Source of the DNA: an uncultured Actinomycetes bacterium
GTDB lineage: Bacteria > Actinomycetota > UBA4738 > HRBIN12
DNA: 64,000 nt
NCBI GenBank assembly: GCA_963704725.1
Contig: OY969934.1
Coordinates: 2,720,001 to 2,784,000 of the forward strand
Direction of reading: 5' to 3'
Of this stretch, positions 1 through 64,000 are shown one piece after another (within the stretch, counting starts at the first letter, position 1; every line of letters begins with the position of its first letter). Both the position numbers and the translations under genes were made by a program. The notes under the pieces are model-generated. The model saw only the letters and a list, made by a program, of their open reading frames with translations. It did no database searches and was not told the DNA's origin.

Positions 1-10
1 CTTCGCAGCC

Positions 11-445
11 GTGCGTGCCCCGAACCGCGCGATGGCGACGCTCGTCGTCCTCGCGCTGCTGTCCGCTCCCACCTCGGCCCTCGCGCAGACCGGGTCCGGC
101 CCGTGCGATCTGCACCAGGGCGAGGACGAGTCGGTGCGCTCGTTCTCCAAGCGCCTGATCCGGTGTGCGGCCGACCGTTGGGAGGTCCCGGGCGGCTGGG
201 AGAAGGCCGTGTGCATCGCGGACGCCGAGAGCGGGCTCGACCCCGAGGCGACCTCCGAGCATCGCCGGTACCTCGGGCTGTTCCAGCACAGCGCCGACGC
301 ATGGCCGGAGCGCTACCGGATCTGGACGCGCCAGGCGTGGGGACTCGACGAGAGCGCCCTATCCGGCCGGACGAACGCCGTCGTGACGATGCGGATGGTC
401 AACACGAACGGCTGGGGCCCGTGGCAGGGCGCCGGGGACTGCTGA
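11..445 (+). CDS. Small secreted lysozyme-like / transglycosylase SLT-domain protein
   Basis: Signal peptide (…ALA|Q); CIADAESG with catalytic Glu, YLGLFQ and GWGPW motifs typical of SLT/Rpf-like folds; start may be the ATG at 32. Confidence 0.65.
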
Positions 446-470
446 GCCTCGGCGCTACACTCCGGGGTCT

Positions 471-2057
471 ATGGCGACGACCGAGGAACGTCCGCCCGCG
501 CCAATCCAGACCGTCGAGGAGCGGATCGAGCAGCTCCGCAAGCGCCGGGCCGCGCTCCTGGACACCGCCCGCAAGGACGCCGTTCGCAAGCAGCACGAGA
601 AGGGCAAGCTCACCGCCCGGGAGCGCATCGACCTGCTGCTCGATCGCGACTCGTTCCAGGAGACGGACCCGTTCGCCGTCCATCGCGTGCACGATTTCGG
701 GATGGACCGCAACCGCCCGCCGGGGGACGGCGTCGTCACCGGCTACGGCACGATCGACGGGCGCCGGATCTTCGTCGCCAGCCAGGACTTCACGGTGTTC
801 GGGGGATCGCTCGGCGAGGTGCACGCCGAGAAGATCTGCAAGGTGATGGATCTCGCGATGTCGACCGGGGCGCCGTTCATCGCGATCAACGACTCGGGCG
901 GGGCGCGCATCCAGGAGGGCGCGGCCAGCCTCGCCGGCTACGCCTACGTGTTCGAGCGCAACGTCCGCGCGTCGGGCGTGATCCCGCAGATCAGCGTCAT
1001 CATGGGGCCCTGCGCGGGCGGCGCCGTGTACTCCCCCGCCATCACCGACTTCACGTTCATGGTCCGCGAAACCTCGCACATGTTCATCACGGGGCCGGAC
1101 GTCATCAAGGCCGTGACCGGCGAGGAGGTCACGTTCGAGGAGCTGGGGGGCGCGATGACGCACGCCACCCGGTCCGGGGTGGCGTCGTTCGTCGCGCAGG
1201 ACGAGGAGGAGTGCCTGGCGATGGTGCGTCACCTCCTGTCCTACCTGCCGCCGAACAACATCGAGGACCCGCCCTCCTACGCGGCGGTGGACGACCCCGA
1301 GCGGCTCGACGAGGGACTGACGCACCTGGTCCCAGACTCGGCGAGGGAGCCGTACGACATGCACGAGGTCGTGCGGCGGATCGTCGACGACGGCGACTTC
1401 TTCGAGGTCTTCCCGTACTGGGCCATGAACGTCGTCATCGGCTTCGCGCGGCTCGACGGGCGCAGCGTGGGCGTCGTCGCCAACCAGCCGAAGGTCAACG
1501 CGGGCACGCTCGACATCGACTCCAGCGAGAAGGCGTCGCGCTTCGTCCGGTTCTGCGACGCGTTCAACATCCCCATCGTGACCTTCGTCGACGTGCCGGG
1601 ATTCCTGCCGGGGACGCAACAGGAGTACGGCGGGATCATCCGCCACGGCGCCAAGCTCCTGTTCGCGTTCGCCGAGGCCACGGTGCCCCGGCTCACGGTG
1701 ATCACACGCAAGGCCTACGGCGGGGCGTACCTCGTCATGAACTCCAAGCACCTGCGGGCCGACGTCTCCTTCGCATGGCCGACGGCCGAGATCGCGGTGA
1801 TGGGCCCGGAGGGAGCCGTCAACATCGTCTTCCGCAAGCAGATCGAGAAGGCCGACGATCCGTCCGGCGCCCGCGCCGACCTGATCCGTCAGTATCAGGA
1901 GAAGTTCGCCACGCCCTACATCGCCGCCGAGCGCGGCTACGTCGACGACGTGATCGAGCCCGCCGAGACCCGACCGCGGTTGATCAAGGCGCTGCGGATG
2001 CTCGCCACCAAGCGCGAGGCGGTGCCGGCCCGCAAGCACGGGAACATCCCGCTGTGA
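471..2057 (+). CDS. pccB: Acyl-CoA (propionyl-CoA) carboxylase carboxyltransferase beta subunit
   Basis: [54 protein letters not shown]. Confidence 0.95.
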
Positions 2058-2314
2058 CGGACGACCATCGCTTCGAGCTCCCCGGCGACCTCGCGCCCGA
2101 ACAGGAACGGGCGGTCATCCGGGCCCTCGAGCGCTACTTCGCGCGCGAGAGCCCGCATCCGAACCCGTGGGTCCTGATCGGCCGCGTGGACGCGACCGGC
2201 CTCGGGGCGCTGCAGGCCAGGCGCTACACCGAGGCCCCGTGGGCCGTCGGACGCTTCGCCTCGTTCGCCCGCCCCGGCGTTCCGCCCGTCCGCGGCCGAG
2301 GCGACGCCGGGTAG
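2054..2314 (+). CDS. Small protein coupled to the beta subunit, putative acyl-CoA carboxylase epsilon-like subunit (86 aa)
   Basis: GTGA overlap with pccB stop; [11 protein letters not shown]…NPW…GR pattern and position resemble actinobacterial AccE/PccE. Confidence 0.55.
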
Positions 2315-2442
2315 CGGCTCCTCGCCGCGTTGGTGAGTTTCCCGAACGCCCCGATCGGGGAAACGCCCGTCTTCCATGTCTGTGGTCCCGTACATAGCCT
2401 GCGAGACACCCATCGTCCGATAGCAAGTCGGGAGGACAGGGG

Positions 2443-2958
2443 ATGGGTCTCGTTCGCATCGGGCACGGCCGCCGGATCACCCTCGCCGCCTTGACCGTGG
2501 GCACCTTCGTGCTCATCGGCCTCCTCCCCGCGCACCTGGACGCCGAAGCGTCCGAGCGCCCCGCCCCGACCCCTGCCGCGATCGTGCCGTTGCCGGAGCT
2601 CGGTAACGACCTGCTCGCGCTGACCAACGCGGATCGAGCGACCGGCGGTCACGAAGCGCTCGCTCTGGCCGAGCGGCTGTCGCGATACGCCCTTCGGCAC
2701 AGCCGGCGGATGGCCGAGCTCGGCTCGATCTTCCACTCGGGCGAGCGGCAGCTCCGCGACGCGCTCGAGGGAACCGGCTGGGAGACGGCCGGCGAGAACG
2801 TCGGCGTCGGAGCGAGCGTTCCGAGCATCGAGCGCGCCTTCATGGCCAGCCCGCCCCATCGGGCCAACGTCCTCGGGCCCGCGTACGATCACGCGGCCGT
2901 GGGGGTCGTGCGGGCCGACGGGGTCCTCTGGGTCACGGTCGTCTTCTACGGCGACTGA
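2443..2958 (+). CDS. Secreted CAP/SCP-domain protein
   Basis: N-terminal hydrophobic segment; HSRRMA, GENVG, SPPHRANVL, AVGV motifs; GGAGG upstream. Confidence 0.85.
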   Translation: MGLVRIGHGRRITLAALTVGTFVLIGLLPAHLDAEASERPAPTPAAIVPLPELGNDLLALTNADRATGGHEALALAERLSRYALRHSRRMAELGSIFHSGERQLRDALEGTGWETAGENVGVGASVPSIERAFMASPPHRANVLGPAYDHAAVGVVRADGVLWVTVVFYGD

Positions 2959-3006
2959 GCCCGCCGCGTGTCGGGCGGCGCCTCGATGCGCCACCATAGG
3001 CTCGAC

Positions 3007-3303
3007 ATGGGTGCCACCAGGCTGACCGGCGCCGCGCCCGACCGGGGGTCGGCGCTTCGCGCCCTCCGCGATGAGGACTGTTCCGCGCCGCGTTCGTGGG
3101 CCAACGGTCCGCGAGACACGTACGGGTGGCACGGACACGACTACCACAAGGTGCTGTTCTGCCTCGACGGTTCGATCACGTTCCACCTGCGAGAGGGCGA
3201 CGTCGCGCTCGAGGCCGGAGACCGGCTCGACCTCGAACCCGGCACCGAGCACGCCGCGACGGTCGGACCCGAAGGCTGCTCCTGTCTGGAGGCGTCGCGA
3301 TGA
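3007..3303 (+). CDS. Cupin-domain protein
   Basis: YGWHGHDYHKVLFCLDGSITF…L..GDRL..EPGTEHAA cupin motifs. Confidence 0.8.
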   Translation: MGATRLTGAAPDRGSALRALRDEDCSAPRSWANGPRDTYGWHGHDYHKVLFCLDGSITFHLREGDVALEAGDRLDLEPGTEHAATVGPEGCSCLEASR

Positions 3304-4424
3304 GGGTGGCCATCCAGGTGGACCAGCTCTTCTTCCAGGCCCCGGGCGGGATCGGGACCTACATCCGTAACCTCGTGCCGGCGATGGCCGCCCGGGACCC
3401 CGCACTGCGGATCTCGCTCTTCCACGCGCGGTTCGCCTCGCCCGAGGCGCCGGAGCGCTGGATGCGGGAGCACTGGGTGGAGGAGCTCCCCGCGACGATC
3501 CGGTCTCTCTACCCTCGATGGGACCTCCTCGCTCGGCCGGCGCTGCCGGCGACCCTGCGCGCGACCGAGATCCTCCACGCCACGAACCACGCTGCCGTCC
3601 CCCCCGCCGGCGACGGCCAGCGGCTCGTCGTCACCGTGCACGACCTCGCGTTCGAGCACTTCCCCGGGATGTTCCCTCGGGCGTGGCGAGCGCTCTACCG
3701 AGCCGGCCTGCGCGCCGCGGTGAAGCGCGCCGACGCCATCGTCACGCCGTCGCGCAGCACGGCGGAGGACGTGCTGTCCCGCACGAACGTCGACCCGGCC
3801 AAGCTCCACGTCGTGCCGCTCGCGTCGTCGGCGCCCGAGGGGACGCTCGACGCCGACGAGGTGCTCGCCCGGTTGAAGGTTCGGACTCCGTACATCCTGT
3901 TCGTGGGGACGCTCGAGCCGCGGAAGAACCTCGTGCGCCTGGTCCGGGCGTACCGACGCGTGGCGGCCGACGGGTTCCCCCACGCGCTGGTGCTGGCCGG
4001 CCCGCTGGGGTGGCACCACGAGTCGCTGATGCGCGAGCTGACCCTGCGGGGCCCCGGCGAGATCGTCATGACGGGCCCGCTGTCGGGACGGGAGCGCGAC
4101 GCCGTCTACCGCGCCGCCCAGGTCTTCGTCTACCCCTCGCTGTACGAGGGCTTCGGCCTCCCGGTCCTGGAGGCGATGGCCCGCGGCGTGCCCACCGTCG
4201 CCTCGACCACGTCGTCGCTGCCCGAGGTCGCCGGCGACGCCGCCGTCGGCGTGCATCCGCGCTCGGTCCGGGAGATCGCTCGGGGGATCGAGTCCGTCCT
4301 GTCCGACGTCGGCCTGGCCGAGCGGCTCGCCGCGCGGGGCCGCGCCCAGGCCGAGCGCTTCAGCTGGGACGAGACGGCGCGCCTGACGCTCGACGTCTAC
4401 GAGCACGTGCTGGGCGGCAAGTGA
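3300..4424 (+). CDS. Glycosyltransferase family 4 (GT-B)
   Basis: ATGA overlap; GGIGTY, TVHDL, FVGTLEPRKN, PSLYEGFGLPVLEAMARG. Confidence 0.92.
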   Translation: MRVAIQVDQLFFQAPGGIGTYIRNLVPAMAARDPALRISLFHARFASPEAPERWMREHWVEELPATIRSLYPRWDLLARPALPATLRATEILHATNHAAVPPAGDGQRLVVTVHDLAFEHFPGMFPRAWRALYRAGLRAAVKRADAIVTPSRSTAEDVLSRTNVDPAKLHVVPLASSAPEGTLDADEVLARLKVRTPYILFVGTLEPRKNLVRLVRAYRRVAADGFPHALVLAGPLGWHHESLMRELTLRGPGEIVMTGPLSGRERDAVYRAAQVFVYPSLYEGFGLPVLEAMARGVPTVASTTSSLPEVAGDAAVGVHPRSVREIARGIESVLSDVGLAERLAARGRAQAERFSWDETARLTLDVYEHVLGGK

Positions 4425-5359
4425 AGGTCTCTCTCGTCACCACGGTGAAGGACGCGGCCCACGCGATCGAACCGTTCCTGGCGTCCCTGGCCGGACAGAC
4501 CCGCGCGCCGGACGAGGCGATCGTCGTCGATGGTGGCTCCACGGACGGGACGCTCGAACGGCTGCGCACGGCCGGCGGCATCACGCTGATCGAGGAGCCC
4601 GGCGCGAACATCGCCCGCGGACGGAACCTGGCCATCGCCGCCGCCGCCCACGACGTCGTCGCCGTGACCGACGCGGACTGCGTCCTGGAGCCCGAGTGGC
4701 TCGAGCGCCTGCTCGCGCCGATCGGGGCCGGCGCCGACGTCGCGATGGGGTTCTCGCGTCCGATCGCCGACGGGTTCGTTCCGGCGTGCATGGCCGCCAT
4801 CAACCTGCCCGACGCCGACGAGATCGACGAGTCGACGTTCATGCCGTCGTCCCGGTCGGTGGCGTTCCGGCGCAAGGCGATCGAGGAGGCCGGGGGCTAC
4901 CCCGAATGGCTCGACATCGGCGAGGACATGTACGTCGACCACCGGTGGCGCGAGCTCGGCCTGGACATGCGGTTCGTGCCCGGTGCCGTCGTCCACTGGC
5001 GACTGCGCACGTCGCTGCGCGACACCTGGGCGCAGTACTTCCGGTACGCGCGCGGGGACGCGATCGCCGGGATGCATCCCGAGCGACACGCGCTCCGGTT
5101 CGGCGTGTACGGCGCCGCGCTGTACGCCGCCGGCTCGAAGGGGACGCTCCGCAAGCTGGGTGCGGCGGCGGGCGCCGCGGCGTACGCGGCACGACCGATC
5201 CGGCGGGCGATGGCGCGTTTCGAGGACGCGGGCGACCGCGCCCGCGCCGCGATGGCCGTTCCCGCGCTCATGATGCTCGTCGACGCGGCGAAGATGGCGG
5301 GCTACGTCGATGGTCTCCGATCCCGCCCGAGGGCCGGAAACCCGGGTCCACAGGGGTAG
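4421..5359 (+). CDS. Glycosyltransferase family 2
   Basis: GTGA overlap; VVDGGSTDGT, TDAD (DxD), GED, Q..RYARGD. Confidence 0.9.
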   Translation: MKVSLVTTVKDAAHAIEPFLASLAGQTRAPDEAIVVDGGSTDGTLERLRTAGGITLIEEPGANIARGRNLAIAAAAHDVVAVTDADCVLEPEWLERLLAPIGAGADVAMGFSRPIADGFVPACMAAINLPDADEIDESTFMPSSRSVAFRRKAIEEAGGYPEWLDIGEDMYVDHRWRELGLDMRFVPGAVVHWRLRTSLRDTWAQYFRYARGDAIAGMHPERHALRFGVYGAALYAAGSKGTLRKLGAAAGAAAYAARPIRRAMARFEDAGDRARAAMAVPALMMLVDAAKMAGYVDGLRSRPRAGNPGPQG

Positions 5360-5408
5360 ACTCGGCCTCTGCGGCGACGGGCCGCCGCGGACGACGGAGG
5401 GAGGCTCC

Positions 5409-5930
5409 ATGCATCGACGCGTGCTCGGACTGCTCCTGCTCTCCTCGCTCCTGCTCGCCGCGTGCGGCGGCGGTGGCGACGACGGCGGATCGACGGACGC
5501 CGGTGGCGACGGCGGTGGCGGATCGACGGGCGCCGTCGCGGATAGCGGTGGCGGGGACGGCGCCGCGGGGGTGATCGACTCGGCCCAATGCGCCGAGGTG
5601 GCGGCGGCGATGGCGGCGGCCGCCAGCGCGGTCCCCGCGGCCTTCTCCGGGAGCACGGCCGATCTCGACCAGTCCATGGAGCAGCTCCGGGCGTTCGCCG
5701 AGGCGGCTCCCGACGAGATCAGCGACGACATGCAGGTCATCGTGGAGGGCTACGCCAAGATCGCCGAGGCCATGCAGTCGGCGGGCTTCGACCCGACGAG
5801 CGGGGAGCCGCCGCCGCCCGAGGTCATCGCCCAGCTCGCGCAGGTGAGCCAGGAGCTCGACTCGGCGGAGTTCCAGGCCGCGGTCGACAACGTGAATGCC
5901 TACTTCGAGAGCTGCGGCGCCGGCGGGTAG
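5409..5930 (+). CDS. Hypothetical lipoprotein
   Basis: GGAGG SD; lipobox LLAAC, Gly/Asp linker, helical domain with two further Cys. Confidence 0.75.
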   Translation: MHRRVLGLLLLSSLLLAACGGGGDDGGSTDAGGDGGGGSTGAVADSGGGDGAAGVIDSAQCAEVAAAMAAAASAVPAAFSGSTADLDQSMEQLRAFAEAAPDEISDDMQVIVEGYAKIAEAMQSAGFDPTSGEPPPPEVIAQLAQVSQELDSAEFQAAVDNVNAYFESCGAGG

Positions 5931-5933
5931 CCC

Positions 5934-6797
5934 TCAGGCGTCGTACTCGTAGAAGCCACGGCCGGTCTTGCGGCCGAGCTGGCCCGCGGTGACCATCCGC
6001 TTGAGGAGCGGCGGCGCGGCGAAGCGTGGCTCCTTGAACTCGTCGTACAGGACGTTCGCGATCTGCAGGCACGTGTCGAGCCCGATGAGGTCGGCCAGGC
6101 GGAGCGGCCCCAAGGGGTGGTTCAGGCCGAGGTGGATCGCCGTGTCGACGTCCTCGCGCGTCGCGAACCCGTCCTCCAGCATGCGGACGGCGTCGTTCAG
6201 GTAGGGGATGAGGAGGGTGTTCACGATGAACCCGGCCCGGTCCCGCGACAGCACCGTGGTCTTGCCGAGCGTCACGCAGTAGGCCCGGCCGAACTCCACG
6301 GTCTCGTCCGACGTCGTGATGGCCCTCACGATCTCGACGAGGCCCATCACCGGGACCGGGTTGAAGAAGTGCAGCCCGATCACGAGCTCCGGGCGCGTGG
6401 TCGCCGCGCCGAGGTCGGCGATCGGGATCGACGAGGTGTTCGATGACAGGATCACCTCGGATCGGGTGACCTCGTCGAGCCGGCGGAAGATCTCGAGCTT
6501 CGTGCCGGGATCCTCCGTGGCGGCCTCGATGACCAGGTCGACGTCGGCGAGCGCCTCGACGTCGGTCGTCCCGGTGATCCGGCCCAGGGCCTCGTCGCGA
6601 TCGGGCGACGCCAGCCGATCCCGTTCGACCGCGCGCAGCGTCGAGACCTCGATGCGTGATCGCCCCGACTCGACCAGCTCGTCGCTCGACTCCAGGTAGA
6701 TCACCTGCTGACCCGCTCGGGCGGCGACCTCCACGATGCCGGAGCCCATCAGCCCGCAGCCGACGACCCCGAGCGTGCGGACGTCCTCTCCCTTCAC
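5934..6797 (-). CDS. 3-hydroxybutyryl-CoA / 3-hydroxyacyl-CoA dehydrogenase
   Basis: GVVGCGLMGSGI, SNTSS, GLHFFNP, GFIVN, GRKTGRGFY. Confidence 0.93.
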   Translation of the reverse strand: MKGEDVRTLGVVGCGLMGSGIVEVAARAGQQVIYLESSDELVESGRSRIEVSTLRAVERDRLASPDRDEALGRITGTTDVEALADVDLVIEAATEDPGTKLEIFRRLDEVTRSEVILSSNTSSIPIADLGAATTRPELVIGLHFFNPVPVMGLVEIVRAITTSDETVEFGRAYCVTLGKTTVLSRDRAGFIVNTLLIPYLNDAVRMLEDGFATREDVDTAIHLGLNHPLGPLRLADLIGLDTCLQIANVLYDEFKEPRFAAPPLLKRMVTAGQLGRKTGRGFYEYDA

Positions 6798-6836
6798 GGG
6801 GCCCCCTCGGGTCGAACCGGCGTCAGGGGGCAAGCG

Positions 6837-6842
6837 TACAAT
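6837..6842 (+). promoter_or_regulatory. -10 element (TACAAT) of the putative copper operon
   Basis: Near-consensus -10 hexamer just upstream of in-frame TTG (6853) and GTG (6865) starts. Confidence 0.55.
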
Positions 6843-6864
6843 CACCGGAACCTTGGCCACGCCC

Positions 6865-7449
6865 GTGCCTGCGACGCCGCGCCTTCGAGGCCTCCCGGTG
6901 CTCGGTTTCGCCGTGGCCGGGGTCCTCCTCGGGCACACGCTCACGTATCTCCTGGCGATCCCGGACCCGCTCCACCGCGATCTCGTCCTGCGGACGACCG
7001 GACACGCGTACCTGCCCGCGGCGGGCGAGGCGGCGCTCGTGCTCCTGCTCGCCGGCGTCGCGGCGGTCGTCGTCCGGGCGTGGTCTCGTGGGCGGCGCGA
7101 GGGACGGGACTCGTTCGGGGGCCTGGCCGGGCTGCTGACGGCGGTCCAGGTCTCCGGGTTCCTGGGCCAAGAGGTCCTGGAGCGACTCGTCACGCGGTCG
7201 CCCCTCGGCGAGCTGGTGCACGATCACGTCCTTGCCATCGGTGTCCTGCTCCAGATCCCCCTGGCCCTGGCGGCCGCCGCGATGCTGCGTTGGCTGGCCC
7301 GCGCCTCCGCGGCCGTGGCGGAGACGACCGGCGGTCGCACCGCCACCCCCCGGCCGGCGCTGGTCCTGGCGGCCACCGCCCCGGCCGACGTCCCCCACGG
7401 CCGCGTCGCGGCCACGGCCCGGCGCGACCGGGCTCCTCCCTCCGCCTGA
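6865..7449 (+). CDS. His-containing polytopic membrane protein with C-terminal RAPP motif; candidate translational-arrest leader
   Basis: About 4 hydrophobic segments with GH..TY, H.D…GHAY, QE.LE; ends RRDRAPPSA*; alternative start TTG 6853. Confidence 0.7.
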   Translation: MPATPRLRGLPVLGFAVAGVLLGHTLTYLLAIPDPLHRDLVLRTTGHAYLPAAGEAALVLLLAGVAAVVVRAWSRGRREGRDSFGGLAGLLTAVQVSGFLGQEVLERLVTRSPLGELVHDHVLAIGVLLQIPLALAAAAMLRWLARASAAVAETTGGRTATPRPALVLAATAPADVPHGRVAATARRDRAPPSA

Positions 7450-7505
7450 CGCCTCCCCCAACCTGCGCGCGACGGACGTCGCGCTCGGAGACGCCTCAAG
7501 GAGGA
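7434..7505 (+). promoter_or_regulatory. Predicted SD-sequestering RNA structure
   Basis: TCCTCC 7434-7439 complements GGAGGA 7500-7505; CTCCG 7440-7444 complements CGGAG 7486-7490; inner hairpin GCGCGAC-GGAC-GTCGCGC 7467-7484. Confidence 0.55.
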
Positions 7506-7510
7506 CGAGC

Positions 7511-8197
7511 ATGATCGATCGCATCACCAGACTGATGGCTGCTGCCGCGCTCACGGTGGGGTTCGTGGGCCTGCTGGCCTCACCGGCGACTGCGCACGAG
7601 GAACGCGCGGTCGGCGACTTCGACCTCACCGTGGGGTTCGGCACGGAGCCGGCATACGTGGGCGAGCCGAACAGCGCCATCCTGCTGCTGTCGCGTGGCG
7701 GTCGGCCGGTCGTAGACCTGGGCGACACCCTGAGCGTCGACGTGTCGTTCGGCGACGCGGCCCCGTTCCCCTTGTCCGTCGAGCCCTTCTTCGAGGAGGG
7801 CGAGTTCGGAACGCCCGGCGACTATCGAGCCTGGTTCATCCCGACGAGCGCCGGACAGTACACGTTCCACTTCACGGGGACGATCGACGGCCAGGACGTC
7901 GACGAGACCTTCGTCTCCGGCCCCCAGACGTTCAACGACGTCGAGACCCCGACCGACGCCGAGTACCCCGATCAGCCGCCTTCGACGAGCGAGCTGGCCG
8001 ACCGGATCGACCGCGAGGTGCCGAGGCTCAACGATGCGATCGGCGGAGTGAAGAGCTCGGCCCTGGCCGCGGCGCAGAGCGCCTCCGACGATGCATCGGG
8101 CGCGCGCACCGTCGGCGTGATCGGAGTGGCGGTGGGAGGGCTCGGCTTGATCGCCGCCGCGGCGGCCATCGGCATGTCGCGCAGGGCGAGGGCGTGA
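7511..8197 (+). CDS. Secreted, C-terminally membrane-anchored protein with predicted N-terminal His (putative Cu-binding)
   Basis: AAGGAGG SD; signal peptide PATA|HEER; beta-rich domain (GQYTFHFTG); C-terminal TM plus RRARA. Confidence 0.75.
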
Positions 8198-8222
8198 GCC
8201 TCGTGTGTTCGAAGGGCTGAGG

Positions 8223-8771
8223 ATGCTCGCACACGCGGGAGGCGCGCCCGAGTTCGCCTCGTCGATGCTCGTCGCCGGCGGCGTGGTGGCCGGCTGGGTC
8301 GGCCTCAGCCGCCTGCGGGGTCGGGGCTTCCGGCGGCTGCCGCATGCGGCCGGCGTGACCCTTCTCGCGCTCGCGCCGGTGATCGTGGTGGCGTCCGTGG
8401 TGGTGCCCTCGCTCGTGTGGCCCATCCCGTCCGCGAGCGGACCGCGCCCGGCCTCGACCGCGTCGATCTCGTTCGTCGCGCCGAAGCCGGGGCAGAGCGT
8501 TACGGGCGACCTGCTCGATGTGCGGTTGGAGCTGGACGGCGGCAGGATCGTGGAGAGCTCCTCGACGACGGTCACCCCTGACACCGGGCACGTCCATGTC
8601 TTCCTCGATGGGCAGCTCCTGACGATGACCTACGGCCTCGAGCAGGAGGTGGGCGTGGCGGGGCTGACACCCGGCGTCCACCGGTTACGGGCCGAGTACG
8701 TCGCGGCCGACCACGCACCCTTCAACCCGGACGTGGTGGCGACGGTGACGTTCGTGAAGGCCGCGACGTGA
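8223..8771 (+). CDS. Membrane protein with His-motif Ig-like domain (DUF4399-like)
   Basis: MLAHAGG start, two TMs, [24 protein letters not shown]. Confidence 0.7.
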
Positions 8772-10726
8772 GGCGGGCCGTCGTCGTCTCGGTCGTGGCG
8801 CTCGCCCTGGTGGGCGCCTGGACCGCCTCCGCGGTCCGCGCCGGTGCGCACGCCGCCCTGAAGCGGAGCGAGCCGGCCAACGGCCAGCTGCTCGACCGTT
8901 CGCCCGCGGAGATCCGGCTCTCCTTCACCGAACCGCCCGACCTCTCGCTCACGACGATCGGAGTCGTGGACCGCACCGGAACGGCGGTACGGACCGGGCC
9001 GGTGGAGGTCGCCGGCGGCGACGACCAGACGATCCGGGTTGCGCTGCAAGACCTACCGGACGGCGTCTACACCGTGTCGTGGCGGACCGTCTCGGCGACC
9101 GACGGGCACCTCACCTCGGGGTCCTTCTCGTTCGGGGTGGGCGTCTCCGCGGCCGACGTGACGCCGGTCCGGCAGGAGGATCGAGCGCGAGCGACCTCGC
9201 CCACCGCCGCCGGGGTGGCCGGGCGATGGGCACTGTACGCGGGCCTGGCGGTCCTGTTCGGCGCGGCCGCGGGGGGGCTGTTCGCGTTCGGCCCGCTGAG
9301 CGTGCACCGACCGCGGCTCCTCGGTGGGGCGTGGACGCTCGCCGCGGCCGGCGTGGTCGTCACGACGCTGGACGAGCGCGCCACGGTCGGCGTGTCGCTC
9401 GGCACGCTGCTCCGATCGGATGCGGGGGCGTCGCTCGCCCGGCTCGCGGTCGCCGTGGCCCTCGTCGGCCTCGTCGCCCTGGCGGCGAGCCTGCGACCGG
9501 GGACCGCCACCCTCGTGCTCCTCGCCGGGACCACGGCCGCCGCCATGGCCGTCCGGGCGTTCGCCGGCCATGCCGGGCCGTCCGTGCTGGAAGGCACGCT
9601 TCAGGCGGCGCACTTTGCCGCCGTGGGGGCGTGGATCGGGGGGCTCGTCTGGCTGGTGCTCGCCGTGCGGCGAGGGGCGGAGCCGGAGCGGGTGCGACGG
9701 TACTCGACGATCGCCGCGACCGGCCTCGCCGTCATCGTGGTCACGGGGTACCTGCGAGCCACCAACGAGCTCGGGGGGTTCGGTTGGTGGCTGCGTGCGT
9801 TCGACAACAGCTACGGCGTGGCGCTGGTCGTCAAGCTCGCCATCGTCGCCGCGCTCGTCTCGCTCGGCGCGGTCAACCGGTACCGGAACGTGCGCCGCTA
9901 CGAGGCGCTCGGGGCTCGTCCTCTGCTCCGCACGGTGAGCGGCGAGCTCGTCCTGGCCGCCGGAGCGCTCGCCATGACCGGCCTGTTGACAGGGCTCGCC
10001 CCCCAGGGTGTGGTGGCATCGGCGGGCCCCCGTCCCCCCGCACCGCTCGTCGTCACGGGATCGGACTTCGCCACGACCACGAAGGTGCGCCTGCAGATCT
10101 CGCCCGGAACCGTCGGCCCGAACGCATTCGAGGCGAGGGTCACCGACTACGACACGGGCGAGCCGGTGGACGCCCGAAAGGTCACGCTGCAGTTCTCGCT
10201 CCCAGAGCGCCCCGAGGTCGACTCGACGCTCGAGCTCGAGCGCGGGACGAACGGGACGTGGCGGGCCGGGGGGACGTCGCTGTCGCTCGACGGCACCTGG
10301 GACGTCCGCGTCCTCGTGGAGGGCTCGGCCGGCTCGGTCGAGGTGCCCCTTCGCGTGACGCCGAAGTCCCCGCGGCAGGACATCGACGTGTCGCGGGCCG
10401 AGGGGCAGCCCGACATCTACACGATCCATCTGGAGGACGGCGTGACCGTGCAGGCGTACGTGGACCCCGGGACGCCCGGGCAGACGAACCAGGTGCATCT
10501 GACCGCCTTCGACGCGGGCGGCGCCGAGCTGCCCCTGCACCATGCCGTCCTGGACATCACCCCGGAGGACGGTCAACTCCTCGAGCCCGAGCTGATCCGG
10601 CTCTCGTCGGGACACTTCGTGGCCAACGTCGAGATCGCGTCAGGGACCTCGACGTTCGCGATCTCCATGCTGACCAGGGACGGTCGCGATCTCGCGGCGT
10701 CGTTCCAGGAGACCTTCGCAGGATGA
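8768..10726 (+). CDS. Copper transport protein, CopC-CopD fusion (YcnJ-like) with extra C-terminal beta domains
   Basis: AGA|[10 protein letters not shown]-terminal His, W..VSATDGH..SG (CopC); AGHA, H..AV..W.GGL, YG..L..KL (CopD); two YtkA/FixH-like domains. Confidence 0.88.
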
Positions 10727-11166
10727 AAGGAGCGATCGTGACGCGAACCCACACCGTGGCCCTGTCGATCGTCGCGGCGGTGACCCTGGCGGCCTGCGGG
10801 GGGAACGGGTCCGGCGACGCCGCGTCGCCGAGCTCGGGAACGTCCTCCCGTCCGAGCAGCCCCGCCCGGCTCTCGATCGAGGCGCCGAAGGCCGGCCACG
10901 TCGTGCACGGCTCGACCGTCCAGCTGCGCGTCGATCTGGAGGGCGCCCGCCTCGTCCCCGCCACCACGACCGACATCGTGCCCGACGAGGGGCACCTCCA
11001 CGTCATCCTGGACGACTCCCTGATCTCGATGACCGAGGGCCTGCACCAGTCGATCCCCAACCTCTCGCCGGGGATGCACCGGTTGACGGTCGAGTTCGTG
11101 GCCAGCGACCATGCCCCGTTCGACCCGAGGGTGGTCGCCGTGACCGAGTTCGAGGTGCAGCCGTGA
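10723..11166 (+). CDS. Lipoprotein with His-motif domain, paralog of 8223-8771
   Basis: Lipobox LAAC; GHLHVILDD, HRLTVEFVASDHAPF; start ATG 10723 or GTG 10738. Confidence 0.75.
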   Translation: MKGAIVTRTHTVALSIVAAVTLAACGGNGSGDAASPSSGTSSRPSSPARLSIEAPKAGHVVHGSTVQLRVDLEGARLVPATTTDIVPDEGHLHVILDDSLISMTEGLHQSIPNLSPGMHRLTVEFVASDHAPFDPRVVAVTEFEVQP

Positions 11167-11729
11167 GCGCCCGCGTCGGCGGCACCTCGCCGAACCCCGC
11201 CGTCGCGGCCCCGGCCGTCGTGCTGGCCGGGGCGGCGATCCTGCTCGCCCGGCCGTTCGTCGACGCGGCGCCCGGAGGCCGAACGGCGTTGTTCGCCACG
11301 GCGTACCTGGTGATCGGCGTGGCCGCCGTGTCCCTCCCCGGCCGGACGGCGATCGCCCCGGTCCTTCCGTGGGCGCCGGCCCTCGCGCTCGGCGTCCTCG
11401 CGGTGGCCGTCGTCGGCACGCTCGGCCCCCCCGTCCCGGTTCCGTGGGGACCGGCCGCCCTGCCCCTCGCGGGCCTGGCCGGGGTGGCGGAGGAGGCGCT
11501 GTTCCGGCGCGCGGCGTACGGATGGCTCGAGCGCTTCGGCGCCCCGGTCGCCGTGGTCGGATCGGCGGCCCTGTTCGCCGCCGTCCACATCCCCGCCTAT
11601 GGCCTGACCGTCCTTCCGGTCGACCTCGGGGCGGGGCTGCTGCTCTCGTGGCAGCGGTGGGCGTCGGGGAGCTGGACGGCTCCCGCGGCCACCCACGTCG
11701 TGGCGAACGCCCTGGCGGTGCTTCGATGA
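11163..11729 (+). CDS. CPBP (CAAX/Abi family) intramembrane protease
   Basis: EEALFR, FAAVH, H...N motifs; GTGA overlap. Confidence 0.85.
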   Translation: MSARVGGTSPNPAVAAPAVVLAGAAILLARPFVDAAPGGRTALFATAYLVIGVAAVSLPGRTAIAPVLPWAPALALGVLAVAVVGTLGPPVPVPWGPAALPLAGLAGVAEEALFRRAAYGWLERFGAPVAVVGSAALFAAVHIPAYGLTVLPVDLGAGLLLSWQRWASGSWTAPAATHVVANALAVLR

Positions 11730-12976
11730 GGCGGGCCGCGCAGCTGCTGCTGGCCGTGAGCCTCCTCGCCGGGGCCTCCTGCTCGATCGGGAACGAGGAG
11801 CCGCCGATCCGCATCGGAGCCGTCTATCCGCTGTCGGGGTCGCAGGGCCCGGGAGGCGTCGACGAGTTCCGCGGCGTGCAGCTCGCCGCCCAGCTCGTGA
11901 ACCACGACGGCGGCATGAACGGGCGGTCGGTGCGGCTGGTCCCGATCGACGTGCCGGGGGCCGATGCCGTTCCCGGTGCGATCGCCCGTCTGGATGCCGA
12001 GGGCGTCGACCTCGTCCTGGGGAGCTACGGCAGCACGATCTCGGCTCCCGCGGCACGGGCGGCAGCCCGGCGAGGGATGCTGTTCTGGGAGTCCGGCGCG
12101 GTCGGCGAGATGTCGGGTGAGGGCGCCGGCTCGCTGGTGTTCCGCGTGGCGCCGAACGGCACCGTGCTCGGCCGCAACGCGATCGACTTCGTCGCGGATC
12201 GCTACGCGCCGGTTCTCGGGGTGGATCCCGCGCGCCTCCGATACGCCGTCACCCTCGTGGACGACGCCTACGGCCACGGCGTGGCACAGGGGGCTCTGGA
12301 CGAGATCGCCGCCCGCGGGTTCACGCTCGCGACCACCCTGGCCTACGACCCCAACCACGTGAACATGGCGAGGCTCGTCCGCCGGCTCGCCGCGAGCCAC
12401 CCCGACGTCCTGTTCGTGTCCGGGTACGTCGCGGACTCGGTGGCGATGCGCCGCGAGACCGTGGCCCAGGGTCTTCACCTTCTCGCCGGCATCGGGACGT
12501 CCTCCAGCTACTGCATGCCGAGGTTCGGCGCCCGGCTCGGCGACCAGGCCGTGGGGCTGTTCGCGTCGGACAAGCCGGACGCCGACGTCCTGGACCCCGG
12601 TGCCCTCACCGCGCCGGGGCGGGCGCTGTTCGAGCGGGCGGAGGCGGCCTACGAGGAGCGGTTCGGCGATCACATGAGCGAGGCGGCGCTGGCGGGGTTC
12701 TCCGCCGCGTGGGCCCTGCTCGGCGAGGTCCTGCCCGCGGCCGAGCGGATCACGCCGGCGGCCGTCGCCTCGGCGGCCAACGCGATCCGGCTCCCTCCGG
12801 GCTCGCTGCCCAACGGGAGTGGCCTCGAGTTCGGCGAGCCGGGATCGGCGACGGCGGGGGCCAACCTGCTGGCGCTCGGCGTGATCGAGCAGTGGACCGC
12901 GCCGAACGAACGCGCGGTGGTCTGGCCGGCCGGGTACGCGACCGCCCCGCTCGAGCGGATCGACCCGTTGCCGTGA
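11726..12976 (+). CDS. ABC-type solute-binding lipoprotein, LivK/type I PBP family
   Basis: Lipobox-like AGASC; IRIGAVYPLSG, N..GG.NGR, LGSYGS, DDAYG. Confidence 0.85.
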   Translation: MRRAAQLLLAVSLLAGASCSIGNEEPPIRIGAVYPLSGSQGPGGVDEFRGVQLAAQLVNHDGGMNGRSVRLVPIDVPGADAVPGAIARLDAEGVDLVLGSYGSTISAPAARAAARRGMLFWESGAVGEMSGEGAGSLVFRVAPNGTVLGRNAIDFVADRYAPVLGVDPARLRYAVTLVDDAYGHGVAQGALDEIAARGFTLATTLAYDPNHVNMARLVRRLAASHPDVLFVSGYVADSVAMRRETVAQGLHLLAGIGTSSSYCMPRFGARLGDQAVGLFASDKPDADVLDPGALTAPGRALFERAEAAYEERFGDHMSEAALAGFSAAWALLGEVLPAAERITPAAVASAANAIRLPPGSLPNGSGLEFGEPGSATAGANLLALGVIEQWTAPNERAVVWPAGYATAPLERIDPLP

Positions 12977-13734
12977 GGAGTCGTCGGACCGCAGCCCTCG
13001 CCGCCGGGATCGTCGTGGCCGCCCTCTACGCCGGCTCGGCCGTGTTCTCGGGGCACCTCAGCCCGTCGGCCCGGCGGCCCCTCCTGGACGGCCTCGCGCC
13101 CCCCACCCCGTACCGCTGGGTGGAGCCGCCCCCAGAGCTCGAGAGCACGAACCTCGAGCCGTCCTCGGGGACGTTCCGCGTCGCGCTCGGCGCCGCGGGA
13201 AGCCGCACCGCCGTGTTCACCACCGACGACGCGCAGGTGTCGCTGATCCTGCCGAGGGGCGCGTTCGACGTCGCCCCGGCCCAGGACGCCGTGGAGGTCA
13301 CCGTCGAGCCGGTCGGCCCCTCCACGGTTGGGGCACCGGAGGAGCCCGACCGCATCGCGGGCAACGTCTACCGGCTCGGCGCGACGTACCGGCCGTCCGG
13401 CGATCCCGCGCCGCTCGCGATCGACGCCCGGGTGGTCCTCGTCTATCCCCTCCTCGCCGGCGACCACGGCGGGCACGAGCTCCTCGTCTCGGCCAACGGG
13501 AGGAGGTGGCGGGCCCTCGACACGAACGACCTCCCCAGCGTCCAGCAGGCGGACGCGGCGGTATCCCAGCTCGGCTACGTCGCCGCCGCCTCGACGAACC
13601 GGTCCGCGACCGTCTCGCCCTCAGGCGGCGCGGAGCAGGGGGGTTCGACGGCGGCGACCGTCGTGATCGTCGCCGCGCTCATCGTGCTGGTGGTGGGGGC
13701 CGCCGCTGCGCTGCGACCGTGGCGCCTGCGCTAG
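12973..13734 (+). CDS. Hypothetical exported protein with C-terminal TM anchor
   Basis: GTGA overlap; N-terminal hydrophobic segment, PLLDG…PYRWV.PP, GNVY, C-terminal TM plus RPWRLR. Confidence 0.7.
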   Translation: MRSRRTAALAAGIVVAALYAGSAVFSGHLSPSARRPLLDGLAPPTPYRWVEPPPELESTNLEPSSGTFRVALGAAGSRTAVFTTDDAQVSLILPRGAFDVAPAQDAVEVTVEPVGPSTVGAPEEPDRIAGNVYRLGATYRPSGDPAPLAIDARVVLVYPLLAGDHGGHELLVSANGRRWRALDTNDLPSVQQADAAVSQLGYVAAASTNRSATVSPSGGAEQGGSTAATVVIVAALIVLVVGAAAALRPWRLR

Positions 13735-14891
13735 CAGACCTGCTGGAGCAGCGGCCAGGGGTTCACGGCGGTCCCGATCACCGTGTAGCCGTACGGGCTC
13801 ACCTGCCAGTTGCTCGGGATGACGCTCGGATGCCACTCGAAGTGGTCGTGTGGCGTGCTGGTGTCGCCGGTGGCCCCCACGTAGCCGATCACGGTGCCGG
13901 CGGTGACCGGGCCCGTGATCCCCGGCTGCATCATGTGGGCGTTGTAGACGTAGGACCCGTCGGGCGCCGTCACGTATTCGGCGTAGCCGCCGAGGGTGTT
14001 CGTCGAGGTGTGGGCATACCCGTCGAACGGAGCGAAGATCTTGGTCCCCTGCGGCGCGATGATGTCGTTGCCGGCGTGGGGGTGGTATCCGCCCGCGTAG
14101 CGGGGGGCCCCGAACCCGTCGTAGACCGCGTGCGGCTGGTCCACGGGGCAGATCTGCAGGATGGCGTCCGGGAAGAACCGCAGGTTCGCCAGGGCGGCCA
14201 GCTCCGCCTTGTACTTCTTCGTGAGCTTCTGCACCAGCTCCTCGGCCCGGGCCTTGTCCGCGTTGAGATGGTCGAAGACCCCCTGGGCATCGGAGAGTTT
14301 GGCGTCGAGGGCGGCCTTCTGCGCCTGGACCTCCTGGAGCGCCTTCGCCGCCTTCTCCTGGAGCTTCGCCTCGTCGTCCTGCTTGGCCGAGAGCTCGTTC
14401 TTCAGGTTCTGGACGTCGTTGGCCAGATCGGCGTCCTCCCCGTTCAGCGCGTTCACGTACTCCATGCGGGCGGACAGGTCGGCGAGCGAGGTCGCGCCGA
14501 GGAGGAACTCGATGGAGCTTCCCGGGCCGGTGATGTAGGCCTCGCGGGCTCGGGACTCGAGCTTGTCCTGGAGCCCCTGGTACGTGGCCTGGGCGTCATG
14601 GAGCTGGTTGGTCGTGGTCCGCAGCTCCTCGGTGATCTGCTCCCAGCGACCCTGTGCGATGTCCATGCGGTTGGCGATCACTGCCGCCTGGAGCTGGAGG
14701 CGACCCAGGACGCGCTGCTGCGCAATGATCTCGTGGCGCAGCTGCTCGAACTCGGCCTCGGCCCGGTCGAGCTGCTGCTTCGTCGTCTCGGCGCCGGCGA
14801 CCTGAGCCACCGAGGCCAGCAGGACCAATGCCGCGAGCGCGCCGAGGGTGCGGCGGGCCAAGCTTCGGGCGCTCGATCGGTTTTCGGCCAT
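13731..14891 (-). CDS. Coiled-coil + M23 peptidoglycan endopeptidase
   Basis: Signal peptide, long coiled coil, HAGND (HxxxD) and HDH (HxH) zinc motifs, GYVGATG. Confidence 0.88.
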   Translation of the reverse strand: MAENRSSARSLARRTLGALAALVLLASVAQVAGAETTKQQLDRAEAEFEQLRHEIIAQQRVLGRLQLQAAVIANRMDIAQGRWEQITEELRTTTNQLHDAQATYQGLQDKLESRAREAYITGPGSSIEFLLGATSLADLSARMEYVNALNGEDADLANDVQNLKNELSAKQDDEAKLQEKAAKALQEVQAQKAALDAKLSDAQGVFDHLNADKARAEELVQKLTKKYKAELAALANLRFFPDAILQICPVDQPHAVYDGFGAPRYAGGYHPHAGNDIIAPQGTKIFAPFDGYAHTSTNTLGGYAEYVTAPDGSYVYNAHMMQPGITGPVTAGTVIGYVGATGDTSTPHDHFEWHPSVIPSNWQVSPYGYTVIGTAVNPWPLLQQVC

Positions 14892-14904
14892 GGGAAGGGC
14901 CCCT

Positions 14905-14934
14905 TGCTTACCGGACCCCGGACGGGGGTGTCAA
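14905..14934 (-). promoter_or_regulatory. Putative sigma-A promoter of the M23 peptidase
   Basis: TTGACA (14934-14929), 18-nt spacer, TAAGCA (14910-14905) on the minus strand. Confidence 0.45.
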
Positions 14935-15035
14935 CCACCGGCCGGGACGAGGGTGGCGCCTGGCAACCCCCGATGCAATCACCCTCGGCGGTCTCGTCGC
15001 CGGGCTTGAGGGCCCCCCGGAGTCGGGTCCCGTGC

Positions 15036-16193
15036 CTACAGGTCGGTGCCGGGCAGCCCCAGGGACCGGGCGATGAGCACGCGCTGGATCTCGTTCGTGC
15101 CCTCCCCGATCTCCAGGACCTTGGCGTCCCGGTAGAACCGGGCCACGGGGAACTCCTCCGTGTAGCCGTAGCCACCGTGCACCTGGACCGCGTCGCGGGC
15201 ACACGTCGTGGCGATCTCGCTGGCGTAGAGCTTGGCGATCGAGGCCTCCGTCGCGTACGGCCGGCCCGTGTCCCGGAGCCACGCCGCCCGCTGATAGGCC
15301 AGCCTGGCCAGCTCCACGGCCACCTTCATGTCGGCGATCTTGAACTGCAGCCCCTCGAACGCGCCGATCGGCCGGCCGAAGGCCTCGCGCTCGCCGGCGT
15401 ACCGCACGCTCTCCTCGAGGCATCCCCGGGCCAGCCCAACCGAGAGCGCGGCGATGGCGATCCGTCCGTCGGCCAGCGTCTCCAGGAACTGCGCGAACCC
15501 GCGCCCGCGCTCGCCGAGGAGATGGTCGGCGGGCACCCGGCACCCGTCGAAGGCCACCTCGTGCGTGTCGCTCGCCCGCCAGCCGACCTTGCGATAGGCG
15601 GCGCCCACGGTCATGCCGGGCGTCCCGGCCGGGACCAGCACGGTGGAGACCGGGCCGCCCTCGGTGCCCGGGTCGCGAGCCGCGACGAGCACCACCGACG
15701 TGATCGGCGTCCCCGAGTTGGTGATGAACGCCTTCGAGCCGTCGATCACCCACTCGTCCCCATCCAGACGTGCCGTCGTGCGCACCGCGCCGGCGTCGGA
15801 CCCGCCGCCCGGCTCGGTCAGGGCGAACGCGCCGATCGCCTCGCCCCGCGCCATCGGCTCCAGCCACCGGAGCCGCTGCTCCTGCGTGCCGAACCGGTAG
15901 ACGGGGTTCGCCGCCAGCCCCACGGCGGCCTCGAGCGTGATGGCCACGGACGAGTCCCATCGCGCGATCTCCTCGATGCAGAGGCAGAACGTGAGCAGAT
16001 CCCCGCCCTGGCCTCCGTACTCCTCGGGGAAGGGGATGCCGAAGAACCCGAGCTCCGCCATGCGCTTAACGATCTCGAGGGGGAATTCCTCGCGCTCGTC
16101 GTAACCGGCGGCAGCCGGCGCCACGACCTCCTGGGCGAACTCCCGGACGAGCTGCTGGAAGGCCCGTTGCTCCTCGGTGAGCTCGAAATCCAC
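15036..16193 (-). CDS. Acyl-CoA dehydrogenase
   Basis: FALTEPGGGSDA, GSKAFITNSG, VQVHGGYGY, IGEGTNEIQ. Confidence 0.95.
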   Translation of the reverse strand: MDFELTEEQRAFQQLVREFAQEVVAPAAAGYDEREEFPLEIVKRMAELGFFGIPFPEEYGGQGGDLLTFCLCIEEIARWDSSVAITLEAAVGLAANPVYRFGTQEQRLRWLEPMARGEAIGAFALTEPGGGSDAGAVRTTARLDGDEWVIDGSKAFITNSGTPITSVVLVAARDPGTEGGPVSTVLVPAGTPGMTVGAAYRKVGWRASDTHEVAFDGCRVPADHLLGERGRGFAQFLETLADGRIAIAALSVGLARGCLEESVRYAGEREAFGRPIGAFEGLQFKIADMKVAVELARLAYQRAAWLRDTGRPYATEASIAKLYASEIATTCARDAVQVHGGYGYTEEFPVARFYRDAKVLEIGEGTNEIQRVLIARSLGLPGTDL

Positions 16194-16202
16194 GGGCGCA
16201 GA

Positions 16203-19200
16203 CTAGCCGCTCGCCGGAGCCGGGCCGAGCTCGGCCCCGGCCAGCAGCGCGGGTCGTCGCAGGGCCAGCTCGTAGTGGGTCCGCTCCAGGAGCGACCGCG
16301 CCGCCTCGAGCGCCTCGGCGCCGCCGACCTCCTGCGGTCCGAAGAGGCTGCCGACCAACCACACGACCGCCGCCTCGTCCTTGGGCTGCGCGAGCTCCCC
16401 CGGCTCCCGCAGGAGCCGCCGGGCGCGCTCGAGCGCCTCCTCGCGATCGCCCTCGGCCAGGAACAGCTCCATCTCGGAGTCGAGCAGCCGGCTGCCCGGG
16501 GCGCCGTCGACGCTCGACAGACCCGCCGCCTCCGCCAGGACGCCCCGCGCCCGCCCGGTCTCGCCGGCCGCGACGAGCGCCTTGGCCAGCGAGGTCGCCG
16601 TGAACACCGTGAGGCTGCGCTCCTTGAGCTCCTGGCACAGCCGGTACGCCTCGCGAAGGTCCCGCACCGCCTCGGTCGTTCTGCCGGACACCCGGTGCAG
16701 GTTGCCCCGGCCGGTCAGCGTGCTCGCCAGCTCCCATCGTGCCCCGAGCTGGCGGAACCCCTCGACGGCCGCGTCCGCGTGCGCCAAGGCCTCGTCGAAG
16801 CGGCCCAATCGCCGGAGCGAGCCGCCGACGCTCTCCCTGGCCGTGGCGATCGAGAACCGGTCCCCGGTGCTCTCGGCGATGACCAGGCCCTCGGAGGCGA
16901 GCGCCAGGCTCCGCTCCTCGTCGCCGGTCTCCGTCTCGATCGTGGCCAGGTTGGCCAGGGCGCGGGCCTCCGCCCATCCGTCGCCCTCGGGGTTGGCCCG
17001 CGCCACCTCGAGCGCCTCACGGAACATCGCGCCGGCCCCGTCCATGTCGCCGAACCAGTAGGGACCCCAGCCGGACACGACGAGCGTCCGGGCCAGTGTC
17101 CAGGGGTCCCCCAGCTCCCGGGCCGCCTCGAGCGCCGTCTCGAACAGCTCCGCGCCGCGCTCTCGGTTGCCGTGGACGGAGATCTCGATGTCTCCGAGGA
17201 AACGGGAGGCCTGCGCGCGGATGGCCGGGTCCTGCGGCGCGAGGTCGAGCGCGCGCCCCAGCGCGGCGGCGGCCCGCTCGAACTCCCCCTGCCAGTACCG
17301 GGCCTCGCCCAGGTGCGACAGGATCTCCGCCTCGCGGAACCCCCAGGTCCGCTCGGGTCCGCTCATGACCAGCGCCCGGGCGTAGAGGTCGGCGCCCGCC
17401 CGCGTGTCGGACGCGTCGAGCGCGAGATGCCCGGCGTGGGCGAGGGCCTGCACGGCGCGCTCGGCGAGCTCGCGATCGCCGGGGTTGAGGTCGAGGGAAG
17501 CGCGGGCCGCGCGCTCGAGGTGGTAGGCGATCGAGCGCGGGTACCGCGCCGCCGTCTCGGGGTCGGCCGAGAGCCCGTCGGCGATCCTCAGATGCAGCCG
17601 CTGCCGCTCGCGCTTGGGGAGGCTCTCGTAAGCCACGTCGCGCACGAGCCCGTGGCGGAACCGCCACACGCCGGGGCGCTCGGTGTCGCGCACCAGCAGC
17701 TCCTCGCTCTCGAGCAGCTCGAGCACCTTCTCGTCCGGCTCGGCGACGAGCGCGAGCTCCGACAGATCGAACGTGGAGCGCGCGAACACCGACGCCGTGC
17801 GGGCCAGATCCCGGGCGGGCTGGGCCAGGTGGTCGATCCGCGAGGCGATCACCGCCTGGACGGTGGGCGGCAGCAGTCCCTCGGGGAGCGAGTCCGTGTC
17901 CGAGGGCAGGTGGTGCTCCGCGTGCCGGAGCATGCCGGTGGTCTCCACGATGAAGAACGGGTTGCCGCCGGCGTGGCGGGCCACCCGCTCCGCCGTGGCC
18001 ACGTCGATGTGCTCGCCGGCCTCCTGCGCCAGCTGGGTGGCGTCGTCGAACGACATCGGCTCCAGGTACAGGTTCAGCGAGTCGCCGAGCCCGCCGCCCC
18101 ACTCCGGACGCTCGTCCAGCAGGTCGTAGCGGGCGATGCACAGGACCAGCAAGGGGATCCGCTTGGCCTCGCGCACCACCTGCTCGATGAGGTCGAGCAT
18201 CGAGGGCTGCGCCTGGTGCGCGTCCTCGAACACGAGGACGACGGGCGAGGCGGCGGCGAGCCCGGACAGCAGCGCGAGCAGGCCGGCCCGGATCTCGGCG
18301 ACCGGGTAGCGGTGCTCCTGCCCCCGCGTCTCCTCCTCGCCGATCCCGAGCGCCAGCGCGAGCCGGGCGACCACCGGATGGATCTCGTCGGCGGGACAGC
18401 AGCTCGCGGCGAGCTCCTCCAGGCGAGCCAACAGACGCGCCGGGCTCGAGTCCGCCCGCTCCCCCAGCTCCTGCAGCAGCATCTGCGCGAGCGGCGCGAA
18501 CGTGACGTCCTCCTCGTAGGGGCTGGCCGTGCCGAGCAGCACCTTGACCTCGTCGGGCAGCCCGGCGACGAACTCCTCGGCCACCCGGCTCTTGCCGATC
18601 CCGGGCTCGCCGAACAACGAGACCAGGTGCCCGCGGCGCGTCTCGACGACCCCCTCGAACGTGTCGTGGATCAGACGGAGCTCGCGCTTGCGATCGACGA
18701 TGGGGATGGTCCGGCGGGTGCTACCGGGGGCGAGGGCCACCACCGGCCATCCTCGGGCGCCGTCGTCGAACCCCTTGGCCGAGATCTCGCGCGCCGGCGC
18801 GTACTCGACCTGTGTCCGGGTGAGCAGCCAGGTCTGCTCGGACACCTGTACCGTCCCGGGGTCCGCCGCCTGCTGCAGCCGCGCCGCGAAGTTGACCGTG
18901 GCGCCGAACAACAGGCCCTGCTCCGAGGACTCGGTGCCGATCGCGACCGGCCCGGTGTTGATCCCGACGCGCGCCCGAAGCGGGACGGGGAGGCCGTGGC
19001 TCTGGCCGATCCGCCCGATCCGCTCGATGAGGGCGAGGCCCGCCCGGACCGCGCGGAGCGCGTCGTCGTCGTGCACCTTGGGGATGCCGAACACGCCGAC
19101 CACGGCGTCCCCGGCGAAGTTGTAGGCGCGGCCCCGGAGCGACTCCAGCTCCTCGGAGACCGTCCGGTAGTACGACGCGATGACCTCGCGGAACCGCTCG

Positions 19201-19370
19201 GGGTCGATCTGCGCGGACAGCTTCGTCGAGCCCACGAGGTCGACGAAGATCACCGTCACGACCTTGCGCTCCTCGGGCGGCGGCGCGTCGACGGGATAGC
19301 CGCAGTTCGGGCAGAACCGCGCGGCCTCCGGCAGGGGCTCGCCGCATCGCTGGCAGAGGGTGACGGGCAT
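16203..19370 (-). CDS. Zn-ribbon / class III nucleotidyl cyclase / STAND-type ATPase / TPR protein
   Basis: CQRC…CPNCG; FVDLVGST, GDAV, VNFAARL; Walker A GEPGIGKS, Walker B LVFED; GGNPFF; helical repeats. Confidence 0.9.
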   Translation of the reverse strand: MPVTLCQRCGEPLPEAARFCPNCGYPVDAPPPEERKVVTVIFVDLVGSTKLSAQIDPERFREVIASYYRTVSEELESLRGRAYNFAGDAVVGVFGIPKVHDDDALRAVRAGLALIERIGRIGQSHGLPVPLRARVGINTGPVAIGTESSEQGLLFGATVNFAARLQQAADPGTVQVSEQTWLLTRTQVEYAPAREISAKGFDDGARGWPVVALAPGSTRRTIPIVDRKRELRLIHDTFEGVVETRRGHLVSLFGEPGIGKSRVAEEFVAGLPDEVKVLLGTASPYEEDVTFAPLAQMLLQELGERADSSPARLLARLEELAASCCPADEIHPVVARLALALGIGEEETRGQEHRYPVAEIRAGLLALLSGLAAASPVVLVFEDAHQAQPSMLDLIEQVVREAKRIPLLVLCIARYDLLDERPEWGGGLGDSLNLYLEPMSFDDATQLAQEAGEHIDVATAERVARHAGGNPFFIVETTGMLRHAEHHLPSDTDSLPEGLLPPTVQAVIASRIDHLAQPARDLARTASVFARSTFDLSELALVAEPDEKVLELLESEELLVRDTERPGVWRFRHGLVRDVAYESLPKRERQRLHLRIADGLSADPETAARYPRSIAYHLERAARASLDLNPGDRELAERAVQALAHAGHLALDASDTRAGADLYARALVMSGPERTWGFREAEILSHLGEARYWQGEFERAAAALGRALDLAPQDPAIRAQASRFLGDIEISVHGNRERGAELFETALEAARELGDPWTLARTLVVSGWGPYWFGDMDGAGAMFREALEVARANPEGDGWAEARALANLATIETETGDEERSLALASEGLVIAESTGDRFSIATARESVGGSLRRLGRFDEALAHADAAVEGFRQLGARWELASTLTGRGNLHRVSGRTTEAVRDLREAYRLCQELKERSLTVFTATSLAKALVAAGETGRARGVLAEAAGLSSVDGAPGSRLLDSEMELFLAEGDREEALERARRLLREPGELAQPKDEAAVVWLVGSLFGPQEVGGAEALEAARSLLERTHYELALRRPALLAGAELGPAPASG

Positions 19371-19401
19371 GCGCCAAGGATACGCAGGGCCTGCGACCCA
19401 C

Positions 19402-19866
19402 CTACTCGACGGGGCGGAACCCCGCGATGTCGAGGATCGAGCCCGTGCGCTCGGGTGCCAGGACGACCTCGACCCGCTCGCCGATCTCGAGAGGCTCCTC
19501 GCCCCCGTCGAGCACGCGGTGGAGCAGGACGGCGTCGGCTCCGTCCAGGCGCACGAGGCCGATCGTCGCGGGCTCCTCGAGCGCCTCGCCTTCGAGGTCC
19601 GCGAACGCGATCGTGAACGAGACCAGCACTCCGCCGGGACCGACCTCGGTGTCGGCGGCGAGCTCCGCGAAGCACCGTTCGCAGAACAGCCGAGCGGGGA
19701 CGTACGTGTAGGAGCACGCCTCGCACCTCGAGCCGAGCAGCACGCCCCGGTCGCGGAGCGCGGTGAGGAAGACCTCGCCGGCGACGCCCGGCGTGTACCG
19801 ATGACGGACCGGGAGATCGCCCTCCCACCGCCGGACCTCGTCGGGCCGCGCGATGCGCTCGAGCAT
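19402..19866 (-). CDS. Zn-ribbon OB-fold (DUF35) protein
   Basis: CEAC…P.R.FCERC followed by OB-fold. Confidence 0.85.
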   Translation of the reverse strand: MLERIARPDEVRRWEGDLPVRHRYTPGVAGEVFLTALRDRGVLLGSRCEACSYTYVPARLFCERCFAELAADTEVGPGGVLVSFTIAFADLEGEALEEPATIGLVRLDGADAVLLHRVLDGGEEPLEIGERVEVVLAPERTGSILDIAGFRPVE

Positions 19867-21587
19867 CAGCCGCTCCCCTCGGCGGCTCCGGCCCGGGGCC
19901 GGAAGTGGGCGATGTCCAGGATCGAGCCCGTCCGCTCGGCCTCGGGCTTCCATACGGCCTCGACCGCCATGCCGATGCGGACGTCCTCGGGCGCCACCTC
20001 GCCGAGCTTGTGGAGGAACCCGCCGTCGGAGCCGTCGATCGCGATGACGGCGGGGAGCTCGGGCTCGGGCAGCCGCTCCATGTCCCATCGAACGTGGCAG
20101 ATCGAGAACGTCTGGACGATGCCGGTCGGCTCGACCTCCACCCACGCGTCCGTGCCGCGGAAGCACCGCTCGCAGAACATCCGGGGCGGCACGAGGACCC
20201 GATCGCATCCCCGGCACTGCCGGCCGAGGATGCGGCCGGCGCGGAGCCCGTCGAGGTACCGGCCGACGGCGACGCCCGCGTCCCACGTGTACCGGGCATC
20301 GACGGCGTGATCGAGGCCTCCGGTCCCCGAACGGAACTCTCCGTCCGAGAGCGCGTGCCCGCCGGCCGACAGCGGGGGCGTCTGGACCACCGGGAGCTCC
20401 GTGGCCGTGGCGGGCGGCCCGCCTTCCGAGCCCATCACGACGACGGTGCCCACCTGCATGAGGTCGCCCCACGCCTGCGCGACACCGCGCTCGGGTGTGC
20501 CGGGCACCTGCCGCGCCCCGGCCTCCCCCCGGAGCTGCCAGAAGAGCTCGGCGACCTTCATCAATCCGGCGGCGGCGATGGGGTTCCCCACTCCGAGCAG
20601 GCCGCCGGACGGACAGCTCGGCAGGTCGCCGTCGCGGTTGAGGACACCGTCGCGCGCCGCCTCGGGGGCCCTGCCCCTGTCGAACAGGAGCAGCCCCTCC
20701 AGATGGTGGAGCTCCTTGTAGTCGAACGGGTCGTACGGCTCGGCCAGGTGGATCTGCTTGCGAGGCTCGGTGACGCCGGCCATCTCGTACGCCATGCGAG
20801 CGGCGTTCGCGACGTACTCTGGGAAGACGAGGTCGCGGTTGGTCCAGTACGCGGTGTCGAGGTTCCAGCCGACTCCCTGGATCCACACCGGCTTGTCGGT
20901 CAGGCGCCGCGCGGCCTCCTCGCTCGCCACGACGATGGCCACGGCGCCGTCGCTGATCGGCGAGACGTCGAGCCGCTGCACGGGCCACGCCAGCGTCTCG
21001 GAGGCCAGGACGTCCTCTACCGTGATCTCGGCCTGCCCCAGGAGCGCCGCCGGATGGTCGGCCGCGTTCCGCTTGTTCTTCACCGCCACGGTCGCGATGT
21101 CGCGCTTGTCGAGGCCGTACACGCTCATGTAGCGGTTCATCTCGAGCGCGAAGATCCACAGCAGGTTCGGACCGAGGGGCCGCTCGAGCACGTTGTCGAA
21201 GATCGTGAGGAACGCGCCCTGGGGGTGGGGCTGGGTCGAGGACATCTTCTCCTCGGCCACGGCGAGCACGACGTCGGCCATCCCGCTCGCCACCGTGTAG
21301 TACGCCTGGATCGCGGTGAAGACGCCGCTGCCGCCCCCGACGTACGTCCGGATGAAGGGCTTGCCGAACGCACCGGCGCCGTCGGACAGGTACTCGCCCT
21401 TCATGTGGACGCCATCGAACGCGTCCGGCGCGCTCGTCAGGCAGACCGCGTCGACGTCGGCGAGCGAGAGTTCGCAGGAGTCGAGTGCCGCTCGCGAGGC
21501 CTCCCACGACAGCTCCTTGCCGGTCTCGAGCGCGCGGCGGACGAACTTCGTCATCCCCGCCCCGACGACCGCGACCCGGCGCGCCAC
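19866..21587 (-). CDS. Thiolase-fold protein fused to C-terminal DUF35 domain
   Basis: VAVVGAGMTKF, DGA.A.V, EPYDPF, SGGLLGVGNPIAAAG; C-terminal CRGC…FCERC OB-fold. Confidence 0.85.
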   Translation of the reverse strand: MARRVAVVGAGMTKFVRRALETGKELSWEASRAALDSCELSLADVDAVCLTSAPDAFDGVHMKGEYLSDGAGAFGKPFIRTYVGGGSGVFTAIQAYYTVASGMADVVLAVAEEKMSSTQPHPQGAFLTIFDNVLERPLGPNLLWIFALEMNRYMSVYGLDKRDIATVAVKNKRNAADHPAALLGQAEITVEDVLASETLAWPVQRLDVSPISDGAVAIVVASEEAARRLTDKPVWIQGVGWNLDTAYWTNRDLVFPEYVANAARMAYEMAGVTEPRKQIHLAEPYDPFDYKELHHLEGLLLFDRGRAPEAARDGVLNRDGDLPSCPSGGLLGVGNPIAAAGLMKVAELFWQLRGEAGARQVPGTPERGVAQAWGDLMQVGTVVVMGSEGGPPATATELPVVQTPPLSAGGHALSDGEFRSGTGGLDHAVDARYTWDAGVAVGRYLDGLRAGRILGRQCRGCDRVLVPPRMFCERCFRGTDAWVEVEPTGIVQTFSICHVRWDMERLPEPELPAVIAIDGSDGGFLHKLGEVAPEDVRIGMAVEAVWKPEAERTGSILDIAHFRPRAGAAEGSG

Positions 21588-21589
21588 CG

Positions 21590-21955
21590 TCAGCCCTCCC
21601 CCTGCGTCCGGTACTCGATCAGCTGCATCGAGTTCCCGTCGGGATCGGAGAACGAGGCGTAGCGCGCGTAGCCGGGGACCTCGCCGAGATGGTCCTCGAA
21701 CGCCACGCCCCGCGCCTCGAGCGACGCTTTCGCGAGGTCGAGGTCGTCGACCAGGAAGACCGCGGTCCCCCCGTGCCGCGCGGTGCTCTCGCCGGCGCCG
21801 TGCAGCCCGATGCGGATCGGGCCCGCCGCGAACTCGGCCCAGGTGTCCTCGTGCCGCATCCGCAGCTCGAGCCCGACGGCGTCGCGATAGAACGCGACGG
21901 AGCGATCCATGTCGGTCACCCAGAACCACACGTGGTCGACGGCGCCGACGCTCAT
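21590..21955 (-). CDS. VOC / glyoxalase family protein
   Basis: DHV…V.D.DRS..FY…GL; F.DPDGN..QLIE. Confidence 0.85.
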   Translation of the reverse strand: MSVGAVDHVWFWVTDMDRSVAFYRDAVGLELRMRHEDTWAEFAAGPIRIGLHGAGESTARHGGTAVFLVDDLDLAKASLEARGVAFEDHLGEVPGYARYASFSDPDGNSMQLIEYRTQGEG

Positions 21956-23124
21956 GCGCCCGCCCCGGAGTCGCCGGCCAGGACGGCCACGGCCGCCGAC
22001 GTGCTCGGAACGTGCCGGGCCGACTGGGCCACGGCGACGAACGTCTCGTCCACCTGCCGCTCCCCGGCCTCCCCTCGCAGCTGCTCCACGCACTCCAGCA
22101 CCCGCACGAGCCCGTTCGCCTCGAACAGGTCGCCCTGCCCCAGCGAGCCGCCCGACACGTTCACCGGGAGGTCCCCGTCGGGGTCGAGCTCTCCGTCGGA
22201 CAGGAGCCCGGCGAGGTCTTCGGCCGACCCAAGCCCCAGCGCCTCGAGATGCAGGAGCTCCCGGAACGAGAACAGGTCGTCCACCTCCGCGAGGTCGATC
22301 TCCTCGCCGGGATCCACGATCCCCGCCTGCCGGTACGCCATCCGCGCGGCCGCCGTGGTGGCGTCGCTCTCGCCCCACAGCCGGCTCTCGAGGGAGGGCG
22401 AGCCGGAGGCCCATCCCGTACCGAGCACCCACACCGGTGCCTCGGACAGGTCGCGAGCCCGGTCACCGCCGGCGAGCACCACGACGACGCAGCCGTCTGC
22501 CCGCTCGGCCACCTCGAGACGGCGGAGCGGCCAGCTCACCGGGGGCGAGTCGTCGACGTCCTCGGTGGCCAGCGCGGCCCCGTAGGCCGCCCGCGGGTTG
22601 TCGAGCGCGTTCGTCCGGTTCTTGGCGGCAACGGCCGCGCAGTGCTCCTCGGACAGGCCCGTACGCTCGAGGTACGCGTTCATGTCGAGCCCGGCGACCG
22701 CCAGCGTGGAGATCCCGAGCGGGCGGTTGAAGACGGGGTCGAGCGCGAAGGCCTCGATCGCGCCGAGCGAGCGGACGTCGGAGGCCTTGCTGTGCGCCTC
22801 GACGGCGACCACCGAGGCCAGGCCGGAGCGGATCAGCATGACGCCGGTAGCCAGGCCGAACAGCCCGTCGGCGGCCACGCTGTGCACGGGCCGCTGCATC
22901 GCGCCGAGCTGGTCGGGCACGTACTCGTCGAAGATCGACGTGCCCTCGAGCAGGTCCTCCGAGCAGCACACGAACGAGTCGATCTCGGTTCGCGGGTCCA
23001 CGCCGGCGTCGAAGTACGCGCGGGTGGCGGCCTCGAACATCAGCTCCTTGTAGGAGACGCCGGCCGTGATGGGGGCGAACCCCGCGTGCCCGATGCCCAC
23101 GACGGCGATCCTCGGCGCGTCCAC
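21952..23124 (-). CDS. Thiolase-fold protein
   Basis: IAVVGIG, KN..NAL.NP.A, DG..V.VLA, AEVDD.F, VNVSGGSL. Confidence 0.85.
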   Translation of the reverse strand: MDAPRIAVVGIGHAGFAPITAGVSYKELMFEAATRAYFDAGVDPRTEIDSFVCCSEDLLEGTSIFDEYVPDQLGAMQRPVHSVAADGLFGLATGVMLIRSGLASVVAVEAHSKASDVRSLGAIEAFALDPVFNRPLGISTLAVAGLDMNAYLERTGLSEEHCAAVAAKNRTNALDNPRAAYGAALATEDVDDSPPVSWPLRRLEVAERADGCVVVVLAGGDRARDLSEAPVWVLGTGWASGSPSLESRLWGESDATTAAARMAYRQAGIVDPGEEIDLAEVDDLFSFRELLHLEALGLGSAEDLAGLLSDGELDPDGDLPVNVSGGSLGQGDLFEANGLVRVLECVEQLRGEAGERQVDETFVAVAQSARHVPSTSAAVAVLAGDSGAGA

Positions 23125-23206
23125 GCCCGGATTCTCCCACCAACGTACGTGCCGTAGGTTCCCCGCCCGTCGTGCGCGGCTCGAGTCGTCGGTCTCCGGC
23201 CTCCTC

Positions 23207-23434
23207 CTACGCGGGCAGGCGGGCCAGGAGCTCGTCGAGGAGCTGGACGGCCCTTGCGGTGTCCGGGTCGGCCGTCGCCTCGCCGGCCGGCGACAGCAGC
23301 TGTTGCCTGGCGCGGACGACCGACACCCGGCGCCCGCCGCAGAACGTCTCCAGCTCGTGAAGGGCTCGTTCCTGGATGGCCTCGGTGCGCGCAAGCGCGA
23401 CTGAGAGATCTCGGACGTCGTCGGCGAATGACAT
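23207..23434 (-). CDS. Hypothetical protein (75 aa)
   Basis: Strong GAGGAGGAG SD before ATG; amphipathic helical sequence. Confidence 0.6.
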   Translation of the reverse strand: MSFADDVRDLSVALARTEAIQERALHELETFCGGRRVSVVRARQQLLSPAGEATADPDTARAVQLLDELLARLPA

Positions 23435-23543
23435 GTCTCCTCCTCGCTGGATCAACGGTCGACGCGAGATCACGCCCGTGGACCCGAGAACGGGTCGGCG
23501 GATCCGCCTCGCCGATGGCGACGAGGCGTTCGCGATGATCGCG

Positions 23544-23912
23544 CTAGATCTCGAGAGACGCCGGGGGACCGTGGCGAGAGAAGCCGAGCGCCAACGGCCC
23601 GGCGGTCTGGATGAAGCGGGAGCGAAGGAGGTCCCGGCCGGCTGAGACCGATGCCTGGAGCCGGACGACGCGCGCGTCGGTGGCCGCCAGGGAGCGTGGC
23701 CCTTCCGTCCGGCGCCAACCGCCGGAGAACGCGGGCCGGTCCGAGACGGTGATCATGACCGTCGGGACCGCCTCGATCGTCCTCGCCTTCTGCCGCCCCG
23801 AGGGGTCGGACAGGGGCGCCTCTCCGCCCGATCGGCCGGCGGCGATCCACGCGAGGAGAGCCACCGAGAGCGCGGCGAGCGTGCGCCCTCCGACGGTCCG
23901 AGGGTGGATCAC
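23544..23912 (-). CDS. Hypothetical protein with N-terminal hydrophobic segment and C-terminal HGPP; candidate arrest-peptide leader
   Basis: TACGCT -10 six nt before GTG (leaderless); LAALSVALLAWIAA; ends RHGPPASLEI*. Confidence 0.5.
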   Translation of the reverse strand: MIHPRTVGGRTLAALSVALLAWIAAGRSGGEAPLSDPSGRQKARTIEAVPTVMITVSDRPAFSGGWRRTEGPRSLAATDARVVRLQASVSAGRDLLRSRFIQTAGPLALGFSRHGPPASLEI

Positions 23913-23954
23913 GGGCCGAGCGTAGGCGCACGCGCGGCGCGGGCGCAAGGCGAG

Positions 23955-24596
23955 CTACTGGCCGAGGATCTTCTTCTTCTGGTTCTGGAACTCCGCCTCG
24001 GTGAGGACGCCCTTGTCGCGGAGCTCGGCCAGACGCTCGAGCTCGGAGGTGGCGGAGGGCCCGGAGGGCGAGGCCGCGGCCCGGCCCCGGCCTTGAAACA
24101 TCCGCTCCTTGTTCCGCTCGCCCTGCTCGTAGATCTCCTTCTGGACGGACTCGGGGTGCCGCACGTTGGCGAACGTGTTCCGGCCGAACTCCCCGGCCGA
24201 CTCCAGGATCAGGTCGCCGGCCCCGACGAGGCGCTCCAGGATCGACTGGTTGAACCGCACGTCGTTGATGGCCTCGAGGGGGATCTCCATCGTGTGCTTG
24301 GCGATGAACCCTTCGCGGTGGATCACCCGGTCGCTCGTTACCGCGAAGTTCGACGTGACCCACGCGATGAACGCGCGCAGCGGATACCACACGAGGACCA
24401 CGACGCCGACCGCGAGGGACCCCCAGATCACGACGCTTCGCCCGGCGCCGTCGTCGGGCGCCTTCGCCACCGCGAGGATCCATCCGGCCAGCACGAGCGC
24501 CGTCACGATCGCCGGCATCACCAGCGCGATCCAGTGGGGACGGAGGTCGAGCACGATCTCCTCACCCTCGATCAACAGCCTGCGAGGGAACGCCAT
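23955..24596 (-). CDS. Membrane protein with bacterial PH domain and SHOCT tail
   Basis: LRPHW, two TMs, VT.DRVI.REG.I, C-terminal LERLAELRDKGVLTEAEF…KKKIL. Confidence 0.85.
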   Translation of the reverse strand: MAFPRRLLIEGEEIVLDLRPHWIALVMPAIVTALVLAGWILAVAKAPDDGAGRSVVIWGSLAVGVVVLVWYPLRAFIAWVTSNFAVTSDRVIHREGFIAKHTMEIPLEAINDVRFNQSILERLVGAGDLILESAGEFGRNTFANVRHPESVQKEIYEQGERNKERMFQGRGRAAASPSGPSATSELERLAELRDKGVLTEAEFQNQKKKILGQ

Positions 24597-24605
24597 GCGC
24601 GGAGC

Positions 24606-25361
24606 TTACTCCAGGTGCTGGACGTCGCCGAACCGGACGACCTCGGTCCCTCGCTCCGTCCGGACGAGCAACCCGCCTGCCTCGTCGACCTCGACCGCCT
24701 CGCCCTCGACCACGGATCCGTCGGTCGTCGTGGCCCGCACGCGGAGCCCGAGCGTCGCGCACCGCCGCCGGTACGCGGCCACCACCGCGCCGGGGAAGGC
24801 GGGGTGTCCGGGCTCGTAGCGCTCGGCGAAGACGCGGAGGAAGGCCGTGAGGAGCTCCTCCGCCCCGGCGTCGACGGCGCCGGCGTCGGTGAACTCCTGC
24901 GGTGGCTCGCCGAGGTTCACGCCGACGCCGAGCACGACGTGGTCCAGGCGGTCGTCGTGCAGGCGCGACTCGGCCAGGATGCCCGCCGCCTTGCGGCCGC
25001 CCACCAGCACGTCGTTCGGCCACTTGCAGGCGGCCCGCTGATCGCCGACCTGCTCTGCGGCCTCGGCCAGCGCCGTCCCGGCGAGCAAGCTGAGCAGGCC
25101 TCCGAAAGGCGGGGAGAGCTCCACCGGACGCAGGACCAGCGAGAACATCAGCGCCCGCCCGGGCTCGTCGCGCCACGTCCGGCCGAGGCGGCCGCGCCCC
25201 CGCGTCTGATGCGCCGCGGCGACGAGGGTCCACTGGGGCGAGCCCTCGGCCGCCAGGCGCAGGGCCGTCTCCTGCGTCGAGCGGGTAACCTCGTCGAACC
25301 GGACGGGCGCCGCGAGGCCCACCCGTTCGAGCGCGCGATCCAGGGCGTGGTCGGACAGCAC
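24606..25361 (-). CDS. birA: Biotin--[acetyl-CoA-carboxylase] ligase (no HTH domain)
   Basis: QTRGRGRLGRTW, KWPNDV, KAAGIL, GVGVN. Confidence 0.93.
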   Translation of the reverse strand: MLSDHALDRALERVGLAAPVRFDEVTRSTQETALRLAAEGSPQWTLVAAAHQTRGRGRLGRTWRDEPGRALMFSLVLRPVELSPPFGGLLSLLAGTALAEAAEQVGDQRAACKWPNDVLVGGRKAAGILAESRLHDDRLDHVVLGVGVNLGEPPQEFTDAGAVDAGAEELLTAFLRVFAERYEPGHPAFPGAVVAAYRRRCATLGLRVRATTTDGSVVEGEAVEVDEAGGLLVRTERGTEVVRFGDVQHLE

Positions 25362-25413
25362 GGACGTTGACTCCCGTTGGGGGGTACTCGATTATCGGCT
25401 GCCGGAGCAGCGT

Positions 25414-27141
25414 GTGGCGAAACCTCGGATCCTGATCGCGAACCGCGGCGAGATCGCCGTGCGCATCATCCGGACGATCCGGGAGCTCGGGTACACCTCG
25501 ATCGCCGTGTACAGCGACGCCGACCGCGACGCCCTCCACGTCCAGATGGCCGACCAGGCGTACCGGATCGGGCCGCCGCTGCCGGCCGACTCCTATCTGT
25601 CGATCGGGGCGATCCTCGACGCCGCCCGCAAGGCCAAGGCCACCGCGATCCATCCCGGCTATGGGTTCCTGTCCGAGCGAGCCCACTTCGCGCAGGCGGT
25701 CGGGGAGGCGGGGTTCACGTTCATCGGACCACCGCCCGAGGCGATCGAGGTGATGGGCGACAAGTCGGCGGCCCGGCAGGCGGCCGACCGCGTGGGGGTC
25801 CCCATCGTGCCCGGCACCCCGGAACCCGTCACGATCGAGGATGCGCCCCGCGAGGCCGAGCGGATCGGCTTCCCCGTGCTGGTGAAGGCGGCGTTCGGGG
25901 GCGGCGGCCGCGGGATGCACATCGTGCGCAAGCCCGAGGAGCTCGCCAACGCGCTGACCCGCGCCGCGCGCGAGGCCCAGGCGTACTTCGGCCGCCCCGA
26001 GGTGTTCCTCGAGCGGTACGTCGACCGATCGCATCACGTCGAGGCGCAGATCCTGGCGGACACGCACGGCAACGTGTTCTTCCTCGGGGAGCGGGACTGC
26101 TCGGTCCAGCGACGGCACCAGAAGCTCATCGAGGAGACCCCCTCGCCCGTGGTCGACACCGACCTCCGGCAGCGGATCGGCGAGGCATCGATGGCGCTGG
26201 CCAAGGAGGCCGGGTACGTCAACGCCGGCACCGTGGAGTGCATCGTCGACGAGGACGGGTCGTTCTACTTCCTCGAGATGAACACCCGGCTCCAGGTCGA
26301 GCACACCGTCACGGAGATGGTGACCGGCCTCGACCTCGTGGCCCTGCAGATCCGCGTGGCCCTCGGCGACAAGCTCGACCTGAGCGACGTGCGACCTCGC
26401 GGACACGCCATCCAGTGCCGGATCAACGCTGAGGACCCGGCTCGGAACTTCCTCCCCGGGCCGGGCCGCATCACCGCCTACCGGGAGCCGGCCGGGCCGT
26501 TCGTCCGCGTCGACTCGTCCGTCGAGGAGGGCCGGGAGGTCCCCGCCGACTACGACTCGATGTTCGCGAAGCTGGTCGTGTCGGCGGAGACACGCGACCG
26601 CGCCATCGCGCGGATGCTCCGGGCGCTGGACGAGTTCCGCGTAGAAGGCGTGCCGACGACGATCCCGCTGCACCGGTGGATCCTGCAGACGCGCGCGTTC
26701 CACAAGTCGACCCACACCACGACCTGGCTGGAGAAGGCGCTCCGCGACGCCGAGCTCGCGCTCCCCGTCGACGGCGCGCAGCCTCAGGGCGAGGCGAAGC
26801 CTCCCGTGCCGGCCGAGCTCCTGCTCGAGGTGGACGGGCGCCGCGTCGAGGTCCGGATCTTCGACCAGCGCCGGGAGTCGGCGCCCAAGCCGCCGAGCCG
26901 CCACTCGGCGCACCACGAGCAGGCCGTCCACAGCGTCGTGGCCGCCCAGATGCAGGGCACGATCGTCCGCGTGCTGGTCGAGCCCGGCCAGGGGGTCCAG
27001 GCCGGCGACGTCGTCTGCATCCTCGAGGCCATGAAGATGGAGAACGCCATCCCCGCCCCTCGCGACGGGACGGTGTCCGAGGTGAAGATCGCCGCCGGTC
27101 AGGTCGTGCAGGCCGGCGACGCGCTCGTCGTGCTCGACTGA
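25414..27141 (+). CDS. Acyl-CoA carboxylase alpha subunit (biotin carboxylase + BCCP)
   Basis: LIANRGEIA, HPGYGFLSE, GGGGRGM, QRRHQK, EMNTRLQVEH, EAMKM. Confidence 0.95.
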   Translation: MAKPRILIANRGEIAVRIIRTIRELGYTSIAVYSDADRDALHVQMADQAYRIGPPLPADSYLSIGAILDAARKAKATAIHPGYGFLSERAHFAQAVGEAGFTFIGPPPEAIEVMGDKSAARQAADRVGVPIVPGTPEPVTIEDAPREAERIGFPVLVKAAFGGGGRGMHIVRKPEELANALTRAAREAQAYFGRPEVFLERYVDRSHHVEAQILADTHGNVFFLGERDCSVQRRHQKLIEETPSPVVDTDLRQRIGEASMALAKEAGYVNAGTVECIVDEDGSFYFLEMNTRLQVEHTVTEMVTGLDLVALQIRVALGDKLDLSDVRPRGHAIQCRINAEDPARNFLPGPGRITAYREPAGPFVRVDSSVEEGREVPADYDSMFAKLVVSAETRDRAIARMLRALDEFRVEGVPTTIPLHRWILQTRAFHKSTHTTTWLEKALRDAELALPVDGAQPQGEAKPPVPAELLLEVDGRRVEVRIFDQRRESAPKPPSRHSAHHEQAVHSVVAAQMQGTIVRVLVEPGQGVQAGDVVCILEAMKMENAIPAPRDGTVSEVKIAAGQVVQAGDALVVLD

Positions 27142-27152
27142 ACCCGGTCTCG

Positions 27153-27842
27153 CTACCTCGGCCCCGGCGCGCCCCAGGCGTCGCGGCCGGTGATGCGGAA
27201 GCCGCTGTCGTGGAGCTTGTAGGTCCGGTTGATGGAGACCAGGAGCGCCGTCATCGTTTCGGCGATCCGCGCCATCGTGAGATCGCCGGCGTCCACCCAC
27301 CGCAGGTTCGGGATGGCCTCGACGAGCTCCCCGACCGCCGCTTTGGCCTGCGGGTCCTTCCCGCACACGAACACGTCGCTCTCCATGGCGTGCTCCAGGT
27401 CCTGCAGCTGCTCCCCCGAGATCGTGTGGAAGGCGGACACGAAGTTCGCCTTGGGGATCAGCGCCTTGGCCTGCTCCACGGCCGAGCCGTGCCACGGCCG
27501 GATCACCTGCCACGCTCGGCCCCCGACCGCCGTCGCCAGGGGGCTCGTGCAGTCGACGACGACCTTGCCGTCGGCGACGTGATCCTTGATGGCCCGATAG
27601 ATGTCGGCCTGTCCCCCGTAAGGGACCGTGACGAACACGATGTCGCCCTGCTCGGCCGCCTTCTCGTTCGTCGTCCCGTCCACAAGCGCGTCGGCGCCGA
27701 TGATCTCCCTAGCCTTGCCGGCCACCGTCTGGCCCTTCTCCTCGGATCGAGAGCCGATGATGACGTGCCGTCCCGCCTTCGCGAGTCGGAGGGTGAGACC
27801 GAACCCCTCTTCCCCGGTTCCGCCGATCACTGAGATGTCCAT
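27153..27842 (-). CDS. npdG: NADPH-dependent F420 reductase
   Basis: IGGTGEEG.GL..RL, IGSR, VSAFH, DAG.L..AR. Confidence 0.85.
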   Translation of the reverse strand: MDISVIGGTGEEGFGLTLRLAKAGRHVIIGSRSEEKGQTVAGKAREIIGADALVDGTTNEKAAEQGDIVFVTVPYGGQADIYRAIKDHVADGKVVVDCTSPLATAVGGRAWQVIRPWHGSAVEQAKALIPKANFVSAFHTISGEQLQDLEHAMESDVFVCGKDPQAKAAVGELVEAIPNLRWVDAGDLTMARIAETMTALLVSINRTYKLHDSGFRITGRDAWGAPGPR

Positions 27843-27908
27843 GGCGGCCAGGGTAGTCGAGCGGTCCAGGCCGGCCAGTGGGCCGGACGGCCCAACCGGA
27901 CCGGGGAC

Positions 27909-28082
27909 ATGGGACCCTGTGGCGCCGTGGCCAGGACGCTCACGAACCTGATCGAGATCGCGGTCGGGCTCGCCTGCCTCGCCGGGGCCGCGCTCGCCTG
28001 GCCGCGCCGTCTGCGCGTCGTTGCCGCCGTGCTCGCCCTGGCGGGCGTGACGGCCGTCGCCCACGCGGCCGTGTCGTTCTGA
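27909..28082 (+). CDS. Small two-TM membrane protein (51-57 aa), absent from the ORF track
   Basis: VARTLTNLIEIAVGLACLAGAALAWPRRLRVVAAVLALAGVTAVAHAAVSF*; start ATG 27909 or GTG 27927. Confidence 0.55.
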   Translation: MGPCGAVARTLTNLIEIAVGLACLAGAALAWPRRLRVVAAVLALAGVTAVAHAAVSF

Positions 28083-28099
28083 TGCGGGAGGATGGGCGG

Positions 28100-28714
28100 A
28101 TGGACGTCGACACCGAGCTGCTGACCTTCGCCACCCAGGCCGAGTGGGAGGCCTGGCTCGAGCGGCACCACCGTACGGCGAGGGTCGTCTGGGTCCGGAT
28201 CGCGAAGAAGGGCTCGGGTGAGCGAACCATCACCCAGGCCGAGGCCGTCGAGAGCGCCCTGTGCTTCGGCTGGATCGACTCGCAGGGGGCTCGGATCGAC
28301 GACCGGTGGTTCCGGCAGCGGCTCACGCCGCGAGGCCCGAAGAGCCCCTGGTCGCAGATCAACCGGCGGCGCGCCGAGGAGCTGATCCGGCAGGGCCGGA
28401 TGCGGCCCGCGGGTCTCGAGGAGGTCGATCGAGCCAGGCGGGACGGCCGGTGGGAAGCCGCCTACCCCGGAGCGCGGGCGGCGACGGTTCCCGACGACCT
28501 CGAGAAGGCCCTCGACGCCGACCCGAAGGCTCGCGCGTTCTTCGACCAACTCGACGGGTCCAATCGGTACGCGATCCTTCACCGGATCGGCCAGGCGAAG
28601 CGCCCCGAGACGCGCGAGCGCCGCATCGCCCGATCCGTCGAGATGCTGGCCGCGGGCGAGACGATCTACCCCACGGCGCGGCGGCGGCCGACGAAGGGCT
28701 CCGCTTCCACCTGA
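28100..28714 (+). CDS. YdeI/OmpD-associated family protein
   Basis: W..WL..HH, ALCFGWIDS, TPR…S.WS..N, VP.DL..AL, AKRPETR.RRI. Confidence 0.88.
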   Translation: MDVDTELLTFATQAEWEAWLERHHRTARVVWVRIAKKGSGERTITQAEAVESALCFGWIDSQGARIDDRWFRQRLTPRGPKSPWSQINRRRAEELIRQGRMRPAGLEEVDRARRDGRWEAAYPGARAATVPDDLEKALDADPKARAFFDQLDGSNRYAILHRIGQAKRPETRERRIARSVEMLAAGETIYPTARRRPTKGSAST

Positions 28715-28777
28715 GTCGGCCCCGCTCCGGATCGCCCGCTCCCCGCGGTCGGGAGCGCGCCGTCCTGGCTGGAGCGA

Positions 28778-29035
28778 TCAACCGCGGGCCCCTCGGCCGA
28801 GAACGACATCGATCCCGTGGAGGACGAGATCGAGCTCCGACCGGCCCACTCGTCCTACGTGCTCCACGAGCACGTCGCGATCGACGGCCACGATCTGGGA
28901 GACGTTCGCAACCGAATCCTTCGGCAGTCCCGTCCGGCGCCCGCGGAGCAGCACGTTCCCCGGCGCCCCAGCCCACCGGAGATTGCTGGTGAGCGGAACC
29001 ACCACCGTGTAGATGTCCCCCTGGGCGACTACCAC
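28778..29035 (-). pseudogene. MazF/PemK toxin with an apparent in-frame internal deletion
   Basis: VVVAQGDIY joined directly to TVVVPLTSN; GLPKDSVANVSQI retained; the W.ADL…G.RP segment is absent; only 85 aa. Confidence 0.7.
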
Positions 29036-29265
29036 TCGCTGCGTTCCAGCGCCTTGCGGCCGGCTTCGCCGAGCCACGGATCGAGCTCGGCGCCATCGTC
29101 GCCGAACACCTCGTCCATGGCACGCGTCACGGCATGTGGGCCACGGCGGAGCAGGTACTCAGCCAGGGCTTCTTGGTAGAGCTGGCTCTGGGACTTCCCG
29201 AGGCGCTTCGCGAGGGCGTCGGCTTCGCGGAAGAGGTCGTCTGAGATCGAGATGGCCGTCTTCAT
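29029..29265 (-). CDS. RHH antitoxin (MazE-like) of type II TA module
   Basis: MKTAISISDDLF..AD.LA.RLG.S.S.LY..AL; overlaps toxin start. Confidence 0.85.
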   Translation of the reverse strand: MKTAISISDDLFREADALAKRLGKSQSQLYQEALAEYLLRRGPHAVTRAMDEVFGDDGAELDPWLGEAGRKALERSEW

Positions 29266-29281
29266 ACCCGGAGTATCACCG

Positions 29282-30868
29282 CTAGTTGCGCGGGCGGTAC
29301 TCGCCGAACGCGGCTCGGAGCACGTCCGAGACCTCGCCGAGGGTCGCCCTGCGCCACAGGGCCTCGCGCATCGGCAGCAGGAGGTTCCCCTCGCCCCGCG
29401 CAACATCCTCCACCTCGGCGAGTGCGTTCCGGACGGCCTCGGCGTCGCGGTCGGCGCGGAAGGCCCGGAGCCGCTCGACCTGCCGGGCCACCTCCTCCTC
29501 ACCGAGCCGCTGCAGCTCGACGGGACGCTCCTCCGCGTCGACGAAGCGGTTCAGCCCGACCACGACGCGATCGCCGGACTCGACGCCCCGCTGGATCCGG
29601 AACGCGGCCTCGTGGATCTCGTCCTGGTAGAAGCCGGCCTCGATCGCGGCGACGGCGCCGCCCAGGCGGTCGATCCGTTCGAGGTACGCGTTCGCGCCCG
29701 CCTCGACCTCGTCCGTGAGCGCCTCCACGAAGTACGCACCGCCGAGCGGGTCGGCCACGCTCGCCAGGCCGGTCTCGTGGCCGATGACCTGTTGGGTCCG
29801 TAGGGCCGTCTTGGCGGCGCGCTCGGTTGGGAGCGCCAGGGCCTCGTCGAACGCGTTCGTGTGCAGCGACTGTGTGCCGCCGAGGACCGCCGCGACCGCC
29901 TCGAGGGCCGTGCGCACCACGTTGTTCTCGGGCTGCTGCGCCGTCAGGGTGGCGCCGCCCGTCTGCGTGTGGAACCGGAGCATCAGGCTGCGGGGCTCGG
30001 TCGCGCCGAAGCGCCCGGCCATGATCCGAGCCCACATCCGGCGCGCGGCGCGGAACTTCGCCACCTCCTCGAACACGTTCATGTGGCAGGCGAAGAAGAA
30101 GGACAGGCGCGGCGCGAACTCGTCCAGGGCCAGCCCGGCGTCGAGCGCCGCCTGCACGTACGCGATGCCGTTCGCGAGCGTGAACGCGACCTCCTGCACC
30201 GCCGTCGCCCCCGCCTCCCGCATGTGGTAGCCGCTGATCGAGATCGTGTTCCAACGGGGGATCCGCTCGCCGCAGTACGCGAAGAGGTCGGTGATCAGCC
30301 GCATCGACGGTTGGGGCGGGTAGATGTACGTGCCGCGCGCGGCGTACTCCTTGAGGAGGTCGTTCTGCACGGTGCCCGTCAGCGCCGACGCCGCGATCCC
30401 GCGCTCCTCGGCCACCAGCTCGTACAGCAGCAGCAGGATCGGCGCCGTCGCGTTGATCGTCATCGAGGTGGACACGAGGTCCAGAGGGATCCGGTCGAAG
30501 AGCCGGCGCAGGTCGTCGATCGTGTCGATCGCCACGCCGGTCCGCCCGACCTCCCCTTCGGCGCGGGGGTGGTCGGAGTCCAGCCCCATCTGCGTCGGCA
30601 GGTCGAACGCCACGGAGACCCCGGTTTGCCCGTGCTCGAGGAGGTAGCGGAAGCGCCGGTTCGTCTCCTCTGCCGTGCCCATGCCCGCGTACTGGCGCAT
30701 CGTCCACAGGCGCTCCCGGTACCCCTCGACACGGACGCCTCGCGTGAACGGGACCTCGCCCGGCCGCCCGAGGTCGCGCGCCGGATCAAGGCTCGAGACG
30801 TCCCCGACTCGGTAGACGGGCTTCAGCTCGATGCCCGAGTCCGTGACACGTCGATCGACGCCGTCCAT
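29282..30868 (-). CDS. Methylmalonyl-CoA mutase, large (substrate-binding) subunit
   Basis: [41 protein letters not shown]; Tyr and Arg specificity residues are MCM-type. Confidence 0.93.
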
Positions 30869-30916
30869 GACCGCCAGCGTACCGAGGGGCGCCCGCCTCC
30901 GGGAGCGGTGCCGGGT

Positions 30917-31486
30917 TCACCAAAGCCTGTCGATCGAGCCGGAGAAGAGCTCCACGCGCGCCCCGATGAACCCCTCCCTCGCAGCCTTCGCCTTCTGCGA
31001 GAAGAAGCACGCCATGGTCACCTTGTCGAACCGGTCGCTCGGGAACGGGTCCTCGCGCGTACCCCCGACGAGCACGGTCTCCGGGAGGTGCTCCCACCCG
31101 GCGGATGCATAGAGCTCCCGCAAGGGGGTGTCGCATGTGAAGATCCCGAGATCGGCGCCGCTCACCCGCATCGTCTCGCGCGCCACCCCGGCCAGCCGGC
31201 GCCCGAACCCGCGTCCGCGAACCGCGACGCCGGTGACCATGGCGCTGATGCCGCTCGCGCGATAGCTCGCCCCCCCGTGCACGATCTCCTTCGACAGGAT
31301 GTCCAGCGCGGAGACCACGCGCTCGTCATCGTCGAGCAGCAGCACGGAGAGCGGATCCTCGGCCGGGTCGTGCCAGGGTGCCGGGTCGAGCGCAGAGTCC
31401 GACGGCCATGCCTGATGCTGAAGAGCGACCACCTGCATTCGCAGGTCGTGAGGAACCTCGGCCTCGGCACAGACGACGATGCGCAC
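30917..31486 (-). CDS. GNAT family N-acetyltransferase
   Basis: Motif A VT..AVRGRGFG, LY…GW; start uncertain. Confidence 0.8.
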   Translation of the reverse strand: MRIVVCAEAEVPHDLRMQVVALQHQAWPSDSALDPAPWHDPAEDPLSVLLLDDDERVVSALDILSKEIVHGGASYRASGISAMVTGVAVRGRGFGRRLAGVARETMRVSGADLGIFTCDTPLRELYASAGWEHLPETVLVGGTREDPFPSDRFDKVTMACFFSQKAKAAREGFIGARVELFSGSIDRLW

Positions 31487-31622
31487 GCGGGGAGTTTCAC
31501 ACGGTCCACCCCCGACACCTGCCCGCATCGAACCCCCGCGACGAGCGGGATACGCTGACCCCGAAGTCGATGAGCTGTGTCGCCGGAGCCGGCGGCCGTG
31601 ATCAACCGACGGAGGTGCGCCG

Positions 31623-32255
31623 ATGGACATCGTGAATCCGCAGGTCGAGGGCTACATCGGGTCGCTCCTGGAGCGCTACGACGAGCCCGTCCTCCTCGAC
31701 ATGGAGGCTGAGGGCGCGGCGCGAGGCTTCCCGATCATCGGCCGCCTGTGCGGCGTCTGGCTCGAGCTCCTCGCGCGCTCGATCGGCGCCCGGCGCGTGT
31801 TCGAGCTCGGCTCCGGATTCGGCTTCTCGGCGTACTGGTTCGCCCGGGCCGTCGGTCCCGGCGGCGAGGTCCACGGCACCGACGGCGACCCGGCCAACGA
31901 GCCGAAGGCGCTCGACTACCTGGGGCGCGCCGGCGTCGGCGACCGGATCCGCTGGCACGTCGGCGACGCCCTGGAGAGCTTCGCGGCCGAGGGCGGCGAG
32001 TTCGACGTCGTGTTCTGCGACATCGACAAGCCCGGGTACCCCGACGCGTGGCGGGCGGCCCGCGAGCGGATCCGCCTCGGCGGCCTGTACCTGTGCGACA
32101 ACACGATCGGGACCGGCAGCGGCACGGTCCTCGACGAGGGCCCGCGCTTCGAGGCGATCCGCGAGCACAACCGCCTCATCGCCGAGGACGAGCGCTACGT
32201 CTCCACCATCCTGCCCACTCGCGAGGGCGTGCTGGTGGCGCTCCGGACCGCGTAG
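31623..32255 (+). CDS. O-methyltransferase
   Basis: GGAGG SD; ELGSGFG.S, GDAL, FDVVFCDIDK..Y, DN. Confidence 0.9.
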   Translation: MDIVNPQVEGYIGSLLERYDEPVLLDMEAEGAARGFPIIGRLCGVWLELLARSIGARRVFELGSGFGFSAYWFARAVGPGGEVHGTDGDPANEPKALDYLGRAGVGDRIRWHVGDALESFAAEGGEFDVVFCDIDKPGYPDAWRAARERIRLGGLYLCDNTIGTGSGTVLDEGPRFEAIREHNRLIAEDERYVSTILPTREGVLVALRTA

Positions 32256-32446
32256 CCCTGATGTCCCAGCCCGGACTCTCCGACGTCGTGCTTAGCGGCT
32301 TCCCGCGGGTCGTCACGAGTGAAGGCCGACGTCTTCGCGCATCAGCGGGGTTTCGCTCCGACGATCCGCAGTAGACTCCGCGCGGTCTCGGGACGGGTCG
32401 GCGATGGGAGCCCCCGTTGCCGACGATAGGCTCTTCGGAGAGGCTG

Positions 32447-32842
32447 ATGGCGAAGCGGAAGTCCGACGTCGGGACGCTCTACAAGGGCAGTCCGGGGCAG
32501 TGGTCGTGGCTGGCGCATCGCATCACCGGCGTCGCGGTCATCCTGTTCCTGTTCGCCCACGTGGTGGACACCGCGGTGATCGGCTGGGGCCCCGACGCCT
32601 ACAACCGGGTCGTCAGCGTGTACCACAACTGGGCCGTCAAGCTGCTGGAGCTCGGCCTCGTCGCCGCGGTGCTGTTCCACGCGATCAACGGCGTGAAGAT
32701 CATGGTGTTCGACTTCTGGCCGTCGACCACCCGCTACATGCGGCCGATCGCCGCCGCTTCGACCGCCCTGTTCCTCGCGTCGATGGTCCCGATCACCTGG
32801 ATCATGGGCCGAGACATCCTCGACGCGGCGGGGATCCTCTGA
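32447..32842 (+). CDS. sdhC: Succinate dehydrogenase cytochrome b subunit
   Basis: [15 protein letters not shown]; first gene of the sdh operon. Confidence 0.9.
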
Positions 32843-33297
32843 TGGCGGTCGAGACGCCGGAGCGCCGGGCCACCCCGTCCCCGTCGTCCCGCGACGGCGG
32901 GTTCCTCGGCCCTCGAGGGCGCGAGCGCCCGGCCGGCGGGTTCGAGCTGTGGTCGTGGCTGTTCATGCGGATCAGCGGGATCGTGCTGCTGTTCTTAGCT
33001 GTGGGCCACATCTTGATCATGCACGTGCTCGACGACGGGGTGAACCGGGTCGACTTCGGGTTCGTCGCCACGCGGTGGGGCAGCCCGTTCTGGAGGACCT
33101 GGGACTGGGCGCTGCTCACCCTGGCGCTGATCCACGGGATCAACGGCCTCCGCGTGATCGTGCAGGACTACGTGAAGTGGCCCGGCGCCCGGTTCGCCGT
33201 GAACATGCTCTTCTACGTGCTGGGGTTCGGGCTGTTCATCCTCGGAACGGTGATCGTGCTCACGTTCGATCCGAGCAAGTGGCCGGGCGCGACCTAG
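32842..33297 (+). CDS. sdhD: Succinate dehydrogenase membrane anchor
   Basis: [17 protein letters not shown]…QDY. Confidence 0.9.
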
Positions 33298-33302
33298 ACG
33301 AC

Positions 33303-35039
33303 ATGACGACCTTCCACACGTACGACACGGTGATCGTCGGCGCCGGGGGCGCGGGGCTCCGCGCGGCGATCGAGGCGTCCGATCGCGTGCGCACGGCCGT
33401 GATCTCCAAGCTGTACCCGACGCGCTCGCACACCGGGACGGCCCAGGGCGGCGTGTGCGCCGCGCTCGCCAACGTCGAGGAGGACTCGCCCGAGTGGCAC
33501 GCCTTCGACACCGTGAAGGGCGGGGACTACCTCGTCGACCAGCCGGCCGCACAGCTCATGTGCGAGGAGGCCGTCGAGGCGATCTACGAGCTCGAGCACT
33601 GGGGCCTGCCGTTCAACCGCACGCCCGAAGGCAAGATCGACCAGCGTCGGTTCGGCGGGCACACGCGCAACCACGGCGAGGCGCCGGTCAAGCGGGCGTG
33701 CTACGCGGCGGACCGAACCGGCCACATGATCCTGCAGACGCTCTACCAGCAGTGCGTCAAGCGCAACATCCGGTTCTTCAACGAGTTCTACGTGCTCGAC
33801 CAGCTCATGACCGACGGCCGGTGCGCCGGGGTCGTGGCGTACGAACTCGCCACCGGCGAGCTGCACGTCTTCCGGGCCAAGGCCGTCGTCTACGCCACCG
33901 GTGGGTTCGGCCGCATGTTCAAGGTGTCGTCGAACGCCCACACGCTGACCGGGGACGGGCCGGCGGTCCTGTATCGCCGCGGCATCCCGCTGGAGGACAT
34001 GGAGTTCTTCCAGTTCCACCCCACCGGCGTCTACAAGATGGGCATCCTGCTGTCCGAGGCCGTTCGCGGCGAGGGGGGCATCCTCCTGAACTCGGAGGAG
34101 GAACGCTTCATGGAGCGCTACGCCCCCACCGTGAAGGACCTCGCGCCCCGGGACATGGTCTCCCGGGCGATCTTCCAGGAGATCAAGGAGGGACGCGGCG
34201 CCGGGCCCAACCGCGACGCCGTGTGGCTCGACGTCCGCCACCTCCCGCGCGAGGTGATCGAGGAGAAGCTCCCCGACGTGACCGAGTTCGCTCGCGTGTA
34301 CCTCGGCGTCGAGCCGACCACCGAGCTGGTGCCGATCCAGCCGACGGCCCACTACGCGATGGGCGGCATCCCCAGCGACGTCGACGGGCAGGTGGTGACG
34401 GGCGAGGAGGAGACGCCGGTGCCCGGCCTGTACGCGGCCGGCGAGTGCGCCTGCGTGAGCGTGCACGGCGCCAACCGTCTGGGCACCAACTCGCTGCTCG
34501 ACATCGTGGTGTTCGGCCGCCGGAGCGGGAAGAGCGCGGCGGCGTTCGCCGAGGACGCCGAGCTCCCGGAGCTCCCCGAGCGACCAGAGGGCGCCGTCGC
34601 CGACCGGCTCGACGGCCTCCGGGGCCGGCCCGAGGGCGCCAACGCCGCGGACATCCGAGCCGAGATGCAGGAGCAGATGCAGGAGCTCGCGTTCGTCGTG
34701 CGGACGGAGGAGAGCCTGCGCAAGATGCAGGCGATCCTGGCCGGCCTCCACGAGCGCTTCGAGCGCGTCTACGTCCAGGACACCGGCAGGCTGTTCAACA
34801 CGGAGCTCATGGAGGTCGTCGAGCTCGGCTTCCTGCTCGACTGCGCCGACACGCTCGTCGCGGCCGCGCTGGCGCGGGACGAGAGCCGGGGCGGCCACTA
34901 CCGGGAGGACCACCCCCTGCGCGACGACGCGAACTGGCTGAAGCACTCGCTCGCGTACCGCAACGACGACGGCTCGGTCCGTCTGGAGACCAAGCCCGTG
35001 AAGCTGGGACCGTACGTCCCGATGGAGCGGAAGTACTGA
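33303..35039 (+). CDS. sdhA: Succinate dehydrogenase flavoprotein
   Basis: GAGGAG, RSHT..AQGG, QFHPT, HYAMGG, HGANRLG.NSL, ESRGGH. Confidence 0.96.
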
Positions 35040-35803
35040 TGGCCGAGCTCGGCGACGTCCTGGAGGGATCGGACCGGCAGCGGGCCGGGGCGTCTCGCCG
35101 GCTGACCCTCACGGTGCGGATCCGCCGCTACAACCCGGAGGTCCGCGGCGAGGAGTCGTGGTGGGACGAGTTCACGATCGAGGCCGATCCGGACGACCGG
35201 CTCCTCGACGCCCTGCACCAGGTGAAGTGGTACCACGACGGCACGCTCGCGCTGCGGCGGTCGTGCGCCCACGGCATCTGCGGCTCGGACGCGATGATGA
35301 TCAACGGCCGGAACGCCCTGGCCTGCAAGGTCATCGTCCGCGACATCGCCCCAAAGGTCACCGTGGAGCCGATCCGCGGCCTGCCGGTCCTGAAGGACCT
35401 CATCGTCGACATGGAACCGTTCTTCGCCGGGTACCGCTCGGTCCTGCCCTACCTCGTGAACGACTCCGGCGAGCCCGACACCGAGCGCCGGCAGTCCCCG
35501 GAGGACCGCCACCGGTACGACGACACGACCAAGTGCATCCTGTGCGCCTGCTGCACCACCTCGTGCCCCATCTTCTGGGGCGACGAGGAGTACGTGGGCC
35601 CGGCGGCGATCGTGAACGCCCATCGTTTCGTCTACGACTCGCGGGACGAGGCCGGCAAGGAGCGCCTGCGGATCCTGTCCGAGAAGACCGGGGTGTTCCG
35701 GTGCCGGACGACCTTCAACTGCACCGACGCCTGCCCCCGCGGCATCCAGGTGACCAAGGCGATCCAGGAAGTGAAGCGCTCCATCCTGTTCGAGCGCTTC
35801 TGA
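35039..35803 (+). CDS. sdhB: Succinate dehydrogenase iron-sulfur subunit
   Basis: RSCAHGICGSD, CILCACCTTSCP, CRTTFNCTDACP. Confidence 0.96.
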   Translation: MAELGDVLEGSDRQRAGASRRLTLTVRIRRYNPEVRGEESWWDEFTIEADPDDRLLDALHQVKWYHDGTLALRRSCAHGICGSDAMMINGRNALACKVIVRDIAPKVTVEPIRGLPVLKDLIVDMEPFFAGYRSVLPYLVNDSGEPDTERRQSPEDRHRYDDTTKCILCACCTTSCPIFWGDEEYVGPAAIVNAHRFVYDSRDEAGKERLRILSEKTGVFRCRTTFNCTDACPRGIQVTKAIQEVKRSILFERF

Positions 35804-35853
35804 GCCCGGCCGAGCGGTAGGATTCCGGCCCCTTGATCCGAGGAGCACCGGGC

Positions 35854-36777
35854 ATGCGCGTGACCGTGGTCGGAAGCGGGTTCGTCGGACAGAGCACCGC
35901 GATGCGGCTCGTCGAGCGAGGCCTCGCCGAGGTCGTGCTCATCGACATCATCGAGGGTCTCCCCCAGGCGCTCGCGCTCGACATGAAGCAGTCCTCTCCC
36001 GTCGTGGGGTTCGAGCCGAGGATCGTGGGCACGAACGACTACGCGGACACGGCCGGCTCGGACGTCGTCGTGATCACGGCGGGCTTCCCCCGGCAGCCCG
36101 GGATGAGCCGCATGGACCTGCTGGGCAAGAACGCCGGCATCGTGCGCGGCGTCGTGGAGCGGTTCGTCCCCGGCTCGCCCGAGGCGATCATCATCGTCGT
36201 CTCCAACCCGCTCGACGAGATGACCTACCTCGCCGCGGAGGCGTCCGGGTTCCCCAAGGAGCGCGTCGTGGGCATGGCCGGCGTGCTCGACTCGGGGCGC
36301 CTGCGGTACTTCATCGCCGAGGAGCTCGGGGTGTCCCCGCTCGTGGTCGAGGCCATCACGCTCGGCTCCCACGGCGAGTCCATGGTGCCGCTCCCGCGGC
36401 ACGCCACGGTCGACGGCAAGCCGCTCACCGACATCGCCGACGAGGCGACGCTCGAACGCCTGTACGCCCGCACCCGGGACGCGGGCGCCGAGATCGTCGC
36501 GCTCCTGAAGAAGGGCAGCGCGTACTACGCCCCCTCGGCCTCGGTGGCCAGGATGATCGCGGCCATCGCCGGGGGAACGGACGAGACGCTCCCGGTCTGC
36601 GCGTGGTGCACGGGCCAGTACGGCATCGACGGCGTCTACGTGGGCGTCCCGGTCCGCCTGTCGCGAGGGGGCGTCGAGCAGATCGTCGAGCTCGACCTCA
36701 ACGAGGACGAGCTCCGGGCCCTGCGGGCCGCGGCCGAGGGCATCCGCGACAAGTGCGCCGATCTCGCTCAGCTCTGA
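35854..36777 (+). CDS. mdh: Malate dehydrogenase (LDH-like)
   Basis: GSGFVG, TAGFPRQPGMSR.DL, NPLD, GVLDS.R, G.HG, GSAYYAP. Confidence 0.93.
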   Translation: MRVTVVGSGFVGQSTAMRLVERGLAEVVLIDIIEGLPQALALDMKQSSPVVGFEPRIVGTNDYADTAGSDVVVITAGFPRQPGMSRMDLLGKNAGIVRGVVERFVPGSPEAIIIVVSNPLDEMTYLAAEASGFPKERVVGMAGVLDSGRLRYFIAEELGVSPLVVEAITLGSHGESMVPLPRHATVDGKPLTDIADEATLERLYARTRDAGAEIVALLKKGSAYYAPSASVARMIAAIAGGTDETLPVCAWCTGQYGIDGVYVGVPVRLSRGGVEQIVELDLNEDELRALRAAAEGIRDKCADLAQL

Positions 36778-37361
36778 GCGAGATCGTCCCCGGCACCCGA
36801 TGGCTCGTCGCGGTTCGGCGGGACCCCCTCGCGCCGGCGGATCCACACGAGGCTGAGCGCCCCGCCGGTGGCTCCGAGCGCCCCGCCGGCGATCGTCAGG
36901 AAGATGCCGAGACCGAGCGAGACCTCGAAGCGGGATCGGAACTGCGCCTCGATCGCCTCGCGGATCGGCTCCACCGGGAGGCCCGACTCCGCGGCGAGCT
37001 TCTGGGCGATCCGATCCCGCTGCCCGGGGTCGGTGAACCTCGTCCGGGCGCGGGCGGCGTCGGCCACGGCGACGCCGGCGGCGGCGAGGCCGACCACGAT
37101 GATCACGGCCGCGATGGCACGCGCGACGGCGGGACCGGAGAGCCGGAGGAGGAGCAGGCCGATCAGCGTCACGAACCCGGCGCCGAGCGCGACGAGCCCC
37201 TCCCACACGTCGACGCCGGCCGTCGGCGTGTCGAACCCGCTCACCGTCGCCCACTCGCCGATGGCGCCGATGCCCATGAGGAGGCCACCCAGCACCAGCG
37301 TGACGAACCCCCACAGGCGCAGCGCGGTGGGGCGGGCGGTCGAGAGGATCTCTCGGGGCAT
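36768..37361 (-). CDS. Hypothetical membrane protein
   Basis: About four hydrophobic segments; high-GC3 coding pattern. Confidence 0.65.
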   Translation of the reverse strand: MPREILSTARPTALRLWGFVTLVLGGLLMGIGAIGEWATVSGFDTPTAGVDVWEGLVALGAGFVTLIGLLLLRLSGPAVARAIAAVIIVVGLAAAGVAVADAARARTRFTDPGQRDRIAQKLAAESGLPVEPIREAIEAQFRSRFEVSLGLGIFLTIAGGALGATGGALSLVWIRRREGVPPNRDEPSGAGDDLAQS

Positions 37362-37458
37362 GGCGCATCCTCTCACCGCCGCCCGGTCGCCGAACGAGAG
37401 GCGGCGGTAGCATCGGCGGGGAGGATCACGTCATGAGGATCGTCGGACCGATCGAGCG

Positions 37459-37635
37459 ATGAGCGTCCTCCGGTTCCTCCGGCTCGTCGGCACGCACACG
37501 CGCACGTTCTTCACCAACTGGCGGGAGTACGACGCGACGCTCTCCACGAAGCTGCGCCTCACCGCGCGGAACCGATGGCGGGCGACGTTCTCGCGGCAGC
37601 AGTGCTGCGGACACCTCGGCGAACCCGGCTGCTGA
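37459..37635 (+). CDS. Small basic protein (58 aa) ending in CCGHLGEPGC, absent from the ORF track
   Basis: MSVLRFLRLVGTHTRTFFTNWREYDATLSTKLRLTARNRWRATFSRQQCCGHLGEPGC*; fills an otherwise empty gap; GC3-rich codons. Confidence 0.7.
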   Translation: MSVLRFLRLVGTHTRTFFTNWREYDATLSTKLRLTARNRWRATFSRQQCCGHLGEPGC

Positions 37636-37649
37636 CAGGTGCAGGGACA

Positions 37650-37667
37650 GGGCCCCGGTCGGGGCCC
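37650..37667. terminator. GC hairpin between convergent small genes
   Basis: GGGCCCC-GGTC-GGGGCCC; no U-tract. Confidence 0.35.
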
Positions 37668-37692
37668 CGGGGGACATCACCGATGATCGGCG

Positions 37693-37896
37693 CTACCGCT
37701 TCGTCCGTGCCCTCGTGCGGATGAACCTTGCGGAACCACCGCTGGGCGTGAAGACGGTCTCGTGTCCGTCTTGCCAGCGCACCCGGTAGCGCACGCCGAC
37801 CTCCCCCGAGATCACCTCCAGCACCTTCCCCTCGCGAGTGGGGGTGCCGACGGTCTCCGACTCGACGACGATCCGATCGCCGATCTTCGCGTTCAT
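37693..37896 (-). CDS. DUF1918 domain protein
   Basis: M.A..GDRIVV…R.G..LEV…Y.VRW.DGHE..F.P; GGAGG SD. Confidence 0.85.
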   Translation of the reverse strand: MNAKIGDRIVVESETVGTPTREGKVLEVISGEVGVRYRVRWQDGHETVFTPSGGSARFIRTRARTKR

Positions 37897-37969
37897 CCGG
37901 CCCTCCTCTGCACCCGGTGTCGACCCCCATCCTTGCGCGCCGGCCCCGACCCGGTCCAGACCGAGGGTC

Positions 37970-39034
37970 CTAGCGATCGAGGGCCCCGGCGACGGCCGCG
38001 GCCATCTCGTCGGTGGTCGAGCTCCCCCCCAGATCGCCGGTGCGAACCTCGCCCTCGGCGAGCACGCGGTCGACGGCCGCCTCGACCGCGTCCGCCCTCG
38101 CCCGCTCGCCGAGGTGCCGCAACAGCATCGCGCCGGATCGGATCATCGCCACCGGGTTCGCGATCCCCCGCCCGGCGATGTCCGGGGCGCTCCCGTGGAC
38201 CGGCTCGAACACGGCGTACTCCCAGCCCAGGTTGGCCCCCGCCGCGATGCCGAGCCCGCCGACGAGGCCCGCGCACAGGTCGGACAGGATGTCCCCGTAC
38301 AGGTTCGGCAGCAGCAGCACGTCGAAGCGCTGCGGCTCCCGGGCCAGTCGCATCGACAGCAGGTCGACGGGCATGTCCTCGAAGCCGACGTCTCGATGCG
38401 CCGCGGCTTCCTCGCGCCCGATCGACAGGAAGAGCCCGTCGGAGAACCGCATGATCGAGGCCTTGTGGCCGAGCGTGATGCGGCGCCGGGCGTTCGCCCG
38501 GACGAACTCGAACGCGAACCGGACGATGCGCCGGGCGCCGGTCACGCTGATCGGCTTCACGGTGAAGCCCGCGTCCCCCCGGACCTCCTGCCCCGAGAGT
38601 CGCCGGAGCTCGGCGCGCAGCTCCTCGGCCTGCGGCGTTCCCCGTTCGAACTCGATGCCCCGGTACAGGTCCTCGGTGTTCTCGCGGATCACCACGAGGT
38701 CGACGCCGTCGTGGCGGGTGGGGACGCCGGGCAGCGAGCGGGACGGCCGGACGGCGGCGAACAGGTCGAGCTCGTGCCGCAGGGCCACGTTCACGCTGCG
38801 GAAGCCGGACCCCACGGGGGTCGTGATCGGCCCCTTGATCGCGACCCGCGAACGCCGGATCTCCTCGAGCACCCGGGCGGGGAGCGTCGTCCCCTCGCGT
38901 TCCAGGACCGCCGCGCCGGCCTCCTGGACGACCCACTCGATGCCGGCCCCCGTCGCATCCAGGACCCGCCGGGCGGCCGCCGAGACCTCCGGGCCGATGC
39001 CGTCCCCCGGGATCAACGTGACGAGATGCGACAC
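37970..39034 (-). CDS. Isocitrate/isopropylmalate dehydrogenase family (NAD-IDH-like), copy 2
   Basis: LIPGDGIGPE, SVNVALR, RENTED, NLYGDILSDL, EPVHGSAPDIAG. Confidence 0.9.
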   Translation of the reverse strand: MSHLVTLIPGDGIGPEVSAAARRVLDATGAGIEWVVQEAGAAVLEREGTTLPARVLEEIRRSRVAIKGPITTPVGSGFRSVNVALRHELDLFAAVRPSRSLPGVPTRHDGVDLVVIRENTEDLYRGIEFERGTPQAEELRAELRRLSGQEVRGDAGFTVKPISVTGARRIVRFAFEFVRANARRRITLGHKASIMRFSDGLFLSIGREEAAAHRDVGFEDMPVDLLSMRLAREPQRFDVLLLPNLYGDILSDLCAGLVGGLGIAAGANLGWEYAVFEPVHGSAPDIAGRGIANPVAMIRSGAMLLRHLGERARADAVEAAVDRVLAEGEVRTGDLGGSSTTDEMAAAVAGALDR

Positions 39035-39063
39035 GCCCGAACCCTACTCGGGGCGCGGACGGC

Positions 39064-40128
39064 TCACGCCAGCCGGCGGATCACGGCCTCCGTCACCGCC
39101 TCGGTCCCGATCCCCCGCTCTCCGGCGAGGTCGGCGGTGACCTCACCGGCGGCGACGGCCTCTGCCACCGAGCGCTCGAGCCGGTCCCCCGCCTCGACCT
39201 CGCCGAGGTGCCGGAGCAGCATCGCCCCGGAGAGCATCAGGGCCATGGGGTTGGCCGTGTCGGTCCCGCGGTACCGCGGCGCGGCCCCGTGTGTCGCCTC
39301 GAACACCGCCCGGCCCTCTCCCAGGTTGACGCCGGGCGCGAGGCCGAGTCCCCCCACGAGCCCGGCGCACAGATCGGACACGATGTCCCCGTACAGGTTG
39401 GGCAGGACGAGCACGTCGTACTCCTCGGGCCGCTGCACCAGCTGCATCGACAGGTTGTCGATGATCCGGTCCTCGAACGCGATGTCGGGATGCTCGGCCG
39501 CCACCCGGCGCGCCGTCTCCAGGAACAGGCCGTCGGAGACCTTCATGATGTTCGCCTTGTGCCCGGCGGTCAGCTTGCGCCGGCCCCGGCTGCGGACGTA
39601 GTCGAACGCGAAGCGCACGATGCGCTCGCTGGCGGAGGCGCTGATGGCCTTGATGCTCAGGCCCGAGTCCTCGCGAACCCGGTGGCCGGTGGCTCGCTCG
39701 ACGAACCCGATCAGCTCGGCCGTGGTGTCCTCGCCCTGCTCGAACTCGATCCCCGTGTAGGCGTCCTCCGTGTTCTCCCGGACGATCACCACGTCCACGT
39801 CCTCGTACGGTGAGCGGACCCCCGGGAACGAACGGCACGGGCGAACGCAGGCGAACAGGTCGAGCTGGACCCGAAGCGAGACGTTCACGCTCCGGTACCC
39901 GCCCTCCGGCGTGACCAGTGGACCCTTGAGGGCGACCCCGGTCTCCCGGATCGACTCGAGGACGCGCGGAGGCAGCGGCATCCCCTCGCGCTCGGCGACC
40001 TCGGCGCCCGCCTCCTGGACGTCCCAGTCGATCGCGACACCCGTGGCCTCGATCGAGCGGCGAGCCGCCTCGACGAGCTCGGGACCGACCCCGTCGCCCG
40101 GGATCAGCGTGGCGCGGTGGGTTGCCAG
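39064..40128 (-). CDS. Isocitrate/isopropylmalate dehydrogenase family (NAD-IDH-like), copy 1; probable CTG start
   Basis: AGGAGG-6 nt-CTG; LIPGDGVGPE, HKANIMK, DNLSMQLV, NLYGDIVSDL, FEATHG. Confidence 0.9.
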   Translation of the reverse strand: MATHRATLIPGDGVGPELVEAARRSIEATGVAIDWDVQEAGAEVAEREGMPLPPRVLESIRETGVALKGPLVTPEGGYRSVNVSLRVQLDLFACVRPCRSFPGVRSPYEDVDVVIVRENTEDAYTGIEFEQGEDTTAELIGFVERATGHRVREDSGLSIKAISASASERIVRFAFDYVRSRGRRKLTAGHKANIMKVSDGLFLETARRVAAEHPDIAFEDRIIDNLSMQLVQRPEEYDVLVLPNLYGDIVSDLCAGLVGGLGLAPGVNLGEGRAVFEATHGAAPRYRGTDTANPMALMLSGAMLLRHLGEVEAGDRLERSVAEAVAAGEVTADLAGERGIGTEAVTEAVIRRLA

Positions 40129-40282
40129 ATGCCGCCTCCTCGGACGGTCGGAGCCTCGCGCGACGTCCTCCGGCCGCGTCCCGAGCGGCCGGCCGCGGTA
40201 GGCTCGGTGCTGAAAGGATAGGCATGGGCGGTGCCGCGAAGCTCGAGCGGCGGCGCCGGTCCGCCGACGTCGGGAGCTCGCG

Positions 40283-41401
40283 ATGGCCGAGAAGGGGATG
40301 CGGGACATCGTCGCGGCCCAGACGCGCCTGTCGGACATCGACGGGACGAACGGGCGGCTCTGGTACGTCGGGTACCCGATCGAGGAGATCGCGCAGCACT
40401 GCTCGTTCGAAGAGGTCACCTACCTGCTCCAGCGCCTCCGCCTCCCCACCCAGGGCGAGCTCGACGACCTCGAGGAGTTCATGGTCGAGCAGCGGGACGC
40501 CTCGACGTTCATCGAGGAGCTCATGCTCACCCTCGCGCAGCAGACGTCGCCGATGTCGATGCTCCGGACGAGCGTCTCGGCGGCCTCCGCCTACGACCCC
40601 GACGGGTGGGACAACTCCACCGAGGCCAACGAGCGCAAGGCGCTCCGACTGATCGCCCGGACGCCCACGTTCCTGGCCATGTACCACCGGTTGCGGACGG
40701 GCCAGGAGCTCGTGCCCCCCAACCCCAAGCTCCCCCACGCCGCCAACTTCCTGTACATGCTCACCGGGGTCGAGCCGTCCCAGGAGGACGCCGACGTCCT
40801 CGACACCACGTTCGTCCTGTACGCCGACCACACGATGAACGCCTCGACCTTCACGGCCCGGATCATCGCCAGCACGCTCGCCGACATGCACTCAGCGGTC
40901 ACGGGGGCCATCGCCGCCCTCAAGGGACCGCTGCACGGGGGCGCCAACGAGGAGGCCATGAAGATGCTCGAGGAGGTGGGCTCGCCCAGGCGGGCGGCCG
41001 CCTACGTGAGAGCCCGGCTGGCGCGCAAGGAGAAGATCATGGGGTTCGGCCACGCCGTCTACCGGACGATGGACCCGCGCGCCCGGATCCTCAAGCTCCT
41101 CTCACGCGACACGGGCGAGCGACACGGCGACCTCCGCTGGTACGAGATCTCGGAGGCGATCGAGCGCGTCGTGTTCGACGAGAAGGAGCTGAACCCCAAC
41201 GTCGACTTCTACGCCGCGAGCGTCTACCACGTGCTCGGCATCCCCACGGACCTGATGACGCCGATCTTCGCCGTGGCCCGCATGGCCGGCTGGACGGCGC
41301 ACATCCGCGAGCAGTACTCGGACAACCGGATCATCCGCCCCGACTCGGAGTACGTGGGGCCCCGGGACCAGCACTGGGTCCCGATCGAGGGGCGCCGCTA
41401 G
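40283..41401 (+). CDS. Citrate synthase / 2-methylcitrate synthase family
   Basis: DHTMNASTF, GPLHGGANE, MGFGHAVY..DPR, NVDFY. Confidence 0.95.
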   Translation: MAEKGMRDIVAAQTRLSDIDGTNGRLWYVGYPIEEIAQHCSFEEVTYLLQRLRLPTQGELDDLEEFMVEQRDASTFIEELMLTLAQQTSPMSMLRTSVSAASAYDPDGWDNSTEANERKALRLIARTPTFLAMYHRLRTGQELVPPNPKLPHAANFLYMLTGVEPSQEDADVLDTTFVLYADHTMNASTFTARIIASTLADMHSAVTGAIAALKGPLHGGANEEAMKMLEEVGSPRRAAAYVRARLARKEKIMGFGHAVYRTMDPRARILKLLSRDTGERHGDLRWYEISEAIERVVFDEKELNPNVDFYAASVYHVLGIPTDLMTPIFAVARMAGWTAHIREQYSDNRIIRPDSEYVGPRDQHWVPIEGRR

Positions 41402-41844
41402 CCCATCGGCGGGGGCGGCGGAGGCGGTGCCGCGGGACCGCTCCCCATACCGCCCTGAACCGTCGACGCCGCGTCCCAGATCCGGTTCATGTGCTCCTGG
41501 GCGTACGGACCGATCGCGATGGAGAAGACCAGGGCCAAGACCGCCAGGAGCGCGGGCGAGAGCTGACTCTGAACGCCGATCCGCGCCTCCGCCTTCTGGA
41601 TGTGCTGGCCGGTGTTGTACACGGCGATGATGGCGGGGAAGATGATGAAGCCCCCCGGGATCAGCGCCAGCAGCGACCGCGCGGGGCTGATCGTGTCGTC
41701 CCGCTCGAACCGCTGCAGCTCCTGATTCACCTTGTAGTACCAGTAGAGCCCGTAGATCCCGATCGTGATGAAGCTCAGCCCGAGGACACCGAGTGGGTTG
41801 CGCTTCAGGAACGACTGTCCGTTGATCGTCACCGTCTCAGCCAT
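41398..41844 (-). CDS. DUF4234-like membrane protein
   Basis: R.P…L..IT.GIY..YW.Y…E; Q..MN; poly-Pro tail. Confidence 0.75.
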   Translation of the reverse strand: MAETVTINGQSFLKRNPLGVLGLSFITIGIYGLYWYYKVNQELQRFERDDTISPARSLLALIPGGFIIFPAIIAVYNTGQHIQKAEARIGVQSQLSPALLAVLALVFSIAIGPYAQEHMNRIWDAASTVQGGMGSGPAAPPPPPPPMG

Positions 41845-41869
41845 CGTGGCCTCCTTCCCCCGGGCGAGT

Positions 41870-42796
41870 CTACGCGGCGGTCGCCGCCGGCCTCGGAAGG
41901 AGCCGGGCATCTTCGATCACGTGCCGGACGGCTTCCTCGCGCCCCAGACCCATGACGTGGACTCCGGCGACGCCGGACATCTCGCGCAGACGGGTCACGA
42001 TCTCGACGCACTGGGCGGTCCCCAGGGCCTCCGCCTCGTCGCCGGCGTCGTCGAGCGCCGCGATCATCTCCAGCGGAACCGTGACCCCGGGCAGGTGCTC
42101 ATCGAGGTAGCGGGCCTGTCTCCCGCTGCGGATCGGCGCGACGCCCACGATCAGCGCTGCGCGCTCCGCGATGCCGCGGGACCGGACGAGATCGGCCCAC
42201 GCGGTCAGCGCCTCGAGGTCGTAGGTGATCTGGGTCATCACGAACGCGGCCCCGGCGTCGAGCTTGGCCTCCAGGCGGGCCGGGTCGTAGCTCGGGGCGA
42301 GCGGGCTGTCGGTCACGCCGACGAAGAACTTCGGCGGATCCGCGATGCCGGCCCCCGACAGCAGGCGCCCATCGGTGCGGAGCTCGGCGGCGAGCCGGAC
42401 GAGGTCGGTCACGGCGAGGTCCCCCACCACCGCGGCGTCGGGATGATCGCCGATCCCGACGGGGTCGCCGGTCAGGCACAGGAGGTTGCGGGCTCCCAGC
42501 GCCCAGCCTCCGAGGAGGTCCGCGGTGAGCGCGAGCCGGTTGCGATCGCGCACCGTGAGCTGCAGGGTGGGCTCGAGCCCTGCGCGGGAGACCGCGGAGG
42601 CCCCCGCAAGCGGCGACATGTGCGCGCTCGCCGCCGGGTTGTCGGTGACGTTGACCGCGTCCGCGTACCCGACCAGGTCACGTGCCTGCCGCGCCATGGC
42701 GGCCGGATCGCCCGAGCGGGGTGGCACCACCTCGGAGGTGACCGCGAAGCGGCGGGACCGGACGATGGCCTCGAGACGGCCGGCGGGCTCCCTCAA
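41870..42796 (-). CDS. metF: Methylenetetrahydrofolate reductase
   Basis: EVVPP, NVTDNP, RDRNR..L, LTGDP, K..AGA.F.MTQ, GVHVM; TTGA overlap with folD. Confidence 0.88.
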   Translation of the reverse strand: MREPAGRLEAIVRSRRFAVTSEVVPPRSGDPAAMARQARDLVGYADAVNVTDNPAASAHMSPLAGASAVSRAGLEPTLQLTVRDRNRLALTADLLGGWALGARNLLCLTGDPVGIGDHPDAAVVGDLAVTDLVRLAAELRTDGRLLSGAGIADPPKFFVGVTDSPLAPSYDPARLEAKLDAGAAFVMTQITYDLEALTAWADLVRSRGIAERAALIVGVAPIRSGRQARYLDEHLPGVTVPLEMIAALDDAGDEAEALGTAQCVEIVTRLREMSGVAGVHVMGLGREEAVRHVIEDARLLPRPAATAA

Positions 42797-43659
42797 CGGC
42801 GCTCGACGAACCCCTCGGCCGCGGTGACCGTGTTCAGCAGCAGCATCGCCGTGGTCATCGGCCCCACCCCGCCGGGCACCGGCGTGATGGCGCCGGCCAC
42901 CTCCCGGACCTCGTCGAACTTCACATCGCCCACGAGACCCCCTTCGGTGCGGTGGACGCCGACGTCCACGACGATCGCCCCCGGCTTGACCATGTCGGCC
43001 GTCACGAGCTGCGGGATGCCCGTCGCCACCACGAGGATGTCGGCCCGCCGGGTGTGCACGGCCAGGTCCCGCGTCTTGACGTGGCAGATCGTGACCGTGG
43101 CGTTCCCCCGGATCGAGTCCTGCGCCAGCATGATCGACAGCGGCGCCCCGACCAGGTCGCCGTAGCCGACCACGACCACCTCCGCCCCCTCGAGCTCGAC
43201 GCCGCTGCGGAGCAGGAGCTCCACGATCCCGTAGGGCGTCGCCGGCGGGAACGAGGGATCGCCGCGGACCATGAGCCCGACATTCAGCGGGTGCAGCCCG
43301 TCGACGTCCTTGGCGGGGTCGATCGTCGTCTGGAGCGCGAGCTCGCTGATGTGCCGGGGCACGGGGAGCTGGACGATGATCCCGTGCAGCTCCGGATCCC
43401 GGTTCAGCCGGCGGATCGTCGCCAGGAGCTCTCCCTCCGTGACGTACGTGGGCAGGTCGATCTGCTCGGATCGGATCCCGACGTCGACGGTCGCCTTGTG
43501 CTTGGCGCCGAGGTAGATGCGGGAGCCCTCGTCGTCGCCGACGAGCACGGCCGCGAGCCCCGGCTGAACCCCTCGGTCGGCGAGCGCCTTCACGCGTTCG
43601 GCGACCTCCGAGCGGATCTGGGCGGCGACGGCCTTCCCGTCGAGGATCGTGGCGGTCAC
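42793..43659 (-). CDS. folD: Methylene-THF dehydrogenase/cyclohydrolase
   Basis: LDGK, GIIVQLP, KDVDGLH, DVG, TPVPGGVGPMT. Confidence 0.95.
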   Translation of the reverse strand: MTATILDGKAVAAQIRSEVAERVKALADRGVQPGLAAVLVGDDEGSRIYLGAKHKATVDVGIRSEQIDLPTYVTEGELLATIRRLNRDPELHGIIVQLPVPRHISELALQTTIDPAKDVDGLHPLNVGLMVRGDPSFPPATPYGIVELLLRSGVELEGAEVVVVGYGDLVGAPLSIMLAQDSIRGNATVTICHVKTRDLAVHTRRADILVVATGIPQLVTADMVKPGAIVVDVGVHRTEGGLVGDVKFDEVREVAGAITPVPGGVGPMTTAMLLLNTVTAAEGFVERR

Positions 43660-43760
43660 GGCGGCCCATCCTATCCGACGCCCTCCGCGGTAACCGGCCC
43701 GGGCTCGCCGCTCGCGGGTCGCGTGCCGCATGATGGTGGGGATCGAGTCGAGGAGGTGTT

Positions 43761-44804
43761 ATGGAGTACCGCACGCTCGGCGGGACCGGCCTGCAGGTCA
43801 GCACCCACTGCCTCGGCGCGATGATGTTCGGCGAGTGGGGCAACCGCGACGCCGCCGAATGCGCCCGCATCGTCCACGCGGCCATCGACGGCGGGGTGAA
43901 CTTCGTCGACACCGCCGACGTGTACTCGTCGGGCGGCTCGGAGGAGATCGTCGGGGCGGCGCTCGACGGGCGGCGCGACGAGGTCGTGCTCGCCACCAAG
44001 GTCCACGGCGAGATGGGCCCCGGTCGTAACGATCGGGGGAACTCGCGCGCATGGATCGCCCGCGAGGTGGAGCAGAGCCTGCGGCGCCTCCGGACCGATC
44101 ACATCGACCTGTACCAGGTCCATCGGCCGGAGCGAGCCACCGATCTCGAGGAGACGCTGGGCGTCCTCACCGACCTCCAGCGCCAGGGGAAGATCCGCTA
44201 CTTCGGCTCCTCCACGTTCCCCGGCTGGCTCATGGTCGAGGCGCAGTGGGCCGCCGAGCGCCGCGCCCTGTCACGCTTTCGGACCGAGCAGCCGCCCTAC
44301 TCGATCTTCGTCCGCGGCATCGAGCGGGACGTCCTGCCGGTTGCGCAGCGGTACGGGATGGGGGTGCTGGTCTGGAGCCCGCTGTGCCGCGGCTGGCTGA
44401 CCGGGCGCTACCGCCGGGACGACTTCGACACGTCGCCGGAGGCCCGAGCTGCCCGGACGAAGGAGCGCGGCGGTCCGGTCGCCAAGCAGTTCGACATGAC
44501 CCGCCCCGAGAACCAGCGCAAGCTCGAGCTCGTCGAGGAGCTGGCGAAGGTGGCCGCGAACGCCGGCGTCTCGATGACGCACCTGGCGATCGCGTTCACG
44601 CTCGCGCACCCTGCCGTGACGTCGGCGATCATCGGCCCCCGCAAGCCCGAGCAGCTCGACGATCTGCTCGCCGGAGCGGACGTGCGGCTGGACGGCTCGA
44701 CGCTGGACGCGATCGACGAGCTCGTCCCGCCGGGAACGGTGGTCGACGGCAACGACCGCGGGTTCTGGCCCTGGTGGCTCGAGCCCGCCGCGTTGAGGCG
44801 ATAA
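43761..44804 (+). CDS. Aldo/keto reductase
   Basis: GGAGG SD; DTADVY, ATK, SLRRL.TDHIDLYQVH, WSPL. Confidence 0.93.
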   Translation: MEYRTLGGTGLQVSTHCLGAMMFGEWGNRDAAECARIVHAAIDGGVNFVDTADVYSSGGSEEIVGAALDGRRDEVVLATKVHGEMGPGRNDRGNSRAWIAREVEQSLRRLRTDHIDLYQVHRPERATDLEETLGVLTDLQRQGKIRYFGSSTFPGWLMVEAQWAAERRALSRFRTEQPPYSIFVRGIERDVLPVAQRYGMGVLVWSPLCRGWLTGRYRRDDFDTSPEARAARTKERGGPVAKQFDMTRPENQRKLELVEELAKVAANAGVSMTHLAIAFTLAHPAVTSAIIGPRKPEQLDDLLAGADVRLDGSTLDAIDELVPPGTVVDGNDRGFWPWWLEPAALRR

Positions 44805-44879
44805 GCGTCGGGGCGCCGGGGCGGACGACGACGGTCGCGCGTGCGCCGAGATCGGGCGGGCCCGGCTTCGCGGATCCGC

Positions 44880-45281
44880 TCAGGGGAGGACGGTGATCGC
44901 CGTGTGCGTCCGGACGGCGCGGGCAAGCGGGCCGTCGGCGGTCAGGAGGGCGCCTCCCACGTGGTCGGCGAGGGCAACGTATGCGGCGTCGTAGGCCGAG
45001 AAGTTCTCACGGAGCTCGAGCATCCTCCAGACCAGCCCCTGATGCCCGAGCCGTCTCAGTGGGAGGTCGAGATAGTCGGCGAGCGCATCACCGGCGCGGC
45101 GGTGGGAGACCGCCCCGCGGAGCACGGCGCGCCGCAGTCCGGCGACGACCTCCACATCGCACAGCGCGGGGATCTCCAGGTCGAGGTCCTCAGCTCGCAG
45201 GATCGCCCTGATCGGCTCCGCGGCATCCGTTCCGAGGAGGTACTCGAGGATCGCCGAGGCATCGGCGACGACGACCCTCAG
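44880..45281 (-). CDS. VapC/PIN-domain toxin; probable CTG start
   Basis: VVVADAS, P.L.DVEV…LRR, YDAAYVALA, LLTAD; CTGA overlap with antitoxin stop. Confidence 0.85.
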   Translation of the reverse strand: MRVVVADASAILEYLLGTDAAEPIRAILRAEDLDLEIPALCDVEVVAGLRRAVLRGAVSHRRAGDALADYLDLPLRRLGHQGLVWRMLELRENFSAYDAAYVALADHVGGALLTADGPLARAVRTHTAITVLP

Positions 45282-45517
45282 GATGCCTCCCGAGACGCAC
45301 GCTCCTCGCGGACGAGCTCTGCCGCGGGACGCCCGAGCTTGACCGGAGACCTGGCCTCGATCCTGTCGAAAACCTCGGCTGCCGGCGGCCTCGCGACCTC
45401 GCGCTCGAGGAGCTCCTGGATGTAGTCGGTGAGCGTCTGCCCTCGTGCTCGTGCTCGACGACCGAGCTCCCGGTGCAGACGGTCCGGAACGTTCCGGACC
45501 TGGATCATCTTCGACAT
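45278..45517 (-). CDS. FitA-like RHH antitoxin
   Basis: IQVRNVPD.LH..L..RA…G.TL..Y; upstream of the PIN gene. Confidence 0.85.
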   Translation of the reverse strand: MSKMIQVRNVPDRLHRELGRRARARGQTLTDYIQELLEREVARPPAAEVFDRIEARSPVKLGRPAAELVREERASREAS

Positions 45518-45572
45518 GTGCAGAGCATGTCACATGTACGCAGCATGTCAAGCCGGATGGCCGCCCGCTGGG

Positions 45573-46205
45573 TCACGAGCGCCCGGCCGTGGCCAGGACC
45601 CAGAGGTGCGTCTCGCCTGCATCCTCGATCTCGTCGGCCTGCTCGATCTGGAACCCGGCGTTCAGAAGAAGCCGTACGTTCGTCTCCGCGTCGAAGTGGC
45701 TCCAGTACATCGGCGCGCCCAGGAACTCCTCCGACCGCTCTTCGGGGTTATCCCCGCTGCCGAGCGTTCCGGCGAACAACCCGCCGGGACGAAGCCACGC
45801 CGAGATCCTGGACAGCACGCCGGCGTGGAGCTCACGCCGGACGTGGATCAGCGACCAGAACGCCACCACGGCGTCGAACGACCCGGCCTGGAACTCGACC
45901 TGGGAGAGGTCGGCTCGGACCAGAGCGGCTCGCGGCGCGCGTGCCCGAGCGAGCTCGAGCTGCCGCCCGGAGCGATCCACCCCGACCACCCGGGACGCCG
46001 CTCCGAGCTCGGCCGCCACGAGCCCGGCGCCACAGCCCAGGTCCAGCACGCGAGCCTCCGAAGGCAGGCGAGCGCGCGCCCGGTCGAGGAAGCTCCGGAA
46101 GTAGCTCTCGGGCCCTCGGCCGTGCTCGGCCTCTGCCGCGTACCGTTCGCCGATCCGGTCGTAGCCCGCCTCGACGAGACGGTGCGGATCGGTCGGCTCG
46201 CTCAG
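45573..46205 (-). CDS. Class I SAM-dependent methyltransferase; probable CTG start
   Basis: VLDLGCGAG, FDAV, WLRPGG; frame open to LSEPTDPHRLVEAGYDRIGERY at CTGA overlap with purH stop. Confidence 0.85.
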   Translation of the reverse strand: MSEPTDPHRLVEAGYDRIGERYAAEAEHGRGPESYFRSFLDRARARLPSEARVLDLGCGAGLVAAELGAASRVVGVDRSGRQLELARARAPRAALVRADLSQVEFQAGSFDAVVAFWSLIHVRRELHAGVLSRISAWLRPGGLFAGTLGSGDNPEERSEEFLGAPMYWSHFDAETNVRLLLNAGFQIEQADEIEDAGETHLWVLATAGRS

Positions 46206-47737
46206 TGGCGGAAGTGTCGCCGGCCGGTCGTCACGACGGCCATCCCGCGGGACTCGGCCACGGCGAGAACATCGTCATCACGGATCGACCCGCCGGGGTG
46301 GATCACGCACGAGACGCCCGCGTCGGCGGCCACCTCGACGGCGTCGGGGAACGGGAAGAACGCGTCGCTGGCCATCGCGGCCCCCTTGGCCCGGTCGCCG
46401 GCCTTGCGCACAGCCAGCCACGACGCGTCGACGCGCGACATCTGCCCCGCGCCGACGCCCACGGTGGCGCCGTCCCGGACGAACACGATCGCGTTCGACC
46501 GGACGCGCGAGGCCACCGTCCACGCGAGCAGGAGGTCCGCCCACTCGTCCTCGCTCGGCTCGCGCGCCGAGACGACCTCGAGACGGTCCCGCTCGGTGAT
46601 CACCGTGTCGCGATCCTGGACGAGCCCGCCGCCGGCGAGCGGACGGATCTCCAGCCCGCCGCGCTCCGGCAGCGGTGCCTCGACGACGCGCAGGCTCTTG
46701 CGCTCGGCGAACGCGGCGAGCGCGTCGTCGGTGAACGATGGTGCCACGACCACCTCGGTGAACACCTCGCGCATGGCCCCGGCGGCGTCGGCGTCGCACG
46801 GAGTGTTGAACGCCACGATCCCGCCGAACGCCGAGACGGAGTCCGACTCGAAGGCCAGGCGGTAGGCCTCCGCCGAGCGTGAGCGGACGGCGACGCCGCA
46901 GGGGTTGTTGTGCTTCACGATCACGCACGCCGCCTCGGGCAGCATGGCCGCGAGCCCGAACGCCGCGTCGACGTCGAGCCAGTTGTTGAACGACATCTCC
47001 TTGCCCTCGAGGAGCACGCGCGCGCCGCCGAGGACGCCGGGGCCGGCCGACTCCGCGTAGACCGCACCCCGCTGGTGCGGGTTCTCGCCGTACCGGAGGT
47101 CGGCGACCTTCTCCAGGGTCAAGCCGACGAAGGAGGGCAGGGACTCCTCCCGCGACGCGAACCAGCTCGCCACCGCCTGGTCGTACGCGGCGGTGTGCGC
47201 GAACGCCTCGGCGGCGAGCTCGCGCCGCGTCTTTGCCGACAGGCCGCCCTCCCGGATCTCGTCGAGGACGGGGTCGTATCGAGCCGGGCTGACGACGACG
47301 CCGACCGAGGCGTGGTTCTTGGCCGCGGCGCGCACCATGGCCGGTCCGCCGATGTCGATCTTCTCGATCACCTCGTCCTCTGAGGCTCCGCTCGCGACGG
47401 TCTCGCGGAAGGGGTACAGGTTGACGACGACCAGGTCGAACGGCTCGATCCCGTGCTCGGCGAGCTGCCGCTCGTGCTCGGGCTTGCGCCGATCGGCCAG
47501 GATTCCCGCGTGGATCCTGGGGTGCAGCGTCTTCACTCTGCCGTCGAGCATCTCGGGCGAGCCCGTGACCTCCTCGACCGGCGTGACGTCGAGACCGGCC
47601 TCGCGCAGCGTCGCCGCCGTCCCGCCCGAAGAGACCAGGGCCACGCCGAGCTCGGACAGGCCCCGCGCGAGCTCGACCACCCCGGTCTTGTCGTACACGG
47701 CGAGGAGCGCCCGGCGCACGGGACGCACGTCGCTCAC
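46202..47737 (-). CDS. purH: AICAR transformylase / IMP cyclohydrolase
   Basis: GRVKTLHP, IDIGGP, LRYGENPHQ, KHNNPCG, SDAFFPF, TGRRHFRH. Confidence 0.97.
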   Translation of the reverse strand: MSDVRPVRRALLAVYDKTGVVELARGLSELGVALVSSGGTAATLREAGLDVTPVEEVTGSPEMLDGRVKTLHPRIHAGILADRRKPEHERQLAEHGIEPFDLVVVNLYPFRETVASGASEDEVIEKIDIGGPAMVRAAAKNHASVGVVVSPARYDPVLDEIREGGLSAKTRRELAAEAFAHTAAYDQAVASWFASREESLPSFVGLTLEKVADLRYGENPHQRGAVYAESAGPGVLGGARVLLEGKEMSFNNWLDVDAAFGLAAMLPEAACVIVKHNNPCGVAVRSRSAEAYRLAFESDSVSAFGGIVAFNTPCDADAAGAMREVFTEVVVAPSFTDDALAAFAERKSLRVVEAPLPERGGLEIRPLAGGGLVQDRDTVITERDRLEVVSAREPSEDEWADLLLAWTVASRVRSNAIVFVRDGATVGVGAGQMSRVDASWLAVRKAGDRAKGAAMASDAFFPFPDAVEVAADAGVSCVIHPGGSIRDDDVLAVAESRGMAVVTTGRRHFRH

Positions 47738-48348
47738 GCCGGCACCTCCTCGAGGACGGTGACCCTCCGGCCGTTCACCACGACTCGCCCCTCGGCCAAC
47801 GCCCGGACCGCGGCGGGTAGGAGGCGGTGCTCGACCTCGTGGACGCGCGCCTCGAGCGCGTCCCAGTCGTCCTCCGGCAGCACCGGGATCGCCTCCTGGA
47901 ACACGATCGGTCCGTGGTCCACCTCGTCGTCGACGAAGTGGACCGTGACGCCGGTGACCGCGACGCCCCACGCCAGGGCGTCGGCCACCGACGTCGTGCC
48001 GGGGAAGGCCGGCAGCAGGGCGGGGTGGACGTTCAGCATCCGGCCCTCGAAGGCTCGGACCACGTCCGGACCGACGATCCGCATGAAGCCGGCGAGCGCG
48101 ACGAGCTCGATCCCCCGCGACGCGAGCAGCTCGACGAGGGCCCGGTCGAACGCGGCGCGGTCGCCGAACGCCGCCGGGTCCAGGAACACCGCCTCGACCC
48201 CTCGGTCTCGTGCGCGATCGAGGGCGCGGGCGTCGCCGCGATCGCTGACCACGAGCGCCACCCATCGACCCACCACCGGGTCGTCGAGCAGCGCCTGGAG
48301 GTTGGTCCCACCGCCGGACGCGAGCACGGCCAGCCGCACCTCGGCCAC
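47734..48348 (-). CDS. purN: Phosphoribosylglycinamide formyltransferase
   Basis: SGGGTNLQA, LAGFMR, NVHPALLP.FPG, TVHFVD..VDHGPI. Confidence 0.96.
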   Translation of the reverse strand: MAEVRLAVLASGGGTNLQALLDDPVVGRWVALVVSDRGDARALDRARDRGVEAVFLDPAAFGDRAAFDRALVELLASRGIELVALAGFMRIVGPDVVRAFEGRMLNVHPALLPAFPGTTSVADALAWGVAVTGVTVHFVDDEVDHGPIVFQEAIPVLPEDDWDALEARVHEVEHRLLPAAVRALAEGRVVVNGRRVTVLEEVPA

Positions 48349-48388
48349 GATCGCACGCTAGGGACGGCGCGCTCGGGCGTCAAACGCG

Positions 48389-49006
48389 GTGACGTACGCT
48401 GCGGACGTGCCGGCGGAGGAACGGACCCGGAGCGCGCAGCGGTGCAGCGTGCACGGCTCGACGCCCTCGATCGCGGCGTGCGACGCCTGCGGGCGGCCGC
48501 TGTGCCTGGCGTGCGCGATCCCGGTCCGAGGGCGCACCCTCGGCGCCGAGTGCCTGGCGACGGCTCTGGGCCCCGACGCCCCGGTGCCGGAGCCCGCCGA
48601 GCGGGAACGGGGATGGTCCGCCCGGGCCGCCGCACGGGCGGCCTTCGTCGTCGCGGTCATCGCCACCGCCCTGCCGTGGAGCCGCTTCGGGCCCGGCTCC
48701 CACCCGTTCGGCGCGTGGAGCGCCGGACCGCGGTGGTCGATGCTTCCGGCACTGGCCGCGGTGGCCGGCGTCCTGCTGGTCATCGCGCGACCGTTCGGCC
48801 GCCGCCGCGCCCGGGCGTGGGACGCGGCCGCCGTCGCCGCCGGGCTCCTCGTGGCGGGGGGCAGCGTCCTGGCCCTGACCCGGCCGCCGGCCTTCGCCGC
48901 CCCCTGGCTCGGCCCGTGGGCGGCCCTCGGCGCGGGGCTCCTCGCCTCGGGAACGTCCCTGTGGGCCCTCCGCAGGCCCTCCGACCGGCGCGGGGCGAGT
49001 GTTTGA
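48389..49006 (+). CDS. Membrane protein with N-terminal B-box-like Cys/His cluster
   Basis: C..H…C..C…C..C…C followed by about four TMs; start uncertain. Confidence 0.6.
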   Translation: MTYAADVPAEERTRSAQRCSVHGSTPSIAACDACGRPLCLACAIPVRGRTLGAECLATALGPDAPVPEPAERERGWSARAAARAAFVVAVIATALPWSRFGPGSHPFGAWSAGPRWSMLPALAAVAGVLLVIARPFGRRRARAWDAAAVAAGLLVAGGSVLALTRPPAFAAPWLGPWAALGAGLLASGTSLWALRRPSDRRGASV

Positions 49007-49076
49007 CTCCGCGAGGGGCACGGTGTTCCATAGGCCGATCACGCCGTGACGACCGACGCAGCCTGAAAGGAGCGTC

Positions 49077-49550
49077 ATGTCCCAATCAAGCGGCTTCGAC
49101 ATCTCGAAGCTGTCGACGCCGACCAAGATCCTGCTCGGCGCAGGCATCCTGTACTTCATCGACTTGTTCCTTCCCTGGCAGCGCGTGTGCATCGGGGGGT
49201 TCTGCGGTTCGGTTGGTGGGACGCACGGATTCGGAGCGTTGAACCTCATCCTGGCCCTCGCCCTGATCGTCTGGGAGGGACTCGCGTTCTCGAGCGTCAA
49301 GATCGCCGCGCCCCGAGCGCTCATCAGCGCGGGACTGGCCGCGGCGATCCTGGTCTTCACAATCCTGAAGATCCTCGTCGACAACGACTTCATCTACCTG
49401 TTCGCGTGGGTGGGGCTCATCCTGGCGCTCGCGATCGGGTACGGCGGATGGATGCGCTGGCAGGAACACCAGGCCGGCGCCGGGGCCACAGGCGGCGGCG
49501 GTGGCGGCGCGATCCCCCCGCCACCCACGGGAGGCGGCTTCACCAGCTGA
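49077..49550 (+). CDS. Hypothetical four-TM membrane protein
   Basis: AAAGGAG SD; FLPW, CIGGFC loop, Gly/Pro tail. Confidence 0.75.
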   Translation: MSQSSGFDISKLSTPTKILLGAGILYFIDLFLPWQRVCIGGFCGSVGGTHGFGALNLILALALIVWEGLAFSSVKIAAPRALISAGLAAAILVFTILKILVDNDFIYLFAWVGLILALAIGYGGWMRWQEHQAGAGATGGGGGGAIPPPPTGGGFTS

Positions 49551-49569
49551 TCCCGAAGCTCGGCATCAT

Positions 49570-49596
49570 GGAGGCCCGGCCGGCGGCCGGGCCTCC
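49570..49596. terminator. Probable bidirectional hairpin terminator
   Basis: Perfect 12-bp stem GGAGGCCCGGCC-GGC-GGCCGGGCCTCC between convergent genes. Confidence 0.65.
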
Positions 49597-49616
49597 GCTC
49601 TGCCCGGGTGCCGTCG

Positions 49617-50999
49617 TCAACGCGGAGGCATCCCCACCCCGAGCGAGCGCACCGCACGACCGATCGTCCCGGACCAGGCGACCGTCGCCCCACCCCCCGC
49701 CCCTCCAACGATCCCCCAGGCCGCCGCCACCAGCATCCCCGCCCCCACGTCGGGCCCGGCGATCACCCAGCCCGTGCGACCGGCCCCGCCGTAGCCCACC
49801 GTCACGCTCGAGAGCACCGCGACCGCCCCGACGAGCGCCGCGAAGACCACGCCGGCGCTCGCTCCAGCGAGGCAGGCCCGGCGGATCGGACCGCCCACAC
49901 GCGCTGCGGCCCGTCGCCCGCCGAGCACGCTCGCCACGCCGGGGGCGAGCAGGAAGAGCAGGTACGCGGGGGGCGCGGTGCCGAACCCGATCTGCCCCAG
50001 CGGGACCGGGACGACCTCGTCGCCGTTGATCGGCTGTGGCGTCGTGGTCACCTCGAGGGGGAACCGCCCGTAGCACAGGACGTTCTCGCTCGCGTCGCCG
50101 TGGACGCCGTCGCACGCGCCCATGGCCGGGACGAGCGTCCACAGGGCCTCGTCCGGCAGGAGCGCCAGATGGTGGGCCAACAGGACGAGACCCCGGGCCG
50201 GCCGGTCGAACACGCCACGGACGTATCGCGCGGTCGTGGGCGTGAGCAGCGCGGCCGGCCCGTCGGGCTGGACGACGCCGGCGAGGAACAGCCCCACGAG
50301 GGACAGCACGGCCCCGACCACGAGCATGCGCCACCCACCCGCGACCGCAGCCTCCACCCGCGCCATCGCCGGGTCGAGGGATGCGCGGGAGGCCAGGGCC
50401 GATCGGAGCCCTCCCGCGGCCCCCGCGGCCGCCGCGATCGCCAGCGGGAACGCGAGGGCCTGCCAGGTCGACAGGCTCACGTGCACCTCGCCCAGCCCGA
50501 CGGACCGCAACGTCGTCCGGACGTCGACGAGGACGGCCACGGCGAAGACGGGGATCGCGTACGACGGCGCCACCCACATGCCGCGGAGCACCCGGACACC
50601 GCGGCCGCCGCCTCCCCGGTCGGCGAGGGCGCGACCCGCCCGGTAGAGCAGCCAGACCGCGACGGCGGTGACCGACAGAAGCGCGACGCCGACGGAGAGC
50701 GATGCCGCCCCGACGGCCGTCGCCGCTTCGGAGGTCCGCGGGATCTCGAACTCGATCGCGACGTGGTGGAACGCGCCGAGGTAGATCGCGCCGATGCGGG
50801 CGAACGCGCCGAACGACGAGCCGCGCCCCCCGACCGACCACACCGCGAGCGCGAGGCCCTGTCCGATCGCGGCCATCGCCAGGAAGGCGAGGAACCCCGG
50901 CGTGAGCCGGCGCCGCCATCCTTCCAGGAGCCTTCGCCTTCCGCCGCGAGCGGGGGCGCCGCCGGCCTCGCGGTCCGGGACGGGCCCCGCGGCGGTCAC
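49617..50999 (-). CDS. Polytopic membrane protein (PerM/DUF6350-like by position)
   Basis: Many TMs; GTGA overlap with sucD; lies between sucD and purN as in many actinobacteria. Confidence 0.65.
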
Positions 51000-51865
51000 G
51001 ACACGGCGGCCTGGACGAGCTCGGCGACCTCGGTTGGTGTCCGGCCGACCCGGACGCCCGCGGCTTCGAGCGCGTCGGCCTTGGCCTGAGCCGTGCCGCT
51101 CGAGCCCGTGATGATCGCGCCGGCGTGCCCCATGCGCTTGCCCGGGGGCGCGGTGAAGCCGGCGATATACCCGACCACGGGCTTCGTCATCCGATCCCGG
51201 ACGAAGGCGGCGGCGCGCTCCTCGTCGTCCCCTCCGATCTCGCCGATCAGCACGACGAGGTCCGTCCCGTCGTCGGCCTCGAAGCGCTCGAGCGACTCGA
51301 TGAACCCCACACCGTGGACCGGGTCGCCGCCCATGCCGACGCACGTCGACTGCCCGATCCCCCGCTGCGTGAGCTCGTGCACGATCTGGTACGTGAGGGT
51401 GCCGGAGCGGCTTACCAGCCCCACGCGACCGGGGGCGCAGATCTCGCCGGGGATGATGCCGACGTTCGTGACGCCCGGCGAGATCACGCCGGGGCAGTTC
51501 GGGCCGACGAGCGCGGCGCTCCGGGCGCGCAGGTACGCGCCCACCTGGGCCATGTCTCGGACGGGGATCCCCTCGGTGATGCACACGATCAGGTCGACGT
51601 GGGCGTCCGCCGCCTCGTAGATCGCCTCGGCCGCGAAGCGGGCAGGGACGAAGATCAGCGAGGTGTTGGCGCCCGTCTCCTCGACGGCGTCGGCGACGGT
51701 GTCGAACACGGGGATCCCGTCCACGTCGCGGCCGCCCTTGCCGGGGGTCACGCCGGCCACGACCTTCGTCCCGTACGCGCGGTTGCGCAGCGTGTGGAAC
51801 GTCCCCTCCGAGCCGGTGATTCCGGCGACGACGACCTTGGTGCCCTCGTCGACGAGGATCGACAC
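50996..51865 (-). CDS. sucD: Succinyl-CoA synthetase alpha subunit
   Basis: [33 protein letters not shown]. Confidence 0.97.
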
Positions 51866-53011
51866 CTACACCGCCTCCGTATGCGCGAGGTCCGCCGCGC
51901 GCTGCGCCGCCTCGAGCATCGTCGGCGCCGAGACGATCCGGGGGTGATCGGCCGCCGCCAGGATGGCCCGCCCCTCGTCCGCGTTCGTGCCGTCCAGGCG
52001 GACGACGATCGGCACCCGGGGGGTGGCGCGGGACAGCGCCTCGAGCACGCCCTTGGCCACGAGGTCGCAGCGGGTGATCCCGCCGAAGATGTTGATGAGG
52101 ACGCTCTTCACGCTGGGATCCGACAGGATCACCTCGAGCGAGGTGGCGATGAGGTCGGCCCGCGCGCCGCCCCCGACGTCGAGGAAGTTGGCGGCCCGGG
52201 CGCCGGCCCGCTGCACCACGTCGAGCGTCGACATCACGAGGCCGGCGCCGTTGCCGATGATGCCGACCTCTCCCTCCAGCTTCACGTACTGCAACCCCGC
52301 GTCCCGCGCCCGGCGCTCGACCGGGTCGATGGGGAACGTGTCCCGCATGGCGGCGATCTCGGTCTGGCGGTAGAGCGCGTTGTCGTCGACGGTGACCTTG
52401 GCGTCGAGCGCCATGATCGTGCCGTCGGTGAGCCGCACGAAGGGGTTGACCTCGACGAGCGTGGCGTCGACGTCGGCCAGGACGTTGTACATCTTGCGGA
52501 GCAGGTCGGCCGAGCCCTCGCGGGAGGACGGCGGCAGGTGGCCGACCAGCCGGCGGGCCTGGTACGGCCGGAGGCCGATCACGGGGTCCACGTGCAGGCG
52601 TCGGATCGCGTCGGGGTTCTCCCTGGCCACGGTCTCGATCTCCACACCCCCGTCGTTGGAGACGATCGCGAGGTACGTGCCGGCGCTGCGATCGAGGGAC
52701 ATCGCGGCGTAGTACTGCGCCTCGATGTCGACCAGCCGCTCGACGAGGACGCGCACGACCCTCATCCCCTTGAAACCCTCGTCGAACATCCGCCGGGCCG
52801 CCTCCGCAGCCTCGTGGGGGGAGTGCACGAGGACCACGCCGCCACCCTTGCCGCGGCCGCCCGCCTGGACCTGCACCTTGACCGCGGCGTGGCCGCCGAG
52901 CCGCTCGGTGGCCTCCGCGGCGTGCTGCGGCGTCGTCGCGACCTCGCGCTCGGCCAGGGGGACCCCGTGCCGAGCGAAGAGGTCCTTGCCCTGGTGCTCG
53001 AACAGATCCAC
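51866..53011 (-). CDS. sucC: Succinyl-CoA synthetase beta subunit
   Basis: DLFEHQGK, GGRGKGGGV, GNGAGL, NFLDVGGG, NIFGGITRCD. Confidence 0.97.
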   Translation of the reverse strand: MDLFEHQGKDLFARHGVPLAEREVATTPQHAAEATERLGGHAAVKVQVQAGGRGKGGGVVLVHSPHEAAEAARRMFDEGFKGMRVVRVLVERLVDIEAQYYAAMSLDRSAGTYLAIVSNDGGVEIETVARENPDAIRRLHVDPVIGLRPYQARRLVGHLPPSSREGSADLLRKMYNVLADVDATLVEVNPFVRLTDGTIMALDAKVTVDDNALYRQTEIAAMRDTFPIDPVERRARDAGLQYVKLEGEVGIIGNGAGLVMSTLDVVQRAGARAANFLDVGGGARADLIATSLEVILSDPSVKSVLINIFGGITRCDLVAKGVLEALSRATPRVPIVVRLDGTNADEGRAILAAADHPRIVSAPTMLEAAQRAADLAHTEAV

Positions 53012-53418
53012 TAGCTGGCCTGCTTCTCCGCGAGTCGATCGTTCAGCCAGCCGACGATCTCGCCGGTCGAGGCCCCCGGCGTGAAGATGCGCTCGACCCC
53101 CGCCTCGGCGAGCTTGGGGATGTCGTCGCGGGGGATGATGCCCCCCCCGAACACGAGCACGTCCCCCGCCCCGCGATCGCGAAGGAGCGCCACCACCCGG
53201 GGGAACAGCGTCATGTGCGCCCCCGAGTGGCACGACAGGCCGACCGCGTCCGCATCCTCTTGGATCGCCGCCTCCGCGATCTGCTCGGGCGTCTGGTGCA
53301 GACCCGTGTAGATCACCTCGAAGCCGGCATCCCGAAGGGCGCGGGCCACGACCTTCGCCCCGCGGTCGTGACCGTCGAGGCCCGGCTTGGCGACGATGAT
53401 GCGGCGCTTCGCGGACAT
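53011..53418 (-). CDS. Methylmalonyl-CoA mutase small (cobalamin-binding) subunit
   Basis: [13 protein letters not shown] (DxHxxG), GGIIP, FTPG. Confidence 0.93.
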
Positions 53419-53493
53419 GCGCGCCAAGTCTAGCGACGGCCCGACCGACCGGGAGGACCGGAGATCGGCCGGGCCGTTCCTATACTCGACCCG

Positions 53494-53655
53494 ATGCCGA
53501 AGCGGATCCGGTTCCGTCCGCCGGGCCTGAAGCCGACCACCAAGGTCGGCACGCTCGGACCGTACCGCGGCCGCCTCGGCCTGGGCTGGGTGATCGCGCC
53601 CCTGGTGGCCGGCGTCCTCATCGTGGTCGCCGGGATCCTGGTGCTCCTGCGGTGA
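53494..53655 (+). CDS. Small single-pass membrane protein (53 aa), absent from the ORF track
   Basis: TATACT-7 nt-ATG; [53 protein letters not shown]; GTGA overlap with next gene. Confidence 0.7.
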
Positions 53656-55115
53656 CCCTGGAGGCCTACTGCTGGCCGCTCTCCGTCGGGCCGGGCGAGC
53701 CGGCGGGGCTCCACGTCTCGACCGACGCCGGGGTCGTCGACGTGGAGGTCGCCCGCGAGGGCGCCGAACGGAGGGCGGCCTGGCGGGCGAGCGGCGTCCC
53801 CGCCGGCCTCCACGACACGCCTCCCGACGCCTCGGCCCGGGGTTGCGGCTGGCCCGCCGCGACCCGGATCCCCGTCGGTGACGGGTGGCGCTCCGGGTAC
53901 TACGCCGTCACGGTCACGGCCGGCGACGAGCGAGCCGACGCGTTCCTCGTCGTCCGGCCGCCGCCCGGCGAGCGCGCGCCGATCCTGCTCGTGCTGTCCA
54001 CGACGACGTACCACGCGTACAACGACTGGGGCGGCCCGTCCCTGTACACGGGGGGCACCCGCGTCTCGTTCGAGCGCCCCATGGCCGGGGGGTTCCTCGT
54101 CAAGCCCGAGCCGGCCGGCCGCATGATGCAATCCGCGCCCGATCGCGAGGCGATGGGCTACCGCCGCTGGGCCCGGCCGCTCGGCCTGTCGGATTGGAGC
54201 GGATCGTCCGGGTGGTGGAACTGGGAGCGACCCTTCACCCGGTGGGCCGAATCCAACGGCTACACGCTCGACGTCGCCGTGAGCTGGGACCTGGAACGCC
54301 ATCCGGAGATCGTCGACGGCCATCGCCTCTTCGTGTGCGTCGGCCACGACGAGTACTGGTCGTGGGGGATGCGCGACGCGCTCGACGCGTTCGTGGGGGA
54401 CGGGGGCAACGCCGCCATCTTGAGCGGCAACACGTGCTGCTGGCAGGTTCGGTTCGAGGACGAGCACCGGGCCATGACGAGCTACAAGTACCTGGCCGGG
54501 CACGACCCCGTGCTCGGCACCCCCGACGAGCACACACTCACCGGCTCGTGGTCCGATCGACGGGTCGGTCGCCCCGAGACGTCGACGTTCGGACTGACGT
54601 TCACCCGGGGCGGCTACTCGCGCTACGGGCTCGGCGCGCCGGAGAGCGCGGCCGCCTACGTGGTCCACCGCCCCGAGCACTGGGCCTTCGCCGGGACCGG
54701 GCTGGAGCCGGGCCAAGAGTTCGGGCGCGCCGACGCCATCGTGGCGTACGAGTGCGACGGCTGCGCCCTCCGCACGGACCCGCACGGGTTCCCCGTCCCG
54801 ACGCACGCCGACGGCGCGCCGGTGGGCCTCGAGATCCTGGCCACGGCGCCGGCGCACCTGTGGGCGCAGCACGAGCAGCCGTCGCGCTACGTCGCGGACC
54901 CGGGTGACCTCGAGACCGCGGCGGAGGCCGTGTTCGGCGACACCGATCCCGAGCACCTCGCCGAGCTCTCGGACGGCCGGGCCGTCTTCGCGGTCTTCTC
55001 CAGGCCCGGCGGCGGCACCGTGGTGAACGCCGGCGTCACCGACTGGGCGCTCGGACTCGCCGACCCCGTCGTGGACCGGATCACGCGCAACGTTCTCGAC
55101 CGCCTGTCGACGTGA
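53652..55115 (+). CDS. N,N-dimethylformamidase beta-subunit-like protein
   Basis: TY.AYN.WGG.SLY, VSF.RP, GHDEYWS, SGN…W.VR, GG.V.NAG. Confidence 0.8.
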
Positions 55116-55168
55116 GTCCCGTCGGCCTCCTGCGTACGATCGCTCATCGCCCGGAGGGAGGCACCGTC

Positions 55169-55648
55169 ATGCGCTGGGAGGAGTTCGAGGTCGCCTGCCC
55201 GGAGATCGGCTCGGTGGCGAGGGAGCGGCTCACGAAGGACCAGCTCGTGCTGGTGGGGACCATCCGGCGCGATGGCTCGCCCAGGATCAGTCCCAACGAG
55301 TGCGACTTCGCGCAGGGCCGGCTGTTCGTGAGCATGATGTGGCGGTCGAAGAAGGCGCTCGACCTGCTCCGTGACCCCCGCGTCGCGGTTCACAGCATGA
55401 CGTGCGACACGTCGGGCACCGAGGGGGACGTGAAGCTGTACGGCCACATCGTCGACGAGCAGGACCCCGCCCTGCGTGCGGCGTTCCGCGAGGCGATCCG
55501 CGCACGGACCGACTGGGCACCCGACGAGCCCGAGTACCACTGCTTCTCGGTGGACGTCGCGTCCGCGGGCTACACGAAGTTCGGTCCGGGCGGCGGCGCG
55601 CTGGCTTGGGACCCCGTGCGCGGCCTGCGCCGCATCGAGCTCCACTGA
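55169..55648 (+). CDS. Pyridoxamine 5'-phosphate oxidase-like split-barrel protein
   Basis: GGAGG SD; GTIRRDGSPRISP, K..DL.RDPRVA.H. Confidence 0.85.
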   Translation: MRWEEFEVACPEIGSVARERLTKDQLVLVGTIRRDGSPRISPNECDFAQGRLFVSMMWRSKKALDLLRDPRVAVHSMTCDTSGTEGDVKLYGHIVDEQDPALRAAFREAIRARTDWAPDEPEYHCFSVDVASAGYTKFGPGGGALAWDPVRGLRRIELH

Positions 55649-55798
55649 GGCGCGCCGGCCGCGAGGGGCGAACGTAGATCCCCCACCCATCGTGGGGTAG
55701 AGGCCCTACGGTGGATCGGGCATCCTCTCCCGGCTCCCGCCCGTCATCCTTCCGGTGAGGCAGGCGGGGGGCTGCCTCGCAGGGGGAGGGATGCGGGG

Positions 55799-56848
55799 GT
55801 GGCGAAGCCTGAGCCCCGGCATACGCGGGTCGTGCTCGTGGGTGCCGGACGACGGGCCAGGGACACGATCCTGCCCGCCATACACGCCTGTGCGCCGCAC
55901 GTCGAGGTGACGGCCGTGTGTGCGCGCTCGGTGCGGGAGATCGAGCTCCTGGGCGGGCGAGTCCGAACGACCACCTCGCTCCTGCCCGAGACCGACGTGT
56001 CGAACACCGACGCCGTCGTCGTCTCGGTGGGGGCCGAAAGCGTCGAGGCCGTCCTCGGCGAGCTCGCCGCGCGGGAAGAGGCAGGAACGCTCACCCTCAT
56101 GCTCGACACGCCGGTGCTGGAGCCCGCCCACCTGCGTGCCGCCGCGACGTTCCCAAGGTTCCGGGCGGTGCTCGCTTCGGAGGACACCTACTGCCTGCCG
56201 CTCTACGTGCTGGTGCGGCGCCTCGTGGACGAGGGGAGGATCGGGCGCTTGCGCCGGGTCTACCTGTTCCACAGTGGCTACCGGCATCACGCCCTCGCCG
56301 GGTTGAAGAGACTCACCGGGGTGCGACCCCGGCGTGTCTCGGTCGACCGGGCCAACCGGTGGTGCGCGGACGTCCACGTGACCTTCCCCGGCGGGGTGCG
56401 CGCTCAGATCGTCGAGCCCCGCCGCTACGAGATCGGGCGCGCCATGATCGTCGGGGAGACGGGGTTCGTCGCCGATTACCCGGTCGAGCACCCCCGAGCC
56501 GTCCGGGTCGGCTACCGAACCGTGAAGGGCCGGTTCCGCGGCCTCACCGTGGACGACGAGCCCGTCCCATCTCCCCTGGACGAGGCCTACTCGTCGGCCC
56601 TCGACGGCGTGCCGCTCGAGGACGACTCCCTCATGAACCAGATGAAGATCCGGGGCGCCATGGACCTCCTGCGGGGGCTGGGGGATCCCGGCTCACCCGA
56701 CCGCTACCCCGCCGTCGAGGCGATCGAGGACAACCTGGCGATGCACTTCGCGGAGCGGCTGCGGGTCGCCCCGGCGCGCGGGTCGATGCTCCGGTCCGCC
56801 GGCCGGCTCGCCGCCCCGTTCGTGCGCGGCGGGGGCGAGCCGGCGTGA
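55799..56848 (+). CDS. Divergent Gfo/Idh/MocA-like oxidoreductase
   Basis: Rossmann-like VVLVGAGRRA, DTP in place of EKP, G.IG.L. Confidence 0.6.
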   Translation: MAKPEPRHTRVVLVGAGRRARDTILPAIHACAPHVEVTAVCARSVREIELLGGRVRTTTSLLPETDVSNTDAVVVSVGAESVEAVLGELAAREEAGTLTLMLDTPVLEPAHLRAAATFPRFRAVLASEDTYCLPLYVLVRRLVDEGRIGRLRRVYLFHSGYRHHALAGLKRLTGVRPRRVSVDRANRWCADVHVTFPGGVRAQIVEPRRYEIGRAMIVGETGFVADYPVEHPRAVRVGYRTVKGRFRGLTVDDEPVPSPLDEAYSSALDGVPLEDDSLMNQMKIRGAMDLLRGLGDPGSPDRYPAVEAIEDNLAMHFAERLRVAPARGSMLRSAGRLAAPFVRGGGEPA

Positions 56849-58437
56849 CGGCCGAGGCCGTTCCGGCCCGGTCCCTCGAGACCACGGCCGCCGGCACCGT
56901 GCCCTCCGGGTTCGTCGACGCCCGGACGCTCGAGGACGGGCTCGAGATCGCCGCGGACGTGTGCGTGGTCGGTTCGGGCGCGGCCGGGACCACCCTCGCG
57001 CTCCGCCTCCGGGAGCGGGGGCGCGCCGTGCTGCTCCTGGAATCGGGCGGGTTCCGGCCGGATCCGGTGACGTCGTCGATGACCGACGTCGACGCGCCGA
57101 TGCTGCCGATCGGTCCGGAGTCCCGGCAGCGGTTCCTCGGCGGCACGACGAACACCTGGTGGGGCGGGGCGGCGATGCTCGAGGACATCGACTTCGCTCC
57201 GCGATCGTGGGTCGGCGCGACCGGCTGGCCGATCGACCGAGCCGAGCTGCTCCCCCACTACGCGGAGGGCTGCCGGATCCTGGGCGTTCCGGACCTCACC
57301 ACCACGCCGCTCGAGCGGTTCGAGGGCGGCCGGGGATTCCTCGTGCGCACCCCCGAGCTCGACACCGTGACGCTGTACTGGCCGCGTCACCCTCGCCGGT
57401 TCCGGCAGCTGTTGATGCCGGCCGTGCGCGCGGGACGGGGCATCGAGTCGCTCCTGTTCGCGAACGTGACGCGGGTCGTGGCGACCCCTTCGGGAACGGC
57501 CGTCGACCATCTGGAGGTCGGGACGATCAACGGCCGCCGGCTCCGCGTCCGCCCGAGGGCCGTCGTGCTCGCGTGCGGGGGGATCGAGAACGCCAGGCTC
57601 CTCCTCGCCTCCCGGCTCCCCGGCCCTGCGAGCCGGGACGCCGTGGGCCGGTACTACATGGACCACGCGAAGGGCGTCGTCGGCGAGATCCGGATCGACC
57701 CCGGCGTCCGCCGCCTGATCCACCCGGCGTACTGGGACGCACGGCCCGGGCGCTTCCGGCTCGGCATCCGGCTGTCGGACGAGCGCCAGCGGCGGGAGGA
57801 GCTGCTCGACTCGTACGTGCGCTTCCACCCGGTGCTCGAGGGTGCCGGGACCGGGGCCGCGGCCCTCCGCGAGCTCCGCCGTCACCGTCTCGGGGCGCTG
57901 CGGAACCCCCGGGTCCTCGGCGGCCTCGTCGGCGGGCTCCCCGAGATCGTCGCGCTGGGCGTGTTCAAGACCCTGAACGTGGGACGGGTCCGCGCCGTCG
58001 AGATCCACACGTTCATGGAGCTGGAGCCGAGGCCCGAGAACCGGGTGGTCCTGTCGGATCGGACGGACCCGTTCGGCATGCCGCTGGCCCGGGTGCACTG
58101 GACGGTCGGGGACCTCGACCGGCGCACGGTCCGGCGCCTCCACTCGGCCCTGGACGAGGACTTGCGGCGGCGGGGCTTCGGGTCGGTGTCGAGCCCCTTG
58201 CTCCCGGCGGAGGACGGGCCCTGGCCCATCGCCCGCGACGCCTCGCATCACACCGGCACCACGCGGATGGGCGCAGACCCCACGACGTCGGTGGTCGACC
58301 GGGACTGCCGCGTCCACGGCATCGAGAACCTGTACGTCGCCGGGAGCTCGGTGTTCCCCACCAGCGGCTACGCGAACCCGACGCTCACGATCGTCGCCCT
58401 GGCGCTGCGCCTGGGCGACCACCTCCGCACAGGCTGA
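56845..58437 (+). CDS. GMC family FAD oxidoreductase
   Basis: VVGSGAAG, LGGTTN.WGG, GGIENARLL, HHTGTTRMG, NLYVAGSSVFPT…NPTLT. Confidence 0.9.
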   Translation: MTAEAVPARSLETTAAGTVPSGFVDARTLEDGLEIAADVCVVGSGAAGTTLALRLRERGRAVLLLESGGFRPDPVTSSMTDVDAPMLPIGPESRQRFLGGTTNTWWGGAAMLEDIDFAPRSWVGATGWPIDRAELLPHYAEGCRILGVPDLTTTPLERFEGGRGFLVRTPELDTVTLYWPRHPRRFRQLLMPAVRAGRGIESLLFANVTRVVATPSGTAVDHLEVGTINGRRLRVRPRAVVLACGGIENARLLLASRLPGPASRDAVGRYYMDHAKGVVGEIRIDPGVRRLIHPAYWDARPGRFRLGIRLSDERQRREELLDSYVRFHPVLEGAGTGAAALRELRRHRLGALRNPRVLGGLVGGLPEIVALGVFKTLNVGRVRAVEIHTFMELEPRPENRVVLSDRTDPFGMPLARVHWTVGDLDRRTVRRLHSALDEDLRRRGFGSVSSPLLPAEDGPWPIARDASHHTGTTRMGADPTTSVVDRDCRVHGIENLYVAGSSVFPTSGYANPTLTIVALALRLGDHLRTG

Positions 58438-58594
58438 CCGGTCGGGCGGTCCTGGGAGCGGCACGCCGGATGCCGTACGAAGGGTACGCCGGACGGGTCA
58501 TCCCCGGGTGGCGGACCTCGGGCATCCTTGGCCCTCGGCGCCCGCGCGGGCCGCCGGGCACGTCGCGACGACCTCAGCAGGGAGCGGATTTCAC

Positions 58595-60007
58595 ATGGCC
58601 AAAACCGACTTCGATGTCGGCATCATCGGCGGCGGACCCGCCGGCGGCAGCATGGCGGCATACCTCGCCAAGGCGGGCGTCGACTGCGTGGTGTTCGAGA
58701 GCGAGCTCTTCCCGCGCCAGCACGTGGGCGAGTCCCTCGTCCCCTCCTCCACCCGCATCTTCAAGGACCTCGATTTCATCCCGGTGATGGAGCAGTACAA
58801 GTTCCCGCACAAGTACGGCGCGGTCTGGACCGCGGCGGCGGAGAACGCCAACGCGTACCAGCACGACTGGGAGGGCCTCGTCGCCGACTCCGTCGCCGAC
58901 CTGCGCTTCGAGGAGCGGAGCCAGGAGGGCGTCGACCAGATCTACACCTACCACGTGGACCGGGGGTTGTTCGACAACCTCCTCCTGCAGCACGCGCACG
59001 GGTACGGCGCGCAGGTCTACGAGGGCGTGGCCGTCAAGGGCGCCGACTTCAGCGACCCCGAGGTCGTCCGCGTCAAGTACGGGCTCGGACGGCGTGACGC
59101 CGAGACCACGGTCCGCATGCTGGTCGATGCGAGCGGCCGTCGGACGGTCATGGGCAACCAGATGAAGTGGCGGATCAAGGACGAGGTCTTCGACCAGTAC
59201 GCGATCCACACGTGGTTCGAGGGGTACGACCGCCTGACGGTCGCGCCCCGGGACACCTTGCGCGACTACATCTACGTCCACTTCCTGCCCATCACGAACA
59301 GCTGGATCTGGCAGATCCCGATCACCGATTCGGTCACCAGCATCGGCGTCGTCACGCAGAAGAAGCACTTCCGGGGCAGCAAGGAGTCGCGCGAGCAGTT
59401 CTTCTGGGACTGCATCGGCTCGCGTCCCGAGCTGTACGAGGCGCTGAAGGCCTCGACCCAGCTCCGGGGCCTGAAGGAGGAGGGCGACTACAGCTACGCG
59501 ATGAAGCAGCTCGCGGGCGACCGCCTCGTCCTGATCGGCGACGCAGGACGCTTCGTCGACCCGATCTTCTCGACCGGCGTGAGCATCGCCATGAACTGCG
59601 CTCGGTTCGCCCACAAGGACGTTCTCAAGGCGTTCGACACCGGTGACTTCTCCCGCGCGGCCTTCGAGACGTACGAGCAGGTGCTGCGGCTGGGGACCCG
59701 GAACTGGTACCGCTTCATCTCGGTCTACTATCGGCTGAACGTGCTCTTCACGGCGTTCGTCCGGGACCCCAGGTACCGCCTCGACGTCTTGAAGCTCCTG
59801 CAGGGCGACGTCTACGACGAGGCCGAGCCGCCCGTGCTGTCGAAGATGCGGGCCACCGTTCGCGCCGTCGAGAGCAACCCGGACCACATCTGGCACAACC
59901 TCCTGGGCGATCTGACCGCGAACGCGTTCGTGGACGCTGCTGAGGGAGCTCGTGACAACTTCGAGGGCGGCTCGATCCAGGACACCCTCGAGGGCGCGGT
60001 GGCCTGA
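58595..60007 (+). CDS. Flavin-dependent halogenase family protein
   Basis: GGGPAG, HVGESL, K.G (HKYGA), WIWQIP (WxWxIP), GDA.RFVDPIFSTG. Confidence 0.8.
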   Translation: MAKTDFDVGIIGGGPAGGSMAAYLAKAGVDCVVFESELFPRQHVGESLVPSSTRIFKDLDFIPVMEQYKFPHKYGAVWTAAAENANAYQHDWEGLVADSVADLRFEERSQEGVDQIYTYHVDRGLFDNLLLQHAHGYGAQVYEGVAVKGADFSDPEVVRVKYGLGRRDAETTVRMLVDASGRRTVMGNQMKWRIKDEVFDQYAIHTWFEGYDRLTVAPRDTLRDYIYVHFLPITNSWIWQIPITDSVTSIGVVTQKKHFRGSKESREQFFWDCIGSRPELYEALKASTQLRGLKEEGDYSYAMKQLAGDRLVLIGDAGRFVDPIFSTGVSIAMNCARFAHKDVLKAFDTGDFSRAAFETYEQVLRLGTRNWYRFISVYYRLNVLFTAFVRDPRYRLDVLKLLQGDVYDEAEPPVLSKMRATVRAVESNPDHIWHNLLGDLTANAFVDAAEGARDNFEGGSIQDTLEGAVA

Positions 60008-60058
60008 GCCTCGGGATGCATCGGACGCCCGGCCGGGCCGCGCGCCGGAGGTCCCTCA

Positions 60059-62233
60059 TCAGACGCGGGTCAGCGGCGCGTACGCGAGGAGCAGGCGCTT
60101 CTCGCCCACGTCCGCGAATCGCACGGTGGCCTCGGCGTCGGAGCCCGAGCCGCTCACCGTGAGGACCACGCCCTCGCCCCACCGCTCGTGCAGCACGGTG
60201 TCCCCAGCGGACACGGCGACCGGCTCGCGACGGCCCTCGACCGCGGCTCGGATCGGCGAGGGCTCCCCGGCCCCGATCACGGACTCGTCCTCCTCGATCG
60301 CCCGGACAAGCTCGGCGGGGATCTCACCCAGGAACCTCGAGGGAGGGTTGTACGACGTCGTCCCGAACAGCGTCCGGCTCCACGCGTGGGTCACGTACAG
60401 CCGTTCCCTGGCGCGCGTCACGCCGACGTACATCAGCCGGCGCTCCTCCTCGAGCTGCGACGGGTCGCCCATCGAGCGGTAGTGGGGGAAGACGCCGTCC
60501 TCCAGCCCGATGATGAACACGACGGGGAACTCGAGGCCCTTCGCGTTGTGCAACGTCATGAGCGTGACGCTCCCGGCCTCCTCGTCGTACTCGTCCTGCT
60601 CGCCCACGAGCGACACCTGCTCGAGGAAGTCGGACAGGGAGCCCGCCGGATCACGCTCCTCGAACTCGCCCGCGACGCCACCGAGCTCCCGGAGGTTCTC
60701 GATCCGGCCTTCGGCCTCCACCGTCCGCTCCGCCTCGAGCTCGAGCATGTAGCCGGACTCGGTGGCGGCGGCCTCGATCATCCGCCTCGGCCCCGCGCCC
60801 GAATCGAACGCCGCCCGAAGCAGATCCATCACCTGGACGAACCCCTCGACCGCCCCCTTCGCCCGCGAGCCGAGCGTCGGGATCTCGTCCGCGCGCCGGG
60901 TGGCCTCGAGGAACGGGATCTCCTCGAGCGCCGCCAGACCCTCCAGGGCAGCCACTGTGGCGTCCCCGATGCCGCGCTTCGGCGTGTTGATCACGCGCCG
61001 CGCGCTGACGACGTCCTGCGGGTTCACCAGAAGCCGGAGGTACGCCAGGACGTCCTTCACCTCCCTCCGCTGGTAGAAGCGGACGCCGCCGATGACGCGG
61101 TACGGCGTTCCCGAGCGGACGAAGACGTCCTCCAACACGCGACTCTGCGCGTTGGTCCGGTAGAAGATCGCGACGTCGGAATACCGGTAGCTCTCCTCCT
61201 CGGTCAGGCGGTGGACCTCCTCGGCGACGAACAGGGCCTCCTCGTGCTCGTTGTCCGCGCGGTAGCGGATGGCCAGCTCGCCGCCGTCGGTCTCGGTCCA
61301 CAGGCTCTTGGGCTTGCGCTGGACGTTGTGCTCGATCAGCGCGTTCGCCACGGCCAGGATGCTCGACGTGGAGCGGTAGTTCTGCTCCATCAGGAAGACC
61401 TCGGCGTCCGGATAGTCGCGCTCGAAGTCGAGGAGGTTCTGGATCGTCGCGCCCCGCCATGAGTACACGCCCTGGTCGGCGTCGCCCACGACGCAGACGT
61501 TGCGGTACTTCGCCGCCAGGAGGTTGACGAGCAGATACTGGGCCCGGTTCGTGTCCTGGTACTCGTCCACCAGGATGTACCGGAAGCGCTCCTGATAGTG
61601 CTCGAGCACGTCGGGGTGCTCGCGGAACAGCCGCACCGTCTCCGAGATCAGGTCGTCGAAGTCCAGCGCCCCGGCCGCCCGCTTGCGCTCCTCGTACGCC
61701 TGGTAGACCTTCGCGATCGTCTCCTCGTAGAAGTTGCTCGCCGCACCGACGAACTCGTCGGCCGACAGCACGTGGTCCTTCGCCCTGCCGATCGCGGCGG
61801 CCATGGCCCGCGGCGGGTACCGCTTCACGTCCAGGTTCAGGTCGCGCAGGACCCCCGAGATCAGCCGCTCGGTGTCGCCTTCGTCGTAGATCGTGAAGCT
61901 CCGGGGCAGGCCGAGATGCTCGTGCTCGCGGCGCAGGATCCTGGCGCAGGACGAGTGGAACGTGAGGATCCACATGCCCTGGGCGATCCGGCCGCCGAGC
62001 AGGTCCTCCACGCGCTCGGCCATCTCGCGCGCGGCCTTGTTGGTGAACGTGATGGCCAGGATCGCGTACGGGCTCGCCCCGCGCTCGCGGATGAGATGGG
62101 CGATCCGGTGCGTGAGGGCGCGGGTCTTGCCCGACCCGGCCCCGGCGACGATCAGCACCGGGCCCTCGGTGTGCAGGACGGCCTCGGCCTGGATGGGGTT
62201 GAGGTGTTCGAGCAGGGGCGATCCGGCCGGCAT
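60059..62233 (-). CDS. pcrA: ATP-dependent DNA helicase PcrA/UvrD
   Basis: AGAGSGKT, TFTNKAA, DEYQD, QNYRS, H.AKGLEF, EERRL.YV..TRA, C-terminal Tudor-like domain. Confidence 0.96.
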   Translation of the reverse strand: MPAGSPLLEHLNPIQAEAVLHTEGPVLIVAGAGSGKTRALTHRIAHLIRERGASPYAILAITFTNKAAREMAERVEDLLGGRIAQGMWILTFHSSCARILRREHEHLGLPRSFTIYDEGDTERLISGVLRDLNLDVKRYPPRAMAAAIGRAKDHVLSADEFVGAASNFYEETIAKVYQAYEERKRAAGALDFDDLISETVRLFREHPDVLEHYQERFRYILVDEYQDTNRAQYLLVNLLAAKYRNVCVVGDADQGVYSWRGATIQNLLDFERDYPDAEVFLMEQNYRSTSSILAVANALIEHNVQRKPKSLWTETDGGELAIRYRADNEHEEALFVAEEVHRLTEEESYRYSDVAIFYRTNAQSRVLEDVFVRSGTPYRVIGGVRFYQRREVKDVLAYLRLLVNPQDVVSARRVINTPKRGIGDATVAALEGLAALEEIPFLEATRRADEIPTLGSRAKGAVEGFVQVMDLLRAAFDSGAGPRRMIEAAATESGYMLELEAERTVEAEGRIENLRELGGVAGEFEERDPAGSLSDFLEQVSLVGEQDEYDEEAGSVTLMTLHNAKGLEFPVVFIIGLEDGVFPHYRSMGDPSQLEEERRLMYVGVTRARERLYVTHAWSRTLFGTTSYNPPSRFLGEIPAELVRAIEEDESVIGAGEPSPIRAAVEGRREPVAVSAGDTVLHERWGEGVVLTVSGSGSDAEATVRFADVGEKRLLLAYAPLTRV

Positions 62234-62303
62234 CCGGCCCATCATCCTACGGCCGGCCCCCGACCCCACCGACCGCCGCGCCGAACCTGCGACACTTTGA
62301 CCC

Positions 62304-62975
62304 GTGACGGACGTCGACACGCGGAGCGAGGCCACCCCGCCGGACGTCGAGGACGCCACCCGGGCCCGCCGCCGGCGGCTCGGCCGTATCCTCCGCGCGG
62401 CCGGGCTCCTGGCGATCGCCGCCGCGCTCGCGCTCGGCGGCTACGTCTGGTGGCAGCAATGGGGCACCGGGTTCGCCGCGCGAGCCGCCCAGAACGAGCT
62501 TCGTCCCGATTTCGAGCGCCGCGTGGCGACGGTCGCGCCGGCCGAGGCCCCGCCGCCCCGCGTCGCCAACGTCCCCGGCAGGGCGGTGGCGATCATCAAG
62601 ATCCCCGCGATCGACGTGGACCTGGTCGTGGTGGAGGGAACCGACACCGAGTCCCTCAAGAAGGGACCCGGGCACTACCTCGGGACGGCGTATCCGTGGC
62701 AGGACCGAGGACGGGTGGGGATCGCCGGCCACCGCACCACGTACGGCGCGCCGTTCTGGTCGCTGGACGAGCTCCGGCCCGGCGATCGCATCGTCCTCGC
62801 CACCGAGTACGGGATCTTCGACTACCGGGTCACCGGCTCCAGGATCATCGATCCCTCCGACGGCTCGGTCCTGGAGCCGACCGCCCGGCCGACACTCGTC
62901 CTCACCACGTGCAACCCCCGGTTCTCGGCGGCCGAGCGGCTGGTGGTGTTCGCCGACCGGGTCGGCCGCGTCTGA
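62304..62975 (+). CDS. Sortase (class E-like)
   Basis: N-terminal TM; GPGHY, AGHRTTYGAPF, LTTCNP, catalytic Arg in ERL. Confidence 0.92.
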   Translation: MTDVDTRSEATPPDVEDATRARRRRLGRILRAAGLLAIAAALALGGYVWWQQWGTGFAARAAQNELRPDFERRVATVAPAEAPPPRVANVPGRAVAIIKIPAIDVDLVVVEGTDTESLKKGPGHYLGTAYPWQDRGRVGIAGHRTTYGAPFWSLDELRPGDRIVLATEYGIFDYRVTGSRIIDPSDGSVLEPTARPTLVLTTCNPRFSAAERLVVFADRVGRV

Positions 62976-63014
62976 GCCCGCCCCGGGGCCCATACCGGGA
63001 CGGGCCGAAGGTCC

Positions 63015-63045
63015 TTGACCCTCCCCTCGGGGGAGAGGGCAGGCT
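63015..63045 (+). promoter_or_regulatory. MerR-type promoter/operator
   Basis: TTGACC (63015-63020), 19-nt spacer containing dyad CTCCCC-TCG-GGGGAG, CAGGCT (63040-63045). Confidence 0.75.
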
Positions 63046-63066
63046 GGCCCCGGGAGGCGAGCGGGC

Positions 63067-63627
63067 ATGACGGTGAAGAGCGCGCCGAAGACCGATCCGC
63101 ACCTCGTCGAGGTGTCCGAGCGGACGTTCCTGATGATCGACGGGCGTGGAGACCCCAACGGGTCGGAGGAGTTCCAGGATGCCGTCCAGGCCCTCTACAC
63201 GATCTCGTACGGGGTGAAGTTCCGCCTGAAGCGCTCGCACGGGGTGGACCGGAAGGTCGGGACGCTCGAGGGGCTGTGGTGGGCCGAGGACGAGCGATCC
63301 TGGCAACAGGACCGCTCCGCGTGGCGGTGGACGCTCATGATCGAGCAGCCCGACGAGGTGACCCCCGAGGTGGTCCAGGCCGTCGCACGGGAGAAGGGGC
63401 TCGAGACCCCGATGCGCCTCGAGCGCCTCGCCGAGGGGCTCGCCGCCGAGATCCTGCACGTGGGCCCGTTCGCCGAGGAGCCTCCCACGATCGAGAGGCT
63501 CCACGGATTCATCGCCGACCGGGGGCTACGCCGGACCGGGCGCCACCACGAGATCTACCTGAGCGATCTCCGCAGAACCGCGCCGGAGCGGCTTCGCACG
63601 ATCATCCGTCAGCCCGTCGAGCAGTGA
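63067..63627 (+). CDS. GyrI-like small-molecule-binding protein
   Basis: DG.GDPN, LEGLWW, W.WT.MI.QP, H.GP, HHEIYLSD, RTIIRQP. Confidence 0.88.
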   Translation: MTVKSAPKTDPHLVEVSERTFLMIDGRGDPNGSEEFQDAVQALYTISYGVKFRLKRSHGVDRKVGTLEGLWWAEDERSWQQDRSAWRWTLMIEQPDEVTPEVVQAVAREKGLETPMRLERLAEGLAAEILHVGPFAEEPPTIERLHGFIADRGLRRTGRHHEIYLSDLRRTAPERLRTIIRQPVEQ

Positions 63628-63636
63628 GGATGGAGC

Positions 63637-64000
63637 ATGGAGAACCTCGTCCCGATCGGGCGCTTCTCCAGGATGACCAGGCTCTCGATCAAGGCCCTTC
63701 GCCACTACGACGAGATCGGGCTACTCGTCCCGGCGGTGGTCGATCCCCTCTCCAGCTATCGGTACTACCGGCTGTCCCAGGCCAACCGCGCCGAGGCGAT
63801 CCGCGTTCTCCGCGGCCTGGACATGCCTCTCGAGGAGATCCGCGAGGTCCTCGCAGCCGACGATCCCGAGGTTGCGATCAAGCTCCTCGAGCTTCACCGG
63901 GGTCGACTGGAGGGTGAGGTCGAGCGGCAGAGCCGCGCCCTCGCCTACCTCGGTCGCCTGATCGAAAGGAAGGAGGGTGTCATGCCGTACGAGGTGCGGG
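63637..64000 (+). CDS. MerR family transcriptional regulator (3' truncated by window end)
   Basis: MENLVPIGRFSRMTRLSIKALRHYDEIGLLVP..VD..SSYRYY; GGAG SD. Confidence 0.9.
   Translation, partial: MENLVPIGRFSRMTRLSIKALRHYDEIGLLVPAVVDPLSSYRYYRLSQANRAEAIRVLRGLDMPLEEIREVLAADDPEVAIKLLELHRGRLEGEVERQSRALAYLGRLIERKEGVMPYEVR

What the first reader, a model, noticed from the sequence alone, without database searches (positions are those of the whole stretch)
6865..7449. Membrane leader protein ending in RAPP heads a copper operon: candidate Cu- or insertion-sensing ribosome-arrest regulator
Seen: the first gene of the operon encodes about four TMs with several His (GHTLTY, LHRD, TGHAY, VHDH), then an Ala/Pro/Thr/Arg-rich spacer and RAPP (7429-7440) two residues before the stop. 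Known: RAPP is the stalling motif of ApdA/ApdP arrest peptides and of Bordetella CruR (DUF2946), a uORF controlling a copper-import gene post-transcriptionally through a CxxC motif. This protein has no Cys. Inference: a His-based polytopic analogue of CruR, in which Cu binding or membrane insertion pulls on the nascent chain and relieves the stall, controlling the downstream Cu-uptake genes. I do not know of this architecture being characterised.
Basis: partly seen in the sequence, partly recalled or inferred. Interest (0 to 1): 0.88.

Follow-up and report, generated by a model that had tools for sequence, protein, structure and literature searches.

The report
Copper-operon leader with ribosome-stalling RAPP tail
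The first gene of this copper-uptake operon encodes a small four-helix membrane protein whose tail carries a strictly conserved ribosome-stalling motif (RAPP), so it is most likely a built-in translational switch of a kind described in 2022-2025, here as an unannotated family member whose copper sensing is still untested.

Summary
Window 6865-7449 (+) encodes a 194-aa, Cys-free protein with four predicted helices. It ends in RAPP (7429-7440), two residues before the stop.

R-[A/G]-P-P is invariant in 57 of 57 aligned homologues. It is present in all 25 related genomic loci, five of them only across a frameshift. It occurs in 138 of 146 distant cluster representatives, always 1-10 residues from the C-terminus. 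The Pro codons vary synonymously.

The poorly conserved linker keeps a fixed length: 42-44 residues from the end of helix 4 to the Arg in 157 of 184 sequences. H24, H47, E103 and E106 are (near-)invariant and lie on the outer face.

The gene heads a conserved operon: an N-terminal-His β-sandwich protein, a CopC-CopD-YtkA fusion (YcnJ architecture) and others. Distant members head DUF1775/YcnI, PCuAC-SCO1 or CopCD genes instead.

Its novelty claim is outdated. Fujiwara et al. (EMBO J 2025) described transmembrane RAPP/RGPP leaders upstream of YcnI/PCuAC/copper genes and showed arrest for Streptomyces examples. This scan also noted similar leaders on other DNA.

Predicted SD masking by the stall-site codons is clear in this window but only modest across the family.

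Verdict: a real, unannotated new member of a known kind.

The parts
6833..6843 (+). Conserved promoter-like element AGCGTACAATC (TACAAT at 6837-6842) upstream of the leader
   Evidence: the core is nearly invariant in the alignment of 14 upstream regions (13 of 14 carry it). Inference only. The sigma-70 consensus scan found nothing.
6865..7449 (+). Leader gene: 194-aa Cys-free four-helix membrane protein ending RAPPSA*
   Evidence: There is no Pfam or NCBIfam family. All database relatives are 'hypothetical protein'.
7429..7440 (+). RAPP codons (CGG GCT CCT CCC). The expected stall has Pro191 (7435-7437) in the P site and Pro192 (7438-7440) in the A site.
   Evidence: Motif invariance. The P/A-site assignment is by analogy with the CruR toeprint reported in PMC12992588 section 14. 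It was not tested here.
7432..7456 (+). C/U-rich stretch (GCUCCUCCCUCC, stop, CGCCUCC) predicted to pair with the downstream Shine-Dalgarno region
   Evidence: MFE structures. Its duplex with the SD region is the strongest of 28 windows in this locus (-18.2 against a mean of -14.2 kcal/mol).
7450..7510 (+). 61-nt intergenic region with a central GC-rich hairpin (about 7465-7486)
   Evidence: The intergenic length is 59-70 nt in all 26 close loci. A central hairpin is predicted in each, from different sequences.
7498..7505 (+). Shine-Dalgarno AAGGAGGA of the next gene (ATG at 7511)
7511..8197 (+). Gene B: signal peptide, mature N-terminal His29, β-sandwich, long helix, C-terminal TM anchor. YcnI-like design but not DUF1775.
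   Evidence: H29 and E46 are invariant in 40 sequences. AF2 pLDDT 75; only weak fold matches (best E 2.5e-3) to DUF4426, FetP/P19, PcoC and CrdA; no DUF1775 match.
8205..8771 (+). Gene C: membrane-anchored DUF4399/DUF6130-like protein, a paralogue of gene E
   Evidence: matches below the Pfam cut-offs; cross-hits between C and E.
8768..10726 (+). Gene D: CopC-CopD-YtkA/FixH fusion (YcnJ architecture)
   Evidence: CopC 1.3e-22, CopD 6.3e-13, FixH 3.2e-8, YtkA 1.7e-6. The YcnJ architecture is as described in PMC8424229.
10723..11166 (+). Gene E: DUF4399/DUF6130-like lipoprotein
11163..11729 (+). Gene F: CPBP (Rce1-like) intramembrane protease, last gene of the conserved block

Best explanation
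The gene is a RAPP-type ribosome-arrest leader of a copper-acquisition operon.

Proposed sequence of events:
1. The nascent chain inserts N-in/C-in as a four-helix bundle.
2. When the ribosome reaches Arg189-Ala-Pro-Pro192, peptide-bond formation stalls, with Pro191 in the P site and Pro192 in the A site. At that moment about 40 tail residues fill the exit tunnel and helix 4 is just leaving it.
3. The stalled ribosome covers the last codons and the stop. In this window those codons are the partner strand of the Shine-Dalgarno sequence of the next gene. While it stalls, the downstream genes can therefore be translated (YcnI-like protein, CopC-CopD-YtkA and others). Alternatively, or in addition, the stall protects the transcript from premature termination, as in CruR.
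4. The stall is released by a pull on the chain when helices 3-4 integrate and pack against helices 1-2.
5. I infer that this step depends on metal occupancy of the outward-facing H24/H47/E103/E106 (Y28, Y49) cluster, which would neutralise the charges of the marginally hydrophobic helix 3.
6. Expected logic: low copper gives a long stall and the operon ON. Copper bound gives release and the operon OFF.

Shown here:
- the anatomy and the conservation of the motif;
- the fixed spacing of the motif from helix 4;
- the residue conservation;
- the linkage to copper genes.

Taken from papers: RAPP/RGPP at the C-terminus of such proteins stalls ribosomes.

Inferred: stalling of this protein, SD unmasking, copper as the signal, and the sign of the regulation.
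For: **Motif**
- R-x-P-P is invariant in 57 of 57 homologues.
- All 25 genome loci have R[AG]PP plus 2-4 residues plus stop. Five of them have it only in another frame after a frameshift.
- 138 of 146 further cluster representatives end in R[AGS]PP within 10 residues of the end: RGPP 83, RAPP 48, RSPP 7.
- Of 16 remote loci, 15 have R[AG]PP and 1 has RPPP.
- The Pro codons differ synonymously between loci, so selection acts on the peptide.

**Spacing**
- R146 to R189 is 42-44 residues in 157 of 184 sequences, range 40-50. The linker sequence itself is not conserved.
- CruR shows the same kind of constraint: 45 residues, within one or two.

**Published behaviour of the motif**
- Seven of seven S. 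lividans C-terminal RAPP/RGPP proteins arrested in B. subtilis- and S. lividans-ribosome PURE systems and in vivo.
- RAPP and RGPP work in different N-terminal contexts (PMC12992588 sections 8 and 14).

**Rarity**
- Crude observed/expected in this genome is 0.53 for RAPP and 0.45 for RGPP.
- Only 3 coding-like ORFs have it near the C-terminus.

**Copper link across unlike operons**
- The leader is followed by gene B and CopCD in 24 of 25 close loci.
- It is followed by gene B in 27 of 29 loci from other families, or 25 of 27 without the two unpublished genomes.
- Remote members precede DUF1775/YcnI (L059, L065), PCuAC-SCO1 (L025, L064) or CopCD (L070, L074).

**Sensor-like site**
- H24 and H47 are invariant. 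Y28, Y49, Q95, E103, E106 and Q130 are near-invariant in 150-205 sequences.
- All lie in the outer half of the confident model.
- The charge distribution fits N-in/C-in.

**RNA**
- The SD is predicted paired with the stall-site codons in the window.
- Over 50 loci the mean SD unpaired probability is 0.16 free, 0.18 with a ribosome 27 nt upstream, 0.31 stalled and 0.37 terminating.
- Stalled exceeds the upstream control by more than 0.1 in 25 of 50 loci.
- The operon block (leader to gene F) holds no recognisable transcription-factor gene; genes B and C have no assigned family.
Against: - No experiment of any kind exists for this protein or family. Stalling, copper binding and regulation are all unobserved.
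- The RNA evidence is modest. The stall-site window is the best SD partner in only 6 of 50 loci and among the best three in 14 of 50.
- The SD becomes at least 0.5 unpaired in only 11 of 50 loci. In 9 of 50 loci the stalled state is less open than the control.
- The fold of the window region is not more stable than shuffles (z = -0.41). RNAalifold found no consensus structure on the MAFFT alignment. The loci are kin, so the Wilcoxon p-values overstate.
- In many loci the C-rich partner lies just 3' of the stop, at the edge of or outside a ribosome stalled at RAPP.
- A His2/Glu2/Tyr set is not a classical Cu(I) site, and no Met or Cys is conserved here.
- The protein is a confidently folded bundle (pLDDT about 95 in the helices), so it may have a job of its own.
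- My genome-wide RAPP counts use a crude GC3-based ORF filter that even missed the leader itself.
Confidence: 0.6

Rival explanations
1. The protein is mainly a stable working subunit of the copper-uptake machinery, for example a membrane metal-binding partner of the YcnI-like protein and CopCD. The RAPP pause would serve co-translational folding, assembly, or fixed-ratio translational coupling with the next gene. It would not be a copper-dependent switch.
For: The four-helix bundle is very confident, with invariant polar residues inside it. The family is large: 2822 cluster representatives at E <= 1e-3. It always sits with the structural copper genes. A terminating ribosome is predicted to open the SD at least as well as a stalled one (0.37 against 0.31), as in ordinary coupling.
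Against: RAPP/RGPP are among the most avoided tetrapeptides because they arrest robustly and resist EF-P (PMC12992588 abstract and section 12). A mere pause would not need an invariant motif at a fixed 42-44-residue distance from helix 4. CruR shows that such a tail can be a copper-responsive switch.
Confidence: 0.2
2. It is an arrest leader that monitors membrane-insertion capacity (Sec/YidC), like MifM, ApdA or ApdP. It would adjust synthesis of the membrane and secreted proteins downstream, with copper playing no part in release.
For: It has four membrane helices. About 43 residues separate helix 4 from the stall site. From memory of published force profiles, that distance is about where helix integration pulls on the chain. 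Known RAPP leaders are insertion monitors (abstracts of PMC7897499 and PMC10987492 in the listing).
Against: No Sec or YidC gene follows it in any locus examined. The downstream genes are copper proteins of at least four different kinds. The invariant His/Glu/Tyr residues on the outer face are unexplained by pure insertion monitoring.
Confidence: 0.08
3. The C-terminal R-[A/G]-P-P is conserved for a post-translational reason. It could be a recognition or processing site, for instance for the CPBP protease encoded at the end of the operon, or a protein-protein contact. It would not stall ribosomes to any useful extent.
For: A CPBP/Rce1-like protease is encoded in the operon in the close loci. 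Relatives of that protease family cut near C-termini; this is recalled, not tested. The tail is disordered.
Against: All seven tested actinobacterial C-terminal RAPP/RGPP proteins stalled. The motif is kept in remote members whose operons differ. Whether a CPBP gene is present there was not examined. The allowed variants (A, G, rarely S; one RPPP) match those reported as arrest-competent or partly permissive.
Confidence: 0.07

Closest known systems
Transmembrane RAPP/RGPP arrest peptides upstream of YcnI-family, PCu(A)C and copper-resistance genes in Actinomycetota, e.g. S. lividans SLIV_18480 (Fujiwara et al., EMBO J 2025, PMC12992588; sections 8, 12-14 and passages of 15 read)
   Same: A small protein (<300 aa) with four TM segments and conserved histidines. 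RAPP/RGPP lies a few residues from the C-terminus. The downstream genes run in the same direction and are copper-related. It occurs in Actinomycetota. Remote members of the present family sit directly upstream of DUF1775/YcnI and PCuAC genes, the classes that paper lists.
   Different: That protein is described with three His, one Met and two Cys. The window protein has no Cys and its only Met is M140. Position 102 is Met in 67 of 205 relatives. The gene after the window's leader is not a DUF1775 protein. The family was not found in the larger-genome families sampled: f18 0 of 28 and f16 2 of 31.
CruR (Bp2923, DUF2946/PF11162) of Bordetella pertussis (Roy et al., mBio 2022, PMC9426467; abstract and passages read)
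   Same: It is the first gene of a copper-related operon. RAPP lies three residues from the C-terminus. The distance from the putative metal site to RAPP is conserved (45 residues there; 42-44 from the helix-4 end here). The model is the same: metal perceived by the nascent chain relieves the arrest.
   Different: CruR is an exported, poorly structured protein with a signal peptide and a CXXC site. This one is a four-helix membrane protein without Cys and does not match PF11162. CruR acts through Rho-dependent termination in a 162-bp intergenic region. Here the intergenic region is 61 nt and looks like an SD-masking stem. CruR is proposed to sense cytoplasmic Cu. The conserved residues here face outward.
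ApdA/ApdP and the classical monitoring substrates SecM, MifM, VemP (PMC7897499, PMC10951233, PMC10987492; search listing and abstract starts only)
   Same: The RAPP core. The arrest site lies near the C-terminus of a leader with a localisation signal. Downstream expression is controlled by a stalled ribosome. Release is by a pulling force.
   Different: Those leaders precede Sec/YidC-pathway genes and sense the activity of that machinery. Here the downstream genes are copper-handling proteins, and the N-terminal part is a conserved folded bundle.

Membership tests
RAPP/RGPP-type ribosome arrest peptides | R-A/G-P-P core | tested here: met
   RAPP at residues 189-192. Invariant R-x-P-P in 57 of 57 homologues. 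138 of 146 representatives have it.
RAPP/RGPP-type ribosome arrest peptides | Motif near the C-terminus of a small secreted or membrane protein, with a co-directional downstream gene | tested here: met
   The protein is 194 aa and the motif lies 2 residues from the end. It has four helices. The next gene starts 61 nt downstream on the same strand.
RAPP/RGPP-type ribosome arrest peptides | Arg-dependent accumulation of peptidyl-tRNA, or a toeprint with the two Pro codons in the P and A sites | not testable with these tools
   This needs in vitro translation. Only the published behaviour of other proteins is available.
RAPP/RGPP-type ribosome arrest peptides | The stall controls expression of the downstream gene | tested here: inconclusive
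   Predicted SD masking is clear in the window. Across 50 loci it is modest, and no consensus structure was found.
CruR / DUF2946 (PF11162) | Match to the DUF2946 profile | tested here: not met
   No Pfam family at E <= 0.01. At E <= 10 only DUF4328 appears, at 0.027.
CruR / DUF2946 (PF11162) | Conserved CXXC copper-binding motif | tested here: not met
   The protein has no cysteine.
SLIV_18480-type four-TM metal-linked arrest leaders (Fujiwara 2025) | Four TM segments, conserved His, C-terminal RAPP/RGPP, metal-related downstream gene | tested here: met
   judged against the paper's verbal description.
SLIV_18480-type four-TM metal-linked arrest leaders (Fujiwara 2025) | Sequence homology to SLIV_18480 | not testable with these tools
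   The sequence was not obtainable and the paper's supplements are closed. None of the matching genomes in the 401-genome sample exceeded about 6.6 Mb.
YcnI / DUF1775 (for the downstream gene 7511-8197) | Match to PF07987 | tested here: not met
   No hit. The genome-wide search gives only a 13.6-bit match elsewhere.
YcnI / DUF1775 (for the downstream gene 7511-8197) | Signal peptide, N-terminal His plus a Glu about 20 residues later, β-sandwich, C-terminal TM anchor | tested here: met
   H29 follows A-x-A. H29 and E46 are invariant in 40 sequences. Strands run 29-135 and helix 202-227. The YcnI features are as in PMC8424229. This is a likeness of design, not membership.
YcnJ-type CopC-CopD-YtkA fusion (gene 8768-10726) | CopC, CopD and YtkA domains in one protein | tested here: met

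The most novel reading that the evidence does not exclude
The leader is a transmembrane signal transducer that works only as a nascent chain. Extracytoplasmic Cu(II) binds the outward-facing His24/His47/Glu103/Glu106 site and neutralises the marginally hydrophobic helix 3. That allows the helix 3-4 hairpin to integrate. The resulting pull on the 43-residue tether releases the RAPP-arrested ribosome in the cytoplasm. Metal-gated membrane insertion would thus report outside copper directly to translation of the uptake genes, without any transcription factor.
Probability: 0.25. Interest if true: 0.8.

Novelty: new member of a known kind. Interest (0 to 1): 0.45.

Why it matters
It adds a large, wholly unannotated family to the recently recognised class of copper-linked RAPP/RGPP arrest leaders. 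The family has 2822 cluster representatives at E <= 1e-3 and occurs in 90-100 of 401 sampled Actinomycetota genomes.

It gives that class a well-defined test object:
- a confident four-helix model;
- a short list of invariant outward-facing residues;
- a fixed tether length;
- a compact 61-nt intergenic switch.

The open question in the field is how a metal releases an arrested ribosome, and whether the signal can come from outside the membrane. That question could be addressed directly with this protein.

For annotation, these genes should not be called 'hypothetical protein' or given a shortened start (the stored call for this genome is 183 aa).

Tried and rejected
- **Pfam and NCBIfam on the leader:** no family.
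- **Foldseek of the leader model against the PDB:** nothing at E <= 0.001. The best hit has E 0.8 and TM <= 0.3, a generic helical bundle.
- **ESM Atlas:** only unnamed Actinomycetota clusters. The nearest named cluster is DUF6412 at 0.75, which is not meaningful.
- **Profile of gene B against PDB sequences:** no relevant hit.
- **Foldseek of the gene B model:** only weak matches (E 2.5e-3 to 4e-2) to Ig-like periplasmic metal proteins. YcnI is not among the top 50 shown.
- **RNAalifold on a MAFFT alignment of 24 intergenic regions:** no consensus pairs. The alignment is poor because the loci use different registers.
- **Consensus promoter/terminator scan of 6600-7700:** none found.
- **Sequencing runs:** no RNA holder listed.
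- **Earlier notes by sequence, and by place in this genome:** nothing.
- **Second homologue search with the 150-sequence profile:** again 78 hits, all 'hypothetical protein' or unnamed.
- **Chance occurrence, and a wrong-frame ORF:** rejected because of the conservation.
Full report
**1. What is in the sequence**

On the + strand an ORF runs from GTG 6865 to the stop at 7447-7449. It encodes 194 residues ending ...RRDRAPPSA.

The longer reading from ATG 6736 would overlap the divergently transcribed 3-hydroxyacyl-CoA dehydrogenase gene (5934-6803, minus strand). Homologues begin at the position of 6865 with a conserved PR(L/V)RGLP stretch. The stored gene call for this genome is 183 aa and is probably too short.

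The protein has no cysteine. It has six histidines, at 24, 37, 47, 119, 121 and 178.

An AlphaFold2 model built on 150 family sequences is confident (pLDDT 88.7, pTM 0.78):
- helices at 10-31, 50-74, 84-109 and 122-156;
- short helices in the two outer loops;
- an unstructured tail, 157-194.

Hydropathy finds three strongly hydrophobic stretches. Helix 3 is only marginally hydrophobic; it carries Q95, E103, E106 and R107. The distribution of Arg fits an N-in/C-in topology. No dedicated TM predictor was available.

**2. Is the RAPP tail more than chance?**

Yes, on several independent counts.

- The 5.8-billion-protein search gave 78 homologues. I aligned 57 of them, and R189, P191 and P192 are invariant in all 57. 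The 40 residues before the motif are poorly conserved.
- A scan of species-representative genomes gave 25 loci, all uncultured Actinomycetes/Actinomycetota assemblies.
- Twenty of those loci have R[AG]PP plus 2-4 residues plus stop in frame. The other five (L007, L016, L017, L020, L022) carry a frameshift inside the gene and have the same tail in the shifted frame. Neighbouring genes are also split in several of these assemblies, so I read the frameshifts as assembly errors.
- The two Pro codons vary synonymously (CCT, CCG, CCA, CCC). The peptide is what is kept, not the RNA.
- A profile search of 1.84 billion cluster representatives found 2822 proteins at E <= 1e-3 and 1570 at E <= 1e-10.
- Of the 146 best representatives not seen before, 138 end in R[AGS]PP within 10 residues of the C-terminus: RGPP 83, RAPP 48, RSPP 7. 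The 8 exceptions have aberrant lengths or look truncated or frameshifted.
- Sixteen remote genomic members (profile E 1e-8 to 1e-26) were fetched. Fifteen have R[AG]PP and one has RPPP, 1-7 residues from the stop.
- In this genome a crude coding-ORF set gives observed/expected 0.53 for RAPP and 0.45 for RGPP. The filter is rough: it used stop-to-stop ORFs and even missed the leader.
- A second screen examined 9927 ORFs with high GC3. Ten have R[AG]PP within 16 residues of the stop, and only three of those show a coding-like GC1>GC2 pattern. The leader is one of the three.

**3. A fixed tether and an outward-facing conserved cluster**

I aligned 205 sequences, selected from 224 for a length of 170-240 aa and for having the terminal motif. 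The motif's invariance in this set is therefore by construction.

In that set the distance from R146 (the cytoplasmic end of helix 4) to the motif's Arg is 42-44 residues in 157 of the 184 sequences that have R146. The range is 40-50.

Residue conservation:
- H24, G46, H47 and G126 are invariant.
- Y28, Y49, Q95, F99, E103, E106, R107 and Q130 are kept in at least about 97%.
H37, H119 and H121 are kept in a quarter to a half of members.
- Position 102 is Gln in 87, Met in 67 and Leu in 33 of the 205.

By their place in the modelled helices, all the invariant polar residues lie in the outer half of the bundle or at its outer rim. Whether they converge on one site I could not measure, because no coordinates were available.

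The model has no relative in the PDB (best Foldseek E 0.8). There is no Pfam or NCBIfam family. Every database relative is unnamed or called 'hypothetical protein'.

**4. Genomic context**

Downstream on the same strand lie five genes:
- gene B (7511-8197);
- gene C (8205-8771), weakly DUF4399/DUF6130-like;
- gene D (8768-10726), CopC + CopD + YtkA/FixH;
- gene E (10723-11166), a paralogue of C;
- gene F (11163-11729), a CPBP/Rce1-like protease.

Gene D has the architecture of B. subtilis YcnJ as described in PMC8424229.

Gene B has a signal peptide ending A-x-A, then His29. H29 and E46 are invariant in 40 sequences. It has a β-sandwich at 29-135, a long helix and a C-terminal TM anchor (pLDDT 75). 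That is the design of YcnI: N-terminal His, Glu 23 residues later, C-terminal TM. But gene B does not match DUF1775. Its model gives only weak fold matches, to DUF4426, FetP/P19, PcoC and CrdA (E 2.5e-3 to 4e-2). I call it YcnI-like in design, not a member.

How far the arrangement is conserved:
- The order leader-B-C-D-E-F holds in 22 of the 25 close loci. L011 and L024 keep the same order as far as their DNA reaches, so 24 of 25 agree.
- In 29 loci from other families of the phylum the leader is followed by B in 27, usually then by CopCD. The count is 25 of 27 without L027 and L054, which come from unpublished genomes. In L042 CopCD follows directly, and L049 ends after the leader.
- Remote members head different copper operons: canonical DUF1775/YcnI (L059 1.2e-39, L065 5.5e-23), PCu(A)C then SCO1/SenC (L064, and L025 followed by a CopC protein), or CopC-CopD (L070, L074).
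- Four of the ten first downstream ORFs tested had no family above the cut-off.
- The family was found in 90 of 401 (profile A1, E <= 1e-5) and in 100 of 401 (profile A3, E <= 0.01) sampled Actinomycetota genomes. It is concentrated in a handful of families and nearly absent from others: f18 0 of 28, f16 2 of 31. These tallies include nine unpublished genomes.

The association with copper genes of unlike kinds is the strongest computational argument that the leader's business is copper.

**5. The intergenic switch**

The distance from the leader's stop to the next start is 61 nt here, and 59-70 nt in all 26 close loci. Over 50 loci it is mostly 53-82 nt.

In the window the minimum-energy fold pairs GCUC-CUCC-CUCC (the Ala-Pro-Pro-Ser codons, 7432-7443) and the C-rich run after the stop with the GGAGGA-CGAGC of gene B's ribosome-binding site. 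A GC-rich hairpin sits on top. Among 28 windows of the leader, the stall-site window is the best partner of the SD region (-18.2 kcal/mol against a mean of -14.2).

Each close locus shows the same layout with different sequences and registers.

Quantitatively the support is only moderate. I analysed 50 loci. Left out were L027 and L054 (unpublished), L026 (the window's own copy), and L032, L040 and L049, where my motif or SD finder failed.

| State of the mRNA | Mean predicted unpaired probability of the SD |
|---|---|
| Free | 0.16 |
| Ribosome 27 nt upstream of the stall site | 0.18 |
| Ribosome stalled at RAPP | 0.31 |
| Ribosome at the stop codon | 0.37 |

- The stalled state is more open than the upstream control by more than 0.1 in 25 of 50 loci, and less open in 9.
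- The SD reaches at least 0.5 unpaired in 11 loci.
- The stall-site window is the best SD partner in 6 of 50 loci and in the top three in 14 of 50.
- The loci are related, so the Wilcoxon p-values (2e-4 and 2e-3) overstate.
- The local fold is not more stable than shuffles (z = -0.41), and RNAalifold found no consensus.

SD unmasking is therefore my preferred coupling. Protection from Rho, as in CruR, or plain termination-reinitiation coupling are not excluded.

**6. What is known**

- Roy et al. 2022 (PMC9426467; abstract and passages). CruR is a DUF2946 protein with a signal peptide, a CXXC motif and RAPP three residues from its end, with 45 residues between the two motifs. Mutating RAPP abolishes expression of the downstream TonB-dependent transporter. 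Mutating CXXC makes it copper-blind. The output is Rho-dependent termination in a 162-bp intergenic region.
- Fujiwara et al. 2025 (PMC12992588; sections 8, 12, 13 and 14 read whole, passages of the Discussion).
  - RAPP and RGPP are the most versatile and EF-P-resistant cores.
  - They are among the most avoided tetrapeptides. RSPP is partly permissive.
  - They are enriched near the C-terminus of small secreted or membrane proteins.
  - Such ORFs lie upstream of TonB receptors, YcnI-family proteins, PCu(A)C, PepSY, DsbA and thioredoxin genes. Those before YcnI genes mostly have TM segments.
[quoted passage not shown] One of them is SLIV_18480: four TM segments, three conserved His and one Met predicted as a copper site, and a metal-related downstream gene.
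  - The authors propose these proteins as metal sensors.
- A full-text search for arrest peptide / copper / RGPP / YcnI / CopD / translation arrest from 2021 on found no paper more specific than these (the first search was).
- This scan's own index holds three earlier notes of similar copper-operon leaders on other DNA. By its description, e1-5066010 is a His-rich four-helix RGPP leader. A look-up by sequence found no look-alike of this protein.

**7. Reading**

The anatomy meets every sequence-level criterion of a RAPP/RGPP arrest leader. Its remote members sit in exactly the gene neighbourhoods that Fujiwara et al. listed. It is not a CruR/DUF2946 member: there is no profile match and no Cys. 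Homology to SLIV_18480 is possible, since Met at position 102 is common in the family, but I could not test it.

I therefore file it as a new, unannotated member of a known kind. The mechanism I commit to is this:
- The ribosome stalls with Pro191 in the P site and Pro192 in the A site.
- The stalled ribosome keeps gene B's ribosome-binding site open.
- The stall is released by the pull of helix 3-4 integration and packing.
- Copper occupancy of the outward-facing His/Glu/Tyr cluster favours that step.
- The operon is therefore ON when copper is scarce.

The ON-when-scarce logic matches the copper-dependent repression of ycnKJI mentioned in PMC8424229 and the logic of CruR.

Only the anatomy and the conservation are shown here. 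The stall rests on published behaviour of the motif. The copper step and the sign of the regulation are inference. That helix integration pulls at a tether of about 40-45 residues is recalled from the force-profile literature and was not checked here.

**8. Limits**

- There are no expression data for this locus. No RNA run is listed.
- There are no structure coordinates.
- The paper's supplements are closed. They may list this very family, or the SLIV_18480 alignment.
- The family and genus labels of the sampled genomes are coded, so I cannot name the lineages.

Noticed in passing
window 6822-6843: An almost invariant AGCGTACAATC (with GTCAGG 5 nt upstream) lies before the leader in 13 of 14 close loci. 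It is probably the operon's -10 region or an operator. Most relatives then have an AGGAGA ribosome-binding site. The window and L013 lack that segment, which leaves about 22 nt between TACAAT and the GTG start.
   Followed up: partly
window 8205-8771 and 10723-11166: Genes C and E are paralogues (about 47% identity over about 100 residues) of DUF4399/DUF6130-like proteins with a D-x-GH-[VL]-H motif. One has an N-terminal membrane segment and the other a lipoprotein-like start. Both are conserved in the operon.
   Followed up: partly
window 11163-11729: A CPBP/Rce1-like intramembrane protease closes the conserved block in 22 of 25 close loci. Its substrate is unknown. The leader's C-terminal tail or gene B's anchor are conceivable targets.
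   Followed up: no
G000:C1:747204-748715 (-) (L057:1505-3007) and G000:C1:1174330-1175916 (-) (L058:1531-3021): These are the only other coding-like ORFs in this genome with RAPP close to the C-terminus (10 residues before the stop). One is a 500-aa amidase, followed on the same strand by an ECF-type sigma factor gene. The other is a 496-aa protein without a Pfam family. Whether their tails stall ribosomes is open.
   Followed up: partly
L025:4908-7976 and L064:233-1940: Remote members of the leader family (RGPP tails) head PCu(A)C - SCO1/SenC (- CopC) operons. These are the copper-delivery route to cytochrome oxidase rather than a YcnI/YcnJ-type uptake set.
   Followed up: yes
L065 (G206:C69:2300-6800), leader tail: One remote member ends in RPPP instead of R[AG]PP and precedes a DUF1775/YcnI gene. 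It links this family to the RPPP leaders that earlier notes of this scan described.
   Followed up: partly
L007, L016, L017, L020, L022 (leader) and L016, L017, L018, L020 (genes B or D): Several assemblies carry frameshifts in the leader and in neighbouring genes. The RAPP tail reappears in the shifted frame, so these look like assembly errors rather than pseudogenes.
   Followed up: partly
window 6865 versus the stored gene call (P0002, 183 aa): The database gene call for this genome starts 11 codons too late, judged by the conserved N-terminal PR(L/V)RGLP of the homologues.
   Followed up: partly

Follow-up and report, generated by a model that had tools for sequence, protein, structure and literature searches.

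RAPP codons of an actinobacterial membrane protein gene are predicted to sequester the Shine-Dalgarno sequence of downstream copper-related genes: a putative arrest-coupled switch

A conserved membrane protein gene of an uncultured Actinomycetes bacterium ends in codons for Arg-Ala-Pro-Pro (RAPP), and these codons are predicted to pair with the Shine-Dalgarno (SD) site of the next gene in a likely copper operon. The locus lies in the window analysed here, a stretch of 64,000 nucleotides (contig OY969934.1, positions 2,720,001 to 2,784,000), and its features are collected in Table 1. The best explanation, and one that could go either way, is that a RAPP-type translational arrest together with an SD-masking helix regulates the copper operon. 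From the sequence, the predicted pairing, its conservation across the family and the codon bias of the tail, we infer the arrest, its release signal and the direction of the regulation.

Table 1. Features of the locus, in positions of the window
Feature	Coordinates	Strand	Remarks
Conserved membrane protein gene	6865..7449	+	~183-194 aa; four long helices; C-terminal end ...RRDRAPPSA*
Putative arrest site RAPP, codons CGG GCT CCT CCC	7429..7440	+	from sequence; P- and A-site assignment by analogy
Anti-SD box 1, GCUC-C-UCC-C-UCC	7432..7443	+	predicted partner of 7500-7510 (pair probabilities 0.72-0.99); contains TCCTCC 7434-7439
TGA stop	7447..7449	+	two codons past Pro-Pro; +13 to +15 of the putative RAPP-stalled ribosome
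Post-stop C-rich box 2, CGCCUCCCCC	7450..7459	+	free RNA: pairs with the pre-SD GGAG box; box 1 masked: main SD partner (predicted)
Apical 7-bp hairpin GCGCGAC-GGAC-GUCGCGC	7467..7484	+	no U-tract 3'
Pre-SD GGAG-containing element, CGGAGACGC	7486..7494	+	predicted to pair with box 2 in free RNA
Shine-Dalgarno GGAGGA (7500-7505) with 3' flank CGAGC	7500..7510	+	3' strand of the predicted sequestering helix
228-aa secreted protein gene, start ATG 7511-7513	7511..8197	+	signal peptide; mature N-terminus HEER; beta-sandwich domain; C-terminal membrane helix
Rest of likely operon	8205..10726	+	8205-8771, then 8768-10726

A membrane protein family with a RAPP tail

The upstream ORF is real and belongs to an unannotated family of four-helix membrane proteins. 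Its reading frame is open from 6736, with several candidate start codons; the database protein (P0001) begins at GTG 6898, and GTG 6865 is the more likely start, since the conserved PRLRGLPV is encoded ahead of GTG 6898. A homology search returned 73 homologs at E <= 0.001. The AF2 model (pLDDT 81.4) places helices at residues 2-20, 39-63, 73-98 and 110-148, and residues 149-183 are disordered in it; the four long hydrophobic helices, modelled with a pLDDT of ~90, would provide the N-terminal localisation signal characteristic of the RAPP/RGPP class. Across 44 aligned sequences, R-[A/G]-P-P is kept throughout, with R178, P180 and P181 invariant, and no Cys is found among the invariant columns. 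Pfam contains no family for the locus protein at 0.01 and nothing significant for the RAPP protein family (44 members scanned, E <= 1), with DUF2946 absent among the best 25 of the 32 Pfam families listed for these members (E <= 1). Further, NCBIfam returned no families for the three proteins, and the ESM Atlas neighbours of the upstream protein are all labelled 'hypothetical protein'.

The family statistics cover 96 loci, 74 unique regions and 23 clusters; as these 74 regions share kinship, they are less independent than raw counts imply. An in-frame R-[A/G/S]-P-P near the C-terminus is present in 90 of the 96 loci (RAPP 81, RGPP 6, RSPP 3); of the remaining six, three carry the motif out of frame, two are cut by the end of their contig, and the last is either truncated or a chimera. 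The tail takes the form RxPPxx* in 80 of these 90 loci, and the stop codon is TGA in 62 of the 74 unique loci. Moreover, the linker between helix 4, which ends at R135, and the Arg of RAPP has 43 residues in 49 of 74 loci, with all 74 falling within 41-46; it keeps its length, is poorly conserved in sequence, and is predicted to be disordered. In the present locus, Ser (TCC) and Ala (GCC) codons separate RAPP from the stop codon. By analogy with the toeprint of CruR (PMC12992588), Pro1 (7435-7437) would occupy the P site and Pro2 (7438-7440) the A site of an arrested ribosome.

Two characteristics of the DUF2946 regulators (CruR and CutF) are found here, namely a position at the head of a likely copper-homeostasis operon, with CopC and CopD downstream, and a motif near the stop codon (RAPPSA*); their combination of a Sec signal peptide with a CxxC/CxxxC motif is absent, as the upstream protein contains no Cys. 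Genome-wide, searching for R[AG]P[PG] tails gave 170 matches, swamped by spurious GC-rich ORFs, and was rejected; a stricter scan gave nine matches, among which, by eye, only this locus is convincing.

The gene behind the SD is syntenic in all relatives listed; its product has no Pfam or NCBIfam family, and its only resemblances in Foldseek, to DUF4426 and to CrdA, a copper-resistance protein of H. pylori, are weak. It is followed by a gene (8205-8771) whose product weakly matches DUF6130 and DUF4399, both under the Pfam cutoffs, and by a CopC-CopD-FixH/YtkA fusion (8768-10726; CopC 1.3e-22, CopD 6.3e-13). Judged by the sequence of this fusion, the genes downstream of the RAPP ORF are copper-related.

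Predicted sequestration of the Shine-Dalgarno sequence

An earlier note on this DNA located the RAPP codons, TCCTCC and GGAGGA correctly, and proposed that TCCTCC pairs with GGAGGA in a nest completed by CTCCG (7440-7444), CGGAG (7486-7490) and the apical hairpin, all of which are present at the positions that it gave. The 18 proposed pairs are canonical, but they are not the predicted optimum: they amount to -24.8 kcal/mol, compared to -33.9 kcal/mol for the same span in the minimum free energy (MFE) structure, and the best fold forced into their SD register has -48.5 kcal/mol, compared to -53.2 kcal/mol for the MFE. In the MFE structure, the register is shifted; GGAGGA pairs with UCC-C-UCC (7437-7443), GAGC (7507-7510) pairs with GCUC (7432-7435), and CGGAG pairs with the post-stop GCCUCC (7451-7456). 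Both registers pair the SD with the RAPPS codons, and the rare T's at 7434 and 7437 pair with the A's at 7508 and 7505.

The central proposal, that the RAPP(S) codons sequester the SD, is supported by the folding calculations. In the free RNA, the SD pairs with these codons with a probability of ~0.99, and opening it costs 9.0 kcal/mol, compared to a median of 5.1 and a 90th percentile of 8.7 kcal/mol for GGAGG sites in the genome (n = 300), whose median pairing probability is already 0.70. By this prediction, the SD is base-paired in the free mRNA, as in systems of the SecM, MifM, VemP and CutF type. The 61 nt spacer between the two genes is strongly structured by prediction. Box 2 is conserved as non-coding sequence in relatives; GGAGACG of the pre-SD element is conserved in the closest relatives of the locus, and a GC-rich hairpin of differing sequence occupies the place of the apical hairpin in relatives. 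A consensus scan of 6600-7700 found no sigma-70-type promoter or intrinsic terminator, and Rfam returned nothing relevant for 6600-7800, its sole match being the sRNA CC2171 on the minus strand at 23 bits (gathering score 75).

Taken alone, the locus is only suggestive of SD pairing beyond chance. The fold of 7400-7530 is no more stable than its shuffles (z = -0.41; 70 of 200 shuffles were at least as stable), and in 5.9% of 1000 synonymous recodings the duplex between tail and SD was at least as strong (p = 0.059). The earlier note had called the T-ending codons of the tail unusual, and genome-wide they are: GCT makes up 3.1% of Ala codons and CCT 4.1% of Pro codons (1138 proxy genes of the same genome). 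This rarity is softened because both codons are commoner around Pro-Pro, where CCT accounts for 10.5% of first codons and GCT precedes at least 27 of 220 sites. The exact triplet GCT CCT CCC occurs at none of the 220 other Ala-Pro-Pro sites in the genome.

For a ribosome holding Pro1 (7435) in its P site, the partner bases of box 1 are at -3 to +9, and would therefore lie within the footprint of such an arrested ribosome, as they do in the SecM, MifM, VemP and CutF type of system and as the earlier note supposed. When the RAPP-stalled ribosome is masked, the opening cost is predicted to decrease from 9.0 to ~4.1-4.7 kcal/mol (4.7 with a mask to +13 and 4.5 with a mask to +16), which is near the genome median; an alternative computation gives a decrease from 8.5 to 3.1-4.4 kcal/mol. 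As to the further proposal that stalling exposes the SD, the calculated cost falls, but the SD stays mostly paired under the mask, with a paired probability of 0.90-0.95 in one computation and a mean unpaired probability of 0.20-0.34 in another. It is never predicted to become fully free because box 2 partly takes over after masking, receiving 0.79 of the SD pairing; a small local hairpin also takes part.

In the mechanism that we favour, the disordered C-terminal tail of the four-helix membrane protein would end in a RAPP-type arrest motif, two codons before the stop. On an idle mRNA, the SD of the next gene would be locked in a long-range helix whose 5' strand consists of the RAPPS codons (box 1), backed up by box 2 and the apical GC hairpin; the locked gene, which encodes a secreted protein with an N-terminal His, would head the CopC/CopD copper operon. 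With Pro1 in its P site, an arrested ribosome would bury box 1, with its leading edge at the stop codon, and would lower the SD opening cost to an ordinary level, so that a second ribosome could initiate downstream. Upon release of the arrest, termination would follow two codons on and the helix would re-close. The release might be brought about by the insertion or folding of helix 4, possibly via copper bound by conserved His and Glu residues.

Pairing and codon choice across the family

At the family level, the pairing between tail and SD is clearly non-random. In 65 of 74 unique regions, and in 19 of 23 clusters, the segment between the R codon and 15 nt past the stop is predicted to be the SD's pairing partner (P >= 0.5), compared to 10 of 40 operon-like gene pairs from the same genome. 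The tail contains CCUCC in 57 of 74 unique loci (77%), compared to 15% expected from codon usage. In particular, CCU serves as the Pro1 codon in 11.5 of 23 counts after cluster weighting (6-10.5% expected), Pro2 is CCC in 62 of 74 regions, and the +1 codon is Ser UCC in 45 of 74 regions, where UCC makes up 24% of Ser codons. Functionless complementarity arising by chance in GC-rich DNA would fit the shuffling and recoding results at the locus and the high pairing probability of background GGAGG sites; it is made most improbable by these family-level statistics, that is, by the excess of CCUCC and of sequestration by the ORF end, and by the conservation of box 2, which is non-coding.

Covariation, which the earlier note had put forward as a check, is weak. 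In a distant clade (L086, L089, L093 and L094), the SD reads AGGAGAG and is matched by CUCUCCU in the tail; however, the helix between box 2 and the SD in relatives, with 97% of its cells paired, has one-sided changes only, and in a weak test of flank co-evolution the 5' arms show no better pairing to the SD flanks of their own clade than to those of others (median -0.34 kcal/mol; none at this locus). Only 4 of the 23 loci put through the synonymous-recoding test attain p <= 0.05, and no sequestration is predicted in five distant loci with 9-residue tails. The SD register was lost when 26 and 11 relatives were aligned by MAFFT, and RNAalifold therefore yielded no useful consensus from these alignments (-2.2 and -4.9 kcal/mol).

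The family median opening cost is 8.2 kcal/mol in the free RNA, 4.5 kcal/mol with the +16 mask, and 3.8 kcal/mol with a terminating ribosome, under which none of the 74 regions exceeds the 90th percentile of the background. These lowest costs, with the ribosome at the stop codon, are what plain translational coupling would produce, where any finishing ribosome melts the stop-proximal helix and downstream translation is proportional to upstream translation; the Pro-Pro codons would then be present because an in-frame CCUCC anti-SD reads Pro-Pro or Pro-Ser, and an arrest would be no regulated step. Two other operon-like gene pairs in the genome, with ends ...LPP* and ...APPS*, have equally strong pairing between tail and SD in the absence of Arg-Ala-Pro-Pro, and box 2 is covered only by a ribosome at or near the stop codon. 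Since plain coupling fits the SD pairing equally well, this pairing is no independent proof of arrest, contrary to the claim of the earlier note that it supports the arrest independently of the protein sequence. We consider such coupling an unlikely account: it leaves unexplained the invariant Arg, the Ala/Gly, the fixed two-codon distance to the stop and the length-conserved 43-residue linker. Moreover, RAPP/RGPP is reported to be strongly avoided in proteomes and to arrest in every C-terminal case tested; in S. lividans, the seven proteins with a C-terminal RAPP/RGPP all arrested on both S. lividans and B. subtilis ribosomes (PMC12992588).

In 31 of 74 members, box 2 and not the RAPP codons is the predicted SD partner, and the partner starts at about +14. 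The opening cost of this class is 8.9 kcal/mol in the free RNA, 7.8 kcal/mol with the +13 mask, and 4.6 kcal/mol only with the +16 mask, so the prediction for these members turns on whether +13 or +16 is the limit to which the stalled ribosome excludes pairing. A ribosome that excludes pairing only to +13 would leave these members closed, and the logic would be inverted: arrest would keep the SD closed via box 2, and release and movement to the stop codon, perhaps triggered by copper, would uncover it. The persistence of SD pairing at the locus under the mask (0.95, mostly to box 2) and the further opening by a terminating ribosome agree with such a scheme. It is nevertheless quite improbable, as +16 is the usual toeprint edge and already relieves the box 2 class, stalling alone is predicted to remove ~4.5 kcal/mol at the locus, a terminating ribosome dwells only briefly, and the published stall systems SecM and CutF switch on during the stall.

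Relation to known arrest systems and implications

RAPP arrest peptides upstream of copper genes and SD stem-loops melted by stalled ribosomes are both already published. RAPP/RGPP ORFs are reported to be enriched upstream of YcnI and copper genes, and many such proteins have been catalogued whose genes precede non-Sec genes, copper genes among them (Fujiwara et al. 2025; PMC12992588). The present family may well be inside that survey; by description, it resembles the small membrane or secreted RAPP/RGPP proteins encoded upstream of YcnI, PCuAC and other copper genes, S. lividans SLIV_18480 among them, in the phylum Actinomycetota, four transmembrane segments, conserved His residues, a C-terminal RAPP and a metal-related downstream gene. 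The main text of that article contains no occurrence of the terms Shine-Dalgarno, secondary structure or stem-loop, and presents no RNA-level mechanism.

The closest counterpart of the proposed switch is CutF-CutO of Rhodobacter capsulatus (10.1101/2025.02.05.636593), where a small upstream protein of a copper operon has a C-terminal proline-rich stalling motif (putative here), and an intergenic mRNA stem-loop shields the downstream ribosome-binding site; the melting of this stem-loop by the stalled ribosome is described for CutF and only predicted for the present locus. CutF itself is secreted via Sec, belongs to DUF2946, and carries a CxxxC motif and an EF-P-sensitive GPPPRL tail. In contrast, the protein described here is actinobacterial, with four predicted membrane helices and a RAPP tail; it lacks Cys and a Pfam family, and its predicted anti-SD consists of the arrest codons themselves and a post-stop box.

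In SecM-secA, MifM-yidC2 and VemP-secDF2 (PMC7897499, PMC10987492), arrest near the end of an upstream ORF, putative in our case, likewise disrupts an SD-sequestering stem-loop, and the nascent chains carry a membrane-targeting segment as here; these peptides monitor Sec or YidC and control the genes for them, whereas the apparent targets here are copper proteins.

CruR (Bp2923) of Bordetella pertussis also heads a copper operon, with RAPP 2-3 residues before its stop codon and a length-conserved spacer of ~45 residues between sensor and RAPP, comparable to the 43-residue linker found here; EF-P is reported to have no role in its regulation (PMC9426467). Different from the present protein, CruR is a DUF2946 protein with a CXXC motif, has RAPP in codons stated to be frequent, and is read out by Rho-dependent termination (PMC9426467), whereas rare codons build the anti-SD here and the predicted read-out is SD sequestration. 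A read-out at the level of transcription, in which the stalled ribosome would keep Rho off the C-rich RNA behind the stop codon and the SD pairing would be secondary, would fit the C-rich box 2 and tail. Further, among RAPP proteins of copper operons in the literature compared, CruR alone has a genetically dissected read-out, and for the RAPP-type peptides ApcA, ApdA and ApdP the authors predicted no SD-sequestering hairpins (PMC7897499). Such a role for Rho is hardly probable here, given the short and strongly structured spacer, SD sequestration far above background across the family, and the rare tail codons that set the locus apart from CruR.

Returning to the favoured arrest-coupled helix, it is possible but doubtful that this family is the first in which a RAPP-class arrest peptide operates a SecM-style translational switch and not Rho, with the switch written in the arrest codons, having three states, and being set by a copper-sensing protein of Actinomycetota. 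On this reading, an SD-masking helix at the end of an ORF would pre-encode a slow Pro-Pro, because the in-frame CCUCC reads Pro-Pro or Pro-Ser. If the mechanism is true, the addition of Arg-Ala would turn this slow step into a hard arrest, and the nested boxes would create graded states: tightly closed when idle, loosened when stalled at RAPP, and closed again after release. If confirmed, it would add no new principle, and would widen that of CutF and CruR to a different fold and phylum. The architecture is conserved, with its two-codon spacer, its anti-SD in the arrest codons or behind the stop codon, and its GGAGG SD, and is testable as a possible arrest read-out in Actinomycetota; the loci also define a sensor-like family of membrane proteins that lacks annotation and is linked to CopC/CopD.

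Elements and predicted fold of the RAPP locus

All sequence elements listed in the earlier note were found where it had placed them, and its sequence observation is real: the RAPP codons at the end of the upstream ORF are complementary to the next gene's Shine-Dalgarno (SD) sequence.

Sequence elements from the RAPP tail to the downstream start codon
Feature	Position	Strand	Basis
Upstream ORF C-terminus, ...R-R-D-R-A-P-P-S-A-stop		+	sequence
RAPP codons CGG GCT CCT CCC	7429-7440	+	sequence
TCCTCC	7434-7439	+	sequence
CTCCG	7440-7444	+	sequence
TGA stop, upstream ORF	7447-7449	+	sequence
Post-stop box 2, CGCCUCCCCC	7450-7459	+	sequence + folding
7-bp hairpin	7467-7484	+	sequence
CGGAG	7486-7490	+	sequence
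GGAGGA (SD)	7500-7505	+	sequence
ATG of downstream gene	7511-7513	+	sequence

The minimum fold of 7400-7530 (RNAfold) has an energy of -53.2 kcal/mol, which is not exceptional for GC-rich sequence (z = -0.41; 70 of 200 shuffles at least as stable), and an SD pairing probability of about 1. The nested structure proposed earlier consists of 18 canonical pairs (-24.8 kcal/mol), but the predicted SD register differs: GGAGGA pairs with UCC-C-UCC (7437-7443) and GAGC (7507-7510) with GCUC (7432-7435), and forcing the proposed register carries an overall penalty of 4.7 kcal/mol. The proposed CTCCG/CGGAG helix is replaced by pairing of CGGAG with the post-stop GCCUCC (7451-7456). In either register, the SD partner lies in the RAPPS codons (box 1, 7432-7443), and both unusual T's of the RAPP codons pair with A's. 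The hairpin caps the predicted structure, whose SD helix, box 2 helix and hairpin together have an energy of -33.9 kcal/mol.

Two backgrounds were taken from the window's own genome (G000; 3.45 Mb, 71.3% GC). Across 300 sampled GGAGG sites, each with a start codon and then a long ORF behind it, the mean pairing probability is 0.66 and the SD-opening cost has a median of 5.1 and a 90th percentile of 8.7 kcal/mol, versus 9.0 kcal/mol at the window site. Further, of 40 operon-like gene pairs in which the upstream stop and GGAGG are 35-70 nt apart, 10 have an SD paired to the stop-proximal region at P of at least 0.5, and three, including the window locus, at P of at least 0.9. Elsewhere in this genome, two operon-like pairs (G000:C1, stops at ~475401 and ~1032950, + strand) have a GGAGG SD that pairs with the upstream ORF's last codons, with predicted P of at least 0.9 and opening costs of 8.4 and 9.8 kcal/mol; the upstream ORFs close with ...LPP-stop and ...APPS-stop. 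ORF-end anti-SDs written as Pro-Pro or Pro-Ser may be a wider coupling device in G000.

The upstream protein family and its codons

A database search returned 73 homologs of the RAPP protein (E <= 0.001; 174-234 aa), one named by its source as a nitrate reductase gamma subunit and all other named ones hypothetical; Pfam and NCBIfam hold no family match for it. Across the 44 homologs aligned, R178, P180 and P181 are invariant, as are H13, H36, Q84, E92, E95, R96 and Q119, while position 179 is Ala or Gly. The AlphaFold model (pLDDT 81.4) has four long helices and a disordered tail (149-183). Matches occur in 30 of 41 genomes of the order and 12 of 13 of the genus, or 28/39 and 11/12 without the unpublished genomes G011 and G029, whose loci the locus analyses leave out. 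The upstream ORF represents a genuine gene family. Around the gene start (6853-6900), the database start, GTG 6898, loses the conserved PRLRGLPV; GTG 6865, ~65 nt from a divergent 3-hydroxyacyl-CoA dehydrogenase gene (3HCDH domains), would yield a 194-aa form, the usual length among homologs, and has no evident SD, so that a leaderless mRNA is conceivable.

From scans of genomic and metagenomic contigs, 95 loci were obtained, 96 with the window. In the profile-based pipeline, the RxPP tail is in frame at 90 of the 96 and reads exactly RxPPxx-stop at 80 of these; the other six comprise two off the contig end, one truncated or chimeric, and three MAG loci (L008, L017 and L021) whose RAPPxx-stop tail is out of frame with the gene body, through assembly indels or real frameshifts. 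An SD and start were assignable at 85 of the 90; the five failures are mostly contig ends, the search pattern missed an SD-like purine run in L081, and some assigned starts are doubtful (e.g. L072 and L080). The final set contains 74 unique regions, which form 23 clusters at 75% identity; the linker between the helix 4 end and RAPP has 43 residues in 49 regions and 41-46 in all.

In these tails, CCUCC occurs in 57/74 regions (cluster-weighted, 16.5/23) versus 15% expected from amino acids and codon usage. The first Pro codon (Pro1) is CCU in 17/74 (cluster-weighted, 11.5/23), and in 8 of 13 additional divergent loci from relatives; the expectation is 6% by usage, or 10.5% as a genome-wide first Pro-Pro codon. 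Pro2 is CCC in 62/74 versus 38% expected, and the +1 codon is Ser UCC in 45/74, UCC having a 24% share of Ser codons. At the window locus alone, 5.9% of synonymous recodings pair with the SD equally well; for the first 23 loci, p <= 0.05 in four and p <= 0.2 in 11. In G000 proxy genes, the first codon of Pro-Pro is CCC in 17.8% of cases versus 36.7% overall, CCT and CCA rise there to 10.5% and 9.0%, and GCT is overused ahead of Pro-Pro, a context effect that would fit if long C runs or slippery CCC-C sites are avoided. The RAPP of CruR is stated to use frequent codons (PMC9426467), and rare codons are therefore no general requirement for RAPP arrest.

Ribosome masking and two architectures

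In silico, a stalled ribosome was placed with Pro1 (7435-7437) in the P site, after the CruR toeprint presented in PMC12992588; this puts box 1 at -3 to +9 and the stop codon at +13 to +15. From 9.0 kcal/mol in free RNA, the window's SD-opening cost falls to 4.7 with a mask from -15 to +13, 4.5 with a mask to +16 and 3.6 kcal/mol with a terminating ribosome. The mask suggested in the earlier note (7420-7455, within 7400-7530) brings the cost down from 8.5 to 3.1, but GGAGGA's mean unpaired probability rises only from 0.05 to 0.34. Masking thus removes the specific lock by box 1, yet the SD is not predicted to be free; box 2 becomes its main partner (share 0.79), and a small CCUC/GAGG hairpin competes as well.

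Sorted by where the SD is predicted to pair, 33 of the 74 regions use the tail and 31 the post-stop box, with 10 other or mixed. Median opening costs (free, +13 mask, +16 mask) are 7.3, 3.3 and 3.8 kcal/mol in the tail class and 8.9, 7.8 and 4.6 kcal/mol in the post-stop class. In the latter, the helix begins at the stop-codon GA (+14), and its opening by a RAPP-stalled ribosome therefore hinges on the true exclusion edge. Covariation, which the earlier note had proposed as a check, is weak: of the cells of the box 2:SD helix in 26 sequences, 97% are paired, but changes are one-sided and wobble-compatible only. SD-flank co-evolution is weak across the family.

In a distant metagenomic clade (L086, L089, L093 and L094; 27-30% identity), tails of RAPPLS-stop lie directly upstream of a CopC-like gene; their CUCUCCU is the exact complement of the SD AGGAGAG, and opening costs are ~7 free and ~2 with the stall mask. 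A sub-clade of five other loci (L082, L083, L087, L090 and L091) has 9-residue tails (RAPP plus five residues) and short spacers of 32-37 nt, with no SD sequestration predicted (opening cost 0.3-2.8). Not every member of the wider family, therefore, has the RNA device.

The best available reading, a prediction to which we give about an even chance, is that a RAPP-stalled ribosome would expose the downstream SD. Because box 2 exists and half of the family uses it, two other mechanisms keep some weight: plain translational coupling of the downstream gene to the upstream ORF, which is rather unlikely, and an inverted switch, more improbable still, in which release of the arrest would open the SD.

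Neighbouring genes and known arrest systems

The downstream 228-aa protein (7511-8197) has no family in Pfam or NCBIfam. Its signal peptide precedes a mature N-terminus that begins with His (HEER); the protein also has a beta-sandwich and a C-terminal membrane helix, and 37 columns, H120 among them, are invariant. Within the main family of the 74 listed regions, the gene downstream codes, with few exceptions, for such a secreted protein, ~225 aa long and starting with His once mature; the corresponding gene of the distant clades is CopC-like, and its product likewise matures to an N-terminal His. The protein's low-confidence model (pLDDT 63) weakly resembles the DUF4426 protein PA0388 and CrdA, a copper-resistance protein of H. 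pylori (TM ~0.6). On either side of the CopC-CopD fusion, ORFs 8205-8771 and ~10740-11166 resemble each other in a segment near the C-terminus (...GHVHVFLDG... and ...GHLHVILDD..., plus ...DHAPF.P.VVA.V.F); the former weakly matches DUF6130 and DUF4399.

RAPP/RGPP arrest peptides are described in small proteins, secreted or membrane, close to the C-terminus, with enrichment upstream of YcnI, PCuAC and TonB genes; seven S. lividans examples were demonstrated to arrest, among them SLIV_18480, which has four TM segments and in which His residues are conserved (PMC12992588). The main text of that paper makes no mention of Shine-Dalgarno sequences or stem-loops. According to PMC9426467, CruR has a DUF2946, a CXXC and RAPP three residues before the stop, with a stall that is relieved by copper and read out via Rho. 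CutF is described with a DUF2946, a CxxxC and a PPP tail, copper inducing a stall that melts the stem-loop shielding the cutO RBS (10.1101/2025.02.05.636593). For ApcA, ApdA and ApdP, the text of PMC7897499 indicates that its authors did not find SD-sequestering hairpins.

A literature search found no description of the RAPP protein family or its RNA architecture, although the supplementary tables of PMC12992588 may list the family. Unlike CruR and CutF, the window's RAPP protein is not a DUF2946 member, and DUF2946 is absent among the matches listed for the 44 family members scanned. In its peptide, the locus resembles CruR and the S. lividans set; in its RNA, by the predicted fold, it resembles CutF and SecM. 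Overall, it belongs to an already known kind of system.

Follow-up and report, generated by a model that had tools for sequence, protein, structure and literature searches.

Small proteins that end in RAPP or RGPP belong to a motif class for which ribosome stalling and control of copper genes have both been demonstrated in other bacteria (PMC12992588; PMC9426467). The motif is avoided in bacterial proteomes, and every natural example tested stalled, the S. lividans examples doing so in 7 of 7 cases both in vitro and in vivo (PMC12992588). The same source finds small proteins with this motif overrepresented ahead of YcnI-family, PCuAC and PepSY genes; where the next gene is YcnI, they are mostly transmembrane (TM) proteins.

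Two proteins of the DUF2946 family provide further precedents. CruR of Bordetella pertussis (Bp2923), which is soluble and exported, uses a CXXC motif to sense copper, carries RAPP a few residues ahead of its stop at a conserved spacing of ~45 residues from the sensing element, and heads a copper-acquisition operon that is on at low copper, needs no regulator protein and is controlled by Rho-dependent termination (PMC9426467). CutF of Rhodobacter capsulatus, which is not polytopic, stalls at a C-terminal Pro-rich motif in response to extracytoplasmic copper; the stall melts a stem-loop over the ribosome-binding site of the next gene and switches on a detoxifying oxidase (bioRxiv 10.1101/2025.02.05.636593). 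C-terminal arrest motifs of the RAGP/RAPP type, together with an N-terminal membrane or secretion signal, also occur in SecM, MifM and ApdA/ApdP, whose release is thought to depend on pulling force and which control Sec or YidC genes and sense the machinery itself. Among the copper genes, ycnKJI of Bacillus subtilis encodes YcnJ, a CopC-CopD-YtkA copper importer required in copper starvation, and YcnI, an anchored protein (PMC12362106, PMC13344008).

The operon described here lies in a window of 64,000 nt from an uncultured Actinomycetes bacterium (contig OY969934.1), and all positions below are those of the window. It comprises the following features:

6837..6842, + strand: TACAAT, -10-like promoter element upstream of g1, recurring in relatives
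6865..7449, + strand: g1, putative copper-sensing arrest peptide, 194 aa, GTG start, ending in RRDRAPPSA
7429..7440, + strand: codons CGG GCT CCT CCC for R189-A-P-P192, two codons ahead of the stop, where the ribosome is proposed to stall; also the putative 5' strand of the helix masking the Shine-Dalgarno (SD) sequence of g2
7452..7456, + strand: second CCTCC, alternative anti-SD just 3' of the g1 stop, present in only some relatives
7467..7484, + strand: GC-rich hairpin GCGCGAC-GGAC-GTCGCGC in the g1-g2 spacer
7498..7504, + strand: AAGGAGG, SD of g2, read from the sequence
7511..8197, + strand: g2, secreted beta-sandwich with His at its mature N-terminus (His-1), helical stalk and C-terminal TM anchor (conservation and AF2)
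8205..8771, + strand: g3, two-TM protein with an extracytoplasmic His-rich DUF4399/DUF6130-like domain (sub-cut-off Pfam and alignment to g5)
8768..10726, + strand: g4, YcnJ-type CopC-CopD-YtkA/FixH membrane protein with an extra C-terminal domain (Pfam)
10723..11166, + strand: g5, lipoprotein with a DUF6130/DUF4399-like His-rich domain (Pfam and g3 alignment)
11163..11729, + strand: g6, CPBP (Rce1-like) intramembrane protease (PF02517, 49.3 bits, cut-off 22.4)
11726..12976, + strand: g7, orphan LivK-type solute-binding lipoprotein (Peripla_BP_6; PF13458, 107.4 bits)
12973..13734, + strand: g8, N- and C-terminal TM segments with an extracytoplasmic domain, no named family

Reading the sequence placed all eight co-oriented genes of the original prediction on the + strand between 6865 and 13734 at the coordinates listed, and the expected 4-nt overlaps of the last six genes were recovered as five junctions of the GTGA/ATGA type, from g3 through g8. 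The GC content of the cluster (0.70-0.76) is similar to that of the flanks, so that the "unusual composition" attributed to the cluster fails for base composition and can refer only to gene content. No CsoR/YcnK-type regulator was present among g1-g8 and the two matched flanking genes (3-hydroxyacyl-CoA-dehydrogenase-like and M23-like), in line with the absence claimed earlier; the single CsoR-family match of the genome is located ~1.0 Mb from the cluster. The genome has no DUF1775 match, and g4 is its sole CopD match. The gene list and Pfam annotation showed no multicopper oxidase, P-type ATPase or efflux gene in the cluster. Of 14 relatives, 10 carry TACAAT no more than 100 nt ahead of the g1 homologue, mostly within (A/C)GCGTACAATC, and in two of these it stands 7 nt before an ATG, a leaderless-type layout; as the consensus scan reported no sigma-70 site, it is only a lead as a promoter.

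The first gene had been called an RAPP leader. Its C-terminus does read RAPPSA before the stop, but a four-helix membrane protein of 194 aa is no short leader peptide. Translation might also begin at an in-frame TTG (6853). The AF2 model (pLDDT 88.2) contains helices at 10-31, 50-74, 84-109 and 122-156, followed by a disordered, poorly conserved tail (157-194). The family counts 2505 representative clusters, with no match of g1 in Pfam or NCBIfam and none of its profile in genomes larger than about 6.6 Mb in the phylum sample. Across 139 g1 sequences, H24, Y28, G46, H47, E103, E106, R107, G126, R189, P191 and P192 were invariant, thus including two His and two Glu, while Cys is absent from g1. 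Judged solely by where the helices lie and by the positive-inside rule, H24, H47, E103 and E106 are predicted to cluster near the outer face, where they would form a putative ligand set, His and Glu being ligands that are not specific to copper.

With the SLIV_18480-type leaders of S. lividans (EMBO J 2025, PMC12992588), g1 shares four predicted TM segments, conserved His, a C-terminal RAPP/RGPP and a co-oriented, copper-related next gene. SLIV_18480 is longer (at least 277 aa, given the R273A mutant, versus 194 aa), has three His, one Met and a Cys pair in its published description, and is of a type followed by YcnI, whereas the gene next to g1 carries no YcnI annotation; no g1-type sequence motifs occur in the parts of the lists of that source that were covered. 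Like CruR, g1 carries RAPP close to its stop at a comparably fixed spacing and is proposed to control a copper-acquisition operon without a regulator protein; unlike CruR, it is a four-helix membrane protein without Cys, matches no DUF2946 model and is associated with predicted SD masking. The proposed extracytoplasmic copper signal and the unmasking of the next ribosome-binding site by a stall are shared with CutF, which differs in its DUF2946, non-polytopic architecture and in the copper-induced stall that activates detoxification. The general architecture and proposed force-dependent release resemble those of SecM, MifM and ApdA/ApdP, except that the genes downstream of g1 are copper-related.

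The RAPP motif noted for the leader proved to be family-wide and fixed in position. Among the best 150 family representatives (of 2505 clusters), R[AG]PP occurred within the last 20 residues in 135 and RSPP replaced it in 10 more, while R[AG]PP was absent outside the tails (0 in 26,839 residues). It sits 1-10 residues ahead of the stop, most commonly at a distance of 2. The distance from G126 to the Arg was 60-66 residues in the 139 g1 sequences and 62-64 in 120 of them, so the length of the disordered tail is conserved while its sequence varies. At the codon level, the first Pro of RxPP was encoded by CCT in 23 of 51 loci, compared to 81 of 893 other Pro codons (9%) in the same open reading frames; across g1-g8, CCT accounts for 6 of 156 Pro codons.

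The minimum free energy (MFE) fold of the g1-g2 junction pairs the region 7438-7443 with the SD of g2, which has a probability of being unpaired of only 0.002 in the native fold. Masking the footprint of a stalled ribosome (first 23 nt) left it paired (0.019), owing to the second CCTCC at 7452-7456. Of 55 loci, 39 had a g2 SD core predicted to pair with the segment that runs from RxPP to the stop, and in 8 more the predicted partner lay no further than 25 nt past the stop, counts to be read knowing that Pro-Pro codons are inherently complementary to GGAGG and that related loci are not independent. The median probability of an unpaired SD (n = 54) was 0.082 in the native sequence; it rose to 0.216 when the Pro codons were synonymously recoded to CCG-CCG, and to 0.404 when the footprint of a stalled ribosome was masked. 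The masking was not significant locus by locus, as dinucleotide shuffles of the upstream part in 13 relatives left the SD equally or more paired in 1 to 67 of 100 cases, and the mean MFE z-score was only -1.13, with 11 of 55 loci below -2. A GC hairpin occupies the spacer position in all 14 folded relatives, with a different sequence each time; the terminator scan reported no terminator at this hairpin, which has no T-run.

Downstream of g1, the predicted His-1 anchored protein was recognised in g2, with an AxA cleavage site preceding an invariant His (A26, A28, H29) and a C-terminal TM anchor; E46, Y49, N54, Y117 and H120 are also invariant. Its AF2 model shows a beta-sandwich at 30-135, a common fold whose top matches were CrdA (Z 11.7), DUF4426 (10.1) and P19/FtrA (9.7). 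Membership of g2 in the DUF1775/YcnI family was not detectable: g2 has no Pfam match, none of 14 homologues matched DUF1775, and hhalign of g2 against YcnI aligned the stalk and anchor alone. By these comparisons g2 appears YcnI-like in layout, with the signal peptide, N-terminal His, beta-sandwich and C-terminal anchor of YcnI (PMC12362106, PMC13344008), and not in family. The CopC-CopD fusion with two extra domains proposed for g4 was borne out by Pfam (CopC 28-124, CopD 308-407, YtkA/FixH 435-524) and by the last 123 residues (530-652), which have no Pfam match; g4 thus shares the YcnJ layout, including His at the predicted mature N-terminus (PMC12362106, PMC13344008). Relatives suggest that ATG 8223, which yields the conserved N-terminus MLAHAGG, is the probable true start of g3, for which DUF6130 and DUF4399 both scored under cut-off. 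In g5, DUF6130 reached 25.3 bits (cut-off 23.7) and DUF4399 27.4 bits, just below its cut-off of 28. The two proteins align through GHxHxxxD...M...GxH...E.V..DH.PF.P, and on this alignment their domains are taken as paralogous. Compared to ycnKJI, the cluster lacks YcnK/CsoR, has a g2 that is not DUF1775 and a g4 with one additional C-terminal domain, and contains five further genes.

Pfam likewise confirmed the CPBP protease and LivK-type binding protein that had been read in g6 and g7, the latter without a permease or ATPase partner in the cluster. The g8 protein has few conserved His and no Pfam or NCBIfam match, its Atlas matches being unnamed actinobacterial clusters only. Synteny is the only tie of g6-g8 to copper.

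The neighbourhood analysis suggested with the original prediction showed copCD and the downstream genes kept together across several families. The full eight-gene order was retained in 12 of 15 fetched loci of relatives, and g1-g2-g4-g5-g6-g7-g8, with g3 missing, occurred in four loci of other families of the phylum (L059, L061, L075, L076); the flanking genes vary in these close and distant loci, and the arrangement is beyond chance. Two loci (L021, L062) contain g1-g2-g4 alone. The g1 gene was followed by g2 in 26 of 29 loci, and among 70 named loci with enough upstream DNA it preceded g2 in 51, with RAPP or RGPP in 49 of these, while 19 g2 relatives had no g1 directly upstream. By Pfam, the g1 family also heads YcnI (L063, L069), CopCD-YcnI-DUF4399 (L064, L066, with the g5-type domain located after CopCD-YcnI), PCuAC-SCO1 (L073), PepSY_TM (L074) and CopC/DUF305-CopD (L077) operons. 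Seven of 15 loci examined have Pfam-annotated downstream genes, copper-related in all seven, in addition to the g2-CopCD type. The YcnI, PCuAC and PepSY operons are exactly the classes listed in PMC12992588.

Taken as a copper-handling operon, the cluster would most likely serve high-affinity acquisition under the control of g1, a reading to which we assign a probability of roughly 0.6. The YcnJ-type g4 would be the importer core, with the anchored His-rich g2, g3 and g5 as surface partners. In the proposed mechanism, g1 would insert into the membrane as a bundle of four helices before synthesis of its tail is finished, and the ribosome would stall at R189-A-P-P192, its P and A sites occupied by the two Pro codons. 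Since the codons of the stall site (and in some relatives a CCUCC just past the stop) would mask the g2 SD, the stalled ribosome would expose it and allow translation of g2, followed by the overlap-coupled genes behind it. With the ligand bound, the packing of helix 4 at a distance of ~43 residues from the stall site would bring folding to completion, and the resulting pull on the nascent chain would release the stall and turn the operon off at sufficient copper. As CruR uses Rho-dependent termination and not SD masking, the downstream mechanism here may be other than the one proposed.

The opposite sign, a resistance or detoxification operon with stalling triggered or lengthened by copper in the manner of CutF and with expression on at high copper, is a tenable but unlikely reading. 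CopC and CopD were originally named as resistance proteins, CrdA, to which g2 has its top fold match, is a copper resistance determinant of H. pylori, and no computation here fixes the sign of the response. Yet the cluster contains no such oxidase, ATPase or efflux gene, g4 has the three-domain layout of an importer for copper starvation (PMC13344008), sister leaders head PCuAC-SCO1 and YcnI operons, whose role is cuproenzyme supply, and CruR, the nearest precedent with RAPP, heads an operon that is active when copper is low (PMC9426467). That g6-g8 serve a separate envelope or nutrient function and are only co-transcribed with the copper genes seems distinctly unlikely: their constant order behind g5 in the 12 close and four distant loci, where flanks change, and their 4-nt overlaps in the window weigh more than the lack of a known copper link for each of them, the scarcity of conserved His in g8, the amino acids and amides bound by Peripla_BP_6 proteins (Pfam description) and the clusters reduced to g1-g2-g4.

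The layout of g1 as a force-sensitive arrest peptide, with a TM helix ending ~43 residues ahead of the stall site, would also suit a monitor of Sec/YidC insertion such as MifM or ApdA with copper genes merely downstream, and the RAPP peptides ApdA and ApdP precede secDF-type genes (PMC12992588). Such a role is very improbable, as no Sec or YidC component was found among the downstream genes, the Pfam-annotated cases are all copper-related, and a pure insertion reporter would not need invariant His and Glu near the outer face. An extremely remote prospect is that R[AG]PP is conserved for docking or stability in a structural membrane subunit, without any role in translation. The length and well-folded model of g1 are compatible with a function of its own, and its stalling is a prediction only; against this stand the avoidance of RAPP/RGPP in proteomes and the stalling of all tested natural examples (PMC12992588), the motif always within 10 residues of the stop behind a disordered tail of conserved length and variable sequence, and the enrichment of the rare CCT at the first Pro.

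The interpretation offered in the original prediction is thus partly supported, and its computable points came out as proposed; the stalling of g1, copper as its signal and ligand, the direction of regulation and the roles of g2, g3 and g5-g8 are putative. The control principle was already known from the RAPP/RGPP copper leaders published in 2025 (PMC12992588) and, earlier, from CruR (PMC9426467), whereas the Pro-Pro codons, with rare CCU enriched and a predicted pairing with the g2 SD, are possibly a new element. The operon is conserved in uncultured soil actinobacteria. As its first gene encodes a membrane protein with an established ribosome-stalling motif at its end, stalled translation probably acts as the switch in place of a repressor; the operon would acquire copper and not detoxify it, through surface proteins that may bind and relay the metal.

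The eight plus-strand genes of the putative copper-acquisition operon (g1 to g8) were all recovered as listed in the original prediction, except that g1 encodes a 194-residue membrane protein and not a short leader.

Genes of the g1-g8 operon in the window.
6865-7449, plus strand: g1, 194 residues, C-terminus RAPPSA followed by the stop codon
7511-8197, plus strand: g2, with a strong Shine-Dalgarno sequence (SD), AAGGAGG, seven bases upstream of its ATG
8205-8771, plus strand: g3, weak Pfam similarity to DUF6130/DUF4399
8768-10726, plus strand: g4, Pfam CopC, CopD and YtkA/FixH
10723-11166, plus strand: g5, Pfam DUF6130 over the cut-off, DUF4399 just under it
11163-11729, plus strand: g6, Pfam Rce1-like CPBP
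11726-12976, plus strand: g7, Pfam Peripla_BP_6
12973-13734, plus strand: g8, without Pfam match

Genes g3 to g8 were linked by five GTGA/ATGA overlaps, within a region whose GC content is 0.70-0.76 in and around the operon; the source genome is a single contig of 3.45 Mb. The Pfam search returned no match for g1, g2 and g8, and NCBIfam searches of g1-g8 added only sub-threshold CopC/CopD, CPBP and LivK-like matches. For g3, the gene stood and its start moved: its relatives begin with M(M)LAHAGG, and the window gene probably starts at ATG 8223, giving the conserved N-terminus MLAHAGG. This N-terminus would sit outside the membrane, with a His at position 4.

Minus-strand genes, identified by eye and by synteny, flanked the operon, with a 3-hydroxyacyl-CoA-dehydrogenase-like gene upstream of g1 and an M23-like gene downstream of g8. 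The latter, convergent gene (13731-14891) overlaps the g8 stop by 4 nt, is syntenic across the genus and in some other families, and encodes a secreted product whose N-terminal part, as judged by eye, is long and coiled-coil-like and whose C-terminal part resembles an M23 peptidase. A plus-strand frame of 2036 aa (13506-19616), rich in Arg, Gly and Pro, is most likely a false frame facing genuine minus-strand genes in high-GC DNA. Over positions 6500-14200, the sigma-70 scan returned no promoter and no intrinsic terminator was seen, one terminator-like site inside g4 being at chance level. Ten of 14 relatives (L013-L027) carried the motif TACAAT ahead of g1 (within 6834-6843 in the window), in any reading frame and usually within (A/C)GCGTACAATC. 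At loci L020 and L022 it lay 7 nt ahead of an ATG, a leaderless-type layout, and in the window it is followed after 10 nt by an in-frame TTG (6853).

The window proteins were searched against 15 loci surrounding CopCD relatives within the genus, family and order, and 12 of these loci possessed all eight genes in the same order. The exceptions were L018, without separate g3 and g6 matches (claims involving L018 or L030, both from genome G023, rest partly on unpublished genomes), L021, with g1, g2 and g4 only, and L025, limited to a CopC fragment at the end of a contig. A second sample covered 20 more loci around g1-family matches elsewhere in the phylum, among which four, from four different families (L059, L061, L075 and L076), had g1-g2-g4-g5-g6-g7-g8 without g3. 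As the window's flanking genes had no match at these four loci, the cluster travels as a unit. The original prediction named a lack of conservation of the downstream genes with copCD as a refuting outcome; conservation was observed both in close relatives (full cluster) and farther away (without g3). All 80 g2 relatives among the matches listed from the named genome collection were uncultured Actinomycetota or Thermoleophilia MAGs. One MAG (G009) contained two full eight-gene copies with flanking genes on two contigs (L013 and L024); as its listed contamination is 9%, the double cluster may represent two strains and not a duplication. Overall, the g1-g8 operon is real and conserved, and it most likely encodes a copper-acquisition system under nascent-chain control.

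The first gene of the operon belongs to a large family. With a g1 profile made from 13 sequences, 2505 representative clusters among 1.84 billion scored E<=0.001, and 1570 reached E<=1e-10. Among the best 150 of these 2505 representatives, 135 had R[AG]PP within the last 20 residues (89 RGPP, 46 RAPP) and 10 had RSPP, the five with neither looking truncated or shifted; R[AG]PP did not occur outside the tails of these 150 (0 in 26,839 residues). In the close relatives, the R-A/G-P-P motif was located 2-7 codons ahead of the stop in 13 of 14 cases. The exception, at L015 (3945-4600, genome G005), is a g1 match ending at residue 153 without RAPP, probably through a frameshift or an assembly error. 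The C-terminal residues of P0002 are the same as those of this L015 homologue.

Across a 139-sequence alignment, the invariant residues of g1 were H24, Y28, G46, H47, E103, E106, R107, G126, R189, P191 and P192. The AlphaFold2 model based on this alignment (pLDDT 88.2, pTM 0.77) showed four long hydrophobic helices (10-31, 50-74, 84-109 and 122-156) and a disordered tail (157-194), and a Foldseek search with it returned generic helical bundles only, with no solved fold at E<=0.001. Since the N-terminus and the 75-83 loop are Arg-rich and the C-terminus would still be on the ribosome, the topology is probably N-in/C-in, which would place H24, H47, E103 and E106 within the bundle's outer half. 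The sequence of the tail varies, but its length hardly changes: G126 and the motif Arg are 60-66 residues apart throughout the 139 sequences, and 62-64 apart in 120 of them. The end of helix 4 is therefore about 42-44 residues from the motif, which corresponds roughly to one exit tunnel plus a short stretch.

The g1 profile matched 78 of 301 sampled genomes of the phylum, a tally resting partly on unpublished genomes, and matched once in the window's genome. A g2 homologue was directly downstream of g1 in 26 of 29 loci; conversely, g1 was directly upstream of g2 in 51 of the 70 named g2 loci with enough upstream DNA, with RAPP or RGPP in 49 of these 51, and in some of the other 19 a CopCD-like ORF preceded g2. 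Based on Pfam annotations, other g1-family members were followed by YcnI/DUF1775 (L063, L069), by CopCD, then YcnI, then a DUF4399-like protein (L064, L066), by PCuAC then SCO1 (L073), by a PepSY_TM protein (L074), or by CopC and DUF305-CopD proteins, with a leader tail GRPPP (L077). All the downstream gene sets that Pfam could name were thus copper-related. At L065, L067 and L071, the leader preceded a lipoprotein (147-204 aa) and a membrane protein of about 440 residues (435-474 aa, starting ...ILAHGIGGR.DLP.P), both without Pfam match, which may be another uncharacterised copper-related pair. Three g2 relatives without a g1-profile match upstream (L147, L152 and L155) were preceded by ORFs of 55-109 aa (stop to stop) containing ...IVRSPPS..., perhaps a divergent RSPP-type leader.

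Control by a RAPP/RGPP leader ahead of copper genes, the principle suspected in the original prediction, is already published (PMC12992588, PMC9426467), and g1-g8 is an extension of it, not a discovery of its kind. According to the main text and source table of PMC12992588 (EMBO J, December 2025), RAPP/RGPP motifs are avoided in proteomes, concentrate at the C-terminal ends of small proteins that are secreted or membrane-bound, and are over-represented ahead of sec genes and of genes for TonB receptors, YcnI-family, PCuAC and PepSY proteins; for the YcnI family, 280 RAPP are counted against 91 AAPP, and the proteins ahead of YcnI are mostly transmembrane (TM). For seven of seven S. lividans examples, Arg-dependent stalling was seen both in vitro and with a reporter in B. 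subtilis (PMC12992588). One of them, SLIV_18480, has four TM segments and lies upstream of a metal-related gene; as its mutant is R273A, it is longer than the 194-residue g1, and, by description, it has three His, a Met and a Cys pair (PMC12992588), whereas g1 has no Cys. Within the portion of the PMC12992588 lists covered here, no g1-type motif was found.

Through its C-terminal motif, its N-terminal localisation signal (TM segments) and its co-oriented downstream gene, g1 has the three features of RAPP/RGPP arrest peptides and fits that class, by analogy with which it is a putative stalling peptide. It is not a CruR/DUF2946 protein: it matched no Pfam family at E<=0.01 and has neither Cys nor CXXC, whereas CruR of B. 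pertussis is a DUF2946 protein with a CXXC about 45 residues ahead of RAPP, whose stall is relieved by copper, followed by Rho termination ahead of the uptake genes (PMC9426467). The copper response of CutF of R. capsulatus is opposite to that of CruR, as there copper induces the stall, which melts a stem-loop over the next ribosome-binding site (bioRxiv 10.1101/2025.02.05.636593; PMC9426467).

Between the g1 stop and the g2 start there are 61 nt. Minimum-free-energy folding, applied to the window sequence and to 13 relatives, paired the g2 SD with a C/U-rich sequence in or just past the RxPP codons; this pairing encloses a GC hairpin whose sequence varies among relatives. Over 55 loci, which are related to each other and whose Pro-Pro codons are inherently SD-complementary, the partner of the SD core was in the segment from RxPP to the stop in 39 (typically the two Pro codons), at most 25 nt past the stop in eight and elsewhere in three, the SD being unpaired in four and not found in one. 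The first Pro codon of the motif was CCT in 23 of 51 loci, compared to 81 of the 893 Pro codons elsewhere in these ORFs and 6 of 156 Pro codons across g1-g8; CCU-CC is the exact complement of GGAGG. The median probability that the SD is unpaired (54 loci) was 0.082 for the native sequences, 0.216 with the Pro codons replaced by CCG-CCG, and 0.404 with the 23 nt under a Pro-Pro-stalled ribosome removed.

These results suggest a switch in which the stall codons themselves act as an anti-SD, which may be new, since the terms 'Shine-Dalgarno', 'stem-loop' and 'secondary structure' are absent from the main text of PMC12992588. A rival reading is that the stall acts through Rho-dependent control, which by analogy with CruR is a possible mechanism here. 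The anti-SD reading carries serious caveats. At single loci, the SD pairing was not beyond that of dinucleotide shuffles (1-67 of 100 shuffles being as good), and the mean folding z-score over the 55 loci was a modest -1.13. In the window, a second CCTCC (7452-7456) holds the SD paired after masking (probability unpaired 0.019).

Directly after the leader, g2 encodes an anchored protein with an invariant AxA|H predicted cleavage site (A26, A28, H29) that would make H29 residue 1 of the mature protein; E46, Y49, N54, Y117 and H120 are also invariant. Its structural model, of moderate quality (pLDDT 70 overall, about 85 in the domain), comprises a beta-sandwich (30-135), a long helix and a C-terminal TM anchor. 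The best fold matches were copper or iron-copper periplasmic proteins (CrdA, Z 11.7; FtrA-P19, 9.7; HftA, 9.6; Tp34, 9.0), along with DUF4426 and a CBM, and they are suggestive only, because the beta-sandwich fold is common. No YcnI structure was among the 50 VIA-align matches listed for the model, and the g2 profile found nothing below E=1 among solved-structure sequences.

The layout of g2 is that of YcnI: a His directly follows the predicted signal peptide, the head is a beta-sandwich and a TM segment anchors the C-terminus. Membership of the YcnI/DUF1775 family itself was not detected, as none of 14 homologues matched DUF1775 at E<=1. When g2 was compared by hhalign with four YcnI proteins from actinobacteria, the alignment covered its stalk and anchor only (columns 148-215, probability 76%), and DUF1775 had no match anywhere in the window's genome; g2 therefore seems to combine a YcnI-type stalk with another kind of His-1 head, in the position of YcnI. 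The stalk with P..GELA and an acidic DD(A/D)(S/G) ahead of the TM anchor is common to g2 (8100-8197) and actinobacterial YcnI.

The putative importer, g4, combines YcnJ-type domains in one chain (CopC 81, CopD 49.4, YtkA 29 and FixH 34.2 bits, all over their cut-offs), is the sole CopD match in the window's genome, and had no Pfam match in its last 123 residues. Its CopC domain may carry a histidine-brace Cu(II) site: the sequence includes TDGH and a candidate N-terminal His of the mature protein, with cleavage and ligands assigned by eye in the light of the CopC literature. The same domain set (CopC, CopD, YtkA) is found in YcnJ of B. subtilis, an importer required under copper starvation, whose partner in Cu(II) exchange is YcnI, an anchored His-1 protein (PMC13344008, PMC12362106), and by analogy g4 would import copper.

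A domain common to the g3 and g5 products, marked by conserved GHxHxxxD, M, GxH, E and DHxPFxP, aligned with the DUF4399-positive proteins found after CopCD-YcnI at L064 and L066. In g5, DUF6130 scored 25.3 (cut-off 23.7) and DUF4399 27.4 (cut-off 28), and in g3 both were under the cut-off (20.8 and 19.5, respectively). No match to g5 was found among solved-structure sequences, and the literature search for a link of DUF4399/DUF6130 with copper returned one unrelated mention. The g6 protein matched PF02517 (CPBP/Rce1-like; 49.3 bits, cut-off 22.4) and g7 PF13458 (Peripla_BP_6; 107.4 bits, cut-off 31.7), while g8 has TM segments at both ends, belongs to no family and matched only unnamed actinobacterial clusters in the Atlas. 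For these three, the link to copper is their conserved position only. A role of g6 as sorting protease for a C-terminal signal common to g2 and g8 was dropped: g2 has a conserved DDAS-type motif ahead of its anchor, and g8 has no conserved motif there.

Joining a copper-sensing nascent g1, release at RAPP, stall codons as anti-SD and a new copper-uptake apparatus into one mechanism gives a tentative proposal, with a probability of about 0.3. The nascent g1, a polytopic membrane protein, would act as a co-translational metal sensor, in which copper binding to an outer-face His2/Glu2 site of the four-helix bundle would generate the force releasing the RAPP stall. The two stall codons, CCU-CCC, would be the anti-SD element for the next gene, so that ribosome occupancy of one six-nucleotide element would be both sensor output and switch. 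The operon under this control would encode an apparatus for copper uptake in uncultured soil Actinomycetota; within it, the new His-1 beta-sandwich of g2 would stand in for the YcnI head on an unchanged stalk, and the DUF4399/DUF6130 domains, the CPBP protease, the orphan LivK-type binding protein and g8 would all take part in copper handling.

Little is understood of how bacteria import copper, and the first accounts of regulation through nascent-chain stalling are recent. Within the published principle, this system is distinguished by a large, well-defined leader family of putative membrane sensors with fixed geometry, by a predicted switch whose anti-SD would consist of the stall codons, and by a set of uncharacterised surface proteins. 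The confident fold of the g1 family, its few invariant polar residues and its fixed stall distance make directly testable the question of where the arrest-releasing force originates when the downstream genes are neither Sec nor YidC. Pro-Pro codons as anti-SD would, if real, be a very compact switch. The operon also gives a copper context, of which none was found in print within the literature searches made here, to the g2 head domain, DUF4399/DUF6130, g8, an orphan Peripla_BP_6 protein and a CPBP protease.
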